From: Octopus vulgaris
Lineage: Eukaryota
Length of the DNA: 64,000 bases
Direction: 5' to 3'
NCBI GenBank assembly: GCA_951406725.2
Contig: OX597819.1
Span: 134,478,001 to 134,542,000 of the forward strand
How positions within the stretch are numbered: position 1 is the first letter of the stretch; every line of letters starts with the position of its first letter. The position numbers and the translations under genes are program-made. The notes below the pieces were generated by a model, which searched no databases, was not told where the DNA came from, and saw only the letters and a list, made by a program, of their open reading frames with translations. Below, piece by piece: positions 1 to 64,000 of the stretch.

Positions 1-539
1 GAGTAAGGATGTGTAGGGGTGGGTGGGCTTATAGGGGAGGGGAAGGTGGGTGAGTGAGGAGAGAGAGGAGGAGAGAAGAGAGTAAGAGGGAAAGAGGGGA
101 GAGAAAGAGAGAAGAGGGAAAGAGAGTAGGGGTCAAGAGGGTTCTTTTCCTTTTGAACGGCAGTTTTCAACACAATTTCTAGTTAACTAAACACTTTTAA
201 ACTTCGTATATTGGTAGAATGTGTCAAAATAAAACATTTTTTTCTCTTGGCTTTCTTGAGAAAATTGTAATTTGTAAGTTTAACGTAGTTTAATTCTTCG
301 AATTTTAACCAATCCTATGGCCTCTATTGAGCTAAAATCATTTGCTGCGTCTAAAACAGACAACATCCTGTCACTAACTCTAATCCTCACCCTAAATTTT
401 AGCCTTTCGGTTTTTTTTTCTTAATTGTTAAATTAATTTAAGGATAACAATTAATAAAAAAAAAACGAAAGGCTAAAACGAAAGCAAAAACTCAAAACAA
501 AAACAAAACGAATAATTTTAGACACGCATAATTTTAGAC

Positions 540-697
540 ATTGTAAAATGGTTAATGTTAGGAAGGGCATCCAGTCATAGAAACCATACTAAAGCAGACA
601 CTGGGGTACGATGCAGCCCTTGACTCATTGGATCTTTGTCAAACCATCCAACCCATGCCACCATGGAACATGGACATTAAATGAAGAAGCTGATGAT
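540..697 (+). mobile_element. RTE LINE 3' tail fragment
   Basis: GTTAGGAAGGGCATCCAG...CCATCCAACCCATGCC...(GAT)n tail, shared with the 3' ends of the RTE copies at 6800-6945, 11200-11336 and 61410-61555. Confidence 0.75.
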
Positions 698-1199
698 ATA
701 TAAAATATATCAAACCAGTAGAGTGGAAAATCTGGTATGTTTTTAACATACCAAATTTTTACAGTCTTTTGGTTACATATGCATATGCTCTGCAAATTGA
801 ATTCACCAAAAATTTCAATCATTCTGTATATAATATTTAAAATAAGACATATACATACGTTGGATGAATGAGAACATGGGGATGTACTTCACAAGGACAC
901 AGATTATAACCCCATGGTGGGGTGGCGGGTTAAAAGAGGAAGAGCTTTGCCCTATGCAGAAACTGCAGGGGCTGCTAAGGGGTATTGCAAGTTTTTCTGA
1001 ATCCATTGCAATGTCAGAAACCCTTCTGTATCATCAAGTTTCTCAGGGTTTTCCCCCCTCTGCTTCATCCAAGTGCATCAGTGAAGACTGAATTAGTTTC
1101 CCACAGTAGAAGGTTCTACTTGTGATTGCTTATTGACCTCTGCCACCTTGACGTGGTTTCAGCTGCCGTGCTTATCACCGGGGCTATAGCAGCTACAAC

Positions 1200-1600
1200 T
1201 TCAATATCCCTACATATCTTGCATCTATTTTCTTTCCTCCACCTCACTCTCTATTTTGTATCACATCTACTAAACTAACTCTGACTTAACCATCCTCTCA
1301 CACTGTCTCCGATGAAGGGATACAATTAATAAATATCCTGGAAACAGCTGTAAGACCTTCTATCTATAAATGTTCTGATATCTACACAGCCTTGGTTTTT
1401 TATCTCATTACACAAAAAAATTCTTATATACACATGCTGATATATGACCTACGTTGGACCCCTTATTCGCAAAATTACCGAATCTGGAACTTAACTATGG
1501 TCTGTCTATAGCACTTATTCAGCATTACCTAACACCTTTGGGTCTCAACGACACCATTATCTCTTACATACATCTTCTTCTTTCCACCGTCTGTCTTGAT
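1200..1600 (+). mobile_element. Penelope-like element 3' remnant (pLTR-like), boundaries approximate
   Basis: Contains the hammerhead motif, followed by a broken LIRKITES..LIQHYLTPLGLN peptide (1462-1550) resembling the C-terminus of Penelope GIY-YIG domains. Confidence 0.45.
1305..1356 (+). ncRNA. Minimal type I hammerhead ribozyme motif (Penelope-like element type)
   Basis: Stem I GTCT(1305-1308)/AGAC(1353-1356); core CCGATGA (1309-1315); stem II GGGATA/TATCCT with an A-G mismatch at its base; GAAA (1341-1344); palindromic stem III ACAGCTGT; GUA cleavage triplet ending at 1352. Confidence 0.7.
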
Positions 1601-1610
1601 AGACAATGGG

Positions 1611-2621
1611 TCACACCAAGGGTGGGGCCCACTTTGATGATGAGCAGCGTCTGCTGTGACTGAACAGTCCAATTCTAGAGTGGCAGTCCCTGGTACAGTT
1701 GCTGCACACGAACATCGATGGGTACGTGTGGGGTGTTGCTGCAGTTGTCCTCCTCCTGTCCCGCCTGTCCGACCACAGCTGTGCTCTCCTTTCCTCAGCC
1801 ATGGAAACGCCTTTCCTCACTGTCCGACGCCAGGCAGAGCGGTCAGCAGCTGTTACCTCCCACGTGTCCACACAGATGTTGGCAGTCCTCAGGTCGCGCT
1901 TGCACACATCCCTGTATCGTAGCTGTGGACGTCCCTTGGGTCGGGATCCCGTGGTGAGTTCGCTGTACAGGATGTCTTTAGGCATGCGACCGTCCTGCAT
2001 GCAGCAGACGTGTCCGAGCCAGCGCAGTCGTCTCCGCACAAGGAGGGCATGCATGCTTGGCATATTAGTCTGTTCTAGGATGACTCCGTTTGGTACTTGG
2101 TCCTTCCAGGAGATGCCAAGGATCCGTCGAAGACACCGCATGTGGAAGCCGCTGAGGCGGCATTCTTGCCGGGTGTATGTTGTCCAGCTATCGCTGCCGT
2201 AGAGTAGGGTGCTCAGCACGCAGGCTCGGTACACTGCGATCTTGGTGGTTATTGTGAGCATGTTGTTTCCCCACACTCTCCTGGAGAGCTTAGCCATGGC
2301 AGCAGCAGCCTTCCCAATCCGTCTGTTCAGCTCCGGCTCGAGGGACAGGCTGCTGGAGACCGTCAATCCCAGGTAAGTGAACTCGTTCACCACCTGCAAG
2401 CTGTGGTCGCCGACACTGATGCTGGGGACCCCTCCGACGTCCTGGCCTATGATCTCTGTCTTTTTCAGGTCGATGGTAAGGCCGAACTCTTGGCAGGCAT
2501 CCGCCAGGGAGCTGACCAGCCTCTGGAGACCCAGCTAGTTGTGTGATGTTAGGGCGGCATCGTCAGCAAAGAGGATCTCTCTGATCAGCACCTGACGGAC
2601 TTTGGTCTTAGCTCTGAGGTG
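1611..2621 (-). mobile_element. 5'-truncated RTE-clade LINE, GC-rich family (RT C-terminal half plus terminal zinc finger)
   Basis: Reads HLRAKTKVRQVLIREILFADDAAL (FADD motif), one in-frame stop, then EFTYLG, LLYGSDSWT, RRLRWLGHV and CSNCTRDCHSRIGLFSH. Confidence 0.9.
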
Positions 2622-3539
2622 TGTGTATATATATACACACACACATACTTATATACATGCAGATATATACACACACATATGTATGATATATAAGTATGTA
2701 TATAGGCACAGGTATGGTTGTGTGATTAAGAAGTTGGGGGAAGGTGAGAATAGGTGATGACTGGCATTAGAGAAGCAGGCAAATGCAACAGAATGGTAAT
2801 AATAATGTAGTGGATAGGGGAAGGATGAAAGAGAGGGAAATGACGTGGATGAGTTGGTTGTAAGAGAGGGTCGACAGCCTCTCGTCTCTTTAACATCATA
2901 TCACTTGCTCCCTATCTTTCATCCTTCACATTTTATATCCCTATCATTCATTTGTCACTGTCACCTATGTCCCTTACACCAAGCCTTTCTTTTGCTTCCA
3001 TTACTCATGCCCCTAGATTCATCTCTCAATCACTCCTCTCTCTCTCTCTCTCTCTCATTAATGTCTTTCTATCTTGGCTGCTATTTCCTGACGTGAAGCT
3101 GGCCTTTACTTGTCCGCAATGTGCCCACCCATTTTCACTCTCACTGTCTATACCAGAAATCTCATGCTGGAAACCTCTACAAGGCTCTGCCTCGCTTCTG
3201 CACCAGAAGACTTGCATGGCTCCCCCACTCTCCACCCACACTACTGCATGCACCAAAAGAAGATGTGTTACTTAGTAAATTAACAAACCACCTACTCCTT
3301 TCTCTATATAATAGACTAACCAATAGTGGCTCATTTATTTAGTTTAAACATTGGCCTATTTATGTTTGCAGCAATAATGCTTATATTTACAAGGCTTACA
3401 TTACACTCACCCCCAATAGGGGCAACAATTTTAACATGTTTGAATGAAGCAAGAATAGCTCATGTGACATGTCTTGAAACCTTCATTTCAGGTGCTGAAT
3501 ACCACCTCTCCTTCCCATGTTCCCTCCCACAGCCCTTTC

Positions 3540-6500
3540 CCAGTTTTCAGAGTTGGTACTGTCAATGTAGGCACATTGAAAGGTAGGTCTAGTGAGATTG
3601 TTGAGATGCTTGAACGGAGGCATGTTGATATATGTTGCATTCAAGAAGTAAGATGGAGAGGAGCTTCAGCCAGGTTCCTCACAGACAAGAAACATAGGTA
3701 TAAAATCTGGGAAGGTAACAGTAACGATGTAGGTGATGTGGGCATACTTCTTGCAGAGAAATGGGCAAATAAGGTCATAGAGGTAGTCAGAGTGTACAAT
3801 AGAGTACTTAAGCTCAGGCTAGTTTTACAGAATAGTATAGCAACAATTATCTCTGCCTACACCCCACCCCCACGCAGGCCTACCAAATGAAGAAAAGGAC
3901 CACTTTTCTGATGTTCTTCTGCAGGCTATCTCAAAGACAAGTGTCAATGATCTCATCTTCATGGCTGGGGATTGCAATGGGCATATCGGGCAGCAGCTCA
4001 GTATCTTCCATGATATTCATGGGGGCCACGGAATTGGTTCCCAAAACAAAGGGAGGACAAGCCTACTGGAGTTCTGTGATGCGAATAACCTATTGATCTG
4101 CAACACTAACTTTAAGAAGCCAGCCACCTGATAACCTATCAATCAGGTGACTATGCTAGCCATCTCTATTACATTCTCACCAGACAGCAGAATATATGGT
4201 TGCTCCTCAATACAAAGACCTTCTCTGGTGAAGAATGTACCCAACAGCCACCCACCCAGCATGGACTAGTCGTGAGTGACTTTAGACTCCAGGTCAAGAA
4301 GGAAGCCAAGAAGTAGGCCAATCTGGGTAAGAAGGATTTAGAAGCTTAAGGACCCTTCACATGGTCAGAGATTTAAGGACATCCTAACTGAGAAATTTGA
4401 GAGGGAGGAGCAGCTACAAACTTGTGATATTGAGGGCAACTGAGAATTCCTGCAGAATAGCTTGCTGAGTGCCACAGACCAAATCTGTGGCAGGTGCAAA
4501 GTCCCATCCAGACCTAGGGTGACATCATCGTGGTGGAACAATGCAGTAGACAAGGATATTAGGGTAAAGAACAAGGCCTGGAAGAGTGAGGGCAGTGTGG
4601 CACTGTATCAGATAGCCAGAAGGGAAGCTAGGAGACAGGTATATCTAGCCAGGGGAGAATCAGAAAAGAAGAAGTTTGCCTATGTTCAGTGACATGTGGA
4701 CCAAAGACTTGAAGTGTTTGGGATTGCAAGAAAGTGTGTGAGAGCAAACTGTGATGCAATAGGAAAGAAACGTGTCCACATGGATGAGAGTTCACTTGCA
4801 CTTAATGATTCTGCAACGAAAAGAGGCTTGGAAATGCCACTGGGGGGGGGGAAGAGAGTTAGCCAAATGTTGATCCAAATGAGGTACCAGCAAATCGACA
4901 GTACCTTGGTAGATAAAGCAATTAAGGATATGAAGACAGGGAAAGCTCCCGGCCCAACAGGCGTCACCACTGAGATGTTTAAAATATCTGGCACAATGGG
5001 TTAGTCACCCATATTATAAATCAGCTGGTACACAAAGGAGTCATAACCCAATAGTGGAGCAGACCATAGTCAACTGCTACAAGGGTAAAAGTGATGCCTT
5101 ACATAAAAATGATTACAGAGGTATCAAATTGTTGGATCAGGTGATAACCCAACTAATTAGGGAGAGAGATAGTCTAGCTAAGATGCAGTTTGGTTTTGTG
5201 CAGGAAGAAGCACCACTGATGCTAAATTTCTGGTAAGGCAGCTGCAGGAGAAATACATAGTCAAAGATAAACCTCTGTATTTGGCATTTGTTGACTTTGA
5301 GAAAGCCTTTGACAGGGTTCCCCGATCCCTTATCTGGTGATCAATGCAGAAACTAGAGATAGATGAGCAATTGGTGAGAGCTGCACAAGCCTTGTACAGG
5401 GACACTGTCAGTAAGGCAAGCGTTGGCAACAAATACAGCGAAGAATTCCGGGTAGAAGTAAGGGTTCACCAAGCATCAATCCCCAGCCCCCTTTTGTTCA
5501 TCATAGTCCTCCAGGCAATAACAGAGGAATTTAATACAGGCCACCCCTGGGCCTCCTCTATGTTGATGACTTTGTTCTTATAGCTGAATCACTACCAGAA
5601 CTAGAGAAGAAGTTTCAGCAAAGTCTAGAATCGAAGGACCTTAATGTCAACCTAGCAAAAACCAAAGTCTTAGTAAATAGGAAGGCAGACAAATCACAAA
5701 TCCCGTCAAGTAGATGACCCTGCTCAATAGGTAAAAAAAGTGTAGGTAGAAACTCTGTAAGATGTACCTAGTGTAAGTTATGGACACATAAGAGGTACAG
5801 CAATATCAGAGGAAGGTTAACAGGGAAAATAGCTTTTGTGTGTGGAAGATGCACAGGTAGAATAAACAGCAAAAATGTACAGAAAATAGACTCCATCAAC
5901 TGCCAGTGGGGTAAGCTAGAGGTAGTAGATAGCTTCCGTTATCTAGGTGACCAAGTTAGTAGCGGAGATGGATGCTCCAAGAGTGTTGCTGTGAGAACAA
6001 TTTGGGCAAAGTTCAGAGAGATCCTACCTCTGTTGGCAACAAAGGGCCTCTTGCTCAGAGTGAGAAGCAGATTGTATGATGCCTGTGTGCAAACAGCCAT
6101 GCTACACAGCAGTGAAACATGGGCTGTGACAGCCGAGGACATGTGTAGGCTTGAAAGAAATGAAGCCAGTATGCATCGTTGGGTGTGCAATGTCAGTGTA
6201 CATGTTCAACAGAGTGTAAGCATCTTGAGAGAAAAGTTGGGCATAAGGGGCATCAGATGTGGTATGAAAGAGAGACGACTGCGCTGGTATGGTCATGTGA
6301 TGCATATGGACAAGGACAATTGTGTAAAGAAGTGCCAATCTCTAATTTCAAAGGAAACCTGTGGTAGAAGTAGATCCATGAAGACATGAGATGAGGTGGT
6401 GAAGCCTGATCTTCAAACATTGGGCCTCATGGAGACAATGATTAGTGACCAAGACTTTTGGCGATATGCTGTGCTTGAGAAGACCTGTCAAGCCAAGTGA

Positions 6501-6948
6501 AATTGTAACCATGGCCAATGCTGATGTCACGTAACTGACACCCATGCCAGTGGCACATAGAACACTCCTTTCAAGTGTTGGGCCTCACGGAGGCATGGTG
6601 GCCAATGCCAGTGGCACACGAAAAGCACCTTTCAAGTGTTGGGCCTTACAGTGGCAATGACAAATGACCACAACCTTTGGCATTAGGCCATGCTTGAGAA
6701 GACCCATCAAACCAAGTAAAATTGTAGCTGTGGCAGATACTGGTGTCATGCAAATGGCACCTGTGCTGGAAGAACATAAAAGCGCCCCTTAAACTCTTGG
6801 AGTAGTTGGCATTAGGAAGGGCATCCAGCCATAGAAATCATGCCAAATCAGACCGGAGTCTGGTGCAACATTCCAGCTTGCCAGCCCTGGTCAAACCATC
6901 CAACCCATGCCAGCATGGACAACGGACGTCAAATGATGGTGATGATAA
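3540..6948 (+). mobile_element. Near full-length decayed RTE LINE (APE endonuclease + RT + PHD insert + 3' UTR)
   Basis: VGTVNVGTLKGRSSEIVEMLERRHVDICCIQEVRW (APE); KAPGPTG, NDYRGIKLL, QFGF, AFVDFEKAFDRVP, YVDD-like, FRYLG, RRLRWYGHV; many stops and frameshifts; (GAT)n tail. Confidence 0.92.
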
Positions 6949-8413
6949 TGAAAGCTGTTGGAGTGACTAACAGCAACAGAGAATTTCTCTACAGTTCACC
7001 ACACATTGCACTCTCTCACTCATACTTGCTTCTCTCTTCACTAACCATTACAGTTTTCACCCACACCTATTTCTCATCTCTCTATCACTACCACCTCTAT
7101 TTACACTGTACCCAGCTTCCAGTGGGATTGAAGGTGGCGGAGGTAAAGAATATGCACACCACCCATTTTCAGTGTAACCCTAATCTTAGACCTAAACTCT
7201 GGAAATGGGTGGTGTGTGTATCGTTTACCTTCGCCTTGAAGATTGCAGTGGATCTCTTTCGTTTGTCATACACAACTTCCAATCAGTCTAACTAAAGATG
7301 CCATTGTACCTATTCTTGTCCTCTTCCTACCACCGTTTGTGTCACTCACTGTTACAGGACCCACCTACTTGCTAGCACTTTCACCAGTCAACCCCTCAAA
7401 CCCATCTCATCACCAATGTAAAGTAGATAACATTTGACCACTTGTACGTCGTACACTCTTCCCTCTTCTACCGCTAGTCATCTCTCTCTCACTCTCTCTG
7501 TTACAACATTCATTCCTTTTCTCCCATACCATGGGCCTCTGTCACCACTATCTCCTGGCTCACTCATCTCCTTATATCAGTCATATTGCCTTGAAGATTC
7601 ATACTTTAGAATATAGACTATTCCTGTCGTTCCACTCCATATCACATAACCCTCTCATTACTATCATTCATGCTTCTCACTCTGTAAAAAAATGTTAGCA
7701 AATGAACAAAAACTGTAATGGGGTGAGTTCCCTTTAGTAATATCAAGGGCATAGCTACCTTTCTGGAGCTGGCGTCAAGGAAAATGCACCCAGTATAAGC
7801 AAGCAAGGTTCTCTAATCTCTCATCACCTGTCTTGGGTCACCATTACCCTCGCATAGGTGTGTTGACTCTGAACGTGACGCCCCGTCCAACCCATGCCAG
7901 CATGGAAAGCGGACGTAAAACAATGGCGAGGACACACACACACACACACAAACATATTTTTATAGCCTTTCAGGGTCGATAAAAAAAAGTAGCCATTCAG
8001 GGTGGTGCAATATTAAAATTGTTAAAAAACGGTAGACAGGATGGCTTGCAGTACATGTTCTGGCTTTTTGCGTTCAAGACGACAACGTCTGCGGCGACAC
8101 TGTGCCGAGTTGGGTGCCATGTGGAGGGGAGCTTTGCAGGTGCCGCCGTCGGAACATAAATTGCCAGAAAAGTATTTTGGTTGTTGCTCTAAACACACAC
8201 ACATAACGATACTCCTTTTTTATTCGGAGTTGAATTCTCGCAGATGGTTATTCTGAATTCATAGATGCCTGTCTTTGTTTTGTTCGAAGGTCGACATCAA
8301 GGGAGGCACCCGGAGCAAGAATATGTTAAAACTCAGCAATGAATGATGTCACTCGACTGAAAGTATCGAGTATTCTTCTTCTTTTTTTTTTTTTCTTTTT
8401 CTCCCTTCTTTAG

Positions 8414-8415
<2 letters not shown>

Positions 8416-8453
<38 letters not shown>
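8416..8453. repeat. (TA)n microsatellite
   Basis: Direct reading. Confidence 0.95.
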
Positions 8454-8462
<9 letters not shown>

Positions 8463-9849
8463 CATATACATACACACCCATGTGGGTGTGTATGTCTAAA
8501 GCTGTACGACATAGAAAGTTTCAAATATAATTACAACAATTAGAAAATAACAATTAACGGCAATTTGCGAGCAAATAAAAGACAAAGTAAAGAGAAAATG
8601 TGCATATGTCTAATTCTATGAAGATTGTGTAAAATACTTAAAAAGCCGACCGGAATCTTCGACCGTTTCTTGGAATGAATTCTTCTCAACATTGCAGACG
8701 ACTGCCTCCCATAGAATCCACGCCTAAATTGCTGCGTATTCAGGGCAGAGTATTACTGCAGAGCGGGAAATAATCCCTATGACTTCCATGTATCGTTGTG
8801 TGGAAGCAAATATGGAAATGTTTCAAGTAAACAAACCTTTTTCTTGTTTTAGGATTTCGGGAATCGGTAAACATCCTCCATCGCCGTCTTTGGTTTCTAT
8901 TTACGTGACACTGCGCCGACCGCAGCGACACCTGGCCCAACACAGGGGGAGATAATTAGGTGAGGCTTTCATGGCTATTTAATTAGTGGACTGCGTTAAT
9001 TGCGTTGGGCTTCTAATGAAGAAACGGTAGATGAACAACCTCCAGGCAAAATAGAAATGATTTGATGTTCTTGCCAAAGAAAAGACATTCATTCATTTTA
9101 CATTCTAGTATATCAGTAATTCAGTGCAATTTTCCTGAGGTGTGTCCTAAGAAAACATTAACAGCTGTTTTTAATACAAATAAGTATCAGACTGTAGGAA
9201 TTTGGTATTTTGGTTATTGTGCACCAAAATATAATTATATATATCTTATTAGAATCATTTTTTCCCAAATTACATTACCTTTGATCATATATACATCATC
9301 GTTGTGCGGTATAAATTTTAGGAAAAAGGGAAACCACTTGGAAACTTTAAAATACGTTTATTTTTTAAAAGAAAACATTTAATTCAGTCTCATAAACTGG
9401 GTGATATCTCGCTTTAAAAGTTAAGCTTCAAAAACGTGTTCATAAGCAAAGATTTCTTGTTTTGCTGCATTCTAAAAGTTAATATATGGGAAATATCTAC
9501 GGATAAACACACACACACACACAGAGGGGGGGGGTTAATAAATATGAAATGTTTAAATATTAACTATTTAAATAAATGATGTTTACATATGGAATATTTG
9601 AGAATTGAAATAAACAGTTTTCGACCTGATAAAACCATAATTACCTCCCTTGCTATTCTTAATTTCTCTTCCTGGTTTTGAGTGGACTCTTTTCCTGAAT
9701 GCCTTCTCTCTGGGGTCGACAGCAATTCTTTTAATGTTACTATATTTTCCAGCCTCCCTTCGAATATGTTCTACAAGAATTCGATAATTAATGAATATGT
9801 TTTGTTTTGGTTTGTTATTCTTAAGGTTTTGCCTGAGTAAGAAAGACAC

Positions 9850-11560
9850 TATAGATGGGTAGGTTGTTGTTGAACCCCCTCCCCCTACTGTGACCCCCTC
9901 AGAAGTCTGTGATCTCGTTTGGTAGGAAAACGGAATTAAGAAAATACATGAAACAAGGTGGTGACTTTAAATGTCATCAATGTGGGCCACACGTATATAT
10001 ACACAAGCTGAATGAAAGTGGTTGATTAATATTCATTTATCTGCATGGGCTGTGTGTTAGCTGTTAACCCTGGTGAGGAAAGCTCACAAACAGCGATATG
10101 TTAGAACTAGTGCAGTGTGTTGGTGATGTGTAGATGTTGTTGACATGAGAGACATGATGGTGGCGATGACGATGGAGATCACTGCAATGTGGTTAATGGT
10201 TAGACTTTAGAAAGTCTAGAACCAACACACTCCAAGATTAGAAGGAGTTAACCAAGAAGATAGCTTTCAGGTGCAGCAAATGCACAGGGGCAATAGACAC
10301 CACACATGCTCAGAAAACAGATTCCATCACACTCCAGGGGAAGAATCTAGAAGTAGTTGATAGTTTCCACTACCTAGGTAACCAAGTTAGTAGTGTGGGT
10401 GGATGCTCAGAGAGTGTTACCACTAGAATAAGAATAGCCTGGGCAAAGTTCAGACAAATTCTACCCCTACTGGTGACAAAGGGCCTCTCACTCAGAGTGA
10501 AAGGTAGATTGTACGATGCATATGTGCGAACTGCCATACTTCACGGCAGTGAAACATGGGCCGTGACTGCAGAGGACATGCGTAGGCTCGAAAGAAATGA
10601 AGCTAGCATGATCTGCTGGATGTGTAATGTCAGTGTGCACATACGACAGAGTGTAAGTGTCCTGAGAGAAATGCTGGACATAAGAAGCATTGGATGTGAC
10701 GTGCAGGAGAGATGATTGCGCTGGTATGGTCATGTACTGCGGATGGATGAGGAGAGATGTGTGAAGAAGTGCCACTCCCAAACAGTTGAAGGCATCCAGG
10801 GGAGAGGTAGACCCAGGAATACATGGGATGAGGTGGTCAAGCAGGACCTTCAAACTTTGAGTCTCACAGAGGCAATGACGAAAGGCCGAGACCTCTGGAG
10901 ATATGCTGTAACTGCAAAGACCTGACAAATGAAGTGAGTTCACGGCTGTATCCTACACCAGTTTCGCATAACCAGCCCCAGCCCATTCAAAAGTACCTTG
11001 GATTGTAGAGCGACCTGCTGTGCTTGAGGAAACCTATTGAGTCAAGTACATCAAAATAAAAATAAAATGGAAACTGTAGCTGTCATACCCGTGCCAGTGT
11101 CACATAAAAAGCACCATCCGAATGTGGCCAATGCCAGCGCTGCCTTGACTGGCTTCCATGCCGGTGGCATGTAAAAAGCACTCACTACACTCACAGAGTG
11201 GTTGGCATTAGGAAGGGCGCCCAGCTGTAGAAACACTGCCAGACTGGAGCCTCGTGCAGCCTCCTGGTTTCCAAGACCCCAGTCGAACCATCCAACCCAT
11301 GCTAGCATGGAAAACAGACGTTAAATGATGATGATGAATGGTAGGCTCAAGTTTAAAAAAGACTGTCTCATGTGACTTATTTGGAGGCTGTGATTGGTTG
11401 GGTTGCATATTGGCATGTGATAGAGTAAGAGACAAATTGTGCCAATATCAACCAATCAGAGTGGTAGACAGAACAGGGTCTAAAACAGCACCCAAAGGTT
11501 AGCTGTTACCAGCTATGTTTGTAAGTATTTATACATAATAGAGAGAGGAAGTTCACTACA
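9850..11560 (-). repeat. 3' LTR interrupted by an RTE insertion
   Basis: 9850-10250 and 11337-11560 match consecutive parts of the 12803-13456 LTR. Confidence 0.85.
10251..11336 (+). mobile_element. 5'-truncated RTE LINE inserted in the LTR
   Basis: ORF pieces GGCSESVTTRIRIAWAKFR...LHGSETW...RWYGHVL...GRGRPRNTW, 3' UTR and (GAT)n tail. Confidence 0.92.
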
Positions 11561-12225
11561 GACAGCCCCCCTCCCCCCAGAAGTCATTTTGTGGGAGACA
11601 AAATAGACGATAAAACGAAGATATTTCTGTAGCAAAGAAGTAAAAAAGATTGCATAGCCAGCCATGATGGACCTACGTCCAGCTTATTGGAAATCACTGG
11701 AATGTGAAAAATCAAGGTAAATGAGAGAATATTGGCTGGTGTGAGAATGAGCAGGGCCAAGAATTTGCCTGCAAAACCATGAATCATTTGCAGAGGCAAA
11801 GGCTGTGGGTGCTAGAAAAGTGACAGTGACTAGCAAAGCGAGTCAAGCTATAAAAATGGTGACAAAAGAAAGACGTTCCAACTTGCAAGAGACTTGGTGT
11901 TGACCAGGTACCAAAGGAAGAAAATGCATGGAACTCTACAAGATGCAAAAAAATATACATTTATAAGAGGTGGTTCGTGCATCCTACAAACCAGAGAAGA
12001 AACACATAAAGAGCTTTTTGCCAGACGAGAAAAAGCTTGAGAAAAGTGTTCTGCTAGAATAAACCTAGAAAGGTGTTGGAGTGGATAGAATGAGGCAGAC
12101 AGCATGTATGTATAAGTGTATGTATGAATGCTGAGCAAATTTTTTTCTTAAATATGAACAAAATATTTAACAATCAAAACTGGAGCAATGTGAAAATTAC
12201 AATGCAAGTATACAAGGGGAAACCT

Positions 12226-12459
12226 TCAGCAAAGAAAGGGGTCCACAGAGAACAGTTTTGGTGTGCTTCTAAGAACGTGATAGGGTCCAGTGTAGGGAGG
12301 TGTGAGTGGTCCCTTGACAGCATCATTTCTTAGAAAGATGTGAGTCCAGGTAGAAATATCCGGAGGTACTGTAGAAGAAATAGATTGGTCATGAAGAAGC
12401 ATTGGTGGCAGGTCAGCAAAGAATGACCTGAGTTGTGTGACATAAGATGTGGGGTCCAC
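12226..12459 (-). pseudogene. Gypsy integrase C-terminal (GPY/F) remnant
   Basis: THIFLRNDAVKGPLTPPYTGPYHVL. Confidence 0.85.
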
Positions 12460-12497
12460 ATTTGGTAAGTTGATGGGCTTTTAGTGTGTGCTGTGTT

Positions 12498-12810
12498 GTG
12501 TTACCATTTTAGTTGGTTTAATGGTGTGGAACATCATGGTCATCATTTTACATGGATGGTGGTCTGGATCATCGTGGTGTGTTTTACACGTCGGGTCACC
12601 ATTATAGTTGGATAGTCAAGTTGATGTATTCCACGTCAGGATCATCATTGCAGATGTGTGTTCCATGCTACATCGGGGTTATCATTATAGAAAGATATGT
12701 TTTCCATGTCCGGGTTCACCATTATAGATGGTGTGGTGGTCTGGAACATCATGGGTCACCATTTTAGAAGGATAAGTGTCCATGTTGCGTCGGGGTCATC
12801 CTTATAGATG
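12498..12810 (-). repeat. Tandem array of ~8 degenerate LTR-end/PBS units
   Basis: Plus-strand variants of CGGGGTCACCATTATAG at ~12500, 12538, 12592, 12637, 12674, 12711, 12752 and 12791. Confidence 0.8.
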
Positions 12811-13456
12811 GGTATGTTGTTGTTGAGCCACCTAATATGACTCACTCAGAAGGGTGTAATCTCGTTTGGTAGAAAACCTGGATGAAGAAATACATGGAAC
12901 AAAGGTGATAACTTTAAATACGTTTATTGTGGCTACATGTATATATATACACAGGCTGAATTAAAGTGGTTGATGGACATTTATTCATATATCTACATGC
13001 ACCTGCATGGGCTGTATGTTAGCTGTTAACCCTGGTGAGGAAAGCTCACAAACAGCGATATGTTAGAACTAGTGCAATGTAGATATTGTTGACAACATTG
13101 GTGAGAGACATGATGGTGGTGATGAAGATAGAGATCACTACAATGTGGTCAGTGGTTGGACCTTAGAAAGTCTGGAACCAACAGACTTCGAGATTAAAAG
13201 GAGGTGAGTTTTTATAGCTAATGGTAGGCTCAAATGCTGTTTAGAAAAGACTGTCTCACGTGCCTTATTTGGAGGCTGTGATTGGTTGGGTTGCATATTA
13301 GCATGTGATAGAGTAAGAGATAAATTGTGCTAATACCAACCAATCAGAGTGATAGACAGAACAGGGTCTAAAACAGCATCCAAAGGTTAGCTGTTACCTG
13401 CTACGTTCATAAGTATTTATACATAATAGAGAGGAAGTTCACTAGAGTTCACTACA
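12803..13456 (-). repeat. 5' LTR
   Basis: On the minus strand starts TGTAGTGAAC and ends CCATCTATA; TATAAAA at ~13210-13216; aligns with the other LTR. Confidence 0.85.
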
Positions 13457-13739
13457 ACACTGCCCATGACCTTTTCCAAAGTCTTTGTCAGAGTTAGCTG
13501 ATAGGAATGAGAAACTATAACTCGTTACTATTCATCTGACATGCTTCTATGCAATTTCAGTCAACCAATTTCACTCACTAAAGTGCCATGTAGTGGAATT
13601 GATCTGGGAACCACATGACTACAAATCAAATTTCTTGACCACACAGCCATGTCCTTGCTTATAGCTAAAATAGTCTCAACTGTTTCCCCAAATTTTATCA
13701 ATTCTAAAGTTGTTGTTTTTTTTTAAAATCCAATTATGG

Positions 13740-14338
13740 TGTTAGCAAATGAGAATGATGCAAGGCACGAAAGAATAAAAGAGCCTTGTTGTTGGAGGAT
13801 GTGTCGTTAGCACTTGTATTTGTGCTGATTCACTAATTGCTAGGAGCTGTGTATGACTGCGGATGTTGTGAACTGGCTGTTAGTTCTGGGGTGCTGGCTG
13901 TTATTTCTAGTGTTGGAGGTCAAAAGTTTTATATAGAAGAGAATGACGAAATCTGTTGTGGTTTTTATGAACCCACTTTAATTCTTATTGAAAGGGTTTG
14001 GGTGTTATTGTAATCGTATTGAAAAAGTCACAACAGTGAGTTGTTGTGTTACAGCAGAAAGCTCATTCCAATGATATTAACTGAGCTCAGCCTCTATCTG
14101 TGCACCATCTGGCTACCTTGGTGTCTCAACTATATCCCACAGGTGTGTGTCATTTTATACCTATTAATGGGCTCAGAAGGGAACATGCCAAAAGTTGAGA
14201 TGGTTGCTGCAGCCTATTTCCACATGAAGCCATGATTGGCCAGACTCTGTCGATCACATGTGTAATATTCTTTACATGCAAAGTTGCAATTGGTCGAATT
14301 TGCTGATTATGTAAACAACATTCCAGTGAATCACGACA
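13740..14338 (-). mobile_element. Possible solo LTR
   Basis: TG...CA termini, near-matching 4-bp flanks (ATGG/TTGG), TATAAAA and CCAAT on the minus strand; no second copy in the window. Confidence 0.25.
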
Positions 14339-14639
14339 TTGGTTGATTGCTGACTATTCCACTACACCCTTATCAATGTCCACACCATCATCTTTAGACT
14401 CACCAACAGCCTCAAGATTAGTTGAGTCATGTCAACCTAACTAGCAAAGAATGGTCATTTCAGACTTACCAGTATGTTCTCTCTAGGAATTATTATCACA
14501 AAATTGTTTTAGAACAAGTCTAGTAGCAATAAATTCATATGAAGAATTTGTGGCTTTGGTGGAATGGCTTCTGCTTCCTATATCTCCGTTGCTGAGTCAT
14601 ATATTCTGAACGGTGTCTAATACATAAACACAGATCATT

Positions 14640-15036
14640 AGCATAGCCGTGTGGTAAGAAGTTTGCTTCCCAACCACACAGTCTCAGGTTCAGTCCTACT
14701 GTGTGGTACCTTGAGTGAGTGTCTTCTGGTATAGTAGACCAAAATTTTGTGAGTGGATTTGGAAGATGGAAACTGAAAGAAGCCCGTCATGTGTGTGTAT
14801 ATTAGTGTCTCCTTGGCTTGGCTTCTTGCAATGGTTGAAAATGAATGTTACCATCAAACAAGCCATATCCTTCATTTCCAGTCTTCCATAAAAATAAGTC
14901 TGGTCTTGGAGGGAATATTACCTTCCTTGGTAACAGGTGAGGGTTGGCAACAGGAAGAGCATCCAGCTGTAGAAAATCTGTCTCAACAAATTCCATCTAG
15001 AAATAGGGATTAAATTATGAAGTTGATGATGATGAT
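14640..15036 (+). mobile_element. tRNA-derived SINE head joined to an RTE-like tail
   Basis: A/B-box-like GCCGTGTGGTAAG...GGTTCAGTCC, shared body GTGAGTGGATTTGG...GAAACTGAAAGAAGCCCGTC, ends in (GAT)n. Confidence 0.75.
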
Positions 15037-15609
15037 CCATTGAAATTGTAAACATCAAGTTGTTTGGCCTGTACAGTCTCTCTGCAGGTTATAATCCCAA
15101 AATACTTTATAATATAGAGTTATTCCTTTGACAATGAGCAGACTCCATAATTTTCATGAAAATAGATTGCAGTCAACCACAAAGCATAATCTTAAATCCA
15201 GATGCCTTTCTTGTTACCTCACTTGTTTCCAAGCAAGATATTTCCCCATCACTGGAAACATTTTCATGCAAAATTGGAAATGAAAACACCATTTGTATGA
15301 TAATAACACTTAGAGTGTGTGATGCTAAAACAGAAAAAACAAAACAAAACAAAAGGACACCTACCCACACATACACATGTTTATAATGAGAGAGAAAGAG
15401 ACGGAGATAGAAAGCCATGATGAATCAGTTTGTGAATCTGTCTGTGACAGATGAGTGTCAGCAGACTAGCAGCCATTGTCAAGTGGCATAAGTTGCTGCC
15501 CCCATTAATCTTGGCAGTGATATGACCACTGATTAGCAGATGCACCATTTATATGTATATATATAGCCAAGGTCTGTTGGTGGTTGGGACTTTGCTAATA
15601 TTCCTCATA

Positions 15610-15735
15610 CATACAGAATGAGTTTCTTTCAATTTCCCTCTACTAAATTCACTCACGGGGCTTTGATCATCCCAGTGCTATACCAGAAGCCACTTAACCA
15701 AGGTACCCCATGCTTTCTCAACCACACAGCCGTGT
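15610..15735 (-). mobile_element. Degenerate SINE fragment
   Basis: Reverse complement of the SINE head at 20421. Confidence 0.55.
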
Positions 15736-18099
15736 CTGCATCTGTTAGGTGTCAAGTGTTTAAACAAAGTAGGTTTTTTAACTGTGCAGCAAATTTGAGG
15801 ATTAACAATACAAATACGACTTTGTAGTTGAGAAACTTGCTCAAAATTGTCAAAAAACTGGCGTCTCAAACAGAAAAACTTTATTATTTATTTCCCCTGA
15901 GTTTCACCAACAGCCCTCTGTCTCTTTTACTGTCAGAAACGCAGAGGTCCATTCAAAACCTGTAACCAATATTCATCATCATCATCATCATCATTGTCAT
16001 CATAATTTTGCATCCATTTTTCCCATGATTGTGGGGCTTGAATGAGTCTTCACAAGCACAACATTTTGTTACTTATGATCACATATCATCTCATTCATGA
16101 TGAGATAAGCCTTCACCTATTCTTTCCACGTCTTTCTTGATCTTTCTCTTCTATGAATTCCTTCCAATTAGATTGCCTGGCGCTTCTTTACCAAACTCTC
16201 ATCCTCCTTACATCTCCATACATACACACATTCTCTCCTCTCTCGCAGACCAACATCAGTTTTTCTCTTTGTTCATTTATCCTCCACTCTTCATTCACAA
16301 TTAGCATTACACATCTTGCACATCCTCTGCATTCAATGTCCATCTTTTACTACCATACACTATCACACTTAGCATACAAATATCATACAATCTGCCCTCC
16401 ACTCAGAGAAAATCCATTTTTGGTCTGCAGAAGTATTAACTCCATGAAACTTTTCTGTCACATTTTTGCTTAAGATATAAAATTTTTTTTTCGTTTAATG
16501 TTACAAAAGTGACTGCAAGAGCATGGAGGAGGATAAGGAGAAGAGGAAGTGGTGTAACGCTATCTGACAGTTCCCTTCTTGATGCTGGTAAGAGGTTGTG
16601 ATAGGATTTTATTGTGTCACTGTCTGTCTGCTTTGTTTCCCCTCCATAACGAGATGACTCATTCCTTGAAATCTACCAAATATTAAGATCAAATGATGAA
16701 AAACAGCATTTGCCGCTAACTTTCAACTTCTTCAACAGAATGACAGTCGGTCATAATCCGTTTCTGATATTTAACAATCATTCCTTTTTATATCTTTTTT
16801 TAATTATATTAATTATTTTACAATTACAGGAAGAATTATCACCCTTTGAATTTCCTTGATGGATATTAATGGTCATCCTTTGACCAGAAAATATCCCTCA
16901 TACTTTTATTAGGAGTCTATTGACTGTATTGTTCATTAACTTTTCAGCAAGAAGATCATATTCGTTTTGAGGTTCAAGCATGAAACTGTAGTCGGAAAGG
17001 AAAGTATATTTTCTCTCTTTCAGCTTGTTCACCCTTTTACATGAGTTGGTTTTCAATCCTGAGTACTTTTGATGGATGGAACAAATATTGTAATGTTGTG
17101 GCTTTGTTCATTGACATATCCAGAGAAGGCTCTGATAAAAAATGTTGTCGACAGTTTTGCAATAGCCCATATTTTCTTCATTTTAAACAAGAAAATCTCC
17201 TTCGCACAGAAATCACATTTGCACAGGTAATCTTCATACTTTGTTGGACTTAATCAAAGGCTTGCCATTATTCATCACCCAAAAGTATGTCTGGTATTAT
17301 ATATTACAGATTATATTCTGTCAATTATTAATTAATTGAAAATAATCTTTCATGTAATACTAATTATTATTAATATGTTTAAGAGTATTCCAGATGAATC
17401 TGAGAGGAAACATTTACTGATTCCAACAAATTGAAATATATTTTTTTAATGATGATAATTTAAGTAAGAATTTATAACTGGACACACTGGACAAACCTGA
17501 TCAAAAATATTTTCTCTCTTTATAAAGACGTTTAGTGGAAAGAGAGGAGGTGAAGTGGTGAAAGCTGACCTCACGACCCTGAGCCGGACAAATCACATGA
17601 CAAAAGATCAACAAGTCCATTGCAATATGAAGTCCTCAAAAAGACTCACCTTTCTCAGCAAAACTGAGCTCTGGTAGTGCTATATTTTAGGTCCTCCACC
17701 CGGTACAGTGACTACCTCTATCTGCCCCCATACACTATGTCTCCTCTCCCTGCAGTACTGTCGTACATGCTGTCCCTCCTCTTCTGCAGGCTTCTATCAT
17801 CCCTACCCCTTGGCTCTTGTCTCATCATCCTCCTTCAACCCTACCCATTTTGGCAGTCCACCCCACCACCACCACCACCACTCATTCACCTCCCTATACA
17901 ACCTTACAAATGACCCACCCATCTCCCACCAACTTCTACTCAGCTTTTGTCATTGTGTACCTTGCAGGTACCCACTCATCATTCCCTTCCCCTTCCCTAC
18001 TAGATGTGAGTAGCCAAGCAGCCCATGTGCAGAAACCCTCTCTCATCGTAATCCCCTCATCCCCAAGCATGAAGCTGCACCTTCCACATCTACCCAAGG

Positions 18100-18277
18100 G
18101 CTTGTAGTTCTGCAAATTGAATGGCAACCTCAATAGTGCAGATGACAGGATAAAAGCACCCAGTTCACACTGTGAAGTGGTTGCTGTTAGGAAAGGTATC
18201 CAGCCATAGAAAGATAACCATCCAACCCATGCTAACATGAAACATGGGCATTATGATGATGATGATGATGATGATGA
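18100..18277 (+). mobile_element. RTE 3' tail with (GAT)n
   Basis: TAAAAGCACC...GTTAGGAAAGGTATCCAGCC...CCATCCAACCCATGC, then (GAT)n. Confidence 0.75.
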
Positions 18278-19254
18278 CAACAGTGGCGGTGGTGGTGATA
18301 TATTATGGCAATATTTATTGAATGTTGTATGGATGTAAGAGAGAACAGCAGGCAAATAAATGTATGCTTTCATTGTTATATACTTAAATTCCCCAGTCTT
18401 TTTAAGAAATGACTTATAAATATTGTTAAGTTCAAAATAAATCGTACCAGTTCTATTGAACAATGGAAGGTTGTGATTATTCCTACAAAGAAAAGTTCTT
18501 TGAATTAAATTCATTGAGACTAGAAAAACAAGTCTGAAAATATGGAAGACTTTGTAGTTTGGAAAAAATACAATATTTTGATGAGTCAATATACACCATT
18601 ATATTTTTGTTATCAAGATTGCTGTTTATTAATATCAGGGACTGGTTCCAGCAGATCTAGTTTATTCTGTTTAGTTACTTTCACATTTGCAAACTGTCAT
18701 TTCTGCTTTCACTAAAAATTTTACATTTAGAAATATTTCCTTCAAAACTTTTCTTCATCTAAAATGTCAAATATGTGTGAGATAATTCAGTCATTTGACT
18801 ATCAAAAGTTCAGTCTAGATGTTCATTTATTGCTAAATAGGCTGATTGACCAAGCAAAAAATTATGACCTGGCCTGCATCACCAAGGCTGAACTGGTGAC
18901 CAAGATCAAAGAGATGAGATCTCTTCAGTTTCATTCACAGATTTTAAAATTATTTTCTTTTAGCTAAACAGTTTGAAACTTTGTATACTGGTGTAATTGC
19001 TCACGCTGAACACGATCTACTTTCAACATTTTTGAAAAAATTTTGTATTTTAGAAGTTATTTCATGTTAAAGTTTTTGTATTTGGGTAATTTTAACTAAT
19101 CAATGACATATATTCAACTGAAGAAAGTTACTGCTGTTTGTGAAAGACAGACCCTCATCATGTAAGGAGAAGGGCCAGCAAGAAGAGACATAAGGTGAAG
19201 CAGTCCTTTTAGACTTCTCAGCCCTTCAAATACATTCTGTAATATATGAGACCG

Positions 19255-19475
19255 AGAAGGTGGCAAGCGGACAGAAACATTAGCTAGGCAAAATGCTTAG
19301 CAGTATTTTGTCTGCTGTTACATTCTGAGTTCAAATTCTGCCAAAGTCAACTTTGCCTTTCATCCTTTTGAGGTCAATAAATCAAGTACCAGTCGCATTG
19401 TGGGGTCAATCTAATCGACTGACCCCTCCCCACCAAAAAAAACTTCGGGCCTTGTGCCTAGAGTAGAAAAGAATA
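19255..19475 (+). mobile_element. tRNA-derived SINE, second family
   Basis: GAGTTCAAATTC B-box-like motif, central CTTTGCCTTTCATCCTTT..GGTCAATAAA..AGTACCAG, tail GGCCTTGTGCCTAGAGTAG; same family at 26107, 43790 and 48500-48940. Confidence 0.8.
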
Positions 19476-19754
19476 TATCAGATTTAGAGAAATGTGTAAC
19501 CTTGTCAAGGAAATAACATCTCTGTAGTGCTAGTATCATGAAAAAAGTACCCAGGATGACCTGTATACTGATTAGAGAGGAAGAAACCAAGCCGAACTGA
19601 AGTTTACAAAATACAGTCCTCTAAGCCATCCAGATGACTGGCAGCCCAACATGTGCACTGTCTCCAACGTTTGCAACTCTTCTGACTCATCCAGTGTGGA
19701 AATGGATATAAGAATGATGATATTTTGTGTATGGATGTACAGTTGCATACAGAA

Positions 19755-20085
19755 GTGCTGATCACGTAAAGAGGATGGAATTTGTGGAAGCAGAAGATCA
19801 AGGAAGACATGGGATGAAGTAGTGAAGGCCAATCTCAAGACTTGAGCTTTACAAAGGAGATGACAAGAAGACCTGTCCACTATAGCAGAATTTATGCAGG
19901 GCTGGGGCTACAGAAAAAGCATTGCTACTGGCACCACACAAAATGCACACAATACTGGTGTCATGTTAAAAGCACTCATGTAAAAGGCACTGATGCTGGT
20001 TCCACATTAAAAATACTGGCGATGGTGCTGCATAAAAAGCATCCAGTACATTCTGTAAAGTGGTTGGCATTAGGAAGGGCATCTT
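19755..20085 (+). mobile_element. RTE 3' end fragment
   Basis: GAAGACATGGGATGAAGTAGTG coding end plus 3' UTR motifs. Confidence 0.65.
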
Positions 20086-20327
20086 TGTGCTTGCGTTTGT
20101 CACGTGCCACTACTTGTTGGTTTATTTACATCCCTGTAACTTGGCAGTTTGACAAAAGAGAAAGATAAAATGAGTACCAGGTTTATAAATAAGTACTAGG
20201 GTTAATTTATTTGTCTAAACCCTTCAAGGTGGTGCCCTTGCATGGCCACAGTTCAATGACTGAAACAAGTAAAAAACATATATATATTTATGTGTGTGTG
20301 TGTATATATATATAAATATATTTATGA

Positions 20328-20328
<1 letters not shown>

Positions 20329-20420
<92 letters not shown>
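20329..20420. repeat. (TA)n microsatellite
   Basis: Direct reading. Confidence 0.97.
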
Positions 20421-20422
<2 letters not shown>

Positions 20423-20815
20423 CGCAGGAGTGGCTGTGTGGTAAGTAGCTTGCTAACCAACCACATGGTTCTGGGTTCAGTCCCACTGCGTGGCATCTTG
20501 GGCAAGTGTCTTCTGCTATAGCCCCAGGCTGACCAATGCCTTGTGAGTGGATTTGATAGACGGAAACTGAAAGAAGCCTGTCGTATATATGTGTGTGTGT
20601 GTGTATGTTTGTGTGTCTGTGTTTTTTCCCCCTAGCATTGCTTGACAACCGATGCTGGTGTGTTTACGTCCCCGTCAATTAGCGGTTCGGCAAAAGAGAC
20701 CGATAAAATAAGTACTGGGCTTACAAAGAATAAGTCCCGGGGTCGATTTGATCGACTAAAGGCAGTGCTCCAGCATGGCTGCAGTCAAATGACTGAAACA
20801 AGTAAAAGAGTAAAA
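20421..20815 (+). mobile_element. Full-length, well-preserved tRNA-derived SINE
   Basis: GGCGCAGGAGTGGCTGTGTGGTAAG...GGTTCAGTCCC head, internal (TG)n, tail GCTCCAGCATGGCTGCAGTCAAATGACTGAAACAAGTAAAAG; related copies at 22120 and 61762. Confidence 0.88.
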
Positions 20816-20821
20816 AAGATA

Positions 20822-21151
20822 TATCACCATCAAAATACAGGTCCAGATACTGCAACAGCTTGGGTTTCAGAGGACCACAGCTCTTTAACATCCTCCCTAA
20901 ATGCCTGAGAGACTTACATGGTGTGGATGTGGGTTTCTTTAAAACTAAACTGGATCTCTTCTTGTCGGGAGTCCCAGATGAGCCTACCTCACGACAGGAG
21001 ACGCGGATGCGGGCAGCAGCATCGAACTCCCTTGTTGATCAAGTGCCACGTATCAGAGGTGGATTCACAAATTAGTGTAGCTCATTCAGCGGTGGTGCCC
21101 CAGCATGGCCGCGGCCTTCGGGCTAAAACATTTTTAAGGATTTAAGGATTT
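20822..21151 (+). mobile_element. 3' end of a CR1-group LINE
   Basis: GFRGPQLFNILPKCLRDL...FKTKLDLFLSGVPDEP...RAAASNSL stop, short 3' UTR and (TTTAAGGA)n tail. Confidence 0.8.
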
Positions 21152-21515
21152 ATATATATATATATATATTTAGCCAACAAGACTTATTGATCATTAAATA
21201 GTTATAGGGTTCTTTTAAGATAGTTTATACATTTACAATTTGCTTTTTCGTCTTTAATTTTTTAATTTTTTAATTATTTAAAATATTTCATAAGTAATAA
21301 TGAATAATTAATTTATTTAGTTTTTTTTAGTACGTATATATATTTATTGATAGAGATAATTTTAGATATTAATTATTATACATATAAATATACATATACA
21401 TAATGATATAAATAGGATTATGAGTATATGCACTCATATGTATATGTATATGTTTTATTATGGGTATGTACCCACACCTATATAAGTGTGTATGTAATCT
21501 GATTTGTATCACATA

Positions 21516-21642
21516 ATCTCCGAAGAGGCCTTAGGATATTTTTGTAAATGTCTCATTTATAACTACGTATTGACCTACCATAAATGGCTAATATAAGTAA
21601 AATGAGACATACTTATCTGCATGGCCGAAACAGCTGTAAGAT
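21516..21642 (+). ncRNA. Type I hammerhead ribozyme motif with extended stem II
   Basis: Stem I ATCT/AGAT; core CCGAAGA (21520-21526); stem II GGCC(21527-21530)/GGCC(21623-21626) enclosing ATGTCTCATTT/AAATGAGACAT; GAAA; palindrome ACAGCTGT; GUA ending at 21638. Confidence 0.75.
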
Positions 21643-22058
21643 GTAGTCTATATTTATATTTATAGTTACTTATATTTATATTCTCTTATACATATTGTAC
21701 TTATTGTATAACATTACTCCTTTATGCACACTCCTTTATGTACACTGTTTTGTTCTACATTATTATTATTATTATTATGTTTGACATTAAAGTTTCTTAT
21801 GTGGTGGTTTAATAAAGTATGTGATTGGGTATTATTTGGTAATTGATATTTGATTTGGATGTATTTCTCCATTTTCTTATTTTGTATTATGAATTTGTGG
21901 TAAAACATTTTACCTTTGCCCATATAATACAGTAAATGAATTAATTGCATCGCAATTCTTAACATTTATGTATTAACTTTGTTGGGTACTTCACTGGCAG
22001 TATATTGGATATATGTTATCCAATAGAGGGTTGCATTTACAACCCCTATCTCAATTTG

Positions 22059-22121
<63 letters not shown>

Positions 22122-22285
22122 GCTTCAGGAATGGTTGTGTGGTTTAACACATTTATTCCTCAAATTCCATAATTTTAGGTTGCATCCTACTGCATGACAT
22201 CTTGGGAAATTGTCTTCTGCTGTAGCGTCAGGTTGGCCAAAGCCTTGTGATTGAATTTTGTTGGCAGAAACAGAAAGAGGCCCAT
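22122..22285 (+). mobile_element. Degenerate SINE head
   Basis: Similar to 20421-20580. Confidence 0.6.
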
Positions 22286-22823
22286 CATACACACCCACTG
22301 GGGATGCTTTCTACCTCTCACCAGCACTGGCAGGGTCACCAAGTAACTTCCCAGACAAAGATTCTTTGAGAGGGGAGGGGGGCATTGGAGGTGGTGATCT
22401 TGTGTCAGATGATGAAAGTATGACAGAGAGACAGAAACAGGTGTCTTGATGTAGGGAAGGTACTTGGTAACCCAGCACAGGGAGAGAGAGAGAGTGTGTG
22501 TGTGTGATCAAGAATGAGGATAAAAACAGGTGTGCTGCCTAAGAGGAGGTACATGGTTACTCAGTCAGAGGGGAAGAGTAAGAGAAAGACAAAGAGAAAG
22601 GGAATGGAAGACAACAAGAGTGCAAGAGAAAGCAGGAGGGAGATGGTGGTGAAGTGACAGGGCAGACTCACAAAGGATGAGGATCAGAGCATAGATGGGA
22701 GGGTAGAGTAAAGGAAGGGAGAGATGGATGGTGGCATTTGCCAAGGCATACCCTCAAGGTACAGAGGTCATAGTATTGCCAAAGAAGTGTAACAGGATGA
22801 AGGTCTCTGGAACACTTGAGGGG

Positions 22824-23238
22824 TGCTGGTCTTACCATTCAATTATGTCGAAAGGAAAGCCAAAACTTCGACTATCTTCAACAGCAATAAATAATATTTT
22901 ATTTGGGTCTGGATTCGCAAATCAAATATTTATACATATATTTTCTTCAGGTCGAACCGGTAGTCAAAGCCATGAAACTATTCACAATAGTCAACTTGTG
23001 TGAGCCAAAATGCTGTCTCCATTCCCACGTAGAAGGGGCTTCTTTATGTGTTGGTTTTCTTGAGAGAACCTTGAGTTGTGTCCACTCAATTCGGCTGCAG
23101 CTTCTAAAAGACAGATCTAGAGGGAAAATTTTCTGTTGGCAGTTCTCTGTGCATGTGCATGAGGGAACTTCCAATGGCCTACCGGAAGTAATCCAACTCT
23201 GCGCATGCGTGCTGAAAACTTCCAAAATAGCGTTACTA
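22824..23238 (-). mobile_element. Solo-LTR-like insertion in the RTE 3' UTR
   Basis: Interrupts sequence that is contiguous in the sister copy at ~54960-55030; minus strand starts TAGTAACG, ends CA, has AATAAA; no clean TSD. Confidence 0.35.
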
Positions 23239-24245
23239 GAGAAGCATGAATAGGGAGTGGGTGTGGGGAATACAGTGACTGGTAAGAACCTGGATATATA
23301 GAAGGAGTGGCGACTACAAGATAGCAATGATGCAGTGAGCAAAGTAGTGAGGATGGAATTGGGGAGTGAGAAATAATCATAACAAAAAGAAATGTGAGGA
23401 AGGGAAGAGATGCAGTTTGGGAAAAGAGATGTAGTTTGTTGGGGTCGGGTGTGTGAAAGGTTTTACTGTTAGGCATGAGTAGAACACACAGCACTTAGTT
23501 TCGCTGACATGGGTGGATCTTCTCAAGAACCTCATATTGCCATACATCTCAATCCATTGTCATTTCTTCCGTGAAGCCCAGCATCCTGAGATCAGTGCTT
23601 ACCATTTCATCCTGGGTCTCCCTCTTCCACGGGTACCATCCACTTTCAGTGACCAGAGCATCTTTGTACATCTGTCCTCATTCATATGCATCACATGTCC
23701 AAACCAATGTAGTCTTCTCTCTTACATGCTACATTTGATTCTTCTTATGCCCAACTTTTCTCTCAGTACATTTTGTCGCACACATGCACTGATGTTGCAC
23801 ATCCAATGGAGCATACTACATTCCTTTCTCTCTAGTCTACACATGTCTTCTGCATTCAGAGCCCATGTCTTACAACCATGGCATATAGCTCTTAGTATAC
23901 AAGCATCATATTGTCTACCTTCCACTCTGAGAGAGAGTCTTTTTTTTTTTTTTGCCAACAGAGGTAATAGCTCTCTGAACTTTATCCTATTCTTATTCTG
24001 GAAACAATACTTTCAGAGCATCCTCTACCATTGCTAAATTGCTAATAACAGACACTATCTACAACCTCAAGAGAACCTCTTGAGCATTTCAGAGAGTCTA
24101 GTTCCCATGTGTTCTGAGTTCTTATTTTTCCTACATATCTGCAACACACAAAGACGGCTTTGTCTGTTAATCTACCTGTGATACCACAGCACCTCTTATG
24201 TATCCATAGCGAACATTTGGTGCAGTGAATGGAATTACTTCCAAC

Positions 24246-24384
24246 CACTAGTGTATCTAGGGAGGAGCGGTAGGGGCAGTCCACCTCAGGTGGAACTTTT
24301 AAAGGGGTACCATCTTTGGGTTAGTTATAAGCAATGTGTTTTTTGTGGGGTCTGGGGGCAGCATACACTCTAGCTATGCTAGTG
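24246..24384. mobile_element. hAT-type MITE (139 bp)
   Basis: Imperfect TIRs CACTAGTGTATCTAG / CTAGCTATGCTAGTG; perfect 8-bp TSD CTTCCAAC (24238-24245, 24385-24392). Confidence 0.85.
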
Positions 24385-25328
24385 CTTCCAACTCCTCACC
24401 TACATATTCAGCAAGGCAATTTACCTAACAGAGAGTCTTGTCCACTTCCTTGCTAACAGCAACTTTGGTCTTTGCTAGGTTATCTTTAAGACCCTTTGAT
24501 TCCAGGATTTTCTTCCATGCCTGGAATTTCTTCTCCAATACTACTATGCATTCTGCAATAAGAGAAAAGCGATCAACATAGAGTAGTTCCCATGGGCTGC
24601 AAGTTTTGAATTCCTCTGCTATAGCCTGGAGGACTATGATGAATAAGAGCAGACTAAGAACTGAACCCTGGTGAACCCCTACTTGTCGCTAAATTCACCA
24701 TTGTATTCATGGCCAACTCTCACCTTACTGACAGCATCACTGTACATGACTTGTACAACTCTAAAATGCCACTCTTCTACTCCTAACTTCCTTAGAGACC
24801 ATCAGATAACAGAGATGAGGACCCTGTTGAAAGCTTTCTCCAGGTCAACAAAATCTAAGTACAATCGCTTACTTTTGGCCAAATACTTTTCCTGCAGCTG
24901 TCTCACTAGGAAGATGGTATCTGTGGTACTCTCCCCATCTAGGAAACCAAATTGCCTCTCATCTAGTTTAATTTTATTCCTAAATAATTGAGCTATAACT
25001 CTCTCTCTGTAACTCTCATGACCTGGTCCAGCTGCTTTATACCTCTGTAGTTGTTTCTATCTAAGGTATCACCTTTACTCTTGAAACAGCCAACTATAAT
25101 ACTACCAGACAAGTCATTAAGGATGATGCCTTTCTGAATAACTTGATTAACTCTAGGAATGGCTAAGCTGCATCCTATACTGCTGGATATTTTGATCATC
25201 TTGGCAGTGATTCTTGATGGTCCAGGGGATTCCTCTATCTTCATATCCTTAATTGCCTTATCTCTCATACTGCTATCAACCCTGATGGCTGGTCCCTCAA
25301 TTGGTTTGATATTTGAAAGACTCTCCTT

Positions 25329-27150
25329 CATCATCATCATCTGGCATGGGTTGGATGGTTTCACAGGAGCTGGCCAGGCGGGAGCCTGTGCTATGCTTCT
25401 GAGTGGTTTTTACGGCTGGATACCTTTCCAAATGCCAACCACTTTACAGTGTGGTTTGGGTGGTTTTTAAGTGGTACCAGCATTGGTGGGGTCACCAAGT
25501 AACTTTGCAAGACAAAGAGTCTTTGAGAGGAGAGGGGGAAGTGGAGGAGGTGATCGTGTGTCAGTTGATAAAAGACTAAAGTGTGACAGAGAGGCAGACA
25601 CAGGTTACCCAGCCAGAAAGAGAGAGAGGGGGGGAGAGTGAGAGTTAATAAGAATGAAGGCAGAAACAATTACCTAGAGAGAGAGAGAGAGAGAGTGGGA
25701 GTTAAAGAGAGGTATATTGGTGTAAAGGAGATAGATGGTTAAAGGGAAGGAGGGAGAGAGAATGATCAAGAATGAGGGCAGAAACAGGTGTGTTGCTGCA
25801 GAGGATATACATGATTACCCAGTCAAAGGGGAGAGCAAGGGAAAGAGAGAGAAGGAGACTGCAACAGCAGGTGAGGGATAACAGCAAGTGCCAGGGCATA
25901 CTTGCAAGAAGTGGGAACCCTTTTCCCATGCATTTTCCACATTTAATAATGTTTCATAGTGGCACTTCCACACATCTTTCTTCTCTGAGTCACTAAGTGC
26001 AAGCATACCATAATCCATTCACACCCACCACATCTCTATTCTCTCTGATACACTACTTTGCAATCATGAACACCTCATGCCTCTGATCCTCACCCTGTAG
26101 AACATTCTTTCCTACTCTAGGCACAAGGCCCGAAATTTTTTGGGAGGAGGCCAGTTGATTAGATCGATCCCAGTACACAACTGGTACTTAATTTATCAAC
26201 CCCAAAAGGATGAAAGGTAAAGTCAACCTCGGCGGAATTTGAACTCAGAATATAACGACAGACAAAATACTGCTAAGCACTTTGCCCGGCGTGCTAACGT
26301 TTCTACCAGTTCGCCGCCTTCACCCTGTAGAACATTGGCAAATCTCTTACCTTCTGCTATTCCTTTTGCTATTTAAACCTGTTGCCTAGCTTCCCTTCAG
26401 TCTACCAGATATAATTCTCTGCTTCCACTATTTTTCCAGGCTTGTCTCTTTCCCTTTATAGCACCGTCTACCTTTCTATTCCACCACCATGTCATCTTTG
26501 GCCTAACTGGGTGTTTGCACCAGCCACAGATTTAGTCTGCAGCCCTCAGTAGATTGTCTCTTCCAATTGTCCTCAAAGTTATATATCTCTACTTTGTCTC
26601 TTTTGTCAGAGGCTTCCATTAAAATATCTCTAAAATTTTGTTGGTTTTTTGGGTGTTTGAGCTTCCATAATCATTTTTTCCAGAACGGTTGATTTCTCTG
26701 ATTCTTTCTACCTCTAAATCTGAAGTCACTAACTAGTAACCTATGTTTGGTTTTACACTCTTCACCTGGGAAAGACTTTGCACTTGCAAGTATCTCATTG
26801 CCTGGTAAAGTGGTATAACTGATCTGGCTTACCTGCCCACCAGACTGATAAGTGATTAGGTGGCTGGCTGGTTTTCTGAAGTTAGTGTTGCAGATCAAAA
26901 GATCATTTGTATCACAGAACTCCAGCAGCCTTGTTCCCTCCTCATTCTTAGAGCCAAAACCTATTTCTTTACTACCCACAAGGGGCTAAACACAGAGAGG
27001 ACAAACAAGGACAGACAAATGGATTAAGTCGATTATATTGACCCCAGTGAGTAACTGGTACTTATTTAATCTTAGAGCCGAAACCATAACCACCATGCAC
27101 ACCATAGAATCCATAGGAATGCTGCCCAACATGTCCATGAAAGTCACCAG
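25329..27150 (-). mobile_element. Rearranged RTE LINE remnant (3' UTR joined to APE/linker region)
   Basis: Tail at 25329-25520; GFGSKNEEGTRLLEFCDTNDLLICNTNFRKPASHLITY at 26671-26979. Confidence 0.8.
26107..26319 (-). mobile_element. Well-preserved SINE with 17-bp TSD inside the RTE
   Basis: TCACCCTGTAGAACATT at 26090-26106 and 26320-26336. Confidence 0.9.
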
Positions 27151-27344
27151 CCACAATTACATGAAATGTGATACATATTTACAGGCAGGTGGTCAAAATC
27201 ATTTAAAATTCAATCTCTTGGAGAACAAAATAGTGCAACATGGCGACAGAAAGAAAGCAGATGCAGATTTTTCAAATGCTCAGCTTATGGCATAGCAACT
27301 AAGGGATTTTTCAGGAACTTTCTTTTGATAGTTATTAACCTTTT

Positions 27345-28945
27345 TAACTCCTCACTGGTGGATGATGCTCTGAAAGTATTGCTCCTAGAATAGGAATAGG
27401 GTGGAGGAAGTTCAGAGAGCTATTTTTCTCAGAGTGAAAAGTAGATTGTATGATATTTGTGTGCAAATGGCTATACTCAACGGTAGTGAGACATGGGCTC
27501 TGAATGCAGAAGGCATACATAGACTGGAGAGAAATAGAAATAAAGTTAGTATGCTCCATTGGATGTGCAACATCAGTGTACGTGTGCAACAAAATATATT
27601 GAGAGAAAAGTTGGGTGTAAGGGGAATCAAATGTAGCAAGCAAGAGAGAAGACTACATTGGTTTGGGACATGTTATGCGTTTCAATGAGGACAGATGCAT
27701 AAAGTAGCGTCAATGGTGCCTGTGGAAGATGTGGGATGAAGTGGTAAGGATCGATCTCAGGATGCTGTGCTTCACAGAGGAAATGACAACAGACTGAGAT
27801 GTATGGAGATATGAGGTTCTCTATACATCTCAGTCCCGCCCATGTCAGTAAAACTAAATTCTAGAAGTGTTGTGTGACCCACGCGACCCTTAACAAGAAA
27901 ACTTCTCGCACACCCTACCACAACAAACCAAACAACACCTCTACATTTCTTCTCTTCCTCCTATTTCCACTTGATGCACTATGCTTACCTTCCACTAACC
28001 AATCCTCTCCTCTTGGCCCTGTCTCACTGTCTCACTGCTATCTGCTAACCCCCACCCCCACCGATCTGTGTGTTCTATCCACAAATAATAAGAAAACTTT
28101 TGACACACCCTACCCCATCAAACCAATCGACATCTCTTCATTTCTTCTCTTCTTCACATTTCCTCCTTCATGCATTATGCCTACCTCTCACTCCTCAATC
28201 TAGTCCTCATGGCCTTGTTTCTCTGTATCATTGCTATCCGGTAGCCCCCACCCCCAGCTCTATATATGCCTAGGTTTTCACCACTCACTTCCTCCCCTCT
28301 GCACTCTCTAATCACGCTTCTTTGCCAATATCCTGCTGCATATATTATGACCTTCAAACCTCAAGGATATGAACTGTCACTTGCCACCATCTCTCTCTCT
28401 CTCTCCCTCCTTCTCCTGCACTTCCCTCAGGTTGGGTAACCATGTATCTCCTTTATGGCAGCACACCTGTCTCTGTCTTCGTTCTTGATCTCTCTCCCTG
28501 GCCAGGTAACCTTGTACCTCCTCTACAGCAAGACACCTTTTCCTTTTTCTGCCTCCCTGTCTCACTATAACCTTTCATCATCTGACACAGGACCCACTCC
28601 TCCAATGCTCCCCACCACTTCTCAAAGGTTCTTTGTCTTGCAAGTTACTTGGTTACTCCGTCAGTGCTGGTGCCACTTAAAAACCATCCAGTCTACACTG
28701 TATAGTGGTTGGCATTTGGAAGGGCATCCAGCTGTAAAAACCTTGCCAAAAATGACCTCACCTGTGCTTGTGCCACGTAAAAAGCACTTGGTTCACTCTG
28801 CTGGGTGGTCAGTGCTAGGAAGGGTATCAAGCTGTAAAAATCCTGCTAAAACAGTACACAGAAGTCTGGGGTAGGCTTCTGCCTGGACAGCTCCTTTCAA
28901 ACCGTCCCGCCCATGCCAGCATGGAAGGCAGATGATGATGATGAT
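27345..28945 (+). mobile_element. RTE 3' coding fragment + long 3' UTR + tail
   Basis: LRVKSRLYD...LNGSETW...QERRLHW, pyrimidine-rich UTR, (GAT)n. Confidence 0.8.
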
Positions 28946-29329
28946 AAGTTTAGTGTTTATGAAAAATTGAATTATGTTATGAAATTAGTTGGAGATTTTT
29001 CTTTTAGAGAGTAATATTTCTATCTGAAGAATGGTGAGCATTGTCAAGTACAAAGTAAAGTTCTTGTAAATGGAATCATTGACACAAGGTTTCTCTATGG
29101 TATTGCTAATGCTACTTTGTGTTATGATTATTTAGATAACATAACGGGAGACTTTATATATGGCTTAATAATCAAGCAGCCATGGGAACTGACTCACACT
29201 GACTATTTCATTTAAATAAGGCTGCTTAAATACAGCAATAAGTAACAGATATTATTTAGGAAAAAGGGAGTGTGCCTATGACCTTCATAGGTTCTTTGAG
29301 TATGACCAGATTGAAGCACTTGATGTTTA

Positions 29330-30400
29330 CCTTGAATTTCTGCTAGTTGGTGGTGAAGGCAAAATGAGGACAGGAAATTGAAGTTCAGAGGTTTGTTGTT
29401 CTGGTAAGGAATGATCGAGTATAATGGCTAGAATGGGCTTGGATGCAGGTATTATGCAGCTATCTAATCCAGAAGAGTAAATGCTGTTGAAGTTATAGTG
29501 TAAATGACAGAGAGACGAACCACAAAGACATGCACCAAAGGGTAAAGTATGACTCCTTGCAAATCAGTCAGATGACCTTCTTTTAGATCAGGCCTTGGAT
29601 GTTTAGTTCAGGCCTTCTTCTAAGATGTGAGAACAGTATTCCATTGTGAATCTATCTTGAGCTTTGTGGAGAGTTGTTAGCCAATTGTTCAATATTTTCT
29701 GTCTCTTAAGAGCAAAGTTAGTATTCGGGATTTAATTTTTATTCCATTATGAAATCATCAGGAGAGGTCATTAGTAACCCCTAACAATAGAGAGATGATT
29801 TAGAAGATTTAATTTTGTGTTGGCAAAGAGGGAGTAAGGTTTGATTTCTAACATTAGCTATTATACTAACACCAGCAATACTACTGGGAAAGACAGGAGC
29901 ATCATAACTCCCATTTCTTCAACTTTGCAGATCAATAGGTGTCAGGAACACCTGAGAAATAGCATTAATAAAAAAACAAGGAAGCTGTTGGCTCTTTTCG
30001 TGACATCCATTTATCTCATTTGGCATGGCATAAATAAATTCACCATTTAGGTTTTGAAGAAAATGTGGTGTTATTCTGCTGTGTTGTAGGGAAGGACTAG
30101 AAGTGAGGGAGTAGGTATGTCCTATTGGAAGTGAGGCCTGTGGGTCCCACCAGAAGGGCCACGGTGGACATGTGGAGTCAGTGAGGCACAAGCAGTCAGT
30201 GCATCAGAGCGGGTGTATTAGATGATACGGCAATGGATGGAGCATGTGGACGTTGAGTGAATCTTCCAGATCGAGGCAGAGTATGTGGATGTTGTGAGCG
30301 ACCCTTTCTCTGGACCGACAGGTAAAACTACTGCCATTCTTTCTTTGCTTCTGTCTTTTTCCTCCTTCACATCTCAGAAAACTCTTGAATGATGTCATGA
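29330..30400 (-). mobile_element. Highly decayed non-LTR element 5' portion (ORF1 Cys/His remnant, start of endonuclease)
   Basis: Broken C..C..HP..C pattern at ~30220-30320 and GVMML-like stretch near 29900; weak. Confidence 0.3.
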
Positions 30401-30628
30401 TTTGAGTTAGTTCCCTTTAATTGTAAGTTTACTTGTTACTTTATGTAACCAATCATATTTAAACAGAGTATTCAGTGCAAGTCAGTTCAGCTCAATAAAT
30501 CACAGATAAAGCTTCCTCTTATTTTCTTTTATCTAATTGTCTATGTCATAACAATGCATAACAAATGAGGATAAGTTATAATGCATTTCATTCCATCCAA
30601 ATGGAAGAAAATCTTGAAATAAATATAA

Positions 30629-31859
30629 ATCATCATCATCATTGTTTAACATCTGTTTTCCATGCTGGCATGGGTTGGACGGTTTGACTGAGGACTGGCA
30701 AGCCAGGAAGCTGCACCAGGCTCCAATCTGATCAGGCAAGGTTTCTACAGCTGGATGTCCTTCCTAACGCCAACCACTCTGCTGGTCAAGCTGCACTGGC
30801 ATCGGCCATGCTCAAATGGTGCTTTTTATGTGCCCCTGGCACTGGCATCAACCATGACTACGATCTCACTTGGTTTGTCGGGTCTTCTCAAGCACAGCAT
30901 ATCTCCAAAAGTCTCGATCGTTTGTCATTGCTTCTTTGAGTTCCAACGTTCAAAGATCATGCTTCACCACCTCATCCCAGGTCTTCCTGGGTCTACCTCT
31001 TCCACAGGTCCCCTCTACTGTTAGAGTGTGATGCTTCTTCATCCATACACAACACATGACCATACCAGCGCAGTCGTCTCTCTTGCACACCACATCTGAT
31101 GCTTCTTATGTCCAACTTTTCTCTCAGGGTGCTTTCACTCTGTCATGTGTATGCACACTGACATTACACATCCAGCGGACCATGCTAGTTTCATTCCTTG
31201 CAAGCTTATGCATGTCCTTAGCAGTCGTGGCCCATGTTTCACTGCCGTGTAGCATGGCTGTTTGCACACATGCATCATACAGTCTACCTTTCACTCTGAG
31301 TGAGAGCCCCTTTGTTGCCAGCAGATGTAGGATCTCTCTGAACCTTGCCCAGGCTATTCTTATTCTCACAGCCACGTTCTCAGAGCATCCACCCCTGCAA
31401 CTGACTTGGTCACCTAGGTAATGTAAGCTATCAACTACTTCTAGTTTTTCCCCTTGGTATGTGATGGAATCTGTTTTCTGTACATCTTGGTGTTTATTGC
31501 CTTTGTGTATCGGCCAAACACAAAAGCTATCTTCCCAGTTAACCTTGCTTTGATATTGCTGTACCTCTTACGTGTCCATAGCTTACACTGGGTACAACAT
31601 ACGGAGTTTCTACCTACGTCTTTTCTACAGATCAAGTAGGGCTGTCTATCTGAAGGGATTTGTGATTTGTCTCCCTTCCTACTTACTAAGACTTTGGTTT
31701 TTGCTAGGTTAACTTTAAGGTCCTTCGATTCTAGACCTTCCATACCTGAAACTTCTCTTCTAGTTCTGTTAATGACTCAGCTATTGAACAAGGCTTTCAG
31801 CATAGAAGAGCTCCCAGCAGCAGCCTGTCTTGAATTGCCTGGAGGACTATAATGAATAA
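30629..31859 (-). mobile_element. 5'-truncated RTE LINE
   Basis: GLESKDLKVNLAKTKVL, PHD (CTQCKLW), RIRIAWARFRE, LHGSETW, 3' UTR and (CAT)n on the plus strand. Confidence 0.9.
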
Positions 31860-33830
31860 TGCTTCCTGTCCATGCATGCCCCATGGCTGTTTCACTGGCC
31901 CCTGCAGTCTTCACTTCTGTTAGCTCACCTGCAATCCTCACCACCAACACCACATAGCTCATCACAGCCCATAACACCATACGCACCCTTGATCTACAGA
32001 TCATTCAGCCGGCTTTCCCACTCACTCCTCACTCTCAAACTGGTTTCATAATCAGCCAACCAAGGAGGAGGGTGCCACTTCCTCTGTGGTCGCTGTGCGA
32101 CCCCAGGACTGGCCAGAGTTCCTGGCATTCTGCTGCTGGCTTCATCATCTTGCCTACTGTTGCAGTCTTCATCTTCTTGCCCACTGCTGCTGGTTCCATC
32201 CTCTGAGGCATTGACAATCTTCCACACATCCAAAACGTGGCATAGCATACCATCAACAGAGACATTGTTCTTTGAATTGATGGAGGTTATTGTTCCCTTT
32301 CCCCATCATGATGTACACCGTGCATTTGGGGGTTTTACCCAAACTTCTACCCCGACCTGCACGAAGGTGTGCTCTTCCTCTGCCCCGGGTCGCATTGATG
32401 CAGTACATGGATGTCTCCACTCATACCTGAATATTGCCCTGTGTGGCACCGACTCCTCAGCCTGTCCTGACCTGGGTGATATATTGTACCAAAATATGGC
32501 CTCAATTGGTGAAATGCGGCCCCTCTCTGCCATGGTCTTGATAGTATGATGATGCCTTTCCACCACCCCATTTCCACCTGGCCAGTATGCCGCCCTGAAG
32601 AAGTGGTTGACCTGCCACCCATCAAGCATTTCTTTCAGCACCTCCGAGCGAAATGCAGTGCCATTATCCAGAAGCAGCTCATCCATGGGGCCTCATTCCA
32701 GGAATATCTCATTCAATACTTTCACACTTTCCTCTGCGGTCCCTGTCTTCATCTCCCTCCATATTGATTGCCAACCACCTCGGTCCGCAGTCAACCATTG
32801 AGAGGTATGTCCCCTGCCGGTAGTGTGTTATGTCCACCGCCAGTTGTTTCCAGTCGTGGTCCACTGGAATACTTCCCGCCTTTTGTACGCCCGGAGCAGG
32901 GTTGATGGACTGGCACCTGTCACAGCTGCTATCCACTCTCTGCACGCTCCGTCTTGTTACATCGGAGTCGACTTTCATGGCTAGGAACAACATCCTGTGC
33001 ATCCCCATATGATGCATGGTATGCAATCTCCTCAACTTCGAGTCACTCAGACGGCGTACTGCAGCGACAGCCTGCTCCACATCCTCTGGCACCTGCAACC
33101 AGGCTTGCTTTACCCTGGTCAGAACATCTGCCCTGTTCTTCTCAGAAGGCACAAAGATCATGCTCAGCTTCAGATTGAACTCAGTGGTTAGTTCACGCAG
33201 TATCTCCAATTGATGCTTTACCAACATCTCTGCGGCCCCTTTGGTTCGCACCCTCTGCTTATTGGTGTTGACTGCTGTCACCCAACCAAGTACAGTGGCC
33301 GAATTGGTCCTGATTCCTATGGTGCGCAGCCCCCACTTCAAGGCTAGGTTCACTCCCTTCAAACACGGCATCTAACTCTGCCACATTGATATGATTGCAG
33401 TCATCCGTCTTCCTGAGCCAGGCTGCATCTTCCACCATGACACCTCCCACTTCCAAGACAACCCCTATTGCGATGCTACTGGCATCACACCATACAATCT
33501 CGCTTTTTGATTTGAGAACATACCGACTGTCCCTCACTGGATCCTCTGTCCTCACTCTGACCAAGACTTTCTGTATCATGTCAGTGTCTTCTCCCCCACT
33601 CAATCCTTCCACTTCGCTCCTTCAGCTCGTCTCTTGAAGCTACATGCTGTCCGGAGCCATCCTGCAATCGGGTAGTGTCTCACCAGCTTCCCACATAGTT
33701 CCTGAATGTTACACGTGCTTCCTACCCATGCATGTCCTGTGGCTGTTCCACCAGCCCCTGCAGCCTTCACTTCTGTCTACCTCATCTGCAATCCTCTCCA
33801 CCAATACCACATAGCTCATCACACCACACA
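31860..33830 (-). mobile_element. Internally deleted Gypsy-type LTR element with short (~125 bp) LTRs; retains RNase H and integrase
   Basis: Direct repeats 31860-31976 and 33707-33830. WCDASSIAIG...HINVAELDAV (RNase H); H..HMG...CDRCQ zinc finger; LAVDITHY, LLDNGTAF, NGVVERHH (DDE integrase); frameshifted. Confidence 0.88.
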
Positions 33831-34939
33831 TTCTTTACTGCTAGATATCTGCCTCCTATTACCCTCTCCCCCATTGCACATTATCAACATCCATCACTCA
33901 TGATCTTTTACAATCACCCATTTCCATTGGTATCTGTTATTCTCTCTCTCTGCCTCTTCTGTCCTTGATGATATCACTCAATCTCCTTCACTTTTATCAT
34001 CCTTTCTCCTTTTCCTATCACTTCATCGTTTCCCATTACACCATTCAGGAAGTATCTGTTCAATCTTGACTAACAACAAACGTGTAACCTCCTATCACTC
34101 ACTTTCTCTTATATTGGCCTTGTCCTCCTCCATCATTCTCTACTCTTGCTCTGGTCCTCTTTACTCTCTCTTCTACCTGTTGGGAGAAGGCAACTTCCTG
34201 TAGGATAGAGAACAATGTTTAGAGCTACTGAGGTAAAAAACAAACAAACAAAAAAACACCTCACTACTACAAAAAACAAACACTTGGTACTCACTGGTTG
34301 GTGTACAAATGGACACAGCTGAGAACAGAGAGAGCTCTTTAGTGTCGCAGAGGTCATAGTAACCTCTCTAGTGCTGGTGCTACAGTAAAATATACCCAGT
34401 AGACTCTGTGAAGTGGTTAGCGATAGGAAAAACATCCAGCAATAGAAAACATGTAAAAAATATAATGCACGATTGAGATGTGGTCCCTCTACCATTAGAA
34501 AGTCAGTAATACCGAATAAGAACTATGATGACCAGTCCAATCCATGTCAGCTTGGAAAAGCCGGATGGAACATTGTGGCCAGATATTTGCCTAACATTCG
34601 TCCACAATATGTATGTATGAAATAATCGGACTGAATACCCGTTCACGCGGTTAAACCATTAGGAGTGAAGGACTCCTAGCCTTTGTCAGGGCATCCTTCT
34701 AGGAGAAGGTAACTCAGGTAACTGAGATAACTCCAACATAAAAACTGCGGCTCAGTGGTTACCGATGATGTTGACTTGTTCTTCTTTTCGGATTATGGCT
34801 GCTGTTGCTTAGTGTGTGGGATTGACTCAGTGCACAGCCTTTCCTCACTTAAAAAAAAAATCTTGCACAGGCATTGCACGATAACAACATTGATTAAGCT
34901 TCGTGCAATGGCAATACTCGATAACGAGGGGGCAGCCAC

Positions 34940-35243
34940 TATGTACATATGTGTGTATGTATGTATGTATGTATGTATGTATGTATGTATGTATGTATGT
35001 ATGCACGTATGTGTGTACGTCTGTATGTGTGTATGTATGTATGTACGTATGTGTGTATGTACATACGTATGTGTGTGTGTATGTATGTATGTACATACGT
35101 ATGTGTATGTGTATGTATGTATATATGTATGTACGTATGTGTGTACGTCTGTATGTGTGTATGTACATATGTGTGTATGTACATACGTATGTGTGTATGT
35201 GTGTGTGTATGTATGTATATACATACGTATGTGTGTGTGTGTA
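34940..35243. repeat. Compound (TATG)n/(TG)n microsatellite
   Basis: Direct reading. Confidence 0.95.
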
Positions 35244-35879
35244 AAAGAATGAATTATTGTTTGAAATAACTTTTTATAGTCAATTTTTCAAAAAAAAAAT
35301 AAATAAAAAGATACAAATATTTCGTGGAAAGTTGTCATAAATATTTTGTAAGAATTGGAAATCTTTGAGAAAATTTAATTGCCATTTCCTGATTAAGCCA
35401 ATGTTTAATGAGCTTCGACTGTATTAACCAATCAAAATATCTATTGGCCTTTAATAATTTCCCCATTGACTAATCAACATGACGAATTAGGAATTGTGCA
35501 CGTAGCCCGTTGTTAGTATAAAAGAGACATTTTTCGTTACCTTGCCAATATAAAAACAATAAAATTCGGGGATAATTTTTTTTTTGTAATTTAGGTAATA
35601 TTTGTGTAAAATTTAAAGCTGCCTCGTCCTACTTGGAAGGTTAGCTTTTTTAAGTGAGTAGTGAGTTTCTCTTTATTTCCACACAACGATCTTACTATTA
35701 GATGCAGGGGTTTCATTCATCAACTCAAGGGCTTGAGTAAGCAGTCTTTGGTACTACTTTCTTCAAGTTTTTTAGCTATTTTTTCTGGATTCGCTTCTTT
35801 TCATATAAAATCATTTATAAAATACCAGTAACATCTTTCATTTTATTGCGAATTATCATACGAGTATTTGACAAGAGCT

Positions 35880-36264
35880 TAATTTAAGAGAAAACGAAAA
35901 CTAATTTTTCGGCGGAGGAATGTCATATACAACTGCGCAGTATGATCCATACATCTACGCAAACATCTAAAAAATAATGAATTCTACTTATTTTTATACT
36001 TTTATTCTTAAGAATTGTTTTTCTAAAAGTATCTTTTCGTACTTTATAATGTTAGAAAGTGTGAAAAATGGGTTGATTTGTTGTTAATGGTGGGTTGTCG
36101 TCGAGCCGCATCTCCCGACCGAAGTGTCCACTCGGCTTTGTTCTGGGTCACCAGAAGCGAATCTTCAAAACAGCTCATGGCGGCCATTTTGACTGGCAAC
36201 TTGTCGTGAACGAAAAATTATGATTAGCATTTCGGATAAGAAATGGCCCGAAATTTAACACAAG
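35880..36264 (+). promoter_or_regulatory. CpG-enriched probable promoter/first exon of INO80D
   Basis: Local CpG enrichment, YY1-type ATGGCGGCCATTTTG (36177-36191), strong donor AAG|GTAAGC at 36264/36265; lies 5' of the INO80D exons. Confidence 0.55.
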
Positions 36265-37126
36265 GTAAGCTCAAATCCACGGGTTTCACTTACAAAAATA
36301 CTATCACTAAAAATTTGATGTAAGCGCCTTTGAAAATAATTATTGCCACTGAAAAAGAAAGCATTAAATAATCTCCGCGAAAAGCGTCCAGAAATTTTGT
36401 TGCTTTTTCTCTCGATTCGCTTCTTTTTCGTTCGATCGATTCCTCTTTCGTTGTTCATTAAATCCTAGTTTAGCTCCTTCAATTATATTCATTCTTACTA
36501 GACACCAGGAATTATTTTTATCGAGAGAACTTTGCAAATTTGTCAGTTTTCATAGAAATTCGTCGAATACGAATTCGTAAATCGTCAGCTTTGAATCGTT
36601 TCTGCGATTTCCGTTATTTTCTTTATTATTATTTCTTCTTATTATTGTCTGTATTTGTGGGAAACTGAATAATGTCGATCGTTATGACCGTGTTGAAGCC
36701 TTAAATAGCGTGTTTCTGTGTGATATCTGCCCAGATATTTCCCTCTGTTTATATCCACCTAATCATGTCTTGTTTATATTAAGAAGCAACAACATCCACC
36801 GAAAGATCCTCCGATCTCCACTTTCCATGTGGACTTCCGTCTCAAAAGCTTTTATTAACGCATTAGACATTGTTACAGCTGTTGCTGTTTGTTAAAATAA
36901 CTTCTCTCTCATCCCATTTAATTCGCTTTTTCTACAAATATTCATTGCTTTCCTCTCGATTTCCAAATCCAAACCGTCTCCAATTTCTCTCACCTTCCAA
37001 ACCTCTTTAACCTCATCTCATCTAAAATATTTCTCTTCTTTCCACATCAAATGTTCATTTAAGTAGCTTATTTCACGTAACAATCGCTATTTTCCCGCAT
37101 AGATTCCTCGCTTTTCCCTACACTCT

Positions 37127-37160
<34 letters not shown>

Positions 37161-38091
37161 GCCACATGGTGACATCTCTCTTGTCTCAGAAAAGGCTACA
37201 ATTTGATATAATTTCCTTTTCAGTTCTGTCCATTGATATTAAGGGATTAATTGATATTTTCATGAAGTAATTAAAGAGCAACCAACTTCAATTTAATGAC
37301 TAATTATCCTATTTCAAACCCTCGCCTCTGCTTCTTGTGTTACAGGAAGTCCTTTGTATCTTTGCAATTCTCTCTCCACTTCCTTTATTCCTTCAGAACT
37401 TCTCTTTAGATTCTCTTTATATTCCTCAACAATAATCTTCTGGTTTTGTTTTCCTAAAAGTCCTTCTCTTGTTGTTGTTGTTGTTGTAATACAAAGTAAT
37501 TAAAAAAAGAAAAAAGAAAACCATACCAAACAACCAAAAAAACAAACAAAAAAAACTGGGTGGGGTTGAAACCACAACACCAACACCACTACCAGCACCA
37601 CCACCAGCACTACTAGCACCAGCACCACAACTTTACTCTCTTTGACCACTTTCAAACACAGTATTGTGCTGTTATTGTGTCGCTGATCTACAAAATATCT
37701 TTATTATTATTATTATTGAAGTTGGTCTGTGAATCTAGAACAGATATTTTTGATCTCCTTTATCATTTCATATCAGTTGTTGTTGTTGTTGTTGTTTGCC
37801 TTCCTCAACATTAAACGTCTCAGCATTGAGCCAACTTCATCTTTTACACAGTTTTTCATTACATTTTATAAATATTCCAGTCCAACAACATAAACAACAA
37901 CGTAAAGCTCCCCCCCCCCCCGACTCATGCGAAGTAGTTTCTACACCCACATCTAAAACATCCAGTGTGTATAATTCTAAAGCTGCTCAATTGCAACGAA
38001 CTCCTCCTCTCAATAGCTTTATTTACAAAAATAACTATTCACCAAACTCAACCGTTACACGTAGTAGATACGCTGGCAGATGTGTGTATAG

Positions 38092-38122
<31 letters not shown>

Positions 38123-39149
38123 TGTATATGTATGAATATGTGTCTGTTTGCATGGGTGTGTGTGTGTGTGTCTTTATATATCTTGTTATTGTATATCGCT
38201 AGCTTCAGTCGTTAGATGTTGGTTATGTTCGGGTTCCATCTTCTGAGGGTGAAAACGATTATATCGGATTCAGTACTAATTTTGAAAACCCCGAGAAGAA
38301 GACATCGTGGGCCTGAGCGGAATTTGAACTCACAATTTGAAGCAACCTAATACCCGAAGACGTTGGCCAGTGTTATATCTCACTCTCTCTTGTGTGTGTG
38401 TGTGTGTGTACACACGCGTTCACGCACACTTGTAAATCTTTATGCATATATATATATATATATATATATATGAATGATATTTCTACCTGTTTACATCCTG
38501 ATTATTGTCATCGTCATTTTACATCCGCTTTCCACTCTGGTATGAGTTGGACTGGTTAGGGAACCACATTTCTCTTGTAAGTTTAATTTAGACTTAATTT
38601 TTTCTGCCAGGTGCCCTTCCCAACACTAAGAACTTTAGGCAATGGACCGGGTGCATATAAATGTATGTATTGTTTACTGTGCTTACACATATGTATATAT
38701 CTATCCATTCATACAAATATATATATGAGAGAGAGTGTGATGTGAAGAAAAGTAAGCAGAACCCATCCTCATTCTCACCAGCATCTTACGGTACAAGTGG
38801 TTCTCCACCCAAACACGGTGAACAATATCCTGGATCTCTGCTTCACAAATAATATGGAACTTCTTTATAATGTGAACGTGACACTGGTGCTTAGTATTGG
38901 ATCACAATGCAATAGAGCCTGACAATGTATGGCTGAAGGAAGCAGTAGGTATGCAGTCTATAAGAAGCATCCAGGCTCTATCCAGTCTGAACTCCTACAA
39001 AGCAAACTAGAAATTAATGTAGAAGGAGAGAATTGGTAGAACTGTGTCTCTACACCTGATATCTATAAGCAATTTATGTCAGTAATGCATAAAATTTGTC
39101 CTAGAGAGAAAAGTCGACTGCACAAGAACAAAATTCCCAGTAAGAGGAA

Positions 39150-40547
39150 AGTTCTTATGAAGAACAAGGGTTGCAAACCACCAAAATAAACAATCAAAAA
39201 TCTTGTCATAAAACGACACTGCTGGAGATTAAGAAAAATTTGCAATACTGCTCTGTAAAAGCGAGAGCAGAAAAAGAAGGCAGGGTTATACAAAATATAA
39301 AGCAAACCTTAAAGCTTTCTTTAAATATGCTAAAGAAACAGCCTCAGTGCATTGCAGAGTAGGATCATTCTTCCAAGTAAATGGCTCCCTAAACTTCAAG
39401 CCCCACTAGGATAAGCGAAATATTGAATATGCCTAAACTGGGCAACTAGCCCTAATGGATTCTCAGAAATCATTCTAAAAACAGCAGTCTGTCTTCCAGA
39501 GTTTTCTTGTAATTAGCAAACTTCTAAGTGTGTTAAAACAAGGCTTAACAATATCCCTATTTATAAAAGCAGAAACAGAGATGTTAAAAATTAAAGACTT
39601 ATCTCTAACTTCACAGCAGAGTCATAGAATGAAATGTCAGGAGGTAACTAATCACATTCCTTGAAGAAAATGACTTGCTATTTTACACCCAACATGGTTT
39701 TTGATCAGGAAGAACCTGTCTGACTCAGCTCCTACAACATTATGACTGGCTGTTAAAAAACTGTTGTGCAGCTATTCAAATTATGTGGATATATTTATCT
39801 TAGTTTTGCAAAAGCCTTTGATAAAGTTAGTCATACATGATCAAGGCATAGTTGGAAAGCTTGGAGAATGGCTGCATGACTTTTAAAAGTTAGAAGTCAG
39901 TCAGTAATAGCCAATGGTACCATCTCCCAGGAAATGATGATAGTGAGTGGAGTCCCACAGGGTACTGATTGGGATCACTGCTGTTTTATAGTGGCTCTCT
40001 CAGATATGCCATCAGCTATACAGTCAGCCATCTATGCTAGCAATGCAGACAATAAGAAAGTATCACAGGTGATAAAAAGCTTGTTACACACCTGCAACAT
40101 AACCTAAAGGCTTTTTATAAGTTGACTGAAGAAAATGATAAGCAATTTAATGCTGAAAGGTTCCAAGCCCTCCACTGTCAGCACAAAAAGTTAAATGCAA
40201 TGCAGACAAAATACTCTGCAGTGGAGGGACTGCAGTCTCAACATCACTGTCAGTACATGACCTGGGCAGAAACATGAGTAATGAAGCGATGTCGATGGAT
40301 GGAAAAAAAACTCAGAAAAAGAGGGCAGGAGACTACGATGGTCTTCTGGAGACCGTCTCCCAATTGTGGTTACCACATAATGTAAAATTAATGGCAGAAC
40401 TTGAAGCAATCTAATGAGGATTGTCTTGGTGCAGCAGATCAGCTACTGGGAAAACAGTTAAGACTCTGCTTCCTAGAGCAAAGACAGGAAAGATAGACAA
40501 TATGTCTGGAAGGATTTGTACTAAACTTTGGCATTAAAAGCTATGCT
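39150..40547 (+). mobile_element. Decayed CR1-group LINE RT region (intronic)
   Basis: QHGF..GR.CLTQLL, FAKAFDKV, VSGVPQGT and ADN(K) remnants with frameshifts. Confidence 0.8.
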
Positions 40548-40647
40548 NNNNNNNNNNNNNNNNNNNNNNNNNNNNNNNNNNNNNNNNNNNNNNNNNNNNN
40601 NNNNNNNNNNNNNNNNNNNNNNNNNNNNNNNNNNNNNNNNNNNNNNN
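40548..40647. other. Assembly gap (100 N)
   Basis: Run of N; true size unknown. Confidence 0.99.
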
Positions 40648-42017
40648 TATCTCAGAGCAAGATGAAAATCGTTCCAGCAGTGACTAGTGAGAGCACTAGA
40701 TGCATTTGGCCCTTGTCAGTGGCATATAAACATGGTCAGCCACATGTTTAAACAAGATTTGCTACCTCCAGTGTATGGAGGTTTAATAAAAGCACAAAAT
40801 AAGAAATAATGAAAAGAAAAATTTTATTTTTCTGAATGTACATATAATGCCATTTTATTTCATTAAGTTTAAAAAATTAAGTCAAATTTTCATTATTTCT
40901 TATTTTGTACTTTTATTAAGCCTCCAAATGTGTCAGATCATTTTGGTCCACTCTGTATATAGGAAAACAAGGAATAACCTTTTACTGGTATTGTGGATAG
41001 CCACTTAGCTGAATAAAGATCCAGTATTTACAATAGAAACTTTATTAAATATTATAAAACTCATTTGTGCATCATACTTAGTGTTAATACATCAATATAT
41101 TTACATTAAGTATGATATGGAGATAGCTATTTTCATTCAATTCTGCTTCTATTAAATAAAATGGATTTCGAAATTTTCTCTTTTGGTCCCTAGACCTCAA
41201 ACTAAAAATTCTTGAACATTTTTGTTAAATGCTATGTTTTTAACATCTCTGTGACACATTGCCAAGGCTTATTAGAATTAGTGTATTCATATTCAGTAAC
41301 CTTATAATCCCCACTAAATACTTAAGCTTTGTGGGATTTGACTATTTCACTCATGAAAGGGAAGATGGTTTCAGTTGTTCTCCTAATTCATTTTCTTGAT
41401 GTTTCATCAATCTTTGAGGTATTATAGTAAAAACCTATTGCTTTCTCATCAAAACAGGAGCATATCTTTGCTACGTTTTCTCAGTTGTTTGTATTAAACA
41501 TTTTAAATAAATTTATCATAACTTTGTGTGATTGAATTGGTAAATAATAACAGGATAAAGCCTTACCTCAGTTGTCGTTGTTGTTGCTCTGCAAGAATTT
41601 CTGGCAGTGTGTGAAGAGAAACATTTTCATTTATTCTTAATTGTTACCCACTCTAGTGTTAGTCACTACGTAATTCTGCTAATCCCCAGAATATGGATAA
41701 ATCCATTGACCTCCTTATCTCACCTCATATTGTTTTCTTCTCTCATCTTTCTGTATTTGCCCATCTCTTCTAAAGATCACATCACACAATCACAAGCTAA
41801 TAAAAATATTAACAAACAAATCAATAAGATCCCATTTCTAGGCAAACATCCACAACAATCAACAATGGAAAATCTGGTGTAACACTCATCATCCCTCCTC
41901 ACCAACACCTAATTTTATAGTCATTTGTCCACCGAGATATCTTTCTCTGTCACTTTCTTATGGCTACTCTGTGACACTTGTTTTCATCATCTGTCGTCAT
42001 CAGCCTCATCTGCTAAT

Positions 42018-42225
42018 CATCATCATCATTTAACGTCCGTTTTCCGTGCTAGCACGGGTTGGACGGTTCGACTGGGGTCTGGGAAGCCAGGAGGCAGCAC
42101 CAGGCTCTAGTCTGATCTGGCAATGTTTCTACAGCTGGATGCCCTTCCTAACGCCAACCACTCCATGAGTGTAGTGGGTGCTTTTTACGTGCCACCGGCA
42201 CAGGTGCCAGGGGAGCCTGTGCCGG
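42018..42225 (-). mobile_element. RTE 3' tail, intronic
   Basis: (CAT)n TTAACGTCCGTTTTCC...GGATGCCCTTCCTAACGCCAACC. Confidence 0.85.
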
Positions 42226-42491
42226 TGATAGCAATTGAATAAAAGAGCAAATAGACATATGAGCCGTTAGCAATAAAGCCAGTAAGACTAGATTATGAAC
42301 AGATTGCACATGATTTAAAATTCTTTTAGGGTTATGTTCTATAGCCCCTGTCATGTCGATTGCTTTTTTGATATCATTTTAAACTCATTACAGTTGTCTG
42401 ATATTTGTTCACATTGATTTAGTCAATTGTTACCAATTTGATATAATACTTTAAAATTACTCAATAATAATGATTTTTAATTATCATTTAG

Positions 42492-42669
42492 GACAATTAT
42501 CAAAAAGTTCAAAGCAATGAATCTAAACACAAAAGACCAAGGAAGAAACCTAAACCAGCTGCTCTCACAAAGACAAAGAGTAAAAAGAAGAAGAAGAAAA
42601 ATCAACGTTGCAATGTCCGTCCACAAGAATCTGTTCGTCGTGCTGAGAGGCTGGAGAACACTGAACCAG
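42492..42669 (+). CDS. INO80D: INO80 complex subunit D, internal exon (basic region)
   Basis: AG/GT bounded, phase 0 to 1; DNYQKVQSNESKHKRPRKKPKPAALTKTKSKKKKKK...RPQ resembles the INO80D motif RKPRKKTKPPALTKKHKKKRRRGPRRPQ as I recall it. Confidence 0.85.
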
Positions 42670-43416
42670 GTGAGGACTTGCTATCTTTTAGTCATAGAGT
42701 TTCTTAAAAGAGAGAACTGTTCAGTTTACTACTTAAAACTTTTGCCTAAATCTTTATCTGTGAATTTTGTCAATTGCTATTCATGGCTTTAGAGTTGAAT
42801 AACAAAATGCATTGTCCTTTGGATTCAAAGCACCAATTTCAGATGAAACCTTTTTCTACAGAAATATTGCTTAGAGAACCTCTTCATAATTAGCAAAGAA
42901 CAAGGAACTGTATTATGCCTTTTTCTAAGCAGTATTTTTTTAAAAAATGCACAAGGATTATGGTGTTTCATTTTCACCAATAACGTAGAGGTTGTCTTCT
43001 AGAATTAAGATCTGCTTTTTGCTGTAGGTAGTTGAACCTCTTTCAAAAACCTGTTGAAGTCAAGGAATGTAGAATGTGTTATGTCTATAAAGATCATTCT
43101 GATTGTTAAATTTAACATTAATAAAAAAAATACTTGGTTTCAGAATATACTTTCCAACACGAGAAAGATTTTTATACTTCTGTAAAAAATATTGTTTGAA
43201 GGCCACAATATTTCAATATATGGGGTCATTGGACTTAAAGCAAATTAGCTAAGAAAATTATCTCTGCCAACTGCAGCATGTATTAGAGAGGGGAAGACAA
43301 GCTTTTTGATAGTCGATTAGAATGTTTACAAGTTGAAATTTTTTAAGAATAAAGTTATGCATGAGTTATTTTTGTATTAAATGGAAATTGCATTTTCGGA
43401 TGAATGTTTTGTTCAG

Positions 43417-43632
43417 TTTCAGTGGATGAGTCACCAAATATTGTTGCCTCTGCATCTAGTGCAACTGCCAATAATGCTACTGCTGCAGCTAAAACTGTGG
43501 TCACTACAAGCCAGTCTTCAATTCCACCAATTACTACCGCTGTACTTGACACATCTAGTATACTTCAGGATTCTCTTCTAAGTGCACCAGAAAAGACTGG
43601 TAATTTATTACCAAACTTACCTCCCCCAAAAC
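43417..43632 (+). CDS. INO80D: INO80D internal exon (alternative in-frame acceptor at 43423)
   Basis: Phase 1 to 1, open frame VSVDESPNIV...NLPPPK, donor C|GTAAGA. Confidence 0.8.
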
Positions 43633-44638
43633 GTAAGAAATAAATAGTCTTAAATTATTACTTTTCATTATCTCTTATAATTTCCAACATGTATTTTTTT
43701 TACTTTTCCTCACAGAGTACAAGGCAAACAACCATAAATAGAAAGTAAGATGCAGATCACTTGTATGCTTTCTATAATGTTACTTTAAAGGTAGTGAGCT
43801 GACAGAATTGTTACCATGCCAGACAAAATGCTTTGGTTCATTTCTTCTAACTTGGTTCTGGGTTCAAATTTTACTGAGGTCAATTTTACTTTTCATAAGT
43901 ACCAGTTGAATACTGAGATTAATGTAATTGACATATTTTGCTCCCCTAAAATTTCAGTAGAAGGGATTTTTAATGTTATTTAACCAACATTTTCTTTGTA
44001 CTCTGTGTTATTCTCTAGTTATCTCTCCCTCTCTCTCATACATTCATGGATATCTATGTTGCATGGGTATAATCCATGTGCGGAAAGTCTGTGTTTACGA
44101 TGTAATGTATGAAAGTATGTCTCTCTACATTCTTTAAAGTGTTCTATGGAACCCTATTTCCTCTTGCAAATCTATTGTTTCTGTCTATCTACTTTGTTCT
44201 CCCACCACCAGCATTACTTGGAAAACGGTTAAGGATTCACAAGAAAAGCATCCAACCATCAAAATCTACCAAAGTCTTGCTTGCATAGCAATACAAATGT
44301 TAAATGAAACAAAGGATATGGACATAACAATGATGATCTGTATGTTGTGTATACACATGCATACACACACGCATCTGTGTGTGTATGTGTCACCCGCTCC
44401 TTGCCTTGACATTACATGGTAGTTGTGTCAGCGTCACATAAGCAATGTTCTTTGTTTCTAATCTTCTGAGACATGTCTCACCCATTTCCTTATCTGGAAA
44501 CGTAGGAGGGTTGACATCTGGAAGGGCATTTTTGTTTTAATGAGAATGGCATTCAAAAAGTATGTTTTATTGTTTGAGTTAATAAGATATTTTGATGATA
44601 TAATAGCCACTGTATATAATTAATTAAATATTTTTCAG

Positions 44639-44797
44639 GGACATCTATTTCTCTACACCTCCCCATGGATCTTCCTCCCGTCACAACTAGTTCAGCTGTT
44701 GGTTCCAGTGCAGAGCTTAATCATATTGACTTTGCTAAATTAAGTAAAAATTTCCAGGACCTTGGATCTGTTCTAGATGGTGGTGGATTTTCTCCAG
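44639..44797 (+). CDS. INO80D: INO80D internal exon
   Basis: TTTTTCAG acceptor, 159 bp phase 1 to 1, RTSISLHLPMDLPP...DGGGFSP, donor G|GTAATT. Confidence 0.8.
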
Positions 44798-45337
44798 GTA
44801 ATTGATTCTTCTCTATATTTCAGTTTAGTTAAATTTTATTTCCGAGCTTTTGGGGTGGGGTGGGGTGGGGGTTGTATCATCTATATTTGTACAAAGAAAT
44901 TTCATGTTTTTATAATATTTAGTTTTTTGAACTCCTTTATTTTGTAGTTTAAATAGAGAAAATATTTTTTCTGTGAGTTCTCCATTATAGTCTAATTCCT
45001 TTTGGTATGAGTGTGTTTATTCTTTCCAACTTGACTTTATTTGTATTAATTTTGTTATAATTATTTCTCTAATTAACTTCATTTTCTATATTGACCCATT
45101 CCACTCCTTATCTCCTTTACATTTAACATTGTTGCTGCATCATACAGTCACTAGTATAACCACTGTAATCTATATAAATATATACACATGCTTTTAACAC
45201 TTTTGCAATTATTCTTGAAAAACCAATCTTAATCTTATTTTTACAAATGGGTTGAATATATTTATTTGAAGCTTATGTTTAAAGTAAAGTTGCTTTGGAA
45301 ATGTTTAATGAATAAATGTTATTCCTTCTTTTTGTAG

Positions 45338-45442
45338 ACTCCATAGATAAATCCTTTGAGTTGCCACTTGATCAGGCATCCAAGCTCCTAGAACAAGATT
45401 TACAAGAGGTTTTCAACAATGATACATTTGACATATTTTCAG
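45338..45442 (+). CDS. INO80D: INO80D internal exon
   Basis: 105 bp phase 1 to 1; DSIDKSFELPLDQASKLLEQDLQEVFNNDTFDIFSG, similar to the INO80D DFQDVL..DFDFFEG segment as recalled. Confidence 0.85.
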
Positions 45443-45587
45443 GTAAATATCAGCAATCATTCCATTGTTCTGTCATCGTGATTTTTAAAGCTAATATTCA
45501 ATAAAAGTTTTATATTTCCTTCAAAGTAAATCATGAAAAGACAAAAAACTTGAATTTTTTTCTCTTTTTCTGCTTTCTTTACAACAG

Positions 45588-46849
45588 GCCGAAATGGAGA
45601 ATATGATCCTACAAAGGAAGAATCTGAAGATCTTGAACGTGCATTAGCAGCAGCTTATAAAGATATTCGGGATGCTAAAGAAAAGCTTGATAAATTGTCC
45701 AGAGTTGGTGATCAATCTTCCCAGTTGATGGATGTTAATGATGAAGAATGGACCAAACATATTGCAGATTCACTTTTGAATTCTGTCCAGCCTAATACAG
45801 TTCCTGTCACTGCCACTACTTTGACTACTGGGAATGGTCTAGCTTCAGAGCTTATGAAAGATAATTTGAATGTTCTTGATAGTTCTGATTTAACAGCTAA
45901 TTCTCTGCCTATGTCTGGTCAAGTGATCAACCAGCCAGTTGGTTCCATTACAACTGCTACATCAAATGGAGGAACTTCAGTTTTGCCATATGGTTGGATT
46001 AATTTCAACATGGCCTCAGTGCCATCATCCCTTTCAGATCAACCATTGTCAAATTGTAACAACCTCTTTATTAATAGTAAGCATCTACCACTAGCATCCA
46101 CTCAATCTATAGCTTCAGATTTGGCCTTAACATCTTCTCAACAACTTTCAACAAATGTTTCACACCTTTCCTCTTCAATATACAGGTCTGCTTCAAACAA
46201 TCGAACTGTTTTGACTACCACTTCTAAAGAAACAGCCATAGAAGGAAACACTTCACTTGGAGGCATGGCACCTCAGCAGGTTTCTGTTGAGCCAAAGCCT
46301 TTGTCTTCATCTGAATCTTCACTAGCAGCTGCAACATCACAACAAGCTAATTGCCAAGAAGCAACACGAACCATTTCTGCCCATGCTGCAGCAGTCACAT
46401 CAGCTCAAACTGGTTTGTCAGCTCATGTAAACATCAACACCCAAACCTCAACTCAGTTGACTACCACTAGTATTCAGATGCCATCTTCTCAAACTGCCAT
46501 TCTTCCAACATTATTGTCAATGCAAAGTGGCTCTATTCGGCCTGGAATCTGGTCCGCTGGTGGAGTGACTGCTGGAATCCCTATTCACTATTACAATGGC
46601 TTGCCTTCATCAGGAAGAATACCATTTGTTCAGAACATGGATTCTGGACCTCCGCCTGGCAGCTCTGCTAAATTTCAGTTAAATTCACACTTAGATTCAG
46701 GGGAATATAAACAAGATTTGACATTTACTTCATTACCACATTCCATGGGGACTTCCCATGGGGGAGCCCAAAGAACACGGACTGAAAAGAATCAAGGAGC
46801 AAAACCTGGCTCTATAACACAATTGAACTCATCTGGGGAAAATACATAG
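45588..46849 (+). CDS. INO80D: INO80D terminal coding exon (Ser/Thr-rich C-terminus)
   Basis: Strong polypyrimidine acceptor; GRNGEYDPTKEESEDLERALAAA resembles INO80D GKNGDLLPTTEEAEELERALQAV; open to TAG at 46847-46849. Confidence 0.88.
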
Positions 46850-47355
46850 CAGTGAATGTGATATTTGTATTTCAGTGCTGTGTCCGATTGGTCAACACCA
46901 TCATCCACCTCCAGGTGCCTATATCATGCAGTTTTATCTGTTGTAACTTTTCATCTCCCCACTATTTCTTTCTCAATCTTAGTTAATGTGTAAGACTACA
47001 GGAGACAGCCATGATAAATTTATTGATATTCACACATAACTTTTCTTTAGTTCTAAAGAACAAAGAAGACGATTATCCTTAACTTCTAGTCTTACTATCA
47101 ATATTTGAGATCTTTAATTGATAAAAGTAAAAACTACAAACCCAAACTGAGCAGAGGAAATATACAAGTAACACAATGAATATATTTAAAGGAAACAAAA
47201 TGGGGGAAAGTGTTTAATCAGAAAAGAATAAAAAGACAAACTTAACAATTAAGAAATGCTTCACCACATCATTCTTCATCATTGTAAATATCTTCACATT
47301 TTTTCATATCTTTACATACTGCACATAGACACTTTCTATGTATACACACATACAC

Positions 47356-47386
<31 letters not shown>

Positions 47387-50300
47387 AGAACTGTGTGTAT
47401 GTGTGTGTGTGAGAACTGTGTGTATGTGAACTGTGTGTGTATATGTGTGTGAGTATTTAAATGCATACAAACATGTAATACATACACATTTATGATTGTG
47501 CATATATGTATATATATTCCAGGTGGTTTGGGCCCTTCAAAGCAAATCAATTAAATACAACCTATTTTGCTAATATCTGCTATGTTTGAAGCGACTGGAA
47601 TACACTAAGGGGACTCTGTTATTGTGGTTTGTGTTTAAATGTATTATCATATCATGAAAGGTTGAAGAAAACAAGCTATTTCATCAGTAGCTCAGTTCAT
47701 TCTTACTGTATTTCACAGGGAGCATAAGATGACTAAAACCAAGTGTAGCACATATTGACCCCTTCCCCTCTGTCTCTTCTTGCTAACCTCTGCTCCTTTT
47801 ATCCAAATTTACTGGGTATATGGATACTGTAATAAACTAATTTGCAAAAAACAAAAATGGAAAAAAAAAAATGAAAAAAGAAAAAGAAAAAAAAAAAGAA
47901 GTATAAAAAAAATACAAAAAATAATCCCACCCCTATTTATGTATTTATCATAGTGTAAAGAAAAATTGAATTCAATAATTTATTTGGCAACTTTCTTTCT
48001 CACCGTTTGTGACCTTCTTTCATTACTCACAGTACCTCAGTGTTTTGTCATGAGCTGCATTGGAACTGATGTTAGTATTTGTCGACATATTTTCTCTTGA
48101 GAAAAGCAAAGCCCCACCAAAATTGTCATTTAATACAACTTCTATTCGAAATGGAGGTTTGGGGCTTTCTGACAGTCACCGTTAGGCTGTGAGACACTAC
48201 TGGAAAATGTTTCTATTTAATCTGTCTATCTATCTATCTATTCATCATCACCATCATCATCAGTTGTCATCACTGCTTAGCTATTAAATTAGGAATAAAT
48301 GCTATTTCCTAGGTATTTTCTTTCATTTTATTCTTCTTTTAAAATAAGATTTGTAAGCATTTTAAAATTAATTTCTAACTTCAACTTTTACTACTACTAC
48401 TACCACCACCATCAGTCAAGTACTAGGATTGATTTAATCGACTAATCCTCTTTCCCTAAAGTTGTTGGCCTTGCACCTCAATCAGACACACTTATTATAG
48501 ATTGATAGAATTGGAAGAGCATCAAACAAAATACTTTGTGGTATTTAGTTTGAGCTCTTTACATTTTGGTTTCAAATCCTGCCAATGTCAACTTTGCCTT
48601 TCATCTTTCCAGGGTTGATAAAGAAGTCAAAGATACCAACTGACCCTTTTCTCCTCAGAATTGCTGGCCTTAATCTAAATTAGAAACCATTATTAAGAAG
48701 GCAGTGAATTAGCAGAATTGTTGTTAGAGCACCACCACCACCACCAGGGGGTTAAAATGTTTGCTCGAGTTTAATTGTGGCTCTTTTCATTCTGGGTTTG
48801 AATCTTGCCATGGCTGACTTTGCCTTTCGTCCTTCCAGGGTTGATAAAATAAAGGACCAGCTAAGTGCTGGGGTCAACAGTATTGACTTATCCCCATTCC
48901 CTCAAAATTACTGGCCTTCTTCCTAAATTAGAAACCATTATTATTATTATTTTTTTTTTTTATTAAAGTACTGTAATTTCCATTGTTTTCAGACACACTT
49001 CTTTACTGAATCATTTCAGTTAATTTTATTTTGATTAACATTTTTTTCTGAAAAATTTATTTCAATATTAATTTACTCTCTAAAAAGTTAGTTCCTTTTT
49101 ATTTTTTTTTAACATAATTATGTCAATGGATCTCTAAGCCCATATCTTTTCTTTTCGTCTTATTTATCAAAGTACTTAGTGATGGAGTAATTTACTTTCT
49201 AACACCAATGGACAAATTATGAATATTTAAATAATGTGACATAATATATAATGCATTCAGCTTTTATCATTCAATAAATTTTTTTTTTTGGCTAAAATAA
49301 TGGAAATAATGCAAAAAAATATTTTTAATATTCCATATTGATATCTATATATTTAAAAATATTTTTAATATTGTATTTCTAGTTATATAATTAATTCATA
49401 AATGTAATGCATCCCTTGATTGCCGTAATATTATGATATTCTTTCTTCCTTCTACACAAATTGAATAAAAATAATTTATTTTCTTAATAAATATTAGAGG
49501 GGCAAAATCAGTAACATTTTCCAAGTAGATGTTTGTATCTGAAAGGAAACTTTTAATGTCAGTTTTCGGCATCAGCTTCATTAATATATGTTTTTCTGTG
49601 CCCCACACTCTTCTCCCAGCTTCTGTTCCTAATGATTATCACCTTATTGACATTAAATATCTTAACAGAATTATTTTTTGGTCACATTTATTTTTCCTCA
49701 CTGTCTTGTGTTTCTAATATATTTCTTCACATTTTATTATTTGCAAAAAAAAAACAAAACAAAAAAGAAACAAAAACAAAAAAAAAACTTCCTGCCAATT
49801 ATTATTGCACTGTTACAAGCATAGCCCTTTAGTGTACTTTATACTACAGCTTTTTTTTTCCCATAATTATTTTATTTTATTTGTTTTTGTATGAGGGATA
49901 GTGGAGATGCAATAAATAGGTTACAAAGTTTATTAAATCCCTTTTGTTGCTTCTTCAGTCTCTGTTATCTAGTTGTAAATCTGCCATGAAATAACTAATG
50001 TTTTCAGAAGCACACAGTTAATTATTGTTTTTAACTGACAAACTATTTCGAAATTGTCATTTGTTTAATGTCATAAATAAATATCATTTCCATTCTCTCT
50101 GCATGTTTTTCTTTCCCATTTTAAGGTGATGAACTTTTCATTTTAAAACTGACGACGAAAGACTAAAATACTTGCTGCAAGAGCTTTTGCTATTTTGTGA
50201 GTTGTTCTCCCATACCCTCCTTGTCTCTTGTCTCTTGTCTCACCAAATGAAATGTGTTATATGAATTATTATTATTATTATTATTATTGCAAATAGTTAA

Positions 50301-52280
50301 TCACTGCTTTAACTTGCTTAGTTTTATCAATCATAATTAATGCTGTAGTTGTTAATTTATTTTTATTTCAAAATGTTACTTCATCAAAATACTATTTTCG
50401 TTTTATTTGGTTTTCTCTCTTGCATAACATAAATTAATTAGAAAAAAATATTTCCTGAAAACTGTCAATTTATGATGATTAAAATTTCATAATTTAAACA
50501 ACCTTTATTATAATAAGAGTTTAGGAGAACTTTCTTTTCAATCAGATATCTTCTTAGAAATTCAACCTCTTTGATCATTCCAGGTTTTTAAATCATTAGA
50601 CTTTTCCTGTGGCTTAAAGATAAAATGAAACAAACAAATCCTTTTAGATTTATTTGATATTTAATAATAATTGTAAATTTAGTTATTCAGCAGATTTGAC
50701 GGATGCTTTTTAATCGAAGACCACCCACAAATACTTCAGTTCACTTTTTCTTGGTTTATAGATTCTAGTCACCATATTGATGTTATAATTCCTGACAAGA
50801 AATGTTATGTACATCTTTCTAACTTTTTTAAAAACCACTTTCAGTCTTGCATAATAATAATAATAACAATTCTGATGATGATGATATTATTATTATTAAA
50901 TAACTAATTAAGAAAATGTAATAATGTCTTTATAAATCAGCCAGAGCATCTTAACATCACTCATCACTCATACACATGATTTAAAAAAAAACACATCATC
51001 TAATGGTTGATGGTCAGAGAAAATCACTTTCAGTTTAACTCATATTTTAAAAGTGAAATTTCAAGAGGTAAGAATATTTTGAATAAAGTCACTCTTCTAA
51101 TATGAGATCAAACTTTATTCCTAAATATTTTGCATGGTTTTGTTTTTTTTTTTTTATTTATTTATTTATTTTTTTTTTTTTGTAACAGCTAAATGGAGTT
51201 TATTTTGAATTATGCATTAATATGAAAATGTAACTTTCCGATAAAAAATGTATAATTATCCTGTTTATTTTCTCTGTAAAAAAGATAGTGTTTCAGTTTT
51301 TTTCTTGACATATTTTATGCAGTTTTTCATAAAATGCAATGGGAAAAAATTTAAGTAATATTGTTAGCATTTAATTTATAAATACAAAAGTTTTTTAATG
51401 ATACATTAAAGGATTAGATTTCAAAATAGCTTTTCCAGTTGGGTTTTTGTGATTGAAATAAACTGGCACGTTATATTGAATGCTTTCATTGGCAAACTGT
51501 AGTAAGATAGATGCCGAGGTAGAGCAGATTGATGCCGACTGGTTCTTTCCGATTTTAGTCAATTTCTCTGCTTTTTTGGAGGTGATAAAAGGAAATTTTT
51601 CACAGAAATTTCAAACTTTATTTTAGCTAATAACCATCTATATTGTAGACTCTAACCTTTGTAAGAAATAGTTTTGCTAGGACATCAAACATATTTCTAT
51701 CAACCCAAACAAAGTAATATACACTTAGAATTAGTGTTCTAGTTATTTGTCTTTTCTTTTCATTATAAGAGTTTAACATTTTCTATGTTGATGATGATGA
51801 TGATGATGTTTGTATAGTTCTGATATCCATATGCTTTTATCAATTTATGTATTTTTCCAGATTATCTTTTTGTATCTTTGTTTCTCTGAATTTTTTTGTC
51901 TTTCTATTTTATTTATTTTTCCTTTTTTAATCTACTGTAGGCAGGACATAGAATTTTGTCTCTTCTAAAATTTTACTCCATTTTTTATAGTGTTGACTGT
52001 TTGAAGTGTCTTTTTTTTTTTTTTTTTCCATGTCAAATTGTACTGTTTGTTTCACAAGTTCTTTGCAAGACTAACTTTAATGTCTATACAATGCAGCTCT
52101 CTGCACTGTATACACTTGAGGATTTCTCAACAATATTGTTTTTAGCTAATTTGTAAATATTTAGACACTTCCAGAATCCTCAATAATGAATGTTTACAAA
52201 GTGAATTAGCTGGCCTGTAATGATGTATATTCTTGTAAAAAATAAACAAAATAAAAAGGATAAATAAACAATTAAAATGT
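46850..52280 (+). other. INO80D: Probable long 3' UTR of INO80D
   Basis: U/A-rich, nearly free of transposons, clustered AATAAA at ~52241-52268; end is inferred. Confidence 0.5.
48410..48945 (+). mobile_element. Tandem degenerate SINE copies
   Basis: Two CTTTGCCTTTC.TC.TTCCAGGGTTGATAAA cores, each ending CTAAATTAGAAACCATTATT, plus a partial third tail. Confidence 0.75.
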
Positions 52281-53679
52281 GAATTAGATTTTCCCATTCA
52301 CTTGTGATTGTAAACTGGTACAGCTTGTTGTACTTTTCATAGGCTTTCACCAAACAACAACAACAACTACAACAACTGCCTGTGTTTGGATCTTGTTTGC
52401 TTCTTTATACTGGATCAACTAAGTTTGGCAATTAGGGTGTTTTTTTTTGTTTTTTTTTTTTAATTACCTTTTATTTTCATTATCCTGCTTCATGAAGATT
52501 TTCTCAAACTTTTGGTTCCTATCTTCTTGATGGTTTTCTTTAAACAGATATTATATAAGTGAAAACTTTTTGGAAAGAAATGTTAGTTATGACATTCCAA
52601 TGCTTCCATTTACTTATGGAATCCTATTAGCTGATATTTACTGGAAGAAAAAGTTTGTTTTAAAAGTTATGAAGCCAAATAAAACTACCTGCTTCTGTCT
52701 ACCGTTGAGTGGAAAATGTTCATTGTTTACCAATTTATACTCTTAACCATTGAACAATGTGCAGCAAAGTGAATTGTTGACTACTTTTACGAAAACAGTG
52801 GCTCATTGTAGTTTACTTATGTATAAAAATTATTGTTACTATACAAAGCATTGTCTTTTGTTATGATCCTATTTTTCATCTCCTAACAGCAGCAGCAGCA
52901 GCTGTTGGATCTGATCCATTTCACCTTGCTAGTGGATCCTTTTCTTTTGGTTGCCCTGCATGTAACTTATATTCTACTCAAGTTATTTGTCTCAATCTCT
53001 TCTTCCATTCCGACTGCAGCTTTTCTTATTGAGGCCTAAGTTTCTTTTCCCTTTTCAAAACCAGTTGACCTGTCAAACATTTCTTTATCTCAGATGTTTG
53101 AGATGGAGTTTTATTAACAATTGTAGTTAATTAATGTTACTATGTTGTTGGAGAGTTCTAATTAACCATTGTCTCTTAGTGATTGATGACTGCTATCAGT
53201 AAAATGGTGATCAGTACAAACCAAGTGCTCAGTCATTTTGACCCTTTCGTGATCCTTATTAATAAAATACAATATGTAACAATGGATTTTGAAAATAATC
53301 AAAACTTTGTAAGGATTTATTATTGCCTGGCTGAATATTTTCCAGCTCTGTTCACCCCCAGTCTAATTCCTACCAGTGGCAACATTGGCTTACATATTGG
53401 AGGAGTCAAAAGAAGACAAAAAAAAAAATCCCAGACACACAATGAGCCAATGCTGTCTGTTTCTTTCAGATATGGTTATACCATGAGAAATCTTTATGAG
53501 GGATCACTGGCAGAACTTAGACGACCTAGCAACAATATTCAATAGAAAAGCTAATAAACTACTGGAATTGTCCTGACCTGTTGTACAGCATGGAATGGAA
53601 ATAGAAAAGAGTGCAAGCCATGCATTCACCTCTTCAGCAAGACACCTGCTCCTTTCCCTCTATCATAGTCTTCTTTTTT

Positions 53680-53935
53680 TTTTCTTCAGTCTGTACTTTG
53701 CTTATTTGAGAGAGTCTTATCTTGTGGGTACATGGCTGTCTTACCATTGCTCATCCTACATAAAAAGCACCCAGTATACTCTGTAAAGTGGTTGGTGTTA
53801 GGAAAGGCATCCAACTGTAGAAACCATGCCAAAAATAGATATAAAACCTAGTTAGAACACTCTGGCATGTCTTTCCTTATTGAACTGTCCAACCCAGGCC
53901 ACCACGGAAAAGGGGATGTTAAATGATGATGATGC
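53680..53935 (+). mobile_element. RTE 3' tail
   Basis: TAAAAAGCACC...GTTAGGAAAGGCATCC...(GAT)n. Confidence 0.75.
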
Positions 53936-54440
53936 TATGTTTTGATAGTGCTTAGATAAAATGAGGGGAAGGTCTAATTTAATAAAAATTCCAAACAGGC
54001 AGTATAGTATGATAAAACTAAATGTGGTCTGAAATGGGTTGGTTTTAAGAGTTAAACAGTTATTCCACAAAATCTTTGCTGTTGTGTATTTGTATTTTCA
54101 GGACTTCATCTTCTTAAGTTTTTCAATACTCTAATGATTAATTCCCATTAACATAATCCATAGTCAAAAACAAATGTATGTAGATATCTTTAGTTAGTTA
54201 GAATAACAGCTTTGCTTCATATTATGTGAAAGTGCCTCCATTGAAATTATTTGATTTTTATAATACATTTACAAAGAGTATTCACAACGTCCTAGAATAT
54301 TCCACACATTTTCAATTATAGTGAAATTATAGAATATAAAACAACTTTGATAAAAACTTATACCTACTTTTCTGACGAAAACAATGCCGTTCTGAACATT
54401 TTGGCCGCAACTGTATATATACACATACATATATATATAT

Positions 54441-57400
54441 ATCATCATTGTTTAATGTTTGCCTTCCATGCTGGTATGGGTGGGACAATTTGACAGGAGC
54501 CTGCACCAGACCTCTGCAACTCTTTTGGTAGGAGTTTTACAGCTGGATGCCCTTCCAAATGCCAACCACTTTATAGTGTTGACTGGATGCTTTTTAAGTG
54601 GCACCTGCACTCACAGGGTCACCTTGTAACTTGCAAGGCAAAAACCTTTTGAGAGGGGAGGTGGTCTTGTGTTCAATGATGAAAAGCTTATAGTAAGACA
54701 AAATCAGGTGTCTTGCTTTGGAGGAGGTACAAGGTTACCCAGCTGGTGGGGGAGGGCGATCAAGAATGAGGACAGAAACAGGTGTGCTGCCACAAAGGAG
54801 ATACATGGTTACCCAACCAGGAGGAGAGAGAGAGAGTGGGAGACAGCAGGATAGAGATGGTGGCAAAGTGCTGGACATGCTCACAAGGGACAGGGCTCAG
54901 AGCATAAATGGGATGATCAAGTAAAGGCAGAGAGAGAGAGATAAATGGTGGCAAGTAATCAGGGCATTCTCTTGAGGTTTGAATGTTATAATATAAATGG
55001 CAGGATATTGCCCAAAGAAGCATGATTAGAGAGTGGGGTAGGGGAAATGCGTAGTGAAAACATGGGTATATAGAGCGGGTGAGGGGGGGATACCAGATTG
55101 CAATGATAAAGAGAAGCAGGGCTGTGGGGACAGGATTGGGGAGTGAGGGGTAGGTAAAGTGCATGAAAGAGGAAATGTGAGGAAGAGAAGCGATGTAGTT
55201 TGGTTTGTTGTGAGAGAAGTTTTCTTAAGCATGTCTCCAACTATCCCTAATGAACCCTTGTTTTTCATGTCTTTTATTATTTTATTTACCAAACTGCTGT
55301 CAACATGAATTGCAGGTCACTCTTTTGGATCAGCATAGGGTAATCCCTGTTTATCCCATGGATTCTCCACACTTCATCAGACTTTCCTAATAGCATTTCC
55401 ATGCCAGTTTCTTTTGTTCCACATCAGCAGTATGTCGTCATCATTCCCTTGCACATTATCTTACGTTTCTGAACACTTCATACCTCTGACCCTTGTGTTG
55501 CAGGACATATGCAAATTTCTTTCTTGCTAACTCATTTTTACCTGAGAACACCTATCATTTTGATACTCATTAAGTCATTAGCTAATACTTCCTACCAACA
55601 GGCTTTCCAAGCCTGTCTCTTACACTTATCTGTTCCTATCAACTGTATTATTATTCTATCCTATGTTACTTATGGCTTGGCTCTGTTCTCTAGTCTTAAT
55701 CTGGTTATTGCATTGAAATTCCTAGTCATCTCTGCTACAGATATCTAAATCTGCTTCCCCACACTCATGTGTCGATTAGAATTTCTCTTCTTGATTGCAA
55801 GATCTTTTAGTTTCCGTACCTCCCTTTGTATATATTGTCTTGCATTTCTTTTTGTCTGAAGTCACTTGCCATTGACTCATGCCTGTTGTGTGTCCTTCAC
55901 CAGGAAAAGTTTTGGTATTAACAATCGCTCTTCTGTTTCCTGCTGAGAATGTAGTCCATCTGACTTGTGTGTTGGTGATCAGATTGGTAGATGATTAGAT
56001 TTTAGCTGGTTTCATAAAGTGCATGTTACAGACTGTTAGATCAGTTGCTCCACAGAACTCCAGGACCCCACACACCCCTCTTCATTTCTGGAACCATAAC
56101 TATAGTTTCTGTGTACAACATGCTGACCAACAACATCTACTGAAGTCACCAGCTCTGGGGATGAGATCTTTGTCAGCTGTCATTGAAGTAGTTAGGGTCT
56201 CATAAAGCCAATCCCACCTGTAGGGCATATGCTGAGTTGCCAATAACTAGTCTTAATTATCATATCGGGCACTGTAACTCCTTTGTCTATCCATCTCTCA
56301 GTTAACAACATGCCTACCCCACCTCTGCCATCACTATTGCTCACTCAAAAGAGTTTGGTTGAATTGTAGCTATAAAATGCCAGCACAGGTAAGTGGAGGA
56401 GAGGGTGTGTATGTCTCCCCCAGGTGCTGCTGCCGCAGACACTGAAAGTGCTAGTCCAGTGTTACTTGAGGTACTCTTAAGATCAGCCCACTGTCATCAT
56501 TTTATGACGTTGAAAGAGCCCTTCTTATTTATATATGCATCTATGTGACTATCTCTGTACAAATTGCACATCTATCACTGCATAGTTTTTTAAAGTCTTC
56601 TACATTCAAGGCCCACATAACTTCTATGTAGCATTACTGTTCATACACAAGCATCATGCAATCTGCTTCTGAGAAAGAAACCTTCTGTAGCCAACAGAGG
56701 TAATGGTTAGCTGAACTTTCTCTATTCTCTTCTTATTCTAACAAAAATTCTTTCACAACATCCCCCTCAACTGATAATTTGCTTGTCGAAGTAACAGAAA
56801 CTATAACTGCTTGGCAACTTCCTGGAATAAAAAAAAAAAAAAGGGTTCTCCCTGCTCTGCTCATAGTATCTGTTGCTCCTCTGCATATCTGCTGATCGAC
56901 TTCTGATACCACTGAGTTTTATGAGTGTCCATAATTTATACTACACTGCCCAGTATATTTCTACCTACCCCTTTTCTGTCTATCAAATAAGGGAAGCAGT
57001 ACTCTTATCTCTTTCCCTGTTGACTAGAATGGTGGTCTTTGTTTACCTTGAAGCAGTTTCATTCAAGGTTTTGTTTCAACGACTGAAATGTTTTTTCAAG
57101 TCCTACAGATTCAGCCATAAAGGTCATCGGCATAAACATGCTCTCCTCTTGAATCCTTATAGCCTGGAGGACAGTGAATAGGAGGAGACCTATAACCAAA
57201 CCCTGATGGATTCCTTCCTGCTTATTGTTAATTCTCACCTAATTGACGGTACCCCTGTACATGGCTCGTGTTAGCCATTCCTCACTTCCTAGCTTCTTCA
57301 GTGACCACTAGATTACAAGAGCTAGAGATTCGGTCAGAGACTTTCTTCAGGTTGCCAAATGCTAAAGTACAGCAGCTCATTTTTTAATTAAACACCTCTA

Positions 57401-57770
57401 TAAAGTCTTACTAGAAAGTATCAGTAGTACTTTTCCCATTTCATGCCGATCCCTCTTCCTAATTAGTTGAGTTGCAACTCTTTCATAAACTCGTCCCACA
57501 ATTTCCTTCCCCTTTAATAATAATAATGACTTCTCTCTAAGGCTTCTCCTCCTTTACTTTTTGTGACAGTTGACTCTCAATGCTGCTGCGTCTACACCAG
57601 TCACTCTGCCTTGGTTGCTCTGCTGGACCAGGCGCTCTCTTGCTTTCATCACCTTCATCACATTATCTATTGCAGTGTCTGTGTTGGGAAGGCTCTCTTT
57701 TTGCAATGCATTCTCAACATTTAATAACCTTTCATAGTAGCACTTTCATGCCCCTTTCTTTTCAGAATCA
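54441..57770 (-). mobile_element. Cluster of old RTE LINE fragments
   Basis: Tail and long 3' UTR at 54441-55230, then very decayed linker/APE (55230-56460) and RT (56540-57770) remnants. Confidence 0.6.
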
Positions 57771-57775
57771 CTTAA

Positions 57776-58818
57776 CCCTTTCATTACCAAACTGCCCAAA
57801 GCCGCCCGAAAAAAATTTTGGTTCATGTGACCAAACCGCCCGTAATTGCCTATTCATATTTAAATGAGAATATCAGAGCAAATCTCGTTAGTACATTCGT
57901 GAAAACACGTGATTATACTTCGTAAACAGTTCAACTACAGTTTTGTACAATGATCAAAGTGTAATTTTAATTCCGTGAATTTTGGGAGAATTTTTTTCCC
58001 AAATTTGTTCCTATTGTGTTTTCAAAATTTGTAATTCTGACAAAAAATGCATACGAATTTCATTATATCAAGCAGCGAGTCAGAATTCAAAGGATTTTCT
58101 ACTGAAGACCTTGATAAATCTAAGTCTATGACTGAAAAAAAAAAGCACGAGGTATTTGATAATGTATCCGATGTTTCATTTTCTGAAAATGAAAGCAGTG
58201 AATCTGAGAGCTCCGACAGCGATAAAGAAAATGAATTGGCACCTGAATGGAGTGAAAATTTAAAAACTGTTTCTTTCGGTGATTTTTCTGAAGAAACTGG
58301 ACCAAGCCACAGTCTTTCCCAGGAGAGTAAAGCCTTAGACCATTTCTATTTACTTTTTCGAATGAACCTATTTGAAATCATTACGCTAAATGTAAACAAA
58401 GCGAAAGAAAGGATAGTATGTGGTTTCCCACAACCTTAAATGAAATTAAGGTCTATTTTGCCATAAATATTATTATGGGTATCAGAAAGTTACCCAGAAT
58501 AACACATTCTATAGTAAAATTTTGTTGTATACCCAATTGAATATTTCTATAGTGATGTTTGAACAAAAATTTTAATAATTTTATATTTTGTTGAATTTAC
58601 CTGTATCTACCTGCAATTAGAGTCACTTTGTGACAAAAATTATAGTATAGAATTGGTTGAGAACCTTTCATTAAATTATCTTCCAAAAATCACATTAATA
58701 TATTGATAAATAAAAAAGCTAGTTGTTTAATGAAACCAGACTAAATTTATGATTATGTTAGAAATTAATTGAAACACATAAGGGGTGTATTTTGGTCAGA
58801 AATATAGTAACGAAAGGG
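57776..58818 (+). mobile_element. Internally deleted piggyBac element
   Basis: TTAA on both flanks; TIRs CCCTTTCATTAC / GTAACGAAAGGG; ORF 58047-58439 with acidic N-terminus and GPSH...DHFYLLF..LFEII, then frameshifted WFPTTLNEIKVYFAINIIMGIRKLPRI; DDD domain absent. Confidence 0.92.
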
Positions 58819-59546
58819 TTAATGTACACACACTGACTTCTGACCAACAATATCTGGATTCTTTTCTACACACAGTTCTTGCAAACCAGAACACCTCTAA
58901 TCCTCATGCTTTCTGCTTCTCCTCTGCTTTGATATGTATTATTTATGAATAGGAAATGGATTTTTTTTTTTTTTCATGAAATGTATGTAGTGACAGTGTT
59001 TTGGACTGCCAATAATAAATGTGGAAGCTTAACAGGTTGTGTTGAAATACTGTACATAGGAGTAACTAAAGCAGAGAAGCCATGAACAATGTCTGTGTTC
59101 AGGCCTTCTGAAGGAATTTCTGAGGGTTGCAAGAGGCAGGGGAAAAGGATCAAATAAGGTTTCTAGATAGTCGAGGTGATAGAAAGAAAAACTAGTAAAA
59201 TGAGTGGACCTGCATGGAGAGGGTACACGGAATGTCTGATGGTGAATTGTTGACAATCAGTTGACTGGTTGTTGGCTGTTAGTGTGCAGAAACATAGCAG
59301 TACTATCATGCGGACATTGAACTTACTCCAAAGAATCAGGGTTGATTGAGGTTAGGCTGGCTTTAAACAGTGAAACCTAATAGTTGAACCAGAGAGAATT
59401 GTGACATTTAACATTTGTAACAATCCTACAAGACTGTTTCATTCATACGTGAAATGGTGGGATATTTGTGCTGTTGAAAAAGCAATGACTATCTTTATAA
59501 CTCTTGGTATGTGCTGTCATAGATTCTGTGTGGTTGCTTCAATAAT

Positions 59547-59845
59547 TACAAGGCCTGATCAATAAGTGTCCGGGCTGTTGCCATAGTAATGAAGCTAAAT
59601 CATGCAGAATGAAGCCACTCGGCAAAGATTGACCTTAAACTCTGCTGTGCATGTATACTAAGTTTTAACATTCTAGCTCACTTCTGTTGTTTACAGCAGT
59701 GCTTGGAAGGAAGGTGTGTAGTGTGTGATTGTCGTATTGACCATGACAGAGAAAGTTGTCATGGCGATACCTGCTCAGAGGCCGATGCAAAGTTGCAGAA
59801 AGTGTATGGAGAGGGTAGTGTATGAGCCGCACACGAGTGTAAGAT
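59547..59845 (+). mobile_element. Mariner 5' fragment
   Basis: TACAAGGCCTGATCAATAAGT TIR-like start; GDTCSEADAKLQKVYGEG..SRTRV mariner HTH remnant. Confidence 0.7.
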
Positions 59846-60382
59846 ATGATTGAATGAAGCAGTACCTATCATCTTCAGAATTGGACAGGTTTATAGTCTG
59901 TAGAGTTAGATTTTGTTGCCTTTTTGACAACAACCTGTTTCTTACATCTCAAAGCAATTGTCCCTAAATGGAATTTTAAAGAGTTTAGAAGAAATGAGAA
60001 AACTCTAGGGCTTTGTATTTCATCAAATTGTTTTGGAGTTTGGTAATAGTTAAAATTACTGTTGTTCAGAAAGATCTTGACAAACAAACATAACTCTAAA
60101 GAAAAACATCTTTTGAAACATTATATTTACAAAAGAAATACATGTGGCATACTTAAGCAGCGAATAACATTTGAAATGCTGCAAGAAAGAGGTGCAGTTT
60201 TATTCTTGCCCTTTATGAAAGGATTCAATAACAATTCCTGCTTAACGTATGTTCGATGTAACATTGCAATCATGCTTTCGAATTTCTGTTTTGGCTCTGA
60301 AGAAAAATAAAAACTATTAATTTATGCTGTTTACCTAACAGCAACAACAGTTAATAAAGCAAAAATTGTTCATCCCAAACTT

Positions 60383-60507
60383 CTAAGAGTAGAGGGTTTC
60401 AGAATCAGATTGTTTCTGCCGAAGTTCCTTTTCACCTTCAATTTGGTCAAGAGTTATGGATTCCTCATTCTGCTTTCTCCTCAGTTCTTTCTGCATTGGG
60501 CGAACCT
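60383..60507 (-). CDS. Candidate coding exon of an unidentified minus-strand gene
   Basis: TTTCTCCTTTTCAG acceptor; only phase 1 is open: VRPMQKELRRKQNEESITLDQIEGEKELRQKQSDSETLYS stop. No family recognised. Confidence 0.3.
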
Positions 60508-60716
60508 CTGAAAAGGAGAAATGGAATATAAACACTGTGCATTTAAACAAAAAGCATGTCTACAAGACTTGCTTTTAAAGTTTATTTAAAGCAAATTGTT
60601 ATTCTACATTTAGTAAACAAACATAAAAATGTAGAGCAGAAAGAACATTCCAGTTTATTCTTTGAACTCTTCAAATATGAAATGATGACAGAACATCTCA
60701 AACTAAACAGTTTTAT

Positions 60717-61556
60717 TCCTGCCATGCTTCACGGCAGTGAAACATGGACCATGACTGCTGAAGACGTGTGTAGGTTTCAAAGAAACGAAGCTAGCATGAT
60801 CCGCTGGATGTGTAATGCCAGTGTGCACACACGAGAGAGTGTAAGCGCCCTGAGAGAAATGTTGGACATAAGAAGCATCAGATGTGGCGTGCAAGAGAGG
60901 CATTTGCGTCATGTACTATGGATGGATGAGGAGAGCTGTGTGAAGAAGTGCCACTCCCAAACAGTTGAAGGAATTTTGGGTAGAGGAAGACATGGGATGA
61001 GGTGGTGAAGCATGACCTTCAAGCTTTGGGCCTCACAGAGGCAATGACAAAAGACCGAGACCTCGGGAGATACGCTGTGACTGAGAAGACCCGGCAAATA
61101 AAGTGAGTTAACAGCTGTAACCTACACCAGTGTTGCATAATGAGCCCACTCAAAAGTACCTAGGGTTGTTAGGTGACATGCCGTGTTTGAGGAGACCTAT
61201 TGAGTCAAGTACATCAACATCAGCAATATCAAAATCAAATCAAATGGAAATTACAGTTGTGAACCCCCCCGTGCCAGTTGCACGTATAAAGCACCATCTG
61301 AACATGGCTAATGCCAGCGTTGCCTTGACTGGCTTCTGTGCCGGTGGCACGTAAAAAGCACCATCCGATCATGGTTGATGCCAGCCTCCTCTGGCCCCTT
61401 GTGCCAGTGGTTGGCGTTAGGAAGAGCATCCAGCTGTAGAAACGCCGCCAGATCAGATTGGAGCCTGATGCAGCCTTCTGGCTTCCCTGACCCCAGTCGA
61501 ACCATCCAACCCATGCCAGCATGGAAAACGGACGTTACACGATGATGATGATGTTG
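60717..61556 (+). mobile_element. 5'-truncated RTE LINE
   Basis: AMLHGSETW...RNEASMIRWMCN; closely similar to 10251-11336; (GAT)n tail. Confidence 0.9.
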
Positions 61557-61761
61557 ATTCATTTTAGGAAATAAACGTCTGCTGAAAATCATTAAGTCCA
61601 AAACTCTGCTAATTTACAATATCAGGTAAAAACTGCAACAGCCATAGAAATTGAACTTAAGGAATGGGAATGTTTTATGAAGAGCATTCAGAGATTCTTT
61701 GCTAAAACTGATTAGAGAGGGTTTTTAATGTTTTACAACACTTTTTCTAGAAATGTTTTCA

Positions 61762-62120
61762 TAGGTGCTGGCGTGGTTGTGTGATAAGAAGCTTGCTTCC
61801 CAACCACATAGTTTCAGGTTCAGTCCTACTGCATGGTACCATGGGCAAGTGTCTTTTGCTATAACCTTGGGTCGATCAAAGCCTTGTGAGTGGATTTAGT
61901 AGACAGAATCTGAAAGAAGCCTGTTGTGTGTGTGTCCCCCACTCCATCGCTTGACAACTGATGTTGGTGGGTTTACATCTGTGTAATGGTTCAGTAAAAA
62001 GAGACTGATAAAATAATTAGGCTTCCAAAGAATAAGTTCTGGGGTTGATTTGTTTGACTAAAACCCTTTAAGGCAGTGCTCCAGCATGGCTGCAGTCAAA
62101 TGACAACCAAATAAAAGATT
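61762..62120 (+). mobile_element. tRNA-derived SINE
   Basis: Same family as 20421-20815. Confidence 0.85.
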
Positions 62121-62199
62121 ACCAAACCCAACCAATTCACTGTCTGCCTAACAACTGGATAATTATCCAGCTATAAATTTAAACCCAACATTACAAATA

Positions 62200-62415
62200 T
62201 CATTATCATCATCATCTTCATTTAACGTCTGTTGTCCATGCGGGCATGGGTTGGCTGGTAAGCTGAGGGGCTGCACCAGACTCCAGTCTGCTTTGGTATG
62301 GTTTCTATGGCTGGATGCCCTTCCTAATGCCAACCACTCCAAAAATGTAATGAGTGCTTTTACGTGCCACTGGCATTGGTCACATTGCCTCCATGAGGCC
62401 CAATGCTCAAATGAC
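62200..62415 (-). mobile_element. RTE 3' tail
   Basis: (CAT)n TTTAACGTCTG...GGATGCCCTTCCTAATGCCAACC. Confidence 0.8.
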
Positions 62416-62419
62416 ACCT

Positions 62420-63020
62420 TTAACTCTATCCTCTTCTCCCACCACCTTTCATCCTCTATCACCTGAGAGTAGAATAGGCACATTCATCCTGCCCCCAGCT
62501 TTCTCAGTTGCCTTCCTTCCCCTACCCTGACCCACTTCCCATTATCTTCCCCTGTCTCTACTAAATGCTCTCTACTGCACCCACCCCACAAGCTTCTCCT
62601 ATACATCTCTCCATCATTTGCCTTGGTCACCTCTATCCTGTTCACTCACCCATTCCTCGAGGGCATGTCCTAACACATCTTTGCCACCATCTCTCTCTCT
62701 CCCTATCATTCTCTTCATCTTACTCTCTAATTCACTCTCCTTTCCAGTTGGGGTATCCATGAATCTACAGCAAGACACCCATCCCTGAACCCCTATGCTT
62801 CAATCTCTCATCAACTAACACAAAGCCACCCCACTCAACACTACTCTCTCCTCCCAGCTGACGAGGGTTTTGTCCTGCAAGTTATGTGGGCATTCTGTTG
62901 GTGATGGTGCCACTTGAAAAGCACTCGGCACTCTCTTGTAAAGTGGTTGGTGTTAGGAAGGGCAAACTATCCAACCCATGCCAGCATAGAAAACAGACAT
63001 TAAATGATGATGATGATAAT
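62420..63020 (+). mobile_element. RTE long 3' UTR and tail
   Basis: Pyrimidine-rich UTR as at 27870-28945, ending in (GAT)n. Confidence 0.7.
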
Positions 63021-64000
63021 AGCAGTATTGTTCTAGAATAAAATGAACAATCATATTTCAGAAAGATCTCAAGCTGATAGTGGTTAGCCATAATGATGCC
63101 AGACGTGGATATTGCTGACTGTTACAGAGCAGTTCCACCGACAGCAATGACCCCAAGTTAAAGGATATTTGTTTGTGATAATTCAATGTCATTGTGGATA
63201 AACAGGAGAAGCAAATAAATGTGCTAGAATATAAAGAAATTGTGGGATAAGTATTGCAACAAGCAGAGCCCATAGCAGAAGTTGTGAATGAGTGATAATT
63301 GTAGAACAGCTGAGGAGGAATGAACAAGCAATGTAATTGGAGGTAACGAGCATGAACTACTGGTCTAATCGTTACAGCTAAAGCAATGACTGCTCAACAT
63401 GTCTGCAAAAACAGAATAAACGTACAAAAGTATTGGTTTTGTGAGGATTTATGCTGGACTACACCAAAGACAGGAATATTCGTTATAACAGGAAATTTAA
63501 TGACCGTCCATCCAACTGTAAAATGGATGTTATATGTTGATGATTAAGAGATATGAAGGGGAACAAACAAAGTGTATAGAGTTGTGATAAAAGGAATAAA
63601 TATGAATCGAACTCGTTTTGCGATACAAATATTATCATCATCATTTAATGTCCATGTTGGTCAGAAGCAGAGGAAAAGTGTGGAAACTGAAAGATGACTG
63701 TGTGAGGGCAGAACTGCAGAAAAGATTTGAGACTTGGAAGAAGTCGGCATGCTAAGATGAAAAAAAAAAAAAGAAGTACCCGGAACAGCAAATGCAATGA
63801 AATTCATTGAGTGAGGACTGAAAAGTAAGAAATAAATTGCTTGGTGAGTTGGGAAAAGGTTGATTAGAGATAATTATTATCCCTTGGCCACAAAGATTTT
63901 ATTTTGTTGGGCAAAAGGTTACTGTTACAATGTGATAATTAAGTGGAAGGTGATTAGTGAGGAGAGAGAATTCAGCTGGTTAGGATGATCCAAGCAACTT

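What the first reader, a model, noticed from the sequence alone, without database searches (positions are those of the whole stretch)
1305..1356. Second hammerhead sharing the same variant core and stem III palindrome
Seen: GTCT-CCGATGA-A-GGGATA..TATCCT-G-GAAA-CAGCTG-TA-AGAC. It shares TCTCCGA and GAAACAGCTGTAAGA with the 21.5 kb motif, while stem II and flanks are unrelated and the outer stem I pair covaries (G-C versus A-T). Inference: U4C is a family trait rather than decay, and structure has been maintained across two divergent lineages.
Basis: partly seen in the sequence, partly recalled or inferred. Interest (0 to 1): 0.7.

Follow-up and report, generated by a model that had tools for sequence, protein, structure and literature searches.

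The report
Variant-core hammerhead of Penelope-like retrotransposons
This stretch is one of more than a thousand copies of a jumping-gene tail that carries a hammerhead-type RNA motif with one unusual core letter fixed in the family; it likely still cuts itself slowly as a pair, which is untested, and it is a small variant of a known kind.

Summary
Confirmed. Window 1305-1356 is a minimal type-I hammerhead motif (core CCGAUGA, loop-less palindromic stem III) inside a roughly 370-bp truncated 3' piece of a Hydra-clade Penelope-like element (PLE). The 21.5-kb motif belongs to a second Hydra family (reverse transcriptase 44% identical). U4C is the founder state of both families: 1276 CCGA, 298 CTGA and 157 CCAA copies in family A, and 92 of 100 listed copies in family B. 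In 79 copies picked blind to the core, TG (8) matches CA (9), as CpG decay predicts. C4 is not a trait of the whole group that shares the 15-mer: sister subfamilies carry U4, and so do 48 of 48 distinct sense-strand motifs of metagenomic Hydra-like elements. Two indirect signs suggest the motif still works. It is unchanged across four C4 subfamilies while flanks drift, and copy 5' ends pile up about five-fold at the predicted cut site. Cleavage was not tested. Minimal PLE hammerheads, the Hydra clade and U4C in viroid-like RNAs are in print; I did not find U4C fixed in a retrotransposon, but one key paper was unreadable. The scan noted a CCGAUGA retrozyme elsewhere in this genome.

The parts
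1194..1566 (+). 5'-truncated, non-coding 3' piece (end of 3' UTR, pLTR and tail) of a Hydra-clade PLE, family A
   Evidence: 91-94% identity to the 39 other best genomic matches listed; shared 3' end, ragged 5' ends
1305..1308 (+). stem I 5' strand (GUCU)
   Evidence: unchanged in subfamily majorities
1309..1315 (+). core C3 C4 G5 A6 U7 G8 A9; C at 1310 is the U4C variant
1316..1340 (+). stem II: unpaired A1316 opposite G1340 (no G10.1-C11.1 pair), 6-bp helix, 11-nt loop that varies among subfamilies
1341..1352 (+). GAAA core, palindrome ACAGCUGU (1344-1351) with no loop, A17 at 1352; predicted cut between 1352 and 1353
   Evidence: two-strand energy; cut site inferred from hammerhead numbering
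1353..1356 (+). stem I 3' strand (AGAC); its first base is where several genomic copies begin
1357..1430 (+). rest of the pLTR up to the common first 3' end, which abuts (TA)n in other copies
1431..1566 (+). tail up to the second fixed 3' end
   Evidence: that a tail repeats the region before the ORF was shown for family B only (L246)
21516..21642 (+). family B hammerhead motif (CCGAAGA, 100-nt stem II arm, same palindrome) in a second truncated Hydra-clade PLE piece (at least about 21360-22070)

Best explanation
The motif is the minimal type-I hammerhead in the terminal repeat of a truncated Hydra-clade Penelope-like retrotransposon copy, with U4C as the founder state of its family, and it likely still works in the parent element as a slow ribozyme predicted to cut only as a dimer. 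Shown: identity of the parent (GIY-YIG endonuclease with CxCX5C linker about 0.9-1.4 kb upstream in longer copies, RT further up), founder state C4, CpG-type decay back to CTGA or CCAA, an unchanged motif across four C4 subfamilies, and an excess of copy 5' ends at the predicted cut. Inferred: two motifs pair through the 8-nt palindrome and swap stem I strands to form a double hammerhead that cuts after GUA. Cutting is slow, so most RNA templates reach reverse transcriptase uncut (every copy that holds the whole motif was copied through the site), while a minority is cut and gives short copies that start at or just after the site. This lone copy has no ORF and no partner of its family nearby and is probably an inert fossil.
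For: Parent: searches (12 of 13 endonuclease-linked family A copies with a motif found downstream have C4; family B: RWK, DKT, CNCRSKNQC), defining features read in PMC8557442 section 11. Founder state; blind set of 79 copies 61 CG, 9 CA, 8 TG, 1 CC, neighbouring CpG 64 CG, 7 CA, 4 TG, 4 AG; U4 tips scattered in the C4 clade. Constraint: 0 of 26 stem I, core and stem III positions against 22 of 119 flank positions differ among four C4 subfamilies, Fisher p 0.014; the one stem II change keeps the pair. Dimer: double hammerhead -21.1 against -13.0 kcal/mol for two monomers. Cut site: 15 of 75 insertion events end at -1..+9, 0.024 per base against 0.005 upstream, p 1e-5; 5 end at -1 or 0. U4C viroid ribozymes still cleave according to passages in PMC3088659 and PMC9608096.
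Against: No cleavage assay and no raw RNA reads. The active fold is not the lowest-energy one: monomer -2.6 against -6.5, dimer -21.1 against -23.1 kcal/mol, and the competing fold pairs C3/C4 with the G before GAAA and G12. The 5'-end excess is a broad zone (-7..+16). Five events run 5-7 bases past the cut, many junctions are fold-backs at short palindromes, and the exact-site excess is only p 0.011 against the local rate, with one event moved from +4 to 0 by eye. The conservation test is partly circular, because copies were collected with a pattern that tolerates few mismatches in the motif, and subfamily A1b has only 8 copies, 5 with C4. PMC4209133 reports low in vitro activity for minimal PLE hammerheads even with a normal core. 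PMC11167929 found hammerhead mutants did not affect insertion in vitro and saw no RNA reads ending at the site. PMC3088659 says U4C considerably lowers activity in vitro.
Confidence: 0.62

Rival explanations
1. Same element and same founder U4C, but the motif no longer cuts to any useful degree; it is kept as a structure (for example a binding or pausing site for the element's protein) or by short-term inertia, and the 5'-end excess comes from reverse transcriptase pausing or cDNA fold-back at palindromes.
For: Misfold is favoured; 5 of 75 events pass the cut by 5-7 bases and end in the AGCT palindrome, others end at TA palindromes; hammerhead mutants do not impair PLE insertion in vitro (PMC11167929); position 4 flips between subfamilies.
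Against: All other catalytic positions stay fixed between families that share only 34-44% protein identity and across C4 subfamilies; one event has both arms ending at the cut (L343) and one starts there with no inverted arm (L369).
Confidence: 0.3
2. The C at position 4 is post-insertion decay of this copy from a canonical CUGA motif.
For: CTGA is the commonest core among all short-stem matches of the 15-mer (49 of 100) and in the Hydra clade at large.
Against: Within the copy's own family C4 is in 71 of 79 blind-picked copies and T matches the G-to-A rate at the next base; 1276 against 298 genome-wide; 97 of 100 listed family B copies have C4.
Confidence: 0.02
3. The motif belongs to a non-autonomous tandem retrozyme rather than to a protein-coding PLE.
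For: Most copies are short and non-coding; an earlier scan note describes a 359-nt CCGAUGA retrozyme in this genome (not checked).
Against: Longer copies run continuously into a GIY-YIG endonuclease and RT; the sampled copies are dispersed singles or inverted pairs, not head-to-tail arrays.
Confidence: 0.04

Closest known systems
Minimal hammerheads (min-HHR) of Penelope-like elements, Cervera and de la Pena 2014, PMC4209133 (read parts 1-2 of 4)
   Same: Type I, short stem I, longer stem II, palindromic stem III without a loop, extra base after A9, location in the pLTR, thousands of dispersed truncated copies, proposed dimer
   Different: Core is CCGA; the parts read report only the U3-A8 core covariant. 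Family A has A opposite G or A at the base of stem II in place of G10.1-C11.1.
Hydra clade of PLEs, Craig et al. 2021, PMC8557442 (read section 11, passages, supplement part 2 with the Hydra list and hammerhead table)
   Same: C-terminal GIY-YIG with CxCX5C linker, no CCHH, CxxC and CxH around E and N, RWK and DKT motifs (family B), (TA)n targets, inverted 5' pieces; one octopus family is already listed; ACAG/CUGU stem III and a 1x1 mismatch at the base of stem II occur in published members
   Different: All 26 Hydra rows (25 families) of the published table have CTGA, though found with a CUGA-based descriptor. The families here have 3' UTRs of 1-2 kb and exceed the usual 3 kb.
U4C hammerheads of viroids and viroid-like RNAs (PLMVd variant; CtaHVd-LR1 variants; zeta and betaviroid-like RNAs); passages in PMC3088659, PMC9608096 and bioRxiv 10.64898/2026.09.16.752053
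   Same: Same CUGA to CCGA change, reported as tolerated
   Different: Those are in circular RNA replicons (type III where the passage states it); here it is a minimal type I motif with no predicted tertiary contacts, fixed in genomic retrotransposon families.
Metazoan non-LTR retrozymes (PMC7229834, passages; bioRxiv 10.64898/2026.07.22.740005, part 1 of 5)
   Same: Type I hammerhead in a repeated element related to PLE pLTRs
   Different: Retrozymes are non-coding tandem repeats; this motif is tied to an RT-endonuclease ORF and dispersed.

Membership tests
Hammerhead ribozyme (type I) | Core C3 U4 G5 A6 N7 G8 A9, G12 A13 A14, A15.1-U16.1, H17 | tested here: not met
   All positions present except U4, which is C; a deviation reported as tolerated
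Hammerhead ribozyme (type I) | Three helices around the core, open at stem I, supported by covariation | tested here: met
   Stem I 4 bp with outer pair G-C (A) or A-T (B); stem II paired with unrelated sequence in A and B
Hammerhead ribozyme (type I) | Match to an Rfam hammerhead model | tested here: not met
   No hammerhead family among 54 matches at E up to 1
Hammerhead ribozyme (type I) | Site-specific self-cleavage after H17 | not testable with these tools
   Only indirect: excess of copy 5' ends at the site
PLE min-HHR | Palindromic stem III with little or no loop, needing a dimer | tested here: met
   ACAGCUGU; computed double hammerhead about 8 kcal/mol below two monomers; dimer formation itself is a prediction
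PLE min-HHR | G10.1-C11.1 pair at the base of stem II | tested here: not met
   Family A: A opposite A (53), G (21), C (2) or T (2); family B has the pair. A 1x1 mismatch there was found in 19 of 48 distinct metagenomic motifs
PLE min-HHR | Location in the pLTR downstream of an RT and GIY-YIG ORF | tested here: met
   Pfam GIY-YIG E 9e-4, below the curated cut-off
Hydra-clade PLE | CxCX5C linker, no CCHH, CxxC and CxH around conserved E and N | tested here: met
   Family A CNCRPGTTC..CKPCLKE..LN..CNH; family B CNCRSKNQC..CSLC..E..IN..CLH; read by eye
Hydra-clade PLE | RWK and DKT motifs in the N-terminal part | tested here: inconclusive
   Present in family B (L246); no family A copy reaching that far was fetched (L238 is truncated)
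Hydra-clade PLE | Insertion into (TA)n, fixed 3' end with tail, inverted 5'-truncated partner | tested here: met
Hydra-clade PLE | Placement in an RT tree with published Hydra reference proteins | not tested
   Reference proteins were not fetched; one search uses genome copies and four search hits only
Non-LTR retrozyme | Non-coding head-to-tail tandem repeats with a hammerhead in each unit | tested here: not met
   Dispersed copies linked to an ORF

The most novel reading that the evidence does not exclude
Hydra-clade PLEs in this cephalopod-like genome have repeatedly switched position 4 of the hammerhead core between U and C as a way to tune cleavage down. The C4 ribozyme cuts in vivo, and the pile-up of copy 5' ends at the scissile bond is a fossil record of PLE hammerhead cleavage in the germ line. 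Because families with 34-44% protein identity keep an identical palindrome, they could also cut each other as mixed dimers.
Probability: 0.2. Interest if true: 0.62.

Novelty: new variant of a known kind. Interest (0 to 1): 0.37.

Why it matters
The role of hammerheads in Penelope-like elements is open: in vitro they cut poorly and seem dispensable for insertion. These families give a natural matched pair (C4 family A1 and its U4 sister A2, differing at 1 of 26 stem I, core and stem III positions) and a genomic read-out (copy ends at the cut site) that make the question testable. In practice, descriptors that demand CUGA would miss over 1500 motifs counted in this genome, so ribozyme censuses of animal genomes may undercount. 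It does not add a new ribozyme class or a new kind of element.

Tried and rejected
Rfam scan: no hammerhead hit. The first endonuclease ORF found beside a family A copy (L076) belongs to a different, young two-ORF PLE with its own hammerhead, so it was rejected as the parent. Sequencing runs: no RNA holder listed, contigs only. Contigs of four runs cover the stretch, but position 1310 was not among the rows shown (23 hidden), so nothing is drawn; a second laying gave no result, so there is no independent control of the 5'-end excess. Family B could not be tested for the 5'-end excess because its copies were selected on the core. Two full-length copies of the young PLE start 43-48 bases after its predicted cut site, not at it, which gives no calibration. 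The endonuclease tree cannot separate one gain of C4 with reversions from several gains. A MAFFT alignment across families was unusable because two ranges were mis-set; pair counts rest on scripts. Luense et al. 2017 on PLE hammerhead variants was not held and one further paper id was not held; either may bear on novelty. Supplements of PMC4209133 and PMC3088659 were not read. Literature searches.

Full report
OBSERVATION. The 15-mer GAAACAGCTGTAAGA is exact at both places and occurs 9839 times in the 2.8-Gb own genome against 8 for the reversed control. In hammerhead numbering (from established knowledge) the core is C3 C4 G5 A6 U7 G8 A9, stem III is the loop-less palindrome ACAGCUGU, and the cut would fall between 1352 and 1353. 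Apart from the 15-mer the two copies show only chance-level similarity. The single strand does not prefer the hammerhead fold and Rfam has no hammerhead hit. The genome is probably a cephalopod: the only organism-named protein relative is from Argonauta hians; this is an inference.

WHAT THE ELEMENT IS. The copy spans about 1194-1566. Its relatives share fixed 3' ends that mostly run into (TA)n, have ragged 5' ends and often carry an inverted second arm. Walking upstream through longer copies leads through a pyrimidine-rich 3' UTR to a GIY-YIG endonuclease whose match ends about 0.9-1.4 kb before the motif, and in L238 to a broken RT. The endonuclease has the CxCX5C linker, no CCHH, and CxxC and CxH motifs, which PMC8557442 section 11 gives as Hydra-clade features. 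The 21.5-kb family leads to a near-complete element in L246 with RWK, DKT and CxCX5C, and part of its tail sequence recurs just before the ORF. The two families are 44% identical over 160 RT residues and 34% in the endonuclease. All family A endonuclease matches listed besides the query are at most 85% identical to it and many hold stops, so the family looks old; no intact copy was seen among those fetched.

IS U4C A FAMILY TRAIT? With a family A flank the genome holds 1276 CCGA, 298 CTGA and 157 CCAA copies. For family B, the first 100 of 296 matches are 92 CCGA, 5 CCAA and 3 CTGA (counted by eye). CCGA contains a CpG, so decay gives CTGA and CCAA alike. In 79 copies chosen by patterns downstream of the motif the two bases read CG 61, CA 9, TG 8, CC 1, close to the neighbouring CpG. 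Five of the 20 CTGA loci fetched fall in a sister clade; the others lie in the C4 clade as scattered tips, apart from L072 on a two-row branch beside it (125 rows, core columns removed, many inner branches weak). So C4 is the founder state in both families. It is not shared by all carriers of the 15-mer. The first 100 of 3840 short-stem matches are 49 CTGA, 38 CCGA, 10 CCAA and 3 other (by eye; family B is excluded by the gap limit). The sister clade A2 has U4 in 14 of 15 rows and family C is mixed, 6 CTGA to 7 CCGA or CCAA by a rough classifier. In the endonuclease tree A1 (C4) and A2 (U4) group together (93/83), family C has both states, and B lies outside; most rows had no motif found downstream. 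That needs about three changes whichever state is ancestral.

OUTSIDE THIS GENOME. All 26 Hydra rows in the published table have CTGA, but that search demanded it. My scan left position 4 free: of 77 metagenomic loci related to the Hydra-type alignment, 55 have a sense-strand motif, 54 CTGA and 1 TTGA, none CCGA; 48 are distinct. One of 6 reverse-strand hits (L430) is a well-formed CCGA motif. U4 is therefore the usual state and C4 is rare elsewhere. ACAG/CUGU stem III is common in these loci and L439 has the same loop-less palindrome with CUGA, so the shared 15-mer is largely clade heritage. A mismatch at the base of stem II, as in family A, is also common (19 of 48).

HOW IT LIKELY WORKS. 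A stem III without a loop cannot close in one molecule. The computed double hammerhead is -21.1 kcal/mol against -13.0 for two monomers, though a misfolded dimer is 2 kcal/mol lower; family B gives -65.7 against a best dimer of -68.3 and a mixed A-B dimer -41.6 against -34.1 for the monomers. PMC4209133 found such motifs inactive as monomers and weakly active as dimers. Every copy holding the whole motif was copied from RNA that was intact at the site, which fits slow cutting (inference) and the finding in PMC11167929 that unprocessed RNA is the main substrate. Two results suggest function survived U4C. First, among four C4 subfamilies 0 of 26 stem I, core and stem III positions differ in the majority letter against 22 of 119 flank positions (p 0.014), while the loop changes freely; adding A2 gives 1 of 26 (position 4) against 55 of 119. 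Collection by pattern makes this partly circular. Second, for 75 insertion events picked by a pattern about 50 bases downstream of the cut (from 75 of the 100 listed places, of 576 matches), the furthest-upstream base of either arm falls at -1..+9 in 15 cases, five times the upstream rate (p 1e-5); 5 are at -1 or 0, one of them re-placed by eye. A partly overlapping sample picked by a nearer pattern showed the same (11 of 73 arms at 1351-1358). Against this, 5 events pass the cut by 5-7 bases, many junctions are palindromic fold-backs, and against the local rate the exact-site excess is only p 0.011. RT pausing or fold-back remains a live rival.

COMPARISON WITH WHAT IS KNOWN. It works like the min-HHR of PLEs and sits in a Hydra-clade element by motif criteria; no tree with published references was made. 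It fails strict membership of the canonical core at U4 and, in family A, at the 10.1-11.1 pair. U4C is reported in a PLMVd variant, where it lowers in vitro activity but allows infection (PMC3088659, passages and section 8), in a citrus viroid-like RNA (PMC9608096, passage) and in several betaviroid-like RNAs (bioRxiv 10.64898/2026.09.16.752053, passages). Six searches showed no report of U4C fixed in a retrotransposon family. Luense et al. 2017, seen only as a reference in PMC6765202, could not be read and is the likeliest place for one.

VERDICT. A real feature, a new small variant of a known kind. Interest 0.37: the core variant is precedented, but its fixation in long-lived PLE lineages, the natural C4/U4 sister pair and the hint of in vivo cutting make an open question testable.

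Noticed in passing
L152-L155 (for example L153:625-4370 +): A young PLE (150 scored matches, nearly all 96-98% identical to the query, many with an intact 811-aa frame) with an upstream ORF of about 450 aa overlapping the RT and GIY-YIG ORF in another frame; its hammerhead has the U3-A8 covariant core (UUGAAAA) and palindrome ACCGGU.
   Followed up: partly
L430 (metagenome contig), reverse strand: A well-formed CCGAUGA hammerhead near the end of a Hydra-type ORF match, the only C4 motif found in 77 metagenomic loci.
   Followed up: no
window 21527-21626; L020: Family B and the L020 family carry a stem II arm of about 100 nt that folds as a long hairpin (z -2.3 for the window motif); L020 has CUGA.
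   Followed up: partly
L244:6500-9900, L408: A further Hydra-type family (endonuclease about 40% identical to family A) inserted beside a family B copy; no hammerhead was found in the stretch held.
   Followed up: partly
L010, L017, L020, L076, L397: Other canonical CUGA minimal hammerheads with different palindromes (ACGAUCGU, ACACGUGU, AUGUGU) lie in loci fetched for other reasons.
   Followed up: no
window 1611-2534 (-): 307-aa C-terminal piece of a LINE-like ORF directly beside the PLE piece; RTE type by recall, Pfam gave only a weak DUF6451 match.
   Followed up: partly
window 32306-33621 (-): Broken RNase H- and integrase-like frames, probably an LTR retrotransposon remnant (weak RVT_3 match).
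   Followed up: no
window 45554-46849 (+): 431-aa low-complexity open frame, probably a host exon on the same strand as both motifs; no clear Pfam family.
   Followed up: partly
L224, L226, L229 linker between RT and endonuclease: Family A and C ORFs carry long in-frame Asn/Thr-rich stretches of variable length before the CxCX5C motif.
   Followed up: no

Follow-up and report, generated by a model that had tools for sequence, protein, structure and literature searches.

LTR retrotransposons are usually viewed as carrying one primer-binding site (PBS) and a fixed U5 end, and a locus in a 64-kb stretch of the Octopus vulgaris genome (64,000 nt, hereafter the window) raises the question of how heritable stacks of primer sites and movable LTR ends come about. 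On the minus strand, directly inside the 5′ LTR of one element, eight junctions run from position 12801 down to 12506, each consisting of an LTR-end pentamer, one further nucleotide and a sequence like the tRNA-Trp primer site. The primer sites start at 12801, 12761, 12721, 12684, 12647, 12601, 12545 and 12506, with junction-to-junction spacings of 40, 40, 37, 37, 46, 56 and 39 bp. All eight tRNA-Trp primer sites fused to an LTR terminus in the original prediction were thus located; of its spacing, 37–55 bp, the lower bound held while the upper did not, the measured range being 37–56 bp. The pentamer, CTATA, is the true LTR end, as given by the LTR boundaries and an ACAC TSD on both sides, which bears out the idea of multimerised U5-end/PBS junctions for tRNA-Trp. 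With the genome's own tRNA-Trp genes as reference (ARAGORN-confirmed in 3 of the 6 loci scanned), the units align to the 18-nt tRNA-Trp complement with scores of 9–14 and exact prefixes of 0–9 nt; none of the eight is perfect, and the best, at 12587–12601 as predicted, is one G short of the genome's own tRNA-Trp 3′ end. The array holds seven matches to the junction motif; 2000 doublet shuffles gave 0.056 on average and never more than 2, and elsewhere in the window there are at most two per 320 nt. The array is not an assembly artefact, because single contigs from four runs of four studies span all or nearly all of it with 1–6 differences; one of these runs may be the source sample.

The units all read on the minus strand. 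Unit 1 (12763–12801) combines a decayed PBS with a U5-like tail and is the site from which the window copy was most likely primed, since the 3′ LTR of that copy stops at the first junction. Unit 2 (12723–12761) has a 20-nt tail identical to the inner unit that ends the 3′ LTR of another copy, L157. It is followed by unit 3 (12686–12721), unit 4 (12649–12684) and unit 5 (12603–12647), the last with a decayed junction pentamer. Unit 6 (12547–12601), the top tRNA match (score 14/18), is fused to a headless unit and belongs to a type also found in L009 and L074. Unit 7 (12508–12545) is of an old shared type, X, present in many loci, and unit 8 (12479–12506), of the old shared type Y, is cut by a subfamily deletion and joined to an integrase remnant. 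A decayed protein repeat was rejected as the origin of the array, the reading frame not being continuous through it. A minisatellite of homogeneous head-to-tail units was also rejected: Tandem Repeats Finder, run on the window, did not call the array because its units are heterogeneous, and only one locus in the family, L188, has an array of that kind. ARAGORN found no tRNA in the whole window.

The element itself extends from 13456 to 9850 on the minus strand, between 4-bp ACAC TSDs (13457–13460 and 9846–9849). Its 5′ LTR (12803–13456, 654 bp) starts with TGTAG and terminates in CTATA. Beyond the array lies a C-terminal integrase remnant with a GPY motif (12241–12478, minus strand), which on its own matched no Pfam family; in relatives at 85% DNA identity the rve core lies just upstream. 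After a 3′ region, a polypurine tract (PPT; 11566–11578, minus strand) stands 5 nt ahead of the 3′ LTR, whose first part (11337–11560, minus strand; 14 mismatches to the 5′ LTR in 223 columns) is separated from the second (9850–10247, minus strand; 43 in 375) by about 1.1 kb of later insertions of dispersed repeats (10248–11336). The second part stops at the position of the first junction and has no inner units. Of 598 columns aligned between the two LTRs, 57 differ (9.5%), and gag, protease, RT, RNase H and the integrase core are missing from the window element, which is a dead, old and internally deleted CsRn1-type Ty3/gypsy copy. The junction of the array–integrase deletion is found again in L077, L080, L087 and L101, and a nearby junction in L081; the recurrence in four other loci indicates that a non-autonomous subfamily with this deletion replicated. 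A Penelope-like or hammerhead reading of the element was rejected, as there was no Rfam hammerhead match and TSD, PBS, PPT and integrase are present. A conserved LTR hairpin (13025–13066 and about 10065–10110) does look like a broken hammerhead core, again with no match in Rfam. The longest stop-free frame in the window, of 431 codons, lies at 45554–46849 on the plus strand.

Features that define the CsRn1 clade in the available text of PMC2582038 are found in the family. The PBS is complementary to tRNA-Trp, the TSD is of 4 bp (ACAC/ACAC in the window, 4/4 in many solo LTRs), the LTRs run from TGT to ATA or AAA, and GPY/F lies in the integrase C-terminus. The CHCC gag motif (CX2HX9CX3C) is present in L121, which has its LTR and integrase remnant in common with the window element, the window copy's own gag being deleted. 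The assignment is drawn from these LTR ends, TSD, Trp primer, GPY and CHCC motifs. The Ty3/gypsy domain order, RT–RNase H–integrase, is seen in relatives (RVT_1 then RT_RNaseH in L123; RT_RNaseH then Integrase_H2C2 and rve in L106) and not in the window.

Is the array peculiar to this copy? Searches of the genome (2.8 Gb) gave more than 1000 candidate LTR copies, of which the best 40 were scored per search; motif and similarity searches together yielded 38 distinct clusters, a set biased towards arrays and window-like copies. Arrays are family-wide, mostly of 2–8 junctions with 13 at one locus, and unit order is common between loci; the array is therefore not unique to the window, and unit number varies in the family as had been suggested. 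The further suggestion, that a non-autonomous element had invented the array, fails: arrays occur in the deleted subfamily and also precede a normal leader and gag/pol pieces in L121 (with CHCC), L168, L169 and L173, which carry 3–8 junctions. In an array-blind sample, the 39 other best U3/R matches among the scored copies, 22 LTRs pass into flank at the first junction, six have one or two inner units before the flank, three are 5′ LTRs, all with arrays, and eight are truncated or unclear; the ends of L196, L203, L205 and L220 were assigned by eye. The family survey turned up no copy whose only junction was that of the leader. Among 18 integrase-bearing family loci examined with 7 kb upstream, an LTR/PBS border is left in three (L110, L121 and L123).

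The arrays are also ordered. Across 107 clustered units (the 110 of the profile set described below, minus three), unit-type order was kept in 47 of 49 comparisons, with two conflicts between loci (16 pairs, each in at least two loci; shuffled mean 0.72, p = 0.0005, a value that, like the other p-values given here, overstates independence, units and loci having common ancestry). Leader-proximal unit types are widely common to loci. The tRNA match is better in the first unit than in the last in 18 of 21 arrays and worse in none, a freshness gradient inflated by last units cut by the subfamily deletion. Order and gradient are direct observations, and both bear on a rival account of the arrays, in which a 39-bp U5-end/PBS segment was tandemly and neutrally duplicated, whether by slippage during replication, by unequal exchange or by a template switch from one repeat to another, and the tRNA was not copied afresh. 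Such duplication would not give a conserved polarity with the old units distal, and it sits poorly with a window array that Tandem Repeats Finder missed. It does agree with the old sites being under no selection, and ordinary duplication also acts on arrays: L188 (G000:C17:11170372-11170860) has 13 near-identical 39-bp units, homogeneous and unlike other arrays, and the same unit type recurs inside single arrays, as in units 2 and 7 of the window and in L037.

The units also have a tRNA-like extension, again observed directly. One unit, in L187, matches the mature tRNA-Trp complement, including CCA, at 47 of 50 nt, although this is the only read-through of such length, and the product that contains it is inverted and aberrant, with no clear TSD. 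It differs at position 19, opposite A58, and stops just before G26, which, like G37, we take to be modified in the tRNA-Trp of this genome. It then continues as a U5 end, joining at a segment termed here the U5 box, and its tail differs from the first U5 end of the same copy. A profile of 110 units from 35 loci, with L097 and L067 (no LTR context) and L153 (a homogeneous array) left out, gave an identity at position 19 of 0.18 versus 0.50 in shuffled tails, with gaps concentrated at positions 17–20. Matches at positions 21–26 averaged 4.18 versus 3.37 ± 0.10 for shuffled tails, part of which may be U5-derived, as U5 itself has a motif like tRNA complement 21–26. Neither a 47/50 match to mature tRNA with CCA, nor a dip at position 19, nor heterogeneous tails would result from duplication, and we regard it as an unlikely origin of the stack as a whole. 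For HIV-1 it is established that the plus strand can stop, or read through, where the tRNA is modified (PMC13191261, available excerpt); it stops mostly at m1A58 and to a minor extent at 55, 54 and 37 (PMC13191261; PMC8599865, likewise in excerpt).

The U5 box (12838–12865, minus strand) is complementary to the anticodon arm and variable loop of tRNA-Trp (complement 28–48). It was detected at p < 0.05 against shuffles in 30 of 31 U5 ends, 7 of the 38 clusters being left out of this test, and was absent from both of two other, single-PBS Trp-primed families. It provides homology on which a strand could realign, and is likely a landing site for an over-extended plus strand, or the relic of one; the box may have originated as an earlier copy of the tRNA, or it may be an extended contact with the primer of the kind described for HIV (PMC3185550, in excerpt). 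The tail of unit 1 is closer to the U5 end of its own copy than to those of others (22 loci, p = 0.0025), a likeness that would also be expected from kinship or slippage, and equally from the duplication of existing units.

Taken together, the array is a family-wide ordered stack, likely built one unit at a time, that probably arose as a by-product of reverse transcription through plus-strand overrun and realignment; it is reshaped by ordinary duplication and loss. We infer the enzymatic steps and the tRNA modifications as follows. The plus strand, having copied U3-R-U5, would enter the primer tRNA and stall, misread or skip at modified bases. Its 3′ end could then realign on tRNA-like U5 sequence, on the same or a co-packaged minus strand, and recopy the last 15–30 nt of U5 together with the primer site, which would place a new unit of tRNA copy plus U5 end beside the 5′ LTR and leave the 3′ LTR unchanged. 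In later rounds, tRNA priming at an inner site would shift upstream units into both LTRs, out-of-register plus-strand transfer would remove or duplicate units, and old units would decay without selection. The family is old, and no young copy with the event in progress was seen. A stronger version can be put forward tentatively, as somewhat doubtful: the stack may be a polarised, CRISPR-like log, in which every unit records the host primer tRNA as reverse-transcribed, its modified bases marked by stops and errors, and is joined to the then-current LTR end; inner priming would move the LTR border, and the present U5 would be an older absorbed tRNA copy. If so, primer sequence would accrue at LTR ends and lengthen them, by a route that is general and also opens a path to primer switching.

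Some further loci have related structures. In a different Trp-primed miniature LTR-like element (L252 / L264, G000:C2:174480740), a tRNA read-through piece (complement ~10–32) separates two LTR-end/PBS junctions; this is likely an independent case of the same event. L235, L237 and L240 are copies of the tRNA-Trp 3′ end including CCA; two of them reach complement 39 and so end immediately ahead of G37, one of these with a change opposite A58, and the third stops at 29.

Overrun and realignment would place new units on the 5′ side only, in which case 3′ LTRs ending at the first junction are expected. This is where the 3′ LTR stops in each of the seven two-LTR copies whose 3′ end could be read (window, L159, L166, L169, L182, L184 and L185). 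LTRs ending at inner junctions are also observed. The search for insertions ending at internal CTATA units was answered positively, one or two inner units being present in 6 of the 28 terminal LTRs of the U3/R-similarity sample. The inner end is flanked by a TSD of 4/4 in L158, 4/4 in L186 (TATA) and 3/4 in L162; L175, outside the 28-LTR sample, has four inner units and a TSD of 4/4, and L183 and L256 have no clear TSD. Where the U5 end of a cDNA falls depends on where its primer sits; these ends therefore point to priming at inner sites, and they are better read in this way than as the alternative integrase ends that had been proposed.

Solo LTRs could also be formed by recombination of an inner tail with the 3′ LTR end. 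The tails have 15–20 nt in common with the U5 end, the ends of L158 and L175 match their own U5 ends at 12/14 and 13/14, and none of the copies surveyed is a complete two-LTR element carrying inner units in both LTRs, all of which would suit such an exchange. In 6 of 28 cases, however, an exchange over 20 bp would have had to win over an LTR–LTR exchange across 650 bp. The inner ends of L162 and L186 agree with their own U5 ends at only 9/14 and 10/14, and L157 is a PPT-preceded 3′ LTR whose inner end equals the window unit-2 tail and matches its own U5 end at only 10/14. Recombination is thus an improbable source of the inner ends, and priming at inner sites is the preferred reading.

Whether the stack was kept because it is useful is a separate matter. 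Extra sites might compete for primer tRNA or RT, absorb 3′ tRNA fragments or serve as spare primer sites, and mouse ERVs are known to be silenced by 3′-tRFs that act at the PBS (PMC7472051, in excerpt). The three 5′ LTRs of the array-blind sample with arrays, the lack of any copy seen with the leader junction alone and the evident use of inner sites would all be compatible with selection. The conservation of the units argues the other way: in position-matched old units the PBS is the less conserved part, and it stays so when CpG sites are set aside, at 0.83–0.85 versus 0.90–0.94 for the remainder (position-matched sets replaced a first comparison by cluster, 0.76 vs 0.79, that was biased by clustering on the tail). 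The earlier adaptive ideas of primer or RT competition and of a tRF decoy do not survive this result. Moreover, the window sites keep exact prefixes of merely 0–9 nt, a younger Trp-primed family of the genome (23 of 30 loci clustered) shows no stack of this kind, the array RNA has no special structure (folding z = −0.2 relative to shuffles), and added target sites should presumably raise, not dilute, silencing in cis. No benefit, decoy or competition function is supported for the stack, and a selected origin appears quite unlikely, slightly more so than duplication.

In tandem TRIM and Cassandra arrays, whole LTRs plus the internal part are repeated. The octopus arrays resemble them in their repeated LTR/PBS borders, but the window element is not a tandem-array TRIM: its units, of 30–80 bp, have the U5 end only, and an integrase remnant is kept. 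Members of the CsRn1 clade (CsRn1, PwRn1 and AgCR1-14) have the same tRNA-Trp PBS, 4-bp TSD, LTR ends, CHCC motif (here in a relative) and GPY motif; as described in the available text, they have one short PBS, whereas the octopus family has 2–8 ordered junctions, some units copy tRNA well past the PBS, and LTRs end at inner junctions (PMC2582038). HIV-1 primer-site mutants gained several PBS over cycles of reverse transcription in passage (PMC1084362, in excerpt). These were culture revertants with different tRNAs; the octopus stack, in contrast, occurs naturally, is inherited across the whole family and has a polarity, and every one of its units includes a U5 end. The 23-nt insertion downstream of the PBS in HIV-1 MAL is likewise a partial PBS duplication, but a single one in which, by the available account, the LTR end is not repeated (PMC3185550). 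The primer over-extension sequence of HIV-1 also reflects a plus strand that overruns m1A58, but by a few nucleotides only (PMC13191261, in excerpt). In cqgypsy_1 of Culex, mature tRNA with CCA lies at the LTR/PBS border, flanked by a 26-nt LTR-end duplication; the excerpted report describes one element with a head-to-head dimer of two other tRNAs, not an iterated primer array, and its authors favoured an integrase-type insertion (PMC3286476). Helenus/TRIMp3 has tRNA-derived sequence inside its LTR, proposed to be pol III promoters from a SINE insertion (PMC10886601, in excerpt). The window element is not of this type, as its piece is of about 21 nt, antisense and from the primer tRNA.

Multiple PBS therefore have precedents, in HIV-1 passage mutants, the MAL insertion and cqgypsy_1, as far as the excerpted sources describe them, while a natural, ordered, family-wide stack is not described in the literature searched. 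That search for PBS arrays in retrotransposons found none, its coverage stopping short of Repbase and of most older virology or subscription titles. Plus-strand overrun into the primer tRNA has so far been documented chiefly by HIV-1 biochemistry and by passage mutants, and the stack would preserve a record of it that is both natural and ordered. The stack also suggests ways in which tRNA sequence gets into LTRs and primer sites come to be replaced, a matter called mechanistically unknown in the available text of PMC10886601. For annotation, the calling of LTR boundaries is affected. The importance is limited by the age and inactivity of the element, and by the benefit not found.

Several minor observations concern other tRNA-Trp-related sequences of the genome. 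The younger Trp-primed family (L225-L251) has a single PBS matching 20 nt, two past A58, like the primer over-extension sequence, and the last 30 nt of its U5 are hypervariable among otherwise similar copies. Inverted, head-to-head LTR or PBS layouts at L265 / L187, L170 and L191 are probably aberrant products of reverse transcription. Finally, 16 matches to the tRNA-Trp 3′-end pattern lie within 83 kb at G000:C6:58378997-58461520, and the two of these loci that were checked contain tRNA-Trp genes.
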